A DNA stretch of 63,459 nucleotides from Paraspadella gotoi (Eukaryota; Animalia; Chaetognatha), in assembly GCA_051294375.1 (NCBI GenBank), contig CM119263.1, positions 29,505,134 to 29,568,592 on the forward strand, given 5' to 3'. This document shows, in pieces, positions 1 through 63,459 of this stretch. Position 1 is the first letter of the stretch, and every line of letters begins with the position of its first letter. The notes beneath the pieces are model-generated. The model was given only the letters and a program-made list of their open reading frames with translations, did not search any database and was not told the origin of the DNA. The translations under genes and the position numbers were made by a program.

Positions 1-144
1 ACTAAGGTTCCGTTCTCTGCCATTCTTTCTCTGCCATCCTTTCTCTTCCTTTCCCTGCCATCCTTTCTCTTCATTTCTCTGCCATCATTTCTTTGGCATC
101 CTTTCTCTGCTCATCTCGCCATTCCCTCCACCCAGTTTATCTAC

Positions 145-175
<31 letters not shown>

Positions 176-2047
176 CTATCTCGCCATTGTCTCAACATTC
201 TCATGCTCGCCATTGCCTTCCACCCCAAGTGTTGAATCTATCATATCTAATCTTAGTCTACTATTATCTATCTATCTATCTTCTACTAGTATCTATCCAG
301 TCGCTTATCTATCTATGCTTATCTAGTCTATTCTTATCTAGTTATCTATGCTATGTCTTGATCTGGTATCTATCTATCTATCGTATCTATCTATCCTGTA
401 TCTTATCTATGCTATCGATCCCCATTTCGTCAAGCCCCGTTTCCCCTCGAGGTTCGGCCTTCTCGTACCCGTCTATATTTATTCTGGGCTTTGCACTACC
501 ACGATCTGTTCCGTTCTCTCCCTTTGCCGCCAATCTCCCTCTCCGTTCATCCGACATCATATCGTCTCTCTCTCTCTCTACTCTCGTCTCTCTCTCTCTC
601 ATCTCTCTCTCTCTTCTCTCTCGTCTCTCTCTCTCTCTCCTCATCTCCATCCCTCTTTCTTTCCTTTTCCCTCGCCCCTATCGTCCAATCTCCTTTGCCG
701 CCCCCAGACGGTCCATCTTATCCTCTCTCTCTCTCTTATTCCCTGTCTCCCTCTCTCTCCCTCCCCCGTCTCCCTCTCGCGAGCCCGCATCGCGTCTCAA
801 GGAAGAGCGCGGGTCCTCCTCTCCTTTCTCTCTCCTTATCTCTTCGCTCGCAGGCTCGCGACGCGAGTTGACCGCGGCGACGCTCGCGGGCGTGAGGAAG
901 GACAGAGTCAACAAAAGACGGACGGGATATAAAGGGAAAAAAAGTCTTTGTTGAGGGAGAAATAAAAGAAATGAAGAAAAAAAGAAGAAAGAAGAAAGAA
1001 AGAGAATTGGAAAACTGAAACGAGGAAGTTGACATTTGACAGAAATTAACAAATGAGAATCATAATGAAAGTTTTCTTTTTTTGAGAATATGGACTTGTT
1101 TAAATTGTGAATTATGTCTTACAAATGACATTTTACAGTGGAGGTGGTATAAAAATGATAAAAATGGGGAAGAAAATGAGATGAATCGATTTATTGAAAT
1201 AAGAAAATCGAATCGAATTGGCTAATTGTACAAAGTCGCTTTCATTTTTATAAGGCGAGAGCGAGAGAGAAAAACTTTTGTTTACATTTGTAAACGAAAC
1301 AATACAAAAAATAATTCCAAATAAGGTAAAGTTTTTGCGACCTGCGTTTGAACAGAGGGAGCAAAATATTTCTTAGCGGGCATTAGAATTTTTAAAGAAT
1401 TCGGCCGGCGATTTTATTTTCTTTCAAACTAATAATAAATAATACGGATCCCCACTCTACTATTTCATAATTTTCGAGACAAAGTTCTAATTCAATGTTT
1501 CTCAAATGTCGATAGTTCAACACTTTGTGATAAATGCCGAATGCCGAATGCCCTACTTTTTATAACTGGAGCATTAAACAGTTTTGGAGGTCCGAAAATT
1601 AATTACAAAAATCGTCTCCAATGCAGAGAGAATCGTGCTTGATTTCGTCAAACGAAGCTTGGTGACAAAGGCAGTGCTTGCATTCGCTGTCCAAATTGGT
1701 AGACGAGTTTTCAGTGAATAAAATCCTAATCGATTTTCTCTCCCGAATCTTGAATTCTTAATCCATTTTTTCTTTTTCTTTTTTTCTGAAATTTTTTTGA
1801 AAATGATCAATTTTCCTTAGAGTTTTTTAAAATTATTTTTAAATTCATTAAATTCATTTTTTATATGTATATAATTTTGAATTCATACTTATTTTACAAA
1901 TTTTTACTCCGAGTGAACTGTGAACCGTGAACTCTCAACTGCACAGTGAACTGTGAACTGTTACCGAGTCATTTGTGACGTTAGTAATTATAGTATATAT
2001 CGCGAATTCGCTTAACTTTCTCTTTTTCCTTTCTCATTCCTCTTTTA

Positions 2048-2209
2048 CAGATGTGGCCAAAAAAAGTTTAAACTTTGAACACCCTATTATCTCGCTTGTC
2101 TGTTGTTTTATTAATTAAAAAAAGGATCCAAATTTTATCTTACAATTCCTTTTTTTGCGTAATAAAATGCTTTTATCATAACTACTAAACTTTTTTTGGA
2201 CCATATGTG
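2048..2209. mobile_element. Tc1/mariner-like MITE
   Basis: Imperfect TIRs CAGATGTGGCCAAAAAAAGTTTA / TAAACTTTTTTTGGACCATATGTG, flanked by TA on both sides. Confidence 0.65.
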
Positions 2210-2552
2210 TATTGTGTAGGTTTTTCATGTAGTTCGAAACGCACGTCGCACGATTAATGCGATAAAAGAAATACGTTCTCATTGCAACCTCTCGCCTGAT
2301 ATTTGACGCGAGCGAAGGTCATGCCGCCGCCGCCTGTTGCCATAGTAACCCCATAGTAACGCCATTCTTTTCTTTGATAATCAGGAATGAAATTTCTATT
2401 TTTAGCGTGCGACGCATTCTCGAATCTCAAAACGACATTTATTTCTTATTGTATTCGATTCCATTTTTAGATCTAAGGCAATTGACCGAGATATTTCTGA
2501 TTTTCTCATTTCGGTGCCACAATTTTTTTGGACATCGTATTGAGTAATCTTA

Positions 2553-2598
<46 letters not shown>

Positions 2599-2703
2599 TT
2601 CCCCGCCTGACTTGCTTCTCCGCGCAAAAGCAAAAAAAATATATAACGCGATATTTGGGTTCGATGATTAGGCGCCTGAACGAAAAAGCGGAGGCAGAGA
2701 GAT

Positions 2704-2738
<35 letters not shown>

Positions 2739-3032
2739 TAGAGGTGTCAGCCACACAAAGTCTTTTCTCTCTCTCTCTCTCGACAGACTAGACTCGCATC
2801 TTTCTCTGGGCACTGACGACGACGACGACGACGACGACGACTACCAACGTTCGAAGCCACAATGACGCGCGTAGCGAAGAAGCAACTGCTGCAGCTCTTG
2901 AGTGTGTTCGTGTGTGTGCGCGTCTCTCTCTCGCTCTATCTCTGTTTTGTATGTGCGTGCACTCGCCTGAGTGCGGTGGGTATTGTATTTCTCGATCCCC
3001 GGGCCATGAGAGAGAGAGAGAGNNNNNNNNNN

Positions 3033-3070
<38 letters not shown>

Positions 3071-3304
3071 TGCCTAATTTTGTGCTACTGTTTCCCTTTT
3101 CTCGCTAAAATTCGATGAAAACAAAGACTTGCTCCACAAAACAGAGACGTAAAACAAAGAGAAAGAGAAAGAAGCTTTTTTTGCAAAAATCTCTCTCAGC
3201 AAAACCGGGAGAAATTAGCAGCGTAGAAAATATAGGGAGGAGGAAGAGGATGAGGAGGTGGAGTAGCCTGGCTTACTACTATTTTTTTTCTATCCACACA
3301 CAAT

Positions 3305-3389
<85 letters not shown>

Positions 3390-3795
3390 CTAAGCTGAAA
3401 GTGTTTGAATGAGGATTGAAGGGAGAACCAGCGAGCGGGAAATAGTGCGGGAATTAGTCGTGCCTTTGAGTTCTTTGTTTTCAACAAAAGAGCATCGGGG
3501 AAACTGACGAAGAGAAAGAATTAATCTCTTTATGGGCTTAGTTCTACAACAAAGGAACTAAAATAGAAGGCATTATATATTTCTAAAATAATTGAGTTCC
3601 TTTAACTTTTTACAAAAATGTGTGAAGCTAGTTGTCAGGGGTGAATCCTTTGCGTGACTGTGAGGATTAGTTCAACCTCATGCAACAAATGTTCAAAGAT
3701 AAAAATGTGACACATACGTAAACGTTTTCTGCGCAGATTCATTTCACATGAGCGTCTCGCTCGCCAACACTGATCTTCGCATCAACGTTTCCCCC

Positions 3796-14691
<10,896 letters not shown>

Positions 14692-14870
14692 AACGTACCT
14701 CGGAAGAAATCGCTGTGCCAAAGTGAAATACATTTCGAAGCGAGTTCTACATTGAAAGCAGGATACCGATACATTCTATACACACATCTATAAACCCGTA
14801 TCAATATATATAACAAAGTTTACATCGATACATTGCTATTTTAGTTTTTAGTTTTTAGATTTTTTAAAAA

Positions 14871-14876
14871 AATAAA
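14871..14876 (+). promoter_or_regulatory. Candidate polyadenylation signal of CIC
   Basis: AATAAA 180 nt after the stop codon, with T-rich sequence downstream. Confidence 0.4.
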
Positions 14877-16665
14877 AGATTCTTAACAGAACATATTTAT
14901 GACCGAAGTCGACGCGAATTTTTTTTTTTTTGCGTCCGATTTTCCCGCCAACTTTTCCCGCCAACTTTTCCCGCCAACTTCCAGTTCTTTATTTTGTTAA
15001 TTTTTTCAAATTGAATTTTTTTTTGGATTCTGTTATTCGTTTGCCTTTTTTTCCCCACTTCTCTTAATTATTTTTTTTGGCCCTCGTTGTTTAAAAACAA
15101 GAACGGTAATTCCAATGTGTTACGCCGCAGTGACTTTATTTTCACATGTATTTCCCTTTGATCACATGATATGACATGACATACCGACCGACCGACAGAC
15201 CGACCGAAAAGTGTCTTATAGAGTTGCTCGCGGCGCAACTAAAAAGAATCTTTAAACTTGATTTCGATTCCTCCCTTCTTTTCTTTTTCTTTTCTTTTCT
15301 TTTCTTTTCTTTTCTTTTCTTTTCTTTTCTTTTCTTTTCTTTTCTTTTCTTTTCTTTTCTTTTCTTTTCTTTTCTTTTCTTCCTTCATTTTCTTTCCATT
15401 CATTTCTCTGTCGCTAGTCATTTGTTTTCGATCCAACAATTAAATCGATTTCGTTTAAAAATGTATTGGCACAACATTTACAACAACAACAACAACAACA
15501 ACAACAACGACAATCGCAGTCTAAAAAAGTGAGCGTTTTAAAATTAAAACATCTGCAGTCAAATGTAAATTGCAACTTAATTTTTGAATGCGCAGATTTT
15601 TGCTAAAGGCTAATTCACTCAAATGACTCAATTTGTTCTAAAGACTAAACGCTTGCTTTTTAAGATTTTAAATCTGTTACAACATTAAAACAACCCCCCC
15701 TGATTAATTTTTTAGAGTTTACAAAATGTCAATATTAATTCACGATGCGTCATGTTTTGAACAAATACATAGTATTAAAAAGTTATTTGTTTTCTGAAAA
15801 GATAGAACCAGTTAGATTTAATGAGAGATATCATTAACGCAGGCGGTTGCCAATTAGTTCAGATACGTTTGCCATTTTGTTTTGCCATTTCTTTGCTATT
15901 TTGATAGATTACGCTTTTACCTTTTCTTCGGAGATTTGACTTTTTCTTTTCTTACCAGATACCTTATAGTGTATGAGATAATTATTTGATATGATCTTAA
16001 ATGAGATTGAATTTCTCAATCTCATTTACATATTATAGTAGAGACACTAGACGTTCTCATCCCGTCCAAAAACGGCATTTTACGGCATTGTCACCCCTCA
16101 CGTCTCCGTTGTTGTTGTTATCAGATCAGCTTCTACAATGCCATGATTTCCAGAGAGCCTTTGACACGGCCTATGAGCCCATGGATCGACCTAACTCAGA
16201 TAGACTCGTGGTCAGATTTTTGGACGAACTCTTGGCACAATTGACTCAGCCACAGACTTGTGGACAGACTCGTGATCACCGCCCTCAGACCACACTCGCG
16301 TGACAAGCTCGACCATCCTCGCGGCGCCGACCACCGGCGTCCACGAGATATCCCCCGGCGCCAAGCCCATTGGCTAAAGCTTCAATTCAAAAATTAAAGT
16401 AAAGTAAAATTGAGCGTTCGATAACTCTATAACTCTAAAACCTTTTGTTGTTTTTTTCAATCTTTGTTCTTGAGCGACATCAGTTGAGCTGTATGTGAAG
16501 TGAAGAAGATCTCGACTACTTGTTTTTTGTCATTAATAATAAAAATCTTTTAAAGAGATAAAAATATTTAATGTTAGAATGGACAGAAAAAACCATTGAA
16601 ATCAAATAATTAATCGATAACTGATACCCATCATGAAATTGTCTCCGACAAAAAAAGCAATAAAC

Positions 16666-16704
<39 letters not shown>

Positions 16705-16993
16705 GAGAGAGAGTGTGTGTGTGTGTTCTATATCTATCAATATCTATACAGTTATTAATTAATGAATTAATTATTATCAACAATATAAAAAAACGAAAAA
16801 ACGGAAAAAGTAAATGTGAGCAACTGCCGGGATTAGAATGGCATTCTCCCGGTAAACTTTAGACGCCACAATTGCCACTTGCTCGAGGAATCCAAGTAGC
16901 AAAAAATGGCAAGATTAGGATGCCACTCTCGAAGGAGCAGAGGGTCATTGATCAAAGTCAAGAAGAACAAACCCGGTTGGAGGAAAAAAGGAT

Positions 16994-17098
<105 letters not shown>

Positions 17099-18070
17099 AA
17101 AACAAAAAAGAGGTAATATTTCATATTTGGCGTCAAATCCCTGATTCGTCGTGCGGGTCAACATTTCGGCGACAAATGAGTTGCGAACGAGGAAAGGAAA
17201 GGAAAGTGGAGGAAAGAAAAGAAAAAAGGAAAAAAGGGAAAAAGGGAAAGTAATGGAGATAAAGGAATGAAATAAAAAATCAAAGACAAAGGAACAAGAG
17301 TAGGAAAATAAAATTTAAAAAAAAAACATGAGCATTAAAGCGGAACAAGGTAAAAACTAAGAGTTCTGTAATATAAATAACGTTAGAGCATTCAGTGGGA
17401 TAACGAAGTTAAAAAATAAATCGAGATTTTATGTATAGTTAATAACATAGAAACATTTAAAGGTTATCGTATTTACTATAAATCATAAAATTTTTTTTTC
17501 ATCATTGAAATATTGAAAAACGAATAATACTTTGTGTAAACAACTTTTTATGAGCTATCTGAATCCGTTCTTAAAAAATAAAATAATTTTTTTTTCATTG
17601 ATAAATATTTAAATGCTTCAACGTTATACTGTACTTCACTAGGTAAAAAAGTGAGAGTAAATATTGATTAAGTATATCACAGTTGAATAAAACGCGGAAA
17701 CATAAAATGATTAAGAGGATTCCGGAAGAGGAAGAAGACTGGAACGATTTCGAACAGGATTTTCGAAGCCAAATCCTGTCTACTTACTTAAGTGATATAA
17801 TGGACAAATGAATTTTATATTACAGAACTCCTAATGATAAAAAGTGATAAATTTTGAACCACCTTAATGAGGAACGAAAGAAATAAAAAGATACCAAAGG
17901 TAAAGTCTTCGAATCAGTTTTAAGACTTTTTCTTTCTTTTTTCTTTTTCTTATTTCTTTATCTTTCTTTCTCTTCTTCTTTCTATCATTTTCCTTTTCTC
18001 AAATCGAATCCTCTACTTCTGACCTTTGACCTCGTCCCCCGACCTCAATCACGGCGACATCTTTGCCGCC

Positions 18071-18126
<56 letters not shown>

Positions 18127-18512
18127 ATCAAATCGGAGATCTAACAGGATCTAAAAAAAGGTCCATCTCCTGACCCTTTCGTTTAAACCACAAAAGATTC
18201 CCTTTTGTTGAAAATCTTTTTTGCTCAAACGAGGTCAAAGACAAAAAGCGACATCTAGTGTTAAACAAATCATATACGTATGAGAAGATAAAAAGATATA
18301 GATAGACATTTTACAGTTATCTAATTGTTTACATTTTATTTAATTGGTACTACCAATATAAATATTTTTCATTCATTCAATAAATAAGCTATCCCTTTTA
18401 GAAGATAATATTGCAGGATCCTGGAAGCTTTTCATCAAGACTCTCTCACGGTCTAATTTATTAAAACCCAGAATGCTTGGTCTCCAGAACAATGAAGTGG
18501 TAGATATTATGT

Positions 18513-24795
<6,283 letters not shown>

Positions 24796-25495
24796 CTGAA
24801 AAAAAAAAACCATAAAAAAAAAAAAAAAAACAAAAAAACAACTGAACTTCAATTCTTTCAAAGTTTATATATATAATTTTCATATAATATTTTCATTTAT
24901 TTATAATTTCATAACAATTTTCGTATTAATTTTTTTATAAAAATCGTGATACAGTAGTTAAAAATGTATATCATTTGTTTATTTGTTTTGCGACTTAGGT
25001 AAAAATTGTTCCATTGTTTAAGGCAAGACGAACGACCGACCGACCGACCTACAGACCGAATGTCATCGTTTGAAAAATCGAGAGACAGAAGAGAGAGGAG
25101 GAGGAGGAGGAGGAGGAGGAGGAGGAGGATTAGGGGGGGCGGGATCGAAATGCAAAACGATACGTAGGTGGGCGGGAGACAGGATAGGGACTTACAATTG
25201 TGTCATCTCTGGATCTCTTTATCATTTTTTCTATCGTTAGCTCTATTAACTTTCACACTAATTTCACATCTCTTCTCTCATCTCTCCGGGATCTCCAATC
25301 AAAGTCTTATTCAACTTTGTCATCTCCTCTTTCTCTTCATCATTTTTCTCTTCATTCCTTCCATCATACAGTAAGAGGAGGAGTAAGAGGAGGAGTAGCC
25401 GGAAGAGGAGCAAGGTGTCTCTGAAAAACAGGAGTGTATTTACAAGTAAATGAGGAGCATGAAATCATGATTTTATTGGTAAGTTCGTGCAAGTA

Positions 25496-28400
25496 TGTCA
25501 TCCTTCAGAATCGCTTCCCCCGGGGGCGGTGCTGGGGGCGGCCCCGCGGGTGGCTCCGCGGGGCGGCCCCGAGGGGCAGGAAATCTTTACGTGCCTAGGG
25601 GCGGCCCCCTGTAGCCTCTTTTTTGGAGCCCCAAGGGGCCACTCCAGGGGAATTCCCCAGGGGCTAGAAAACCTTGCCCCTGGGGCTACCCCCAGGGGGA
25701 TGGATTCCTGCCCCCTGGAACGGCTCTCTCTCCCTCCTATCTCTCTTTCCCTCTACTCTCTCTTTCTCCCTCTCTCTCTCTCTCTTTCTCTATCTTATTT
25801 TCTATTTTCATCTTTCATTACAATAAATAAAAGATAAAAAATAAAGAAAAGATAAAAAAGATAAAAGATAAAGATAAATATAAAGATAAAAATAATATTT
25901 TTCACTTCAATTAATCAATCAATGAACCAATAGCTGCACCAATACCAACTTGTATATTTTCGTCACCTTGCATAATTTAGTCAATGACATAATTTGGTCA
26001 ACTGACTTAAATTGTCAACTATATATTATTTAATCAACTTAAAATTGGTGTAAACTTTTATAGATTTTGGTTAAACTTTCATAATTTTGGTAATTTTTTT
26101 TAATTTAGTTAACTTGCTTAATTTGGTTAACCTTCATAATTGGCTAAATTTTATAATTTGGTAAACTTTAATAATTTGGTAAACTTTTCATAATTTTGGT
26201 AAACTTTCATATTTGGTAAACTTTCATAATTTAATCAATTTACACAATTAAATCAACTCCCATAATTTGGTCAACTTGCATAATTTGGTCAATTTCATAG
26301 ATGTCAATTGTCATTAAATTGGTTCAACTGGATAAATTGGTTAATTTGCTTAATTTAGTCAACAGTCATAATTTGGTCAACTTGCATAATTTTGGTCAAT
26401 TATGATAATTTGGTACAACTTGGAAATTTGGTCAAATTAATTAATTTGGTCAACAATCAACTTAACAATTAGCTAATTAATAATTTTATCCGATAGAAAT
26501 AAAAAAGAAGAGAGAAATAGAGTGCAAAAAATTTTTAATAATGTTCAAGTAAAAGTAACTTTTGTTTTTCCATTATAAACTTACTTTCATTTTTCTACCC
26601 ACACACAAAATTTTATCTTAAAAAATTTATAGAATAAAGATGGTTTTAATTTTTTAATTCACTTATAAAAATAATTAATTAAAAAATATTTAATTGATTA
26701 TATTAATATCAGTTCTTTAAGTCCATCCCATATTAGCATTAAACTCCAATTATTCGTGATTAAATGGATTGGAATAAAATTTTGTGTGTGGTAGAAAAGT
26801 ATGTGATTGAGCTAAATATAAAGTTTTGCTCACTCTCTCTCTCAAATTGTAGCCTCTACTTAACACGTGAGTTCATCTTAAGCAATCTACAAACTGACGA
26901 TTATTAATTACAAATCTTAAATAAAATAAATTTATTTTACGAGTAGAAACTCGTTTAATGTTGATGATAGTTTTATTGTTTTTTGGGGACTCCATAATTC
27001 ACTAAGTAGGTCTGTCATCACTGCCCATTATTTGTTGGTGATTTATTTAATTTCTTTTTAAACATCAAATTATGAATATTTTTTTTAAAATTTATCTCTC
27101 TATCAGTCTATCAGTATGTCCATCCAACAAAAAAGAAAGAAAAAAAAATTAAAAAAAGAAAGATAAAAAAAAGACAAAAAAAGAAGACAAATGACTGATT
27201 AGCTTTTACTACTAAATTTGTGTGCTACGTCCCTACATTGTTTGTTTAAAACTTGTTCTATATCTTTTTAACTGAAATAAAATAATTGGGTTAAAAAATA
27301 CAAATATTATAATTTTTAGATAAATATGTGGATATCCCGTCTCCACCACGCCGCCACAATGACTCCCCTGTCTCCACTCAACGAGACAGGCGGAGACCCT
27401 TGCGCAGGCAATGGGCAGACGATGCCTCTCCTTCACCTGTAGCAACTCATTTCCTTTCTCTGTGGAGTGAGCGCCGCCCAAAGCGACGGCTGCAGGAGGA
27501 AGGAGAGTCCACCACTCCTGTCGCAAAAGCGGCAAGAATGGAAAGCCGCCCACCTCACTGTCAGCAGGCGAGAAGAGGGCAGTCGGCAGGCGTACCAGGC
27601 CAGAAGAGACATCAGAGTAGCCTTGGGTATCTTCCCGCAAGGAAGCCTCCCTAACGCCGCACACATAGGCTCAACGATTTTGTCCTCACAGCCACTGACA
27701 CGTCAATGACCCGACCACATCGATCAGGCCTTTCATTTGCACAAGCCAAGGGGGGCCAGCTCACTTTGAGCTCTATCTTAACTCTTATACTTCACTATAA
27801 TAATAATTGCTTAACTATCCCTCACCTCTATTTCCTTCACATTTCAAATTTCACAATTTCATCTTCACTAACTTATTTATTCACAGTAGTTAATTGTTAA
27901 CACTGATCATAAGTTTTAAACAATATTTATCTTTGTTGTACATTGCACAATGTATTATTTTTCAAGTTCTCTCACTCCTCTCTCTCTCCTTCTCTCTCTC
28001 TCTCTCTCTCTCTCACCATTTCAATTTCTTTCACAAAACTGGCTCTATTTGTTTCACCTTAAATCTGTCCTCACAATTGACCACTATCCTTCTCAACTCT
28101 GTGTTGGAAACTTTGCCCTCTCTCTCTCTCTCCTCTCTCACCTCTTTCTTTATGCACATAATTTGTTTCAAATTCATTAACTTTTTTAATGCTGATGAAG
28201 GCTTGTAGTTAAGCCGAAACATGTCCGTTTTTTATTAAAAATAAAATCGTTGTTGAAAATTCATTTCAAACTTTTCTAATAGATAAAATATGGAATAAAT
28301 GAAGTAACAATAATTTGAAAAATATGTATATTTAATTTCAGTTACATAAAACAAGTCTTGAAAGAGAGAGAGAAAAAAAAGATCTATAGAGAGAAAAAAA

Positions 28401-28838
28401 AGGAGAGAAAGAAAAAAAGAAAGAGTGAATGAGAAAAAGAGAGAGAGAGAGAAAAAGAGAGAGAGAAAAAGAAAAAGGAGAGAGAGAAGAAGAGTAACAG
28501 ACAGGGAGAAATATTCTCAGATATAATAACATAGTCAGAAAGTATATTTTCTCATCTAAACTTTGCTCTCTCTTTAACTCGCCCCTGGGGGAGCTGTTTT
28601 GCTCCCCAAGGGGTTACCCCCAGGGGCAGACTTTTTTTGCCCCAGGGGGCTAAGCATTAGGGGCGCCCCTAATAGACCCAAAATGTTGGCCCCAGGGGGA
28701 ACCCCCCTGGGCGGCCCCCTAAGGCAATCCAGAGGGGGCGCCCCCTCAATGACCATTTTTGCTGCTCCCCCTGGAATAGTCTGCCCCCTGGGCCGCCCCT
28801 AGAGCCGCCCCGCGGGGCGGAGGATTTGGGAGATGACA
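25496..28838. mobile_element. Non-autonomous TIR DNA element (~3.3 kb) with GC-rich subterminal repeats
   Basis: Termini TA|TGTCATC ... GATGACA|TA; imperfect inverted similarity extends ~55 bp; both ends are rich in CCCC-N-GGGG palindromic motifs. No transposase ORF seen. Confidence 0.6.
25960..26460. repeat. Degenerate ~20-bp AT-rich minisatellite (CATAATTTGGTCAACTTG-like)
   Basis: More than 20 recurrences of taatttggt(c/a)aa inside the TIR element. Confidence 0.85.
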
Positions 28839-29346
28839 TATCTCAGTTCGTGGTAGTCGAATCATAGTCGAAATAGCGCTTCACTATAAGTGCCTCTTCC
28901 TCCTCCCCTCTCCCCTCTCCCTCCCCCCCTCTCCCCACCTCTTCATCCTCTCCCTCTTCCTCTACCTCCCCCTCCCCCTCCCCCTCCTCTTCCTCTTTTC
29001 CTCCCCCACCTCCTCCTTCCCCTCTCTCTTCCACCTCTTCCTCCCCCACCTCGACCTCCACCTCGACCTCCACCAACTCCCCACCTCCCCCTCCTCCACT
29101 CACCTCCTCTTCCTTCCCACCCCCTCTTTCCCTCCCCACCTCCTTCTCTCCCACCTCTCTCCTCCTCCTCTTCCTCCCCCACCTCCTCCCCCTCCTCCTC
29201 CTCCCTCCCTCCTCTTCCTCCCACGTCCTCCTCGTCTCAGCGACGCTTTGTGGCCTTTTTTGCATTTCGACTTCTCGCAAGACCCCGAGTTTCAGCTGGG
29301 CAGAAATCCCGCTGCTGTCCCCTAGAGGGAGAGGGAGATAGGACAG

Positions 29347-29398
<52 letters not shown>

Positions 29399-32300
29399 AA
29401 AAAATTGCCTGACTGGCCATCGTTCACTCTCTGTGTTTCTGTTGACAAATGAGAAAAAAGAGATAACGAAAAACAGAATGAAAGCGACGACGATAATGAC
29501 GATTACGACGACAGTGACGACGACGACGAGTCACGACGAAATCTAGAATTTCCAGAGTTCAAGTTGTGATAAAATGATGATGACATTGAGAGAGATCGCG
29601 GTGATAAAACTGTGATAAAATATTATGACAAAATCAAGATGATGACGCTTATCATGATGATGATTATTATAATTTATGATTTATAATTTAAGATTATGAT
29701 TAGAATATGATATTAACGCCTTCGTGATGAAACGACAACTGCAACAACGACGACAACAACAACAACAACACTTGCGGCAACAATGAAAACGACAAGGATT
29801 TTCTTGCCAAAGACGAAATCGACCATCACGAAGACGACAATCACATCACGGGAAAGATTTCCGAGGGTGATGATGATGATGATTGTGATGATTTTGATGG
29901 TGATGATGATGATGATGATTGTGATGGTGATAATGATGATGAATGATGACGACGACTACAATGATGGTGAAGATGATGACGACGAGAACGATGATGATCC
30001 TAATGTGAATAATAATCATATTGCTAATGATGATGACAGTGCTGATGACGGCGATGGCGATGATGTTGTTGATGATGGGAACGATAATGGTGCCGACGAC
30101 GACGACCAACTACAACAACAACAACGACCTTCGAAGAAAGGATCTTTTTGTCTTCGATTAGATCTCGTACTAAAAAAAGGAGAAGAAAGGTCATTTTCTC
30201 ACAAGAATAGAGAGATAAGTTTGGTGCGAGACATCACTGAGAACGATTCAGGAAAATAGCGCGACTGACCACTGAATAAGTTGCCTCTTCCGACTGACAG
30301 CGTGAGACGACGCCCTCAGCCCCCCTTCCTCCTCCCCACGAGGCCTCCTCGACCCAGCCTCTTCATCCTCTCCTCTTTTTTCTCCGTCTCCCTACTACAC
30401 CTCCCGCCTCCCCTAATTCACCCGCGCGACGCATAGCCTCCTTCCGCACTCTTCCTCCGCGGACGCGACCCCATCCTTCCTCCATTGCCCCTCACTCTCT
30501 GTACCACTCTTACCTTGCCTCCCCACCATCGACCCTTTACCACCTCGACGCTCGGGCATCCACCCAGACTAGCCAACTCCCCAACCTCCCGCTTCGTACC
30601 GTCCCACGACAACCCTCTTTCGTCAGTCAAGCCTCCTGTCTCCTTCCCACCTCCCTCGCATGTGATCCGCTCCGCCACCTCCTCTTCTTCTCCGACGCAC
30701 GGACGCCCTTCTTCCTCTGAACTCCTCTCCCTCGCTGGGATTGAGTCGCCTCCGAACCGAGACCCAGCGGGCTTCCTCGATGTCGAGACCAGACCAACCC
30801 ACATCCGATCTCTACCTCCACCGCTACTCCGTCCTCTCCTTTTTCCTCCCACGTCCTCCTCGTCTCAGCGACTCTTTGTGCGCCTTATCTGACAGATGAG
30901 GATTGACCTCGTGGAGACTCGAGACCGCACGACCAAGAGTTGCAGGAAGAGATACAGAGAAGACAATGGAGAGCGTGGAGAGGCGAGACTGGATCTTGGG
31001 GCAGAGGTATAATTTCGGGCGAGGCAAAAATTACCCCGACTTAATTACTTGGTTCTTGACGACATTCTGTATGTCTCTGTGCGTGGCTGTGTCCGTCGTT
31101 GGCCCGTATAGAGCGCTGTGTATCTAGGTAAAAAAAGAGATAAATAAATGGGACCGCCATTCCGGGTGGCTGAGGAGCGAGTTTCCCCTTCGTTGGTCGC
31201 GGGTCAGTTTCCGGTTGGGCGCCATTTTTCGGGGCGGCTATCGGCGCCTTTCGGCGCACCTAGGGAGCAGCCATCGCACGAACCGCTACAGAGACCGGAC
31301 GTCGGACGAGCGAGAGCCTGACGCAGAACCATCGCGCAGACCTACTCAATGCTGCAAGCGGATCGACGACGAGATCGGTCATTTTCGTGCCGGATACGCC
31401 GAAATGAGCGCAGGCAATGCGATGGCGACTGAGACGAGAGGACGACGAGCAGAGAAGACTACGGATAAAGAACGCAAGATGCAGGGAGATCCGTGGCAAA
31501 AAAAAAAAACTGTTGACGAGACGAAGAGAGTAGACTGACGGAGACGCTGGAGCGAGAGGGACTTGACGGCCGAATGCGTGGCACAGACTCAGTCCTGAGG
31601 AGGCTAAGGAATCTGATTTGATCCCTGTTGGAGACAGCGAAAGATACCTCAATTAGAGACCTCAGAAGAGAATGAAGGATAACCGACGGCGGGCTATAAA
31701 TGACATTCAGACCTCCCCCGAAACAAGTATAAATCGAAAAGGATAGTCAGCTGAGAAAACACCAGGGAAGAATAATTTCTGGTAGATGAAAGCGACGACG
31801 AATAATGTGGGTAACAACCCCGACAGTTACGACAAGGAACGGACATTGTAGACCCCAGGACCGACACGCCACGAGTGATCACGGAATCCGTCGAAACTCA
31901 TTGCCTAGTCGGTAGAAATATCCAGGTGAAGTCTCTACAAAAATGAGATTGTCAATAGGGCGATAAGAGCAACATGACATGAATGGACGGAACAGTGACC
32001 ATGAAGAGATTGAAGTATTTGTACGCACCCAGGACCGGAAATTATTTCGCCCGATAATTGCAATACAATTAATATTGTTGAGGAGGGAAATGTCTTTTTA
32101 ACAGGCATACACTCTGCACAAGTCTCAAGCAGCGCGTTGAAGGTAAAAGTGAATCAAAACGTGCGCCTGAAATCACTAAAATTCGAAAAATATTGTCTTA
32201 TTGAGACAAACAATAATCAATTCCTTCTTTCCGGTTTGGACTTCGTCGCTCTTTATCATCGCTCTCGTCATGCATGCATTATTTTATATTTCATGATTCT

Positions 32301-33518
32301 TTATCTAACTTTCTCTCTCTCTACATCTACTCTTCTTCATTTGTCATATACCTTCAGTCTCTTCTTCATTCGTCTCATCTCATCTCAATCTCTCTCTCTC
32401 CGTCTCTCTCTCTCTCTCGTCCTCTCTTCCTCTGCTGTCTCCTGGCTCTTATCTCTCGAATCACTCTCCGGTACCACATCCTCTTCTCTCTCTCATATAA
32501 CGACTGCACCAACCGAACCACACTTTCCATACACACCCCTCGCGGCAACTTCATTATTGCAACATCTACTTGAGCTGCTCACTGATAAGTAGTTGCCGAC
32601 TTTTCCGTATCGCATCAGAAGTCATCTCAGACAATAATTGAATACGTGATCCCGAACAACACAATCCCAGCAACGTAAAGAAGAAAAAAAAGAACAGACA
32701 ACAAAATCACGAAAATAGGGTCATAACAAATCACGATAGAAGATAGGGAACCACTCGAATATTACCCCAAATCGCCCACGGAAAAAAAGGAGAACAGCCA
32801 GCGAGGAAATGGGAATGTACTCTTGTGAAGTGGAGGGGAGGAATGACAGTGGAGGGATGATATGTCAAGGGCGGCGTGATGAGCCCAAGACTGATTCTCT
32901 CTCTCTCGTCGTTCCTCTTCTCTCATCTTTCTTACTCTCTTCTTTTGTTCCTTACTTCTCTCTCTCGTCTCATCTGCTTTCTTCTCTCTCTCTACTCCTC
33001 TATTCTCTCTCCTCTCATTGTCTCCTCCTCTCTATGCTATTGTTCTTTTCCAAAAATAGTCGGTAGTTTATAATGCAATTTAATTAACAACTTTATGTTT
33101 CGTATCAAGTACATCGTTTATGACTAACCGCAAACAATCTGCCCCGAAATATTTATATCTAGTCGGCGATCGGTCAATAGTGACGCAAAACGCGTCTTTA
33201 TTACGCCCTACCTCTCTTCCTCATGCTCTGACACCAATGAAACCGCTAGTTAGAAGGGCGACCGCTTTTAATTTGATCAAATAAGCTCACTCGTGAAACT
33301 CACACTACACATTACTCCTTACGATTCCCCGGAAAGAGGCACCTAAAATTCCGTGGTTCTTAAGCGGCGCCCGTCACTCCATCCCGAAAGAGATCAAGCG
33401 AGTTTGGGAAGATGAGGAGATGACGACTAAGTAGGTGAGAATGAAAGTAATCAAATGATTTGCTGAAATGACCATTAGCTGACAGGCTGATGAACGGCTG
33501 AGAGAGAGAGAGACGGAG

Positions 33519-33564
<46 letters not shown>

Positions 33565-35425
33565 GAGACGAGAATGATGATTAGTCAATTGTATCTGTGG
33601 ATTCGAATAGATAGATGGGACATTTACAAACTCTGAATTTGTCGTCCGGAGATAATGGAGTTCTCTGATATTCTCCTTGCATCGGGACTCATATCTGGGA
33701 TGCCATTATTGTTATCGAAATTCAACAACAACAAGCGTTTGATCGGAACCTCTCTGTCTTTACAGATAAGGTACTCCTTCTATTATGTGCGTCACATTCT
33801 CTGGTAGATCTCAGTTACAAAATAGAAAAATGCGGAGTTTTCAAGACCGACGGAGCTACAAGACGAACATTACGGGCCAAATTGTAAGAATCAGTAAATT
33901 TGTTGCTCACGAGAAGTTTCGTAAAAATGAAGAAAGCTAAGTGTATGCAACATTGGACAATGCGACCGCATATGAGTGAACCAAGTAGTACCGACGGAAT
34001 GTGAACGGCACACCAAGAAAATGACGACAACAAAATGGGACCCGAATATCGGTTCAGATATTTTATTTTTTTTCGACGTCGATGGAATAGACGCCGCTTG
34101 CCGAAGACGATAACGACACGCGCGGGTTTACGGCATAACGGCGTCGAAAGGCGTCGAAATCACGCAATTAGACTAATGCGTCACGAGTTCTCCTCCCGCG
34201 TTCATAAACCGAGATCGGGTCCTCGCTTTTTGGCGCCCGTCACAGTTTTTCCTCTCTCTCTCTCTCTGCTCTTCTCTCCTCTCTTCTTCGATTCGTGACT
34301 CTCTCTCCTCTTCTTCTTCTTCTCTCTCTCTCTCATCTCTCTTCCTCTCGTCACTCCTCGATTAATTCATCTCTCTCTCTCTCTCTCCTCTCTGCTCTCC
34401 GTGACGGAATGAAGGCCCGGAACCACTTCCGCGGCAAGAACTATGACCATAGCCATAACCAGGTAAAGCCATGGAATCTGCACTGCGCTACCTTGCCGGC
34501 TCGAGAGAGAGGAGGATAGATGAAAAGAAAAAGAAGGAGAGAGAGAAGAGAAGGACATGAGACGAGAGAGAGCTGAGGATCGCGCGCGNNNNNNNNNNNN
34601 NNNNNNNNNNNNNGAGAGAGAGAGACGGTGAGAATGAGTAGAGAGATGAGAGCGATGGTGGAAGAGACGATTGATTGAGAGAGATAAGAGAGAGAGAAGA
34701 TGAGAGAGAGAGACAAAAGAGGAGCATTCGCTGAACCGAGGTTTCATGGAATTTCATTCGGGTTTCGATGTCATTTCTTTTGCTCTTCAATCTTGAAATT
34801 GTCTGTAGTCAAGATTTTCTTTTTCTTTTTCCTTTTTCTTTTCTTTTCTTTTCTTTTCTTTTCTTTTCCTTTTCTTTTCTTTTCTTTTCTTTTTTTTCTT
34901 TTCTTTTCTTTTCTTTACTTTTCTTATTTTTTCTTTCTTTTTTTTTCTATTATCATTCATTTCTTCTCTTTGTTCAACTCTTCTTTCCATTTTAAACCTT
35001 ATCCTTTTCTTTCTTTTTATCTCTCTCTAGAGAGAGAGAGACAAAAGGGAGATTCGCTGAACCGAGTTTCATGGAATTTTCATTCGGGTTTCGATGTCAT
35101 TTCTTTTGCTCTTCAATCTTGAAATTGTCTGTAGTCAAGATTTTCTTTTTCTTTTTCCTTTTCTTTTCTTTTCTTTTCTTTTCTTTTCTTTTCTTTTCTT
35201 TTCTTTTCTTTTCTTTTCTTTTCTTTTCTTTTCTTTTCTTTTCTTTTCTTTACTTTTCTTTATTTTTCTTTTCTTTCTTTTTTTTTCTATTATCATTTAT
35301 TTCTTTCTTTCTTTGTTTCAACTTTCTTTCCATTTTAAACCTTATCCTTTTCTTTCTTTTTTATTTTTCTCTTTAGTGTAATTTTTTTTTCTCTTCTTTC
35401 TTTAACTTCCTTACTTTTTTCTGTT

Positions 35426-35493
<68 letters not shown>

Positions 35494-35751
35494 TTTTTCT
35501 TTCTATTTTTAGTTTCCTTTTTTAGACGTCAGCCTCTTTTCTCATTCACGCCAAAGACGACGACGACGACGACGACGAGGGCAACAACGATAACGACGAA
35601 GATAGCGACGACTATAACAACAACGACTACGACTCCAATGACGACAATGACGACGACAACGACGACAACATAGACGGAGACAATTTTGGCCCAAAACAAG
35701 AAAACAAGTTGATTAGATGAAATCGGACAATCGAACCCATTGAGAGAGAGA

Positions 35752-35810
<59 letters not shown>

Positions 35811-38800
35811 ACGGCGAGAATTAAAAAATAAAATTATGAAAAACGAGTTTTTTAATCACGAAAAAGAAGTGAATGAAAAGAGAAGAAAAAAGAAGATGGC
35901 CGACTCGACAATTTAAGAGAGAGGAAGAGAGAGAGAGAGAGAAAGAGAGAAAGAGAGAGAGGGAGAGAGAGAGAAAGAGAGCGATGTCCGACTGGAAAAT
36001 TAAATTTTCTTCTCAATAGAAATCAAATTTTAAATTGAAAAAAACACCACAGAGAGAGGGATAGCTTCTTTTTTTATTCTTCTTTTCATTTATCTTTATC
36101 ATTTTCTTTCTTATCTTTTCTTGTCATATTTTCTTTTCTTCTTACTTCTTATAACTTTTTTATTTATAATTATCTTACCATTTTTTCTTTCTTTGCTTCA
36201 TATATATTTTAAGCTGTTTCCTTTCGCCTTGTTTATTTTTAATAGCTCAGCATTTTTCTACTTCTTTCATTTCACTTCACTTACTTTATATATCTTCTTT
36301 CTTTCTTTCATATCTTTCTTTCTTATCTTTTTTTATATATCTTTTAGTTTCCATTTTTAGACGTCAGCATCTCATTCACGCAAAACACGCGAGGGGCAAC
36401 AACGAGGCGGAGCAATGACTATAGAGACAGGACACTACGGCGATGACGACAATGACCGGACGACCGGACAATTTGGCAGAAATATCGCGACAATACGAAC
36501 CCATTGAGACAGAGAGGAAAGAGAGAGAGAGAGTGAGTAGAGAGGCAAAGAACGAGAGCAGAGAGAGAGAGAGAGAGTAGAGACGAGAGACGAGCAGAGA
36601 GAAGGAGAGAGAGTAGAGGACGAGAGAAGAGCAGAGATAGAGAGAGAGAGAAGTTGAGCCAGCGGCACGGCGAGAATTCAAACAAGATAAAATTAAATGA
36701 AAAACGAGGTTTTTTAATCACAAGAAAAAGAAGTGAACTGAAAAGATGAAGAAAAAAGAAGTATGGCCGACTCGCACACATTTAAGAAGAGGAAGAGAGA
36801 GAGATTGACGAGAGAGAAAAGAGCAGAGAGCGAGAGAAGAGAGAAGATGAAGAGAGGGAGAGAGACGAGAAAGGAGGAGCGATGTCCGCACTTTCGGAAG
36901 TTAAATTCTTAGGTTCCCTTCCTCACTAGTAGAAGAATCAAAATTCTGTTAAATAATGACCAAAGGAAATTTGCAGCTGTAAAATTTTTCTATATGTTTA
37001 ATAAGTCAACTGTATTACTATTTCGACACGTATCTTCTTCAAGACCCTGTCATCAAAGACTTTATATAACGGGGTAAGAGAGAAAGAAACGACTGGAGGT
37101 GACGAGAGCATGAGGATAAAGGGGAGAAAAGAAGACGAAGAAGAGAGAGAGAGAGAAGAGAGAGAAGAGAGAGAGAGAGAGAGATGAGAAGAGAGAGAAG
37201 AGAGGAGAACATAAAAACGAAAGAAGTCTATTTTTATAAGAGGCCATTTGGACATGTTTAATGGGCAGACGAAACGACAATGAGGAAAGACGGACGACGC
37301 CGTGTATACGAACACACGACGACTGACGAACACGACGACTACGATGTTCATCGTCAAAACTCAAACCACGACGAACGAATTCCGATACCGATGACAATTG
37401 GTAACAAACCAACTTCGAAGATCGCATTATTTTTCGTTCTCGACCATTCTCCAGATTTTGTTTCTTCTAATCAAGATTTTTGTTCAACATTTTCCTTCAA
37501 CTTTTTAATTCCTTTATTTTTTTCTGAACATTTAATATCTCCGTATCTATTATTCCTTTCCTTTCTCCTGCTTACCCAGATCGNNNNNNNNNNNNNNNNN
37601 NNNNNNNNCCCCCTCCTTTTTTCTCTTTCCCCCGATTCGTCTTCATTTTCTCTTTTTTCACAAAATATTTCCTCTTCTCTCTTTCTCTTTTTCTGTGATT
37701 CTTTTGTCGCCAAAAAAAAGAAAAAAAAAGAAAAGGAAATAAATTAGTCGCTGTTGACGAAATTTTCCCCAACCCTTTTCCCCCCATAATTGATTAATAT
37801 ATAATTTGGTTTTTCTTACAGATTCCTTCTCAGTTTCATATCTTAATTTTTTTACACTTTTCTTTTAACTTTTCTCACATCTGTTGTCCCTTAATCATTG
37901 TCTTGCACTGACTGAGAAGAGAGGAAATCTCTCAGTGAAACCATTACGTCCGTTGCCATGCCTTTCCACATCCCATTTCCGTCTCCTTCTAGACCCCATC
38001 ATGCAATCTCTTAATCTCTCTCCCTTTTCTCTCTTTATCCACTTTTCCACTCTTCCCGACCCCATTCTCACCCNNNNNNNNNNNNNNNNNNNNNNNNNNN
38101 NNNNNNNNNNNNNNNNNNNNNNNNNNNNNNNNNNNNNNNNNNNNNNNNNNNNNNNNNNNNNNNNNNNNNNNNNNNNNNNNNNNNNNNNNNNNNNNNNNNN
38201 NNNNNNNNNNNNNNNNNNNNNNNNNNNNNNNNNNNNNNNNNNNNNNNNNNNNNNNNNNNNNNNNNNNNNNNNNNNNNNNNNNNNNNNNNNNNNNNNNNNN
38301 NNNNNNNNNNNNNNNNNNNNNNNNNNNNNNNNNNNNNNNTTGATGTCCATTATGCAGAAAGGGAAGTTGTCTTGTAGCGAGGAATGATGTCCGACATTAG
38401 CTCCTTGGCCGGGCGGTGAACAAGGGGGGGAAATGTGATGGGAAAAGGGTAAGGGAAATAATGAAAGGCCCTGGCGGCAAAAAGGAGAAGTTCGTTCTGT
38501 GGTTCCTCGCGTTAATTGAGAAATCATTTCGTATGAATGTAACGAATGTTACGAATTTAAGTTATGAATGTTCTTCGATGCAAAAAAAAATTAATTGGTA
38601 AATTTTTTTGACATTTCCAAGAAATAATTTTTAATAAAATTTATATATATATAAAACTTCAGCCAGTCAACCTAACCTAAATAATCTACAAAAACTCACT
38701 TGTTCTCTCTATAAAATTAAGTAAACTGACAGGAAAAAATATAGTATTGTAATCCTATTTCTAAATTTTATGTAGAAAATAGTAATTTGATGTAGAAAAT

Positions 38801-39296
38801 AGTAAAATGATTTTTAAAGCCTCAAAATAAAAATGAGAGTAAAGTTCGTACAAAAGAGGCGGTGATATTTCTCCCTTTGAATCCGCGATTCGTCAGGCGG
38901 AGAGATATGAGTTTCGAGGTCAGAGCCGATTCACTCCTCGTCTTCGTCCGCGAAAAAGTAGGGCCACATTGTTTAAATTATTATTCGGTGATTTTTCTGA
39001 ATCCATTGAGAATCACGTTATTCTTTTTCATAAAATCTTTTCAAGTTTTGTCATTAAATTACCAACTGTAATTGTGTTTTACCACGAGCAATTTATATTT
39101 GGCCTACCTGCTTTTTGATCAAACATGATGTTTTCTATTTCTTAAACAATAATTTCATAACAACGACCGTCCGACCCTCATTCGACCCTGGATCGGGTCA
39201 TCCTTTGGAAAATGGATTCACTCAGGTCAAAAATGGCAAAAACCTTTTTTCTTCCATCCAAGGATTTTCCATTTTCGCCTCGACGGATTCACATAG

Positions 39297-39337
<41 letters not shown>

Positions 39338-39739
39338 TTTTCACTCCTGCTCCACCCCCGCCAATGACATCTTTTTGACCAGAGAGGTCGCTCTACCGAT
39401 TTGTGGTTCACTCCAGCAAAGGGAGATATGAGCTTTACAGTTTTTGAGGGCCTGGAGGACAGGAGTAGGAAAATAAAAAGGTAGAGCTAAATCGGAAGAG
39501 CTAAATTTCCTTTTTAGTAAATAAACAATGTAACAAAATAATGTTATCAATTGATTTTAGAAGATTAAAAATTGCTCTTGTGTTTGTAGAGAAGCTATAA
39601 GAAGCAATATTTGCTCCAGCTGGGCTCCGTTGTTGTCTAGATGGGAATCGCTCCTGCGAGGTCGAGAGAGACGAGGGATGTGGAGAAACTAAGCGCTCCT
39701 CCAAAGTTAAAGCGGGGAGGTGCTTATCCGAAACCGAAA

Positions 39740-40082
39740 GAGGCACTCCGAAAGAGGCGCTCCACTAAGGTCGACAAACGTGCTCCCCTGAAGCCGAGAA
39801 AGGCGCTCCTTCGAGGCCAGAAGAGGCGTTCTACAGAGGCCCTCCATGGGGCAAAGAGGCGATCCACTGGGATGTATAGGCGCTCCACTGGGGCAAAGAG
39901 ACGCTCCTTTGGGGCGCTCCACTGAGGCGAAGAGGCGCTCCTTTGAGGCGAAGAGGCACTCCACTGAGGCGAAGTGGCGCTCCTTTGAGGCGAAGAGGCG
40001 CTCCACTGGGGCGAAGAGGCGCTCCTTTGAGGCGAAGAGGCGCTCCACTGGGGCGAAGAGGCGCTCCACTGGGGCGAAGAGG
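39740..40082. repeat. 21-bp GC-rich minisatellite (GGCGAAGAGGCGCTCC[ACT/TTT]GA)
   Basis: About 15 tandem units, most regular at 39925-40080. It explains the repetitive ORFs there. Confidence 0.9.
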
Positions 40083-40215
40083 TCGCGAGGCTCAAAGTTG
40101 AGGTCGAATTCCCGATTCTTGTTTTTTTCCCTTAACGACGATTTGATGAGAAATTCTGTCTTCGCGAAGAATTGGGGGGGGAGAGAGAGAGACGGAGAGA
40201 GAGAGAGGAGAGAAG

Positions 40216-40255
<40 letters not shown>

Positions 40256-42605
40256 AACACGGAGGGACAGTTTAGAAAATATTTTATTATTTTCTATGCC
40301 AGCGCGAGATCGAACGTTTAAAGTTTGAAATTTCGCCCGAAACGAATTGCTTAACTTGAGTTCATGAGAGAAAAGTCACTTTGTATATTTAATCATTTAT
40401 TTAAGAAAAATTCCCCAGAAACTCGTAAAGACAGAGTTTCCTCCGGGCGAAACACATATCATATCAAAAATCTCTCTCGGAATACGAGTGGCCTATGAAA
40501 AATATGAGGGACCGAAAAACAGACCTTAGCATTGGCCAAACGACCTTAAAAAGAGAGGCGAGGCGTGACATCTTTTTCAGACAGAGAGAGAATTAAAGTC
40601 AGCGAGATTGCTCAAGGTTCCGCTTACAAACGTCGCATTTAGCAAAAAAACAACTCTTTCCTATATTGTTCAGTCGTTACTTACAATATTAATTTAATTT
40701 GTACCACAATACAAATTGGGCCGAACTAGGGATTGGTTAAAATCATCTCCATCTGTTTCTAATAATAAAAAAGTATGTACATTTTTTGCAATATTTAAGA
40801 AAAAAAATCATGTCCATTTTTGTCCATTTTCACTTTCGTCCTCTGATTTGAATGCAAAGGAAAGTTGAGAAAAAATTTTTACTTTGGAAATCCGTTCTTC
40901 CTTATCTTATTCACCTCTGGGTAAATTTATTTGCTTAAATCATTTGTAGTTTGCCTATGAATTAATTTTAAAGTTGACAAGTCAAAAAGTTTAATTTTCA
41001 GTTTTTATCATAATTTGTTAAACAAAAATTGTTCAAATTGATTTAAATTAACAGAAAATACAGCCTATTGAATAAGCTTTTAAAACCTATAAAATAATAA
41101 AAAAAACCTGCTTCGTTTAGCCACAAATAATTTTTAAAGACGGCAATTAATTTGTGACTTTTTGTTACTTGCATTAATTTTTAATAGAGATATTTTCAAC
41201 TCATTTATTAGTTTTAAAAGATAATATACATACTGACGTTGATTAATAAAAAAAAACCGCATCCTTTTAATCCAATGGAAAGGGTCAGGACCTGTTTTTT
41301 CTCAGAATCGACAGATTTTGCAGAAAATAAATTCCGCAAAATCTGTCAATTTACTAAATCTGCTAGGCAACCAAACTTTGAATAAAATCTTGCGCTACCC
41401 AAATTTTTTTTACTACGTTACATTTTAAACATTTTCATATATTTAACATAATGTAAACACAGATATAATAAGTGACGGGAGAAAAAGAGAAGAGGAGAGA
41501 GAGACAATGTGTGTGAAAAGGAAGCTGATAGAGGGGGAGGGAGGCGGATTGGAAAGTATAAAAAAAATGGAGTAAGAGGAGATGAGAACAAGAGAAGGAG
41601 AGAAAAGAAGAGATAGTAGGAAAGGAGAGACATAATCGGAAGAAAGAAGAAGAAAGCTGAGATAAAGAAGAAATAGTAAAGAAAAGAGACAAAAAGAGAG
41701 AAGGAGAGGAAAGGGAAGAAGAGGAGGATTAAGGAAGAAAGAGTGACAGAAAGAAGAAGAAAGAAGGGAAAAAAAAAAGAGAGTGTAAGAAACAAAAAAT
41801 ATTATGTGTCATCTTTTTCCTGTAGAGTCCTGTGAATCTAAATGACGTTAAAATTCTTATGAGTCTACGCAGTCGTTAAAAGTATGTTGTTCTTACCATG
41901 AAAAATCGCCTGTACTTTTTCTTAAATTAAGCAGATAAACGAGGATATTGATTGTTTGTCGCGAGAGAAATCATGTTCTTACGATATTTTAAGCATGAAA
42001 TTCATCCTAGTGTGCTCTACCTTACAAGTAAAAGATAACTATAGCCAACCGTTTTTTTAACTGAAGAATGTCCTATATTTATCAGCGAGATGAAAATAAA
42101 TGCAAATTATTCCAATTTCAAAATCATTGTCTAAAATACCCGAAGGGGAAGTAGAGCCTCAAGTCAAGATTCCGACAAAATCCTGTCAGAGCTGCGAGCA
42201 GCTTAAATAATTGTTGAGTCATCGAACAGTTTTTTAGGAAAAAAAAATTGGAACCTTTACTTTTTATCTGAATATTTTAAGGGGCGTTTTAGACAGAATC
42301 CTTGTACAGCTTAACTTGAAAAAAAACTGTTTTTGAAAGAAAAACAGGCATTTACGAATAATACTAAATTTTAAGGACTGCAATTCATTTTGTGAAATCC
42401 TTTCTTTTCGTTGTGTTTTGTATTGAGATAAAAAGTTTTAAATGTATTAAACAACGATTTATTTTTTAAATAATGGACATGTTTTACTGGACTTCAATGA
42501 CAATTTTACCTATTCTTTTCTGTAATTTTTATATTTCCCCGTCGCAGGAGACTCTTAGTAATTTACTAATAAGAGTCATTGTCTTTGACCGAATTTAACC
42601 CAAAG

Positions 42606-45600
42606 ATGCCGCGAGAACAGTTCTACACTGATGGCGAAAAAGACATTTTCGTTGGATGATTGCGGTGAAGCAATTTGACCGTCATGGTTATAGAATTGAT
42701 CAAATTCACTCTGGCCGGCTGAACAAAAAAAACCCTACGACGAATCAATGTGGATGGAATGGTCTTGCTACAATTAATGAAACGATTTTAAAGTTTAAGA
42801 ATACGAGGGTTGAAAAAAATTTTTTACAAAGGGAGACTAATTCCGAATCTTGAGAAAGCCGATTATTTTATTTTTGAAATAATGTTTCAATATTCATATT
42901 GAGCAAAGAAAAACAAGACCTTATCGACAAAATTCAGCTGAAGAGTTACGATGAAAACCTTTCTACCACAATCGAAATCAGTGATCAGGAACTCGAAGAA
43001 AATTTGTCAGAAATCCACGAAATCGTCCACAAGTTATTTGACGATCCGAAACAAAAAGAAAAATGGTGGAGTTATTTTCAAAGACTCAAAGAGGAGCCTT
43101 TGGACGAGACGAAAGGAGGTAAGAAATTCTCTAATACTTTAATTAATTTATATATACTAAAGTGACCCAGAATACCGTTCTGATGGTATGGATCGATGGA
43201 CGGTATGGATCCATTGGATTCACTTGATAGTGGATAGCCCTTGTTGTTAGTAAGTTCGGATCCGGCGAGCGGCCCGTCTCTCTTTGGCAATGGATAGATA
43301 TTAGATAATACAATATTGTGATAGTACAATATTATGTTACCCTCACAGGGTAATTGCGCATCGAAATAATAACCACCGTAGGCTAAAGTTTAATATCATG
43401 TCTTTACCATACAAATTTGGTTTCCTTGAAGGATTTTTTACTATGAACCAATACCGTTGGTTTCGTATTAATATTGCGATTCAAGATGGTGGAAGAAATA
43501 TGCTTAAGCAACTGGTACAAATAGAACTGCATAAAAAATATAAATTGAGCTTTGATAACAAACTATGGGAGAGATGGTGTATTGACAACGATGATGAATT
43601 AAAAGAATCTCGGTTTTATTCGTCGCAAATAAAGGTCATTATAAATGGAAAAGCTATACCAGATTTCGAATTTATAAACGTCTTTTTTCTTTACGATGTT
43701 ATTATCTTAATAAACCCAAATCGAAATCTGGTTGTGCGGCGCTCGGCAGAGTTAAAACAGAAAACGGTTAATCTTGAGTTTGATATCGACGAATCCAAAT
43801 TCAATTCACTTTTCGACGATTTATTTAAAATCTGCAAGTCTCTATTACACGATATTGATAAAAAAGTGTATTTGGATTGTAAGAGATACTTGGAGTACAT
43901 TAAGATTCAACAGATTGACGGAGATCAACTACCCCCAAGTAAGTTAAAAAAAGTTTGGTTGATAAATAAGCCATAGCGTTTCAGGCTAACTTACTCTTCT
44001 CTACTAACTGAGCTTTTTTTAGTATTTTCTGGTTTTACCATGCTCCATTGCTAATGTGATAGTATTAGCATAACCCCGCTAAAGGCAGAAGTTAACTTAC
44101 TGAGAGTATGTAGCCCATAAGACAATGATACATGCAACGCCTCCTGGCATCCCTGGGCCACAAATTAATACATAATTAATATTTTTATTGCATTTTGTCT
44201 TCAATGACATTATATTTACTTTCTTACCAGGTTCCATTGCAACATCTACAGGACAACGCTTTACTATTGTTTCATCACTCTTAGATAAACACACCTAAAC
44301 AATCCCGTAGTTTTTGAGGGCAAAATTGCTGACAAAGTGACAGTAGCTATAAAGTCAATACAACTGTGATACAAGGAAAACATTTACAATTCAGCGAACA
44401 GTGTTGAGATAATTCGTAAGTTTGACAGACATCAAATCTGATTCATTTTCTTTGGTGATGCAAGGACGAATGCCAGGGCAGACCGACAGTTGGATATCTT
44501 TTAATGGAGAAATGCGAAGCTACTTTGAGAGACGTGCGTCAATGGTTTTGAGCTACCCGGACAACCTGATTTAAAGAAAGGCAGTCACTGGAACTGGCAA
44601 AAAATCTTTTGACTGGTTTAGCGTACTTGCACACGGGTATAAGACCTATTGTTCACAGAGATATTAAACGCGGATAACTGTTTTATAAAGATAGACGCAA
44701 GAAATAATACAATCACAGGAAAACTCGGTGACTTTGGGGTCAGTAAAGAAATGAGTAGTTTTGTCAATATGAAACAACTGCCATCCATGGACATGAATAT
44801 TATAGATCTCCAGAGCTTTTGCAGTTTCATTTGGAGTCAAAGTAAAATTAACACCAGCAGAACATCATTTTTCGGAATGTTTTTTGCACTCGGGTGTACT
44901 CTGGGAGAGTTGTTTACAGGAAAAACATCCATTTTTAGAGAAACAAGCGAGTATACCTTTAATATTTCAGAATAATATTAGTGATGGAAAAATTAATTTT
45001 CTAACCTTTTTTGAAATACCCGTATGAAGCTAAAATAGGAATGTGCAATCTCATACTGGCCATGACCTATTTTACAGCGACTAAATAGACCCACCGCAAG
45101 TAAATGCATGGAGCATCTATGTATTTCAAGATCCTACACACAATACAGAAAGAGCGAATAGAGTCAATCAGTTACTGAATGAATAAAGGACCAAGAAGAA
45201 AGCCAAATATCATTCAACAGTGATAATGAAAACTCAGAATTGATCTTGGGATGTAACGGAAACTGGCTGAAAAGTTTCCCACCAATTTCATCCTTACTTG
45301 ACTGGAAGAGCGAGGTAAACTAAGCAAATATGATATCGCCCAAGCTTCTGAGCTTCGGCGTTGTTTGAGAAAACATCTTCACACATGCGGTTTAGTCCCT
45401 CTGACATTGAGGAAAGTAGTGGAATAACTCAACCGAGACAAGAGACATCCATAGTACTTTATACAAAATATACCCTTGGTTGGATTGCCACGACTTGTGG
45501 TTTGATCAAGTTCTATGTGACAAACTTGATATTTTTGGGGAAATTTCAATACGAGTTAGAGATACAGATGCATCAAGAATTGAAAGAAAAAAATGCCATT

Positions 45601-46257
45601 CTTCCTTTGCAAAAAGATAATGAAATTTTTATTGAGGGAAGAGAAAAAATTGTAATTAAGCAAGAAAAAGTGTTCGCTTTAATTTCTGTCGGAAACATCA
45701 AAAAACTACTTCGTTCAAAGAAAAAAAGCAACTTTCTGATTTCCAACTCCTTGGGAGACACGTTATCTGACGAAGACTGGGTTTTCGATGGATCGACGCT
45801 GCGGGCAGAAAAAATCAGGGAGCTTAAGATCTCTCTCGTAAGCAGAGAAAGATTCCAGATGCAAGAGATGGAACTTGAAGCAAACTGTGATTTGACGATC
45901 GCCGAGCTCGTCGCTAAAGCCGTAGAAAAATTGCCCCTTGACTTCAAGAAAAAGATCAAATTGATGAGGTTGCGAAGTTCGTACGATAGGTTGCTGGATC
46001 CTAAGAAGACCCTGGAGGAGCAAGCCGTCNNNNNNNNNNNNNNNNNNNNNNNNNNNNNNNNNNNNNNNNNNNNNNNNNNNNNNNNNNNNNNNNNNNNNNN
46101 NNNNNNNNNNNNNNNNNNNNNNNNNNNNNNNNNNNNNNNNNNNNNNNNNNNNNNNNNNNNNNNNNNNNNNNNNNNNNNNNNNNNNNNNNNNNNNNNNNAG
46201 AACAAATCAGAGGGAAGCGATGAAGATGTGATCGAATGTGGCGATTTGTTTGAGTAG
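42606..46257 (+). CDS. Multidomain protein: 2x DZIP3-type HEPN-like, IRE1/RNase L-like kinase, KEN-like RNase, ubiquitin-like; frameshifted in this assembly (sequencing errors or pseudogene)
   Basis: Exons 42606(ATG)-43118, 43432-43938 and 44231-46257, joined by phase-1 introns (donors GTAAGA, GTAAGT). Kinase motifs: VVFEG..VAIK (44343-44354), HQNLIHF, MEKCEATL, GLAYLH...VHRDIK (HRD 44654), GDFGVSK (DFG 44730), YRSPELL, FALGCTL..GKHPF, LILAM...RPTA...H. Next comes NWLK...KYDIAQASELRRCLR.TSSH (KEN-like), then ELKISLV...LTIAEL...MRLRSSYDRLLDPKKTLEEQAV (Ubl-like). Confidence 0.7.
43432..43938 (+). CDS. Intact exon encoding a DZIP3-type HEPN-like helical domain (copy 2)
   Basis: Open 507-nt phase 1-1 exon. 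The pattern YRWFRINIAIQDGGRNMLKQL...SQIKVI...FEFINVFFLYDVI...IDESKFNSLFDDLFKICKSL resembles DZIP3-like HEPN consensus by eye; no Rx4-6H motif. Confidence 0.55.
44300..45125 (+). CDS. IRE1-like protein kinase domain with multiple indels
   Basis: Subdomains II-XI are readable across frames, with IRE1-like features (FDRHQNLIHF, CEATL, HPF...NI, RPTA). Confidence 0.85.
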
Positions 46258-46565
46258 TTGACGCTGCATCGAAAAAATTTGTGTGTGACTATATCTGTAT
46301 GTATTCAATCATTAAATTTTTTGAAATTTAAATAGGTATGTCTTTATTGTTTATACCTATTATCTAGTATTCAAAAAGATTCAATCTTAAAGTTAACTTT
46401 TTGAGCGGAAAACTAAAAAAATAAGATCGGTTCATCAATGTGCATTGGAATTACGTCTTTTATTCCTTGTAGTTTTAGAATTTCTTGAAGGCGGCGCAAA
46501 CAGTCACTAAGATTCAATGTTTTTTTCCTGTCTTTACAAATAAGCAACCAACTATAGACGCCACG

Positions 46566-47145
46566 TGACTTCAGAAAAAGGATCAATATTCATGAGGTTG
46601 CGAAGTTCGACGATAAAGGTTGCTTGGATCGCTAGAGAGGATTTTGTGATATGCCCTGCTGGGTTGGGAAGCGTCTGTGAGGGGATGCAGAGATGGGGCT
46701 AGTCGCGTCTGAGTGTTATCGGACGATGGGAGTCGTTCTCCTGCTGTTTATGCCTTTCGATTCGGCAGGAGAAGATGAAAGAGGAGAACACAATCAGAGG
46801 ACGATGACAGAATGTGATGAATGGCCGCGGTTTGTTTGAGTAGTTTTGTTGACGCTGCCGCATGAATCATAACATTTTGTGTGTGACTATATCTGCTGTA
46901 TCTGATCATTAGACTTTTTTGAAATTAAATAGTATGTCTTTATTGTTATCATATTACTAGTATTCAAAGATTCAATCTTAAAGTAACTTTGGAGCGGAAA
47001 CTAAAAAAAAGATAGTTCATCAATGTGCATTGGAATTACGTCTTTTTTTTTCTCTTGTAGTTTAGAATTTCCTGATAGGCGGCGCAACAGTTCACTAGAT
47101 CATGTTTTTCCTGTCTTTTAAAATAAGCCAACCAACTATAGACGT
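46566..47145 (+). other. Error-rich duplicate of 45938-46560 (3' end of the kinase-KEN-Ubl gene)
   Basis: Shared strings gacttca..aaaa, tgaggttgcgaagttcg, tttgtttgagtagtt, caatgtgcattggaattacgtc and caaccaactatagacg, with scattered 1-bp indels. Confidence 0.8.
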
Positions 47146-48690
47146 TGAAAGTGATATTCAAAAATTGGAATTCAAATTTCGTTCGGATCCGTTACGGACT
47201 TTCTACTTCATTGTCGAGAAACCGCTAGGATGAAATTCTTCAAAACCTGACAGAATGGATTGGACTAAATTAATGTATTTAATTTTCAATTCTGACTGTT
47301 TTATTTAGTTTAGAAAAGTCATTGACGTTTTCAATGTGTTCATGTTCATTTAATAACCGCACCTTTTTACTATGTAAAATTTGAATTTTTTATGAACCAT
47401 ATCGAAATAAAAAATCTTCGGTCTGAATATTTCACCAAAATTTAGCGTCAAAGATGGGAGAAAATTTGAATCAGAAGTTGCAGGTAAACCTCAATGTGAA
47501 CAGAAGCACTAAGTTTCTAGGGATATAAGTTCACCGCCTTTGTATCAAGCGATTTATTAACACTAGTTTCAACTAATCAAAGTAATCTTGTTAGCTGAAA
47601 ATACCTCAGATTTTGAAAATCACCCAGGATCACTAGAGACTAGATCACTAAGATCACTGACTCCAACTCCCACATGTTGATGGAGCAGGCGTGACATGGC
47701 TGAAATATAGCACCTTTTTTACAAAAAGATGGTTGTGGAGAATGGCACACCAGATGATGAACAAAAATGGAATCNNNNNNNNNNNNNNNNNNNNNNNNNA
47801 ACTTTCTCATCAAAAACAAGTGCTGTGTAACTTACCTTTTCCCTTTTATCATGAAGCCTAGACATCTTTTTACTTCATTTTTTGTAATGGGGTAACATTA
47901 ATTAGATGAATCCGATTGTAGAAGCAAATATGTTTTAGATTACTGTGAAAGGAGCACATTATGAGCATACACTAAGTCACTTTTGCATAAATCTGGTACT
48001 TTTTAAAAAAGTCAAGGACTTTTCTATCAAATGATGTATAATAAGTTAACTGAGTAAGAAATTTTTATTTTGTGCCATCCGTTCTGAGTCACGGGGTAAG
48101 ACATTTTTTCTTCTTAACTAACAAAATTAAAGGTCAAAAGGTCAAATTTCTTCCTCCTCAACTCATAACAATAAAAACATTTCATAACAAATAAAATCGA
48201 GGGAGAGAGAGCAAAAAATGGTGCGAGGGAAAAGAGATATAACGTCAGAAAATCATAACAGATCATTTTTTAACANNNNNNNNNNCCGACATGGAACAAA
48301 AAATCAGGTTTAAAAATCGCGAATTTCTGGATTCTTACTTCTTGTTCTCTTTCTTCGGTTTCATATCTCATCCTATCTCTTTCCTATTCATTCCTATCTC
48401 ATATCTCTTTCCTATTTATTCCTATCTCTCTCCTTTCTCATTTTTGATTTAACCTTCCATATTCTTTTTCCCTTTTTTCGTTCTTCTCGATCACGAAATT
48501 TTTTCCGCTCTATCTTTCCAATCTTCTTTTTCTATCTTTTTCTATTCTTTTTCTATCTTTCCAATATTCTTTTTCTATTCTTTTTCTATCTTTCCAATCT
48601 TCTTTTTCTATCTTTCTCCTTTTCTTTTTTCAACTGAGTTCCTCTCTCTCACTTCCTTCTTCTCCCACTCCCTCTATTTTAACCTTCCTT

Positions 48691-48842
<152 letters not shown>

Positions 48843-50372
48843 CCTCCGCAGTCTCAAAGAAAGGAACTTAATCAATCCGCGCAAAAAATCTCGAACAAAA
48901 GACGCGATTTTGGATCCGAATCACGTGCGCGTACGACGAGCGTGCACTTCCAGGCGATTCACACGTACGCACGCACGCCAGTCCAGGAGCGGGTTTACGT
49001 GCGCATGATCGACCGAAAGACGGTCTGCGTGTAAATTTGGGCCAAACGTAGAAAAATGATAGCACCGGTTGGAGGCCCCGGTTGCTTGGTTAACCAATAA
49101 AAAAATTTTGTAAAATGGGTTAACGGTTAGTAAATTANNNNNNNNNNNNNNNNNNNNNNNNNNNNNNNNNNNNNNNNNNNNNNNNNNNNNNNNNNNNNNN
49201 NNNNNNNNNNNNNNNNNNNNNNNNNNNNNNNNNNNNNNNNNNNNNNNNNNNNNNNNNNNNNNNNNNNNNNNNNNNNNNNNNNNNNNNNNNNNNNNNNNNN
49301 NNNNNNNNNNNNNNNNNNNNNNNNNNNNNNNNNNNNNATCTCTCCACCCCGCAGGAATTTAACACACGAAGGGGAGGACAGTCTTATTACATATTAGTTT
49401 TTATTTAACTATTAATTAATGGTAGAGGCAACATAATTTATTTATCGGAGGCAGGGACCAAGAAGACGGGTTTAATTGTATAATGATAATTGAGGATGAG
49501 ACCCTGAAGGAAGAGAGAGAGAGAGAGAGAGAGAAGGAGAGAGAGAGAATCGCTAAACGAAGGTTAAAAATATCGTCTTCGCTCGATCGTTTATAAAAGC
49601 GATTTTCTCTTTTCAAAGTCGATCGTCGTTTGACCCTCGATTTGCTCGTTGCAGACGGCAATGGCAGGTGGACTTGTGCAAGAGGTCAGACCAAGAGGTC
49701 GCAATGAGGATCTAAAATTAGCGACGCATCGGATTTGAGTCTTTGAGGTCAAAAGTCGAAAAAGGTTTTTCGTGGATGAATTTATGACCATTTCTTCTTT
49801 AGCTTTTTATTGGGAGAAATTTTCTGGCAATGAGATGGCAAAAGTCGGTGGCAATTGCCAGTTTATACGGATCTTAAAACGATTGTTAGATAAACGAAAA
49901 AATGCACGACGTCTAAAGGATATTTTCGTCAAACATTTATTTCGATTCGAATTTCGTTGCGTTTGACTTCATTTGTTTTTGTCCGTCGAATCCTTTTGCT
50001 TGAGGCTCCATTTAGGGGACATCGTCGTCGTCGTCATCGTCGTCGTTATGATCGTCGTCGTGGTTTTCGTTGTCGCTGGCGTCCGTGTTGCTCTCATCGT
50101 CATCATCGTCGTCGTCGTCGCCTTTCTTATGGCTGTTGTTGTCGTCGTCGTCGTTTTCGCCGTCGTATTGAACGTCGTCGTTGCTTTCGTTATCGCTGGA
50201 ACTTTCTGTCGTCGTTATCGTCGTCAACATCGTCGTCGTCTTCGTCGTCATCATCGTCCTCGCCTTCGTCAAAATTTCATTTTTGTCAATTATCATACGA
50301 ATCGATTTTTCTCTTTTGTTTATTAAATCGACGGATTTTTTCCGTATTTTTTTTCCCGACTTCGATATTATC

Positions 50373-50453
<81 letters not shown>

Positions 50454-50857
50454 GTCGTCGTCGTCGTCGTCATCATCATCATCGTCATCGTCATCGTCGT
50501 CGTAGTCATCCTCTTCCTCGTCATATCACTCGTCAAGTGTCACCGAAATTTCCTTTCATGGTAATAAAAGCTTTCTCGTCATCATCATCNNNNNNNNNNT
50601 CATCATCATCATCTAACAAATAAACTCCTGATCGTTATTTTCTTCATAGTCGTCGTCGTCGTCGTCGTCGTCGTTGTTCTCTCTCCCCCACTCCCCCCCT
50701 CTCTCGGCTGAGAAATAAAACGGTTGAAGCCTTTTTTTCCAAAACATTTGAGGATGATATTTTTTTCTCGCTCGTTGACTTTTAATGGGCGAATTGGTAA
50801 ACAAGGAAATGGGGCGAAAGTTTATAAAAAATAAACAGAAAATAAACAAGGAGACGA

Positions 50858-50900
<43 letters not shown>

Positions 50901-51041
50901 TCATCATAATAAGAAAGTCGAGGAAGACGACAAGTGACGTGAACGACAACGACAACGACAACGACAACGATTAATGTGATTCTGTTTCGGGTTTTAGTTT
51001 GTGAATTTAAATTGAGCTCGAAATTACTCTAATACATACAC

Positions 51042-51555
51042 TAAGGCGTAGTAAAATTTCTAAATTTAACTTTAATTAAAATTCTAAAAGTGAGGAACGA
51101 ACAACATTATACTAATGAACATTTATGTAATAAAAAAATTTATAATAAATTTTACAATTTACGCAGTAGGCCATATTTATACTAGTACTAAACCAATAAA
51201 TGTTAAAATTTCAAAACAGTTTTTTCTAAGATTTTTTTGCAGATTTGGATTCGTCATAAAAAGTTGATAAAAAGAAATATAACTCTTTTTGAAAAATTCC
51301 TTCATTAAGTGGGTCAAAAAATTAGAAAAAGCTATATTTTAAGCTGAAAATTAACTTTTTATATATTAAATATAGTTTTTTTTAATTTTTATAATAATAA
51401 ATAAATTTTATAAGGATAGTACTATATATAAATATAGCCTACTGCGAAAATTAAAAAACATAAAATAAATTTTTTTTACAAATTAAAGTTCACTGATGGT
51501 ATGTTGTTCATAATTGACTTTTAGAATTTTCGTATGTAACTTTCACTACGCCTTA
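51042..51555. mobile_element. hAT-like MITE with ~150-bp TIRs and an 8-bp target-site duplication
   Basis: TSD ACATACAC at 51034-51041 and 51556-51563; ends TAAGGCGTAGT / ACTACGCCTTA; inverted similarity continues through cgcagtagg and tagtacta. Confidence 0.85.
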
Positions 51556-51582
51556 ACATACACTACGGTTTTTATTATTTAA

Positions 51583-52445
51583 GGGGACCAAGTGAACAGG
51601 GGGGGTAAAAAGCTGAAAACATAACATTTGACCCTTTAATTTAAGTTGGTTCTGACCATATAATTTTTTCTTTTTTAATCATTTGGGAAAGTAGTTAAAA
51701 AATTCGATAAAATCAGCGAGCTTAATTTTCTTTAAAAAATCGGTAAGAAGAAAATTTTTTTTTTCCAAAAAAGGGTAAGATCTAAATTTAAAAAGATTTT
51801 CAGCTTTTATCACAAAAATTTATAAGAAAAAAAACTAGGAATGAATCAAAATTTAAAGTATCGACTGATTTTATTTAAACTTTCTTTTCAAATGATTCTG
51901 TTAATTGGATGAAAATAAAACTCTTTAAGGTAATATAAATATAAAAAGAAGAGAAAGATTCTTTATTTTTGCTAAATTTTTAATTATTATAATTAGGAAT
52001 CAATATAGTTTAATAATACATTTAAGGGATGAATATGAATATTAATTAATAATTATTACAGTTTTGTTTCTGTAAGAATAGAATTTAGGTTTGATTTGTC
52101 TGCTTTTAAGTAAATATAAAAATAAAAAATATTAGTCTTGTAAAGCCTTTGTTCAATGAGGCTTAAACCTAAAACTGTAGCCTTGTACAGTAAAAAATAA
52201 AAAAATTGGAATTTAGTAAAAAATACTTTCTAATGCAAAAATAAAATAATGGATTATATAAATATTTAGGTAGGGTAAACTAAATGTTTTTTTCATAATT
52301 ATTAAATTTTTGTTTCCGCTACAATAAGAGATAGGAATTTTTTTGCCACTTTCCCGTACAAAGAAAAATTAATGACTATCACCATTCAAATTCCTTTGAT
52401 GATAGACCCTTAAGCTTATGATATCATTTTTATCACTGGGTCCCC
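51583..52445. mobile_element. Kolobok-like non-autonomous DNA transposon
   Basis: TTAA|GGGGACCAAGTGA ... TCACTGGGTCCCC|TTAA. A TTAA TSD with purine (GG) termini fits Kolobok rather than piggyBac. Confidence 0.75.
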
Positions 52446-54984
52446 TTAAGAAAACTATAAATTACAGNNNNNNNNNNNNNNNNNNNNNNNNNTCGTCTGG
52501 GGTCACTGTGACCGACCGTAGTCCAAAGCACGAGCGCAAGGGACCGAGCTCGTGGGAAGAAATCAGAGCACATTAGGTTTTTTGCTTGCAATATTTGAAC
52601 GGAGGGGGTAGATCGAGTTGAAAAGAGGTTATGAGAAACGACGAAAAGATTTCAATATTTAGTTATGTCCTAAATTTTTTTTCGTTGAGCGGCGACGAGG
52701 GAGTTTTTATTTTATAATATTAATTTATTATAGTACTTCTGCGAAAGCAGAACTACGTTTAAGTGACCGCACCTCGCCCCTGATTGATTGTCCAAAAAAC
52801 GTTGGGAGTTTCTGAAATTTTTATTAAAGAAAGTGGCGGGCGGTACGCCGTTGAAACGGAAGGGCAAACTTGTAAGTTAGTTTGTCTATTTCTGTTTCCG
52901 CACGGCCGATTCCCGTCTTTTACAGTTTTAACGTTTCCTAATGCACGTCACTGTTCTCATGTGTGAAATGTCAACGGGTTCTCTATTCGTTGGGGCGGGG
53001 CAGCATTTAAAGAGTGCGAAATATTTGGGAACGGGACCGCTGAAAAGGAACGTCAATTGGTTCTGCTGTGCTCACAGACGTTTAACGGTAGCTGGTGGAC
53101 CATATCTTGTTAGCACAATTAAGAATCTCGTCGATGGAGGGACGCTAGCGGCGAGTCGAATCGAGGCTGTGGAGGGAGCACTGCCACCCGGTGCTTGGTT
53201 ACCAATAAAAAAAATTTTGTAAAATGGGTTAACGTTAGTACACTTAATAGTTAATACGATTGGTATCAGGTTTAAGGGTCAAATTATAAATATTTACGGG
53301 GTTAAGGTACGATAATTATTGTTAAATGATTAAGTGGTGCGCTGAACGATCATTCGTAGCGTCCACGGGATTTGACGGTTTCTCGAGATGAGGAGTGTCT
53401 GGACATTCTGAAATACGTTTATTTTAATCACCTCTCGTCTCTCTCTCGCACATCATGATTACGTGCGTGTCAGATCTGACATCTCACGGTAACGATGACA
53501 CGAATAAACAAAGGTTCTCTTACACTGCATCCTCACAAGGTTGCATGACAATCATTAATGGTTTCAATAAATTAATTTGAGAAGAGTTTTCCTTCTCTCT
53601 CTCTTCTCTTCTTCTGAGTTCTTTCGGGTGTTTCAAGGTTGAAATGCCCTCGAGCTTCTTTAGCCATTTCTTGGACCATCCAATCTATACTTCCGCTCGG
53701 TTCTTCCTGCTCGGTCATTGGTCATTACCTACAGGTTGAAGTAAGTCTGTGATTGGCATTCTGGATGATATCGTGAAGGGAAGAGACCGAGCCAATCAAC
53801 GATCACTGTGCAGGTGGAGAGGCACCGTATGTTATAGGTTCCATTCCGTTGATGATACTGATATAATGTAATCACTCTGGGTGTGAATCCTTATTCTCTT
53901 CGGTCGCGTATGTAATCGAAAAGCTCATGAAATGTCTCTCAGTCAGAATAATTTCTTTTTAACTACATTGACTCATTGCGTAATCTATCAAATATCAATG
54001 ATATCATTACTCCTTAATATCAATGATCCCAATTTATATCACAACACACTCTACAACTATACCAATCCTCTTTCCCCATATACGCTGCTTTCCCGATCTT
54101 CCCTCGTAGCGATCCTCACACAGTGTGCTTTCCAATTCCTCCTCTCAACAACGTAAAGATCTCTCGCTATTCCAAGGTCTGCCATTCTCCGAAATATCTT
54201 CATTTACCCCAGCCCACTTAAGACCTCAACGGACGTATAACACACGTGGTATGCTGGGCGCCCGTGAATACGTAGGGAGATGGCCTCTACCTCGAGTCGA
54301 ACGTTAATAGTTAACTAAACTGAATATGTCCACTCTCCAAGGTATATGTCGTGCGCATATGTGTGTTGAAAATATTGTTCCGGGCGAGAGCAGTCTTTTG
54401 ACGTAGTTTTGTCCGGATTCCTTGTCGTCGCAAGCCGTCGCTTACAAACAGCCGAGGGCCGTTACGAGGACCAAAGAAGTGTTTGTATCTGTCGACGGGC
54501 AGCCGGGCGCCGTGAGCCTTTGATCTGTCAGAGCGGAGATTATTTTAAAAGCCCGCGGATTTGATGGGAATATCTCACACCGAGTGGTATCCGTTGTTGT
54601 CCAATCGAGGAAAAGACTCATTCGGCAATCGTCGGTTTGACCCCTCCGCACCGTTTCGCGGACAACGAGAAAAGGAAATTCCTAAGGGAAGACGACAGTC
54701 GATTCTGAAGTGGCTCGTGGATGCTATCAGGGCAGACGATTTTTAGAAGGAGACTGTAAGGAGAAGAAACAGTCAATCTGGTTTTATATCGGTGTTGATT
54801 TGCCATTTGATTTGCAGGCCAAGAGTATAGGTATGATTTTTCGAAAAGTACATCTCACTCTTGATAAATGAGGTTCGCAGGAGCATGTATTCATTAGACA
54901 TTTAATTATAGATTTTTGGGACGCGATGAAACGTATATCAAGCTCCTGTAGTCTTTTAACATATCTGAACACGTCAAAACTATC

Positions 54985-56600
54985 GAAGTAGGTCGAAAAA
55001 AGGTTTTAATAACACCTCGTGGATGAATTTTATGACCATTTCCTTCTTTACGACGACCTACTTTTTGTATTCCATTTTATTTCTGAAGGTTGAAGACAGC
55101 CAAAAAATTAATCGTCTGCGGGTCCAGAGCAAGGCAAAGACTGTTTTCCTCCGAACGGTATTGTCGAGTGTCCATAGAGCACACAAAAGTCGGTAGGAAT
55201 TGCCAGTCTTATACAACCGCGACCTCTTTCAGTAAACCACCGAAGCAATTGTACCTAGATAAACGAACAAAATGCACACACGACGTCTATAAGGCCACTT
55301 CACAAAAGAACTTCTGTTTACGTCGGGACAAACATTATCCGTTTCGATCCGAAAGTTTCGTTGCGGGTCCGCGACCTTAATGAGCTCTTCATTTTAGTGC
55401 TGTTCGGTTCGAGTGTCGAACACCGTTTTGGAGAGGCGAATCCTTTTGCTTGAGGACTCACCCGCACCTTCCTCGGGGGACAGTCGTCGTCGAGTATGTC
55501 AATGTCGTCGCTTACGTGAAATCGCTGCGTCGGGGTTAGTGACGCGTTGTAGTCTTAGTGACGTCGCGCGGCTGTATGCGTCCGCACATCCCGTCCGATC
55601 CAAGTGAGGCACGGAGCGGTACGGTGTCGCGCAGCCTGGAGATCGTGTTATTGGCGGCTGGAGTTGTCGTCGTGACGGTACACGTGTCTATATCGCACGT
55701 CGTATTGAACGTCGTCGTTGCTTATCGTTATCGCGTGATGGAACTTGCTGTCTAGTCGTTTGATCGTCGTCAACATCGCGTGTCTTCGTCGTCATCACGT
55801 CCTCGCCTTCGTCAAAATTTCATTTTTGTCAATTATCATACGAACTGCGATATTTTCTCATTTTGTTTATAATCGACGGATTTTTTTCCGTATTTTTTTC
55901 CCGACTTCGATATTATCTTCATCATCATCATCATCACATCATCATCATCATCATCATCTATCATCATCATCATCATCATCATCGTCGATCGTCGTCGTCG
56001 TCGTCTCAATCATATGTCATCGTCATCGTCGTCGTAGCCATCCTCTTCCTCGTCGTATATATCACTCGTCAAGTGTCACCGAATATTTCCTTTCATGGTA
56101 AATAAAGCTTGCTCGTCATGCTACCATCAATCATCATCATCATACATCATCATCATCAATACATCATCTAAAAATAACATCCTGATCGTTATTTTCTTAA
56201 TAGTCGTCGTGTCGTCCGTCGTCGTCTCGTTGTTTCTCTCTACTCCCCCCTCGCCCCCTGTCTCGGTTGGAGAAATATAAATATCGGTTTGAAGCCTTTT
56301 TTTCAAAAACATTTGAGGATGATATTTTTTTCTTCTCGCTCGTTGACTTTTAATTGGGCGAATTGGTAAACAAGGAAATGGGGCTGCGAAAGTTTATAAA
56401 AAATAAACAGAAAATAAACAAGGAGACGAACGACGAACGACGAAGCGACGACGACGACGACGACGTAGATCATCATTAATAAGAAGAGACGAGGAAGACA
56501 GAGCAAGTGACGTGAACGACAACGACAACAGACAATTCTTAGTAGAACAACGAACAACGACTTCAGAGATGTGATGTATCTGGTTTTCTTCGGTTTTAGC
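54985..56600 (+). other. Error-rich duplicate of ~49755-50990
   Basis: Colinear shared strings (cgtggatgaattt.atgaccatt, cgccttcgtcaaaatttcattttt, aacatttgaggatgatattttt) with dense insertions. Confidence 0.8.
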
Positions 56601-59204
56601 TCTGTTTAGTGAAATACTAAACATAAGAGCTCTGAAAATGAGACATTAGCATAAGAATCCCGGATGAGTGTCCATACACTAAACGGTTTTTGTTAATCAG
56701 TTATAGAAACTACATATAAATAATCAGAAATATGAATAGGTGTGATATTTTAGAAGGGTATATTATTATGTTATATATAGTCTGGGGAGTAGTCCAATAT
56801 GCTTGTTCAATTATATATAAGTAAAAATTTATCAGGAATCCTAATGAATAAACGTTATCGGATGGTAAATTATAAATATCGGTCTATCTGTTCTGCATAT
56901 GCCATTAGATCCAGAAGTCCACTAGAGGGCTTCGTGACTGCAACCATTGGACGATAAAATTTCCGAGAGGTAGGTCTGCGAGAAGACGTTCGATCAGAAG
57001 TGTATTGATGGAACTCAGACTCTCCAGAGGAGCGTCTTTGCGCAGAAATATACTATCCGCACCTATTGTTGATTACTCTGATTTTCCATCTGCTTAGTTT
57101 GTTGTCTTTCTAATCCGTTATTCTTACACTCGGTCGGTTGAGGGGTCGACGGCCGTGGATAAGAGAAACTCGAGAGCTTTCCCGGTCTCTTTTCAATAAT
57201 GTTAACTTTGAGAAACTTTAACTTTTAGATCAATCCTTAATTAACTTATTTATTCAACCTTAATAATAAATAGCAGGATCTTGAATGATCATATTGTAAT
57301 ATTATGGTACCATTATCATGTCATTTATCTGCATGCGATAACTCTCCTTTAAACTAACCCTTCCCACTCACCGAGACCCAGTCGCCTCACCGGCGGCGAT
57401 TGATCCGCGTGACTCAAATTCATTCAGTAATTTTTCTTCGATTTCTGGTCCAACCTTTTTATTTTCTCTCTTCAGCTCGTACTCAACATATACGGTTCCT
57501 CGGCGTCGTCTCGAGCGATCGGGTGCTCGCCTCGATGCGCGTGAGCGCGGGTCGATCTCTCGGACTCGTTATCATCTCTCTCGGACGCGCGACTGAACGT
57601 CTCTCGCCCTTCGAAGCAAGGCGGATTGCGCCTCGCTTGTTCCGGGCAACCGTAAGCGGGCGTGCGTTACGGATTCTCGAAAGACTCTCTCCTGGCCGGC
57701 GGTTCCAAAAGCGCCACACGAGATTTGACTGGATCGAGGGAAGACGTTCCATCTGGTGAAAATTACGAGACGGGAAATATCTACGAATGAATCGTTCCAG
57801 ATTTGTTTAAACTCGCGCTAAACCTGTGGTGGCCAAAAAACGGGCAGAAAAGCCCTCCGCGGAATCCCAAGAACAAATAGCCAACGTCCATTAAAAGTAA
57901 GCGCACTTCTCGATGCGGTGGAATCGTCGTCAGAAGATTTTATTATCAGATCGGACTCTTGACTCAACGTCCTTCTCCTCAATTTGGCGCCAGCATTAAT
58001 TGCGCCTCGATTTTTGCCCCCCCCGCTCAACCACACGGTGACGCAACATCGGAAGGAATTTGACTAAAAAACAGAGAAGAAGATGATACTGAAATGACTG
58101 GAATGAACTGGATTATTCTTTCCTTCCTTTCCTCTCTTCACCCTCAATGAAGGGGATGACGACTCAGAGAGAAGGAGACTCTTGCAGGAGTACGCACATT
58201 TCTTTCCCAGGTACAAATCTCTTTAAAGCTTTTGTCGCCACAGAAGAGAAAAAAGTGAAAGGCGTCGGGCGGCGTCGGTCCAAGATCTCTCTCGGTCTCC
58301 TCTCTCTCTCTTCTCAGTTTCCGCCCTCGCGTTAAGTTTTTTCTTTTTTCTGTCTGTATGAGGTTCAGTGTGAATAGAGTGCAGACTCATACGCTTAAAA
58401 TGGAGCTAAGAGTCGCAATTTCGAGTAGGGCTTCCCTATTTGTGGGATGCAGGAATTTCTCTCTCTCGGCACACAAAAGACAACACTTTTTTCCCACCTC
58501 CCAGTATTGTTCTTGACTCGGAGACAGGACGCGAGAGGGAGTGGGAAGAAGGAGGGAGTAGAGATGAGAGTCAGAAGGGTAGGGATGTCTTAGCATTTGA
58601 GAAGAGATTAAGAGACGGAGAGAAGAGAGAGAAGTGACTGATGAGAGAGAACCTTGTATATGAAAGTCAGGAGAGAGATTTGAGAGGAGAGGAGAGAGAA
58701 AGAGGGAAGAAAGGAAAGTAGAGGAAGTGAATATCGCAGGACGAGAAAGAATGTACTAGGAGAACGAACGAGGAGATGAGCAACGTTCGAGATTGAGAAG
58801 AGAGATGAGGAGAGAAACGAGGAGAGAGAAACCAGAAGGTATGTTGGGTTAAGAGAGGAAATTAAGATGTATAGAATAAAAAAAAAAAAACAACTTTACG
58901 AAATGAGAAAATACTAACTTGAGCTGTCTTAGAGTTTTTTAATTTGTATAAACAAATATTCCACATATTGTGTTAAAACTTTCTTTTTTCACGTTGTGTT
59001 ATTTAGGGTTAATTGAAAATGACAAAGACCAAAAGTCCTGATGTAGTATAAAAAGGAAATTAGACAAGCCAAAAAAATTTATGACACCTTTGTTTGAATA
59101 ATAGACGGTAGGAGGTCAGAGGGAAGGGCTCTTCTGCTATTTAGTAGATGGACAGAGAGAGAGAGAGAGAGAGAAGAGAAGGACAGAGAGAAAGCTATAG
59201 TTGT

Positions 59205-59258
<54 letters not shown>

Positions 59259-59655
59259 AAAAGATATAAAAGGAGGAAAGGTCAATTTAGATTGGTAGAA
59301 TGAGAAAAGAGAATAAAGAAAAGAGATGGAAGTGAGTGAAGTAAAGATTAAGGAAGACGAGAGACAATAGAGACAGAAGACAGATAGAGAGAGAGAAGAG
59401 CCGTTGAGGGGGCGAGGATTCTAGTTTCGGGTCAAACGCTTGTCGTTTCAACGAAAAGGTGAGGCTCAGTTTTGTATGAGGGTGAGGCGGGTGAGAAAGA
59501 GAAGAGGTGAGGTGAGGTGAAGTGAAGTTGAAGTGATAAGCGAAGCGTTGAGGTGAGCTTCGTTTTGGGTGAGGGAAACGAGTTGGTAAGTGTGTAGTTA
59601 CGCTGCCAATTAGGGCATTGCAAAAAAAGTTTCACAGCGCTAATAGGAATGACAT

Positions 59656-59821
59656 GGGTATACCATCAGCTTATGACCATTAGGTACCGGAATCGATCCC
59701 CAATGGTACTTACCCCGCGGGAAACGTGAGGACGACGGCCCTAAGCCTCCTTGGGGGCCTGGAAAACCCTGAAGCCTGGTTCCAAACCCAGGACCCGTTT
59801 CATGGCCTCACTTAGCGCCTT
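59656..59821 (+). mobile_element. Second copy of SINE family B
   Basis: Colinear similarity to the reverse complement of 12371-12580 (ccatcagc.tatgacca.taggtaccgg, gcggga..cgtgaggacg, cccaggacccgtt.catggc, cacttagcgcctt). Confidence 0.7.
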
Positions 59822-61027
59822 TCTGAAGCACTTCTGAAAATGAATAAATGATTTTGTTTCGATTGACAAGTTATTAATGTTATCATTTGTTCATAGGGAA
59901 ATATTATCGTTTTTCCATTAAACTTTGGCTTAACACATCCTGTTGCTGTTTTTTAAAATTTTATTTCTGCAGGACCGTAAATAAAATTGTTTTGTTTCAA
60001 CTTCTCATCTATTTTTTCTTTTCAAATACGCCAACGACTTTCAATCGCTCATCTCCTGCGCCACTGATGACGGCAGATGGATCGGGGTCACCAGAAGCGA
60101 ATCCAATCCTTGACTCAACGATGTGTTCAAACGAGATCAGGATTATTTCCATTTCTTTTACTTGGGCGACCGTGAAACTATTTACCGACGAAATTTGTCT
60201 TTTGTAGTGAGTTAAAGTTTTCAGTTTTCTTGGAATGAGAGACAGAGACAGAGAGATATACAGAGTGAGGGAAAAAGAGAGAGAGAGACAGAGAGAAAAA
60301 GAAAGAGACAGAATCAATTTGCTATTTCGCTTCTTCAAATACGAAAAAAATTGTCGAGAAATAAATAAAAGGGCGACTTACTTTGCGTCTTAATGCCATT
60401 TCTCCTCCTCTTCAATTTTTNNNNNNNNNNNNNNNNNNNNNNNNNNNNNNNNNNNNNNNNNNNNNNNNNNNNNNNNNNNNNNNNNNNNNNNNNNNNNNNN
60501 NNNNNNNNNNNNNNNNNNNNNNNNNNNNNNNNNNNNNNNNNNNNNNNNNNNNNNNNNNNNNNNNNNNNNNNNNNNNNNNNNNNNNNNNNNNNNNNNNNNN
60601 NNNNNNNNNNNNNNNNNNNNNNNNNNNNNNNNNNNNNNNNNNNNNNNNNNNNNNNNNNNNNNNNNNNNNNNNNNNNNNNNNNNNNNNNNNNNNNNNNNNN
60701 NNNNNNNNNNNNNNNNNNNNNNNNNNNNNNNNNNNNNNNNNNNNNNNNNNNNNNNNNNNNNNNNNNNNNNNNNNNNNNNNNNNNNNNNNNNNNNNNNNNN
60801 NNNNNNNNNNNNNNNNNNNNNNNNNNNNNNNNNNNNNNNNNNNNNNNNNNNNNNNNNNNNNNNNGATTACATATTTAACCGGGCGTATAATTTGATAATA
60901 TATGTTTACCTCTTCGATTAATTTAGTTTTGCTAAATGATTTCAATTTTAGAAAATATGTATTCCACAGAAAGCAAAGAAAAAAAAACAGACGAATCAAA
61001 AATATCAAAAAAAGAAAAGTCATTCTT

Positions 61028-61186
61028 GGCTCTATTTTCCCAGAACGCCTCATTTCATCCGAAATTAAGTTATTTTTAAATTAAAAAAAAAATAAGGATT
61101 AGGTTAATGATTAGGGTTAGGGATTAGGGTTAGGAAGTAATTTTAAGATTAAAGAACAAAAATGGGGGCTTTTGGAAAATAGAGCC
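61028..61186. mobile_element. MITE with TIRs and internal TTAGGG-like repeats
   Basis: TIRs GGCTCTATTTTCCCAGAACGCCTCATTT / AAATGGGGGCTTTTGGAAAATAGAGCC; internal GATTAGGGTTAGGGATTAGGGTTAGG. Confidence 0.7.
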
Positions 61187-62424
61187 CAATTCTTTTTCCT
61201 CTTCAGTCGTTATTCAGTTCAGTAAAGAGACACAAAATCGTTTTTTCTTTTTATTATTCTTTTTGTCTTTTCTAATTTCAGCTTTGTTATTTCTTTTTGT
61301 CAAATTTTATCTNNNNNNNNNNNNNNNNNNNNNNNNNNNNNNNNNNNNNNNNNNNNNNNNNNNNNNNNNNNNNNNNNNNNNNNNNNNNNNNNNNNNNNNN
61401 NNNNNNNNNNNNNNNNNNNNNNNNNNNNNNNNNNNNNNNNNNNNNNNNNNNNNNNNNNNNNNNNNNNNNNNNNNNNNNNNNNNNNNNNNNNNNNNNNNNN
61501 NNNNNNNNNNNNNNNNNNNNNNNNNNNNNNNNNNNNNNNNNNNNNNNNNNNNNNNNNNNNNNNNNNNNNNNNNNNNNNNNCTCTCTCTCTCTCTCTCTCT
61601 GACGACGACCAAATCCTCAGTCAGCGAAATCCACTTTAGTTATGCGTCTCTTTCTCCAGTGCCCTTTTGCCACCTGTGCTCTTTTTCCACCCGTGCCCTT
61701 TTGCCACTTGTGCCTTTTAGCCACCTGTGACATTTTTCCACTTTTGCCCTTTTAGCGCTTTTACCATTTTTGCACTTTTGCACCTTTGCCAACCATTTTT
61801 TGGTGTTTAGCCACCAGATGATCACAAGCGCTATTCCTCCTTTTCTCTTTTGCTTTATTCTATTTGTTTTGTTCTTTTGCTATTTTGCTACTTTTCTCCG
61901 TTGCTTCTTGTCCAATGAATGCCACCCTCATTCCGTTTCTCCAGAACCCATTTCCCCCCCCCCGAGCCAAACCCCCGGATGTTCATTTCTCGCCCCGAAG
62001 CCAGAAAACCGCATCCGGGTTACGCTCAAGAGTCTTTCTCGTGACAATCGCAGATTTTCTAGTCGCTTCAATTTTCACGTGAGAGTGACATTGTGACGGC
62101 GACGGTTATATTCACTGGTCAGTGACATCTCGACCTCCGCTTATATGACCTTTTTTTAGTGACCTCGTCTCGTGACCTTGAGCTTTGACCTTCCGAGTTT
62201 TTGACTCAGATGTTTGACCCTCAGGGATTATGATCTTTGACCTCGGCCGAGATACGACGACGCTCAGGCTTTCATCTTCTTCGGCATCAAGGTCGGAGTC
62301 TTGGTGAGTGGCATTATGAAAGGCATCAAGAGTGGCATTGTGAGTGGCATAAAGAGTGGCAGGGTTTTTGTAAAATTTTTGATGTCCCTGAAGTGTAAAA
62401 AATGGATAAAACCATTATAAAATG

Positions 62425-62532
62425 ATTCATTCATTCATTCATTCATTCATTCATTCATTCATTCATTCATTTATTCATTCATTCATTCATTCATTCATTC
62501 ATTCATTCATTCATTCATTCATTCATTCATTT
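62425..62532. repeat. (TTCA)n microsatellite
   Basis: Seen directly. Confidence 0.95.
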
Positions 62533-63459
62533 ATTTATAAATAGGCTGATATTGTCTAATGTCCAATGTAACAGAAAAAATTTTTGGTAAAAAAATTATA
62601 AATATTGCCTAACATTTATTGCGAGGTGACAGATGTTTAATTTTATATTTTAACTCTATTGATCTCGATAAAAAATGCATATTGACCACAGTATGAGAGA
62701 CGTCGTTTCTGACATAATGACCCCCCCATAAGGACGACCCATCTGGAGTTGCTTCTAACCCTTTCCACAATAAGGACAGACGTTTTTAACCCCCGTAACG
62801 ATCCACGTCTCTCGCCTGGCATCTTGACCTCCATCCCGCCTGACGGACCAGGCCCTTTGTTTATTCCATCCTCGCGCGTCCTCCATCTCGAGAGAGACAA
62901 AAAAATATGGCGGCCGTTTTCCNNNNNNNNNNNNNNNNNNNNNNNNNNNNNNNNNNNNNNNNNNNNNNNNNNNNNNNNNNNNNNNNNNNNNNNNNNNNNN
63001 NNNNNNNNNNNNNNNNNNNNNNNNNNNNNNNNNNNNNNNNNNNNNNNNNNNNNNNNNNNNNNNNNNNNNNNNNNNNNNNNNNNNNNNNNNNNNNNNNNNN
63101 NNNNNNNNNNNNNNNNNNNNNNNNNNNNNNNNNTCGCGACTTTCTTATCCTTTGTTTTTGTTTCGTGGACTTTCTGTCTTTCTGTTTTTTCGATCTTTCT
63201 TCTGTTTTATTTTCTTTCTGTCTTTCTTTCTTTCTTTTTCCTACATTTTTCCTCATCTATTTTTTCTCTTTCTCTGTTTTCTTTCTTTCTTTCCCCCCCT
63301 TTTTTTTCTTTTACTTATTTTTTTATTTATCTTGTTTACTAAGGTTCTAAAAATAAATACAACGACGCGACACCATCTCCAAGAATAAATGATATGGCGG
63401 AGATTCGAACTCTGAACCTTTCGTATCGCGCAGCCCGGATTCGTAGCGTCTAATTTAAT

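Follow-up and report, generated by a model that had tools for sequence, protein, structure and literature searches.

A three-exon chaetognath gene for a candidate IRE1/RNase L-type kinase-KEN protein with a duplicated helical N-terminus

The analysed window is a 63,459-nt stretch of the Paraspadella gotoi genome (contig CM119263.1, positions 29,505,134 to 29,568,592), and on its forward strand lies a gene whose first two exons each carry a copy of a helical domain, and whose last exon carries a kinase, a KEN-like segment, a possible ubiquitin-like (Ubl) segment and an acidic tail (Table 1). The gene is real and its three exons are spliced, as the earlier note had proposed: a 2032-nt contig from a public sequencing run (X9, presumed to be RNA) skips 43116-43430 and 43938-44231, both stretches are bounded by GT..AG, and the donor letters, acceptor letters and phases are consistent. 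The splicing evidence comes from this single contig, and the RNA nature of its run is a guess; the intron 1 letters between the two sides of this contig are unread, and its length leaves no room for that intron. An apparent skip at 42863-43031 was rejected as an intron, having TA..AC ends, a DNA run with the same skip and a contig long enough to account for its letters. The predicted protein has roughly 985 residues.

Table 1. Features of the kinase-KEN gene, in window coordinates
Feature	Position	Strand	Remarks
Exon 1	42606?-43118	+	First copy of a ~170-residue, mostly helical domain; putative start ATG 42606
Intron 1	43119..43431	+	GT..AG, phase 1; donor GT at 43119; skipped by X9 contig 25
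Exon 2	43432..43938	+	Second helical-domain copy; error-free ORF of 169 codons
Intron 2	43939..44230	+	GT..AG, phase 1; precise skip in X9 contig 25, where record positions 779 and 778 are neighbours
Exon 3	44231-46257	+	Kinase, KEN, Ubl-like segment, acidic tail; stop at 46257
Ser/Thr kinase domain, IRE1-like	44270..45123	+	Pfam Pkinase; colinear with IRE1 profile
KEN (Ribonuc_2-5A-type) RNase domain	45124..45500	+	Home-made IRE1 KEN profile; read-supported indels
Possible first ubiquitin-like (beta-grasp) unit	45613..45810	+	By eye only
Probable ubiquitin-like domain	45811..46029, continuing into N gap	+	Sub-threshold profile matches
Assembly gap	46030..46198	+	169 N; true length ~82 nt, frame-preserving
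Acidic C-terminal tail	46199..46257	+	Ends G-[D/G]-L-F-E-stop; weak ribosomal P-stalk tail likeness

Contigs from public runs identify the frameshifts in the window as assembly errors, and both splicing and frame were repaired with contigs from three studies, one of which is perhaps the assembly's own source. As assembled, exon 3 carries dozens of indels that disrupt its frame, and over 44240-45361 the comparisons with X1 and X4 each show 32 gap letters; X1 contig 6 spans this same stretch in 1118 nt, so the frame is continuous from kinase to KEN. A deletion at 44670 restores the kinase catalytic loop, and 45186-46029 runs without a stop after 13 read-derived indels. In exon 1, an X1 contig over 42737-43060 has four gaps and falls 4 nt short of the window, consistent with a passage from frame 1 to frame 2, and exon 2 shows no gaps against pieces from X1, X2, X4 and X9. 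The N gap is bridged by contigs in all three of three runs (a length of about 82 nt is implied by where X4 contig 16 lies in its record) and the tail beyond it shows no differences from the X4 contig. With the read-based corrections, some 3 kb can be read through to the stop in one open frame.

The IRE1-type kinase that had been read in the last exon matches Pfam Pkinase above its cut-off (34.8 bits, E 1.5e-8, cut-off 31.7; one raw frame, with X at stops). Its VAIK, HRD-x-K-x-x-N, DFG and APE-like motifs are present, the Gly-rich loop is degenerate, without GxGxxG, and the alphaC Glu position falls in an indel zone. KEN domains cut RNA without metal, leaving a 2',3'-cyclic phosphate, and do so only as sensor-paired kinase-KEN dimers, a picture given in part in PMC3710099 section 6 and PMC10400998. 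The KEN-like segment claimed directly after the kinase is borne out: it lies in the same frame, and in the read-corrected sequence the two are colinear with positions 30-385 of an IRE1 kinase+KEN profile, at 85 bits, a score inflated by the positioning of the kinase joins by eye. KEN alone has a modest score of 11.1 bits, with none of 5000 shuffles as high (8.6 bits in an earlier run, 1 of 2000 higher), against a home-made profile from 24 of the 30 IRE1 loci fetched, and is only ~25% identical to the fetched IRE1 KEN domains. A search of raw frames and fragments gave no match to Pfam PF06479, and PDB sequence searches returned generic kinases for the kinase and nothing for KEN or Ubl. The motif quoted in the earlier note, ELRRCLR.TSSH, was wrong in detail: it is off-frame after the Arg, and the read-supported frame is R-N-I-F-T-H, giving an R-N-x3-H motif at 45368-45386 with a conserved Tyr upstream. 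As the KEN motif is set out in section 6 of PMC3710099, it is R-x4-H with a polar residue after R, and R-N-x3-H with that polar residue occurs in both gene copies; the catalytic motif of the predicted KEN domain is intact. No paralogue or canonical IRE1 lies elsewhere in the window.

Behind the KEN domain, a ubiquitin-like segment had been claimed, which has weak support in sub-threshold profile matches and none above a Pfam cut-off. The second unit matches Ubiquitin_5 at E 0.003-0.005 (17-18 bits against a cut-off of 23.2) and YukD, also below cut-off, at E 0.046, its last strand falling in the N gap; in an Atlas search with 45577-46029, eight of the ten best family matches belong to one clan (0.80-0.83, a lead only). 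Compared with 40 of 95 ubiquitin-type sequences, this unit showed no significant likeness to ubiquitin (180 of 300 shuffles); a model of the segment had a pLDDT of 36, and fold searches gave no usable match. The possible first unit had no Pfam or NCBIfam match and was not significantly similar to the second (3059 of 5000 shuffles) or to ubiquitin (175 of 300); a tandem-Ubl reading had no support from these comparisons. The P-stalk C-terminal motif combines an acidic cluster with a hydrophobic GLFD-type end (PMC11624264), and a post hoc comparison of the acidic tail with it scored 10 in copy 1 and 18 in copy 2, against a self score of 85. These scores were reached by 1711 and 307, respectively, of 20000 shuffles of the tails themselves, and by 1 and 0 of 181 other ORF ends.

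The earlier note had also placed two similar DZIP3-type HEPN-like domains ahead of the kinase; their similarity to each other held, and the HEPN_DZIP3 label is unproven. A frameshift-aware alignment shows exon 1 to be homologous to exon 2 (0-1 of 1000 shuffles as high); when the clean second half of exon 1 was compared by itself, its likeness to exon 2 was not significant (1221 of 5000 shuffles), and a score of 97, obtained with a joined exon 1, was discarded as circular. Neither exon matched a HEPN family in Pfam, whose filters drop weak matches. A language-model search of the Atlas gave leads only, below its threshold of 0.9: the best exon 2 matches (0.87) are to DUF4559- and HEPN_DZIP3-bearing clusters, and of the best five rows three carry HEPN_DZIP3 or HEPN_Swt1 and a fourth DUF4559 (0.84-0.87). 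Our own bacterial Swt1-HEPN profile (24 of 27 listed bacterial loci, one row, L169, from the wrong strand left in) was matched as well by 223 and 987 of 2000 shuffles of exons 1 and 2, with an hhalign probability of 0.3%. By eye, no R-x4-6-H stands at the expected helix in error-free exon 2 or in the clean second half of exon 1, so the pair, if HEPN, would be catalytically inactive. A single-sequence model of the N-terminus (pLDDT 45) found its best fold match, at low confidence, in generic helical hairpins (Z 5.6). We take the size, helix pattern and C-terminal acidic/PLD-like segment to resemble DZIP3-type HEPN. A PADLOC match to 'AbiEii' at 42878-43117 (E 4.7e-7) was set aside: the model fits the N-terminal ~135 residues of ~310-residue frames in cyanobacterial genomes, and the same acidic helix also fits models for CowN, ZorA and arsenate reductase, which are unrelated. 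Scanning viral contigs for a DZIP3 motif yielded only two matches, off-frame and due to chance, and PF18738 was matched in none of five bacterial genomes.

No transmembrane stretch was found, in agreement with the earlier note, in a Kyte-Doolittle scan of three frames of exon 1, exon 2 and 45577-46029 (highest 19-residue mean 1.73, in exon 2). Exons 1 and 2 hold no signal peptide, luminal sensor or transmembrane helix, the spliced contig joining them straight to the kinase behind a putative 5' end, and no ankyrin repeats were matched in the exon 1 frames or exon 2; the absence of both a luminal and an ankyrin sensor, as earlier described, thus stands for this region. Judged from its sequence, the protein is apparently soluble and likely cytosolic.

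Two copies of the gene are seen in the read contigs, and the rows shown differ by 19 non-synonymous and 6 synonymous codons, which fits diversifying or relaxed selection; the ratio is near neutral, making relaxed selection possible. None of the 25 changed codons examined is a stop, and the one large indel between the copies, 12 nt at 45611, is in-frame. The KEN Tyr, Arg, Asn and His are identical in both copies and nearby codons differ, the sole synonymous change near these catalytic residues being in the Arg codon. That catalytic motifs are kept at ~25% identity to IRE1 KEN requires long purifying selection on those sites. Four protein searches found no homologue, which is weak evidence since the queries were parts and none the full corrected protein: none of 877 candidates among longer proteins or 24 near-length proteins (E<=10) for exon 2, which also had no match in the prokaryote genomes and viral contigs searched, and none of 299 for the kinase frame with X at stops. 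A phmmer search with 45577-46029 over 1.84 billion representatives gave one match, a low-complexity repeat protein, which was discarded. The earlier claim of lineage restriction is therefore supported, with part-length queries, by the lack of a close relative in large protein collections, and the blank searches would fit a fast-evolving, lineage-restricted gene.

Non-canonical kinase-KEN proteins include the Irl kinases of Dictyostelium and the IRE1-like expansions of teleosts. Like RNase L, the protein is an apparently soluble kinase-KEN enzyme with a swapped-in N-terminal module and the same type of catalytic motif; unlike RNase L, a pseudokinase, it has no detected ankyrin repeats and keeps HRD and DFG. 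It resembles IRE1 (ERN1/Ire1p/IreA; PF00069 plus PF06479) in the KEN domain adjoining the kinase and in R-N-x3-H, the upstream Tyr and the HRD, DFG and VAIK-type motifs, and differs in the lack of a visible luminal sensor or transmembrane helix, the duplicated helical N-terminus, the Ubl-like segment and acidic tail after KEN, the degenerate Gly-rich loop and the low KEN identity. RNase L, as described in PMC10400998, joins ankyrin repeats, a kinase-like domain and the RNase and occurs in jawed vertebrates; the same paper sorts RNase L/IRE1 RNase homologues into ten clades, a kinase domain being present in most. Fusions of KEN and kinase with ankyrin, CCCH, UBI or BRCT are listed in PMC3710099 Table 1, and KEN expansions in Oikopleura and monocots are noted in the same paper. 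The term novel system in the earlier note was overstated, because varied kinase-RNase architectures, KEN-ubiquitin fusions included, are already published in these sources; the gene is a new variant among kinase-KEN proteins and, like other non-canonical kinase-KEN and solo-KEN proteins, reuses the pair in one lineage without an ER sensor. Tandem HEPN-like domains with kinase-KEN-Ubl were not found among the architectures listed in the passages of this literature that were compared. Arabidopsis IRE1C is a sensor-less IRE1 with a developmental role (PMC6883098); it too is an IRE1-type kinase-RNase without a luminal sensor, and unlike this gene keeps its transmembrane helix and ER location and has no replacement domain.

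The N-terminal pair is likened to DZIP3/hRUL138-like (PF18738) and Swt1/CXorf38-type HEPN (PF18731, DUF4559) by domain size, helical character and the sub-threshold Atlas leads, and unlike these lacks a Pfam match and R-x4-6-H. Swt1 is listed in PMC3710099 Table 1 as a pair of inactive HEPN domains joined to a different RNase; the DZIP3-HEPN fusions listed are with TPR, RING, ankyrin, CARD, NACHT, DEATH and LRR, with no kinase or KEN among these. Section 9 of PMC3710099 predicts lineage-specific expansions of KEN and other HEPN to be defensive and reads motif-less HEPN as RNA-binding, and in nine cnidarians DZIP3-HEPN is, LRRs aside, the commonest NACHT partner (PMC8260672).

We consider the chances about even that this spliced protein is an IRE1/RNase L-type kinase-KEN enzyme acting as a likely cytosolic, latent RNA-cleaving defence effector switched on by its duplicated N-terminal domain. 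The tandem domains, probably catalytically dead HEPN-type folds, would recognise a trigger, either nucleic acid or protein, and gather the enzyme into clusters. Cleavage of viral and host RNA by paired KEN domains may follow and halt translation, and Ubl and acidic tail could serve targeting or turnover. On the side of defence are the lack of close relatives, the prediction in PMC3710099 and the DZIP3-HEPN/NACHT pairing of PMC8260672; on the other side are the absence of a HEPN Pfam match, the modest KEN score, the degenerate Gly-rich loop, the near-neutral codon differences and the sighting of only two copies, too few to show an expansion. A bolder form, in which a dead HEPN pair senses RNA or a ligand in an independent invertebrate analogue of RNase L, with a live KEN domain and a Ubl plus P-stalk-mimic tail that engage the translation machinery or bait stalk-attacking pathogen factors, is distinctly unlikely. 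Were the N-terminal pair instead an unrelated helical duplication, a scaffold or constitutive oligomeriser rather than a HEPN or sensor, and the 'Ubl' maybe another fold, the kinase-KEN effector would still be real; the missing HEPN profile support and a Ubl below cut-off and unlike ubiquitin speak for this, yet the Atlas rows lean to HEPN families, as lead only, and size, helix pattern and acidic segment presumably echo DZIP3-type HEPN, leaving it very improbable.

A non-immune role, as a cytosolic stress or housekeeping RNase (RIDD-like or in ribosome surveillance) with host mRNA or rRNA as target and guided by Ubl and acidic tail, is possible but unlikely. Kinase and KEN align with canonical IRE1 throughout and HRD and DFG are kept, in contrast to the pseudokinase RNase L; the weak likeness of the tail to the P-stalk motif (PMC11624264) and the developmental precedent of IRE1C (PMC6883098) point the same way. 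However, such genes are usually conserved and no relative was found, the copies differ mostly non-synonymously, and the tail likeness is post hoc and weak. The codon differences, degenerate Gly-rich loop, weak KEN score and lack of homologues would also suit an IRE1-derived chimera of recent origin, transcribed and under relaxed selection, whose frame is intact and whose function is slight or absent, but the long open frame, the changed codons free of stops, the in-frame indel and the retention of all kinase and KEN catalytic motifs despite the divergence from IRE1 make it distinctly unlikely. A divergent membrane-anchored IRE1 paralogue, its signal peptide or transmembrane helix in an unseen upstream exon, could use an acceptor-like CAG just before 42550, and the start codon is putative; yet exons 1 and 2, where IRE1's transmembrane helix would have to lie, have none, the X9 contig extends 175 nt further 5' with letters that agree with a loose end of DNA run X2 and give no sign of a splice, and 40240-42600 holds no convincing hydrophobic ORF (highest 1.9, in a 33-codon AT-rich frame), which renders this reading extremely improbable.

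The origin of RNase L has been argued, in PMC10400998, to lie in a pre-existing kinase-RNase that gained an ankyrin sensor. The present gene seems to be an independent instance of that step, with another module at the N-terminus and additional C-terminal parts. Without a sensor role for the N-terminal pair, the gene would be one more divergent IRE1-like paralogue, of modest interest. If the RNase L-analogue reading is true, it would represent an immune switch that works by RNA decay outside jawed vertebrates, needs no 2-5A and consists of a single protein, with three HEPN-superfamily folds in one chain. The foreign-RNA defence idea is directly testable with the yeast growth and RNA-decay assay used in PMC10400998, and if the trigger is foreign RNA, lineages without RNase L would have built their own kinase-gated RNA-decay defence.

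The gene is real, and its product belongs to the kinase-KEN superfamily as a variant of a known kinase-RNase theme. Before correction the gene is open in just two places, exon 2 and the 3′ portion of exon 3, and elsewhere it is split over three frames; these breaks are assembly errors, because contigs assembled from public sequencing runs differ from the window by indels common to the runs. Over 44240-45361 the contigs of runs X1 and X4 each show 32 gap letters against the window, whilst X2 (the same sample as X1) shows 24 and 8 in two overlapping pieces, and all four runs share 11 of the 12 indels listed. The locus is present in nine public runs from three studies of a single organism, and the best of these runs may be the source of the assembly itself. 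Contig 6 of X1 covers 44240-45361 in 1118 nt, which by length alone keeps the frame from the exon 3 start to the helix preceding the KEN motif. The earlier note had proposed a spliced three-exon gene, and this was borne out by a 2032-nt contig of X9 joining exon 1, exon 2 and exon 3 (to 45011), with both GT..AG introns skipped and phases matching; the splicing is thus read from one contig of one run, whose RNA status we guess. Stretch 45240-45562 was repaired with 11 edits, which tally with X9 contig 17, where there are 11 gaps and one letter fewer overall (the edits being eight from listed indels, two of these listed for X1 only, and three deduced from loose-end letters); with two more listed indels applied, 45186 to 46029 is stop-free. 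The N gap was bridged in three of three runs, X4 coordinates giving 82 nt and a frame preserved to the stop at 46255-46257. The product is estimated at ~985 aa from a putative start codon.

Features of the gene and its surroundings in the window
Feature	Position	Strand	Remark
Exon 1	42606?-43118	+	
Exon 2	43432-43938	+	
Exon 3	44231-46257	+	
Kinase	44270-45123	+	
KEN	45124-45500	+	motif 45368-45386
Probable Ubl	45811-46029	+	
Tail	46199-46257	+	
HMG-box fragment	4507-4809	+	Pfam E 8e-5; within multi-exon gene 4507-14000
Downstream motif of HMG-box gene	13543-13974	+	
Tandem array	5566-5871		~45-nt unit, within HMG-box gene
Tandem array	39835-40082		21/42-nt unit, ~2.5 kb upstream of gene
100-codon frame	62115-62414	-	Pfam Auxin_BP E 7.7e-5, 22.9 bits (cut-off 21)

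The scaffold in the window is eukaryotic, rich in microsatellites and interrupted by many N gaps. At 46520-47144 the 3′ end and UTR of the gene recur in noisy form (46199-46560 vs. 46785-47144, 82%, 30 gap openings), which is likely a raw-read scaffolding artefact, a local duplicate being conceivable; gap-rich near-duplicates at 50157-50961 and 55693-56535, and at 34702-35372 (86% and 92%), are probably artefacts of the same type. The HMG-box fragment and its downstream motif look like the repressor Capicua, and they are the chief pointer to a host that is likely an animal. The Auxin_BP match, unexpected in an animal, is possibly a cupin exon or chance.

The kinase reported in the last exon was recovered by Pfam (Pkinase, 34.8 bits, over the cut-off, in one raw frame with X at stops) and carries VAIK, HRD-x-K-x-x-N and DFG motifs, its Gly-rich loop lacking GxGxxG and its alphaC Glu position falling in a zone of indels. 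For the KEN-like segment placed directly after it, we fetched 30 metagenomic loci with the IRE1 KEN motif (Pkinase plus Ribonuc_2-5A in all three checked) and built one profile for kinase+KEN (18 sequences) and one for KEN (24 sequences). The KEN set omits four loci broken by introns and two that were short; from the kinase set, 12 loci were dropped for their short upstream frames. Reconstructed exon 3 is colinear with the kinase+KEN profile over positions 30-385 at 85 bits, a figure that by-eye joining of the kinase pieces has inflated. The KEN part by itself reaches 11.1 bits, a score matched by none of 5000 shuffles; an earlier and shorter version of it had 8.6 bits (one of 2000 shuffles higher). 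On raw frames there was no significant match to the KEN profile (six frames) and no KEN match from Pfam; the best pairwise identity to the fetched KEN domains is ~25% over 100-120 residues. The motif, R-N-x3-H with a conserved Tyr upstream, fits the rule for active KEN domains, R-x4-H with a polar residue after R, in the portion of PMC3710099 consulted (section 6). The kinase appears to be IRE1-type, a label drawn from its colinearity with the profile and from the KEN beside it. Six fetched IRE1 loci (L005, L012, L015, L016, L020, L025) extend 220-410 residues past the KEN motif vs. ~60 in most, and in the three checked Pfam placed no domain above cut-off in that extension.

Aligned with frameshifts allowed, exon 1 DNA matches the exon 2 protein from end to end with a score of 81, reached by 1, 0 and 0 per 1000 shuffles under three frameshift penalties, against 25-41 for 12 control stretches; therefore exons 1 and 2 each hold one copy of a duplicated domain, and the two upstream domains are alike, as the earlier note held. 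Their layout presumably fits DZIP3-type HEPN. Pfam found nothing relevant on exons 1-2, the bacterial Swt1-HEPN profile had no match in either domain, and the predicted fold was unusable for identification. In Atlas, a language-model cluster search, 11-38% of the members in the nearest clusters carry DUF4559, HEPN_DZIP3 or HEPN_Swt1; with scores of 0.84-0.87 these are leads under the evidence line of 0.9. If HEPN, the domains would be inactive, because neither copy shows R-x4-6-H; that the pair is instead a non-HEPN scaffold is very unlikely. The claimed lack of a TM stretch stands for exons 1-2 and the C-terminal part, where none was found, and a hidden TM exon is highly improbable.

Every run examined holds two versions of the gene, alleles or paralogues, at depths of ~61 and ~90 in X1. 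Non-synonymous to synonymous changes among the codons listed are 8:2 in the Ubl, 5:3 in exon 2 and 6:1 in the KEN core, a ratio close to neutral that speaks against strong purifying selection overall. None of the 25 changed codons listed becomes a stop, the sole large indel between copies is 12 nt, and the catalytic Tyr, Arg, Asn and His are identical in both. The differences would fit a defence gene under diversifying selection, and they would also fit relaxed selection; a decaying chimera is unlikely. The Ubl is probable from its sequence, with sub-threshold matches to two beta-grasp families, and Atlas leads to USP7-type Ubl clusters, but it is not detectably similar to ubiquitin itself. 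A further unit, guessed by eye at 45613-45810, gained no support from similarity and profile tests. At the C-terminus an acidic run leads into G-[D/G]-L-F-E, resembling the ribosomal P-stalk tail motif (PMC11624264, part consulted) in a weak, post hoc test: its score was reached by 1711 and 307 per 20000 shuffles (copies 1 and 2) and, among the ends of 181 other ORFs, by 1 and 0. The tail of the second copy is the nearer to the P-stalk tail. An RNase linked to stress or the ribosome is rather unlikely, and it is improbable that this is an RNase L counterpart of separate origin, sensing through dead HEPN domains and ending in a tail that mimics the stalk.

Of the earlier proposal of an RNase L/IRE1-type system with neither sensor, kinase-KEN membership stands, as does the absence of the defining sensor features; a wholly novel system does not, since varied kinase-KEN fusions are published. 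Dictyostelium Irl kinases are a further comparison. The part of PMC6025073 consulted makes no mention of them. In the portions consulted of the other papers, KEN occurs with kinase plus ankyrin, CCCH, UBI or BRCT and shows lineage-specific expansions (PMC3710099), RNase L/IRE1 RNase homologues form ten clades with ankyrin gained independently (PMC10400998), IRE1C is sensor-less yet TM-anchored (PMC6883098), and DZIP3-HEPN occurs in cnidarian NLRs (PMC8260672). The gene's domain combination was not found in the literature searched; InterPro and the PMC10400998 supplement lie outside that search, and the supplement may bear on novelty.

We give about an even chance that the product is a cytosolic RNase kept latent until it oligomerises, likely sharing its way of working with IRE1 and RNase L whilst lacking the sensor features that define both. 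The kinase-KEN dimer mechanism is a property of the family. Here the duplicated N-terminal domain, as the putative sensor, would bind a trigger, the kinase lobes would then come together the way they do in IRE1 and RNase L, and the paired KEN domains would cut RNA, perhaps in an immune context.
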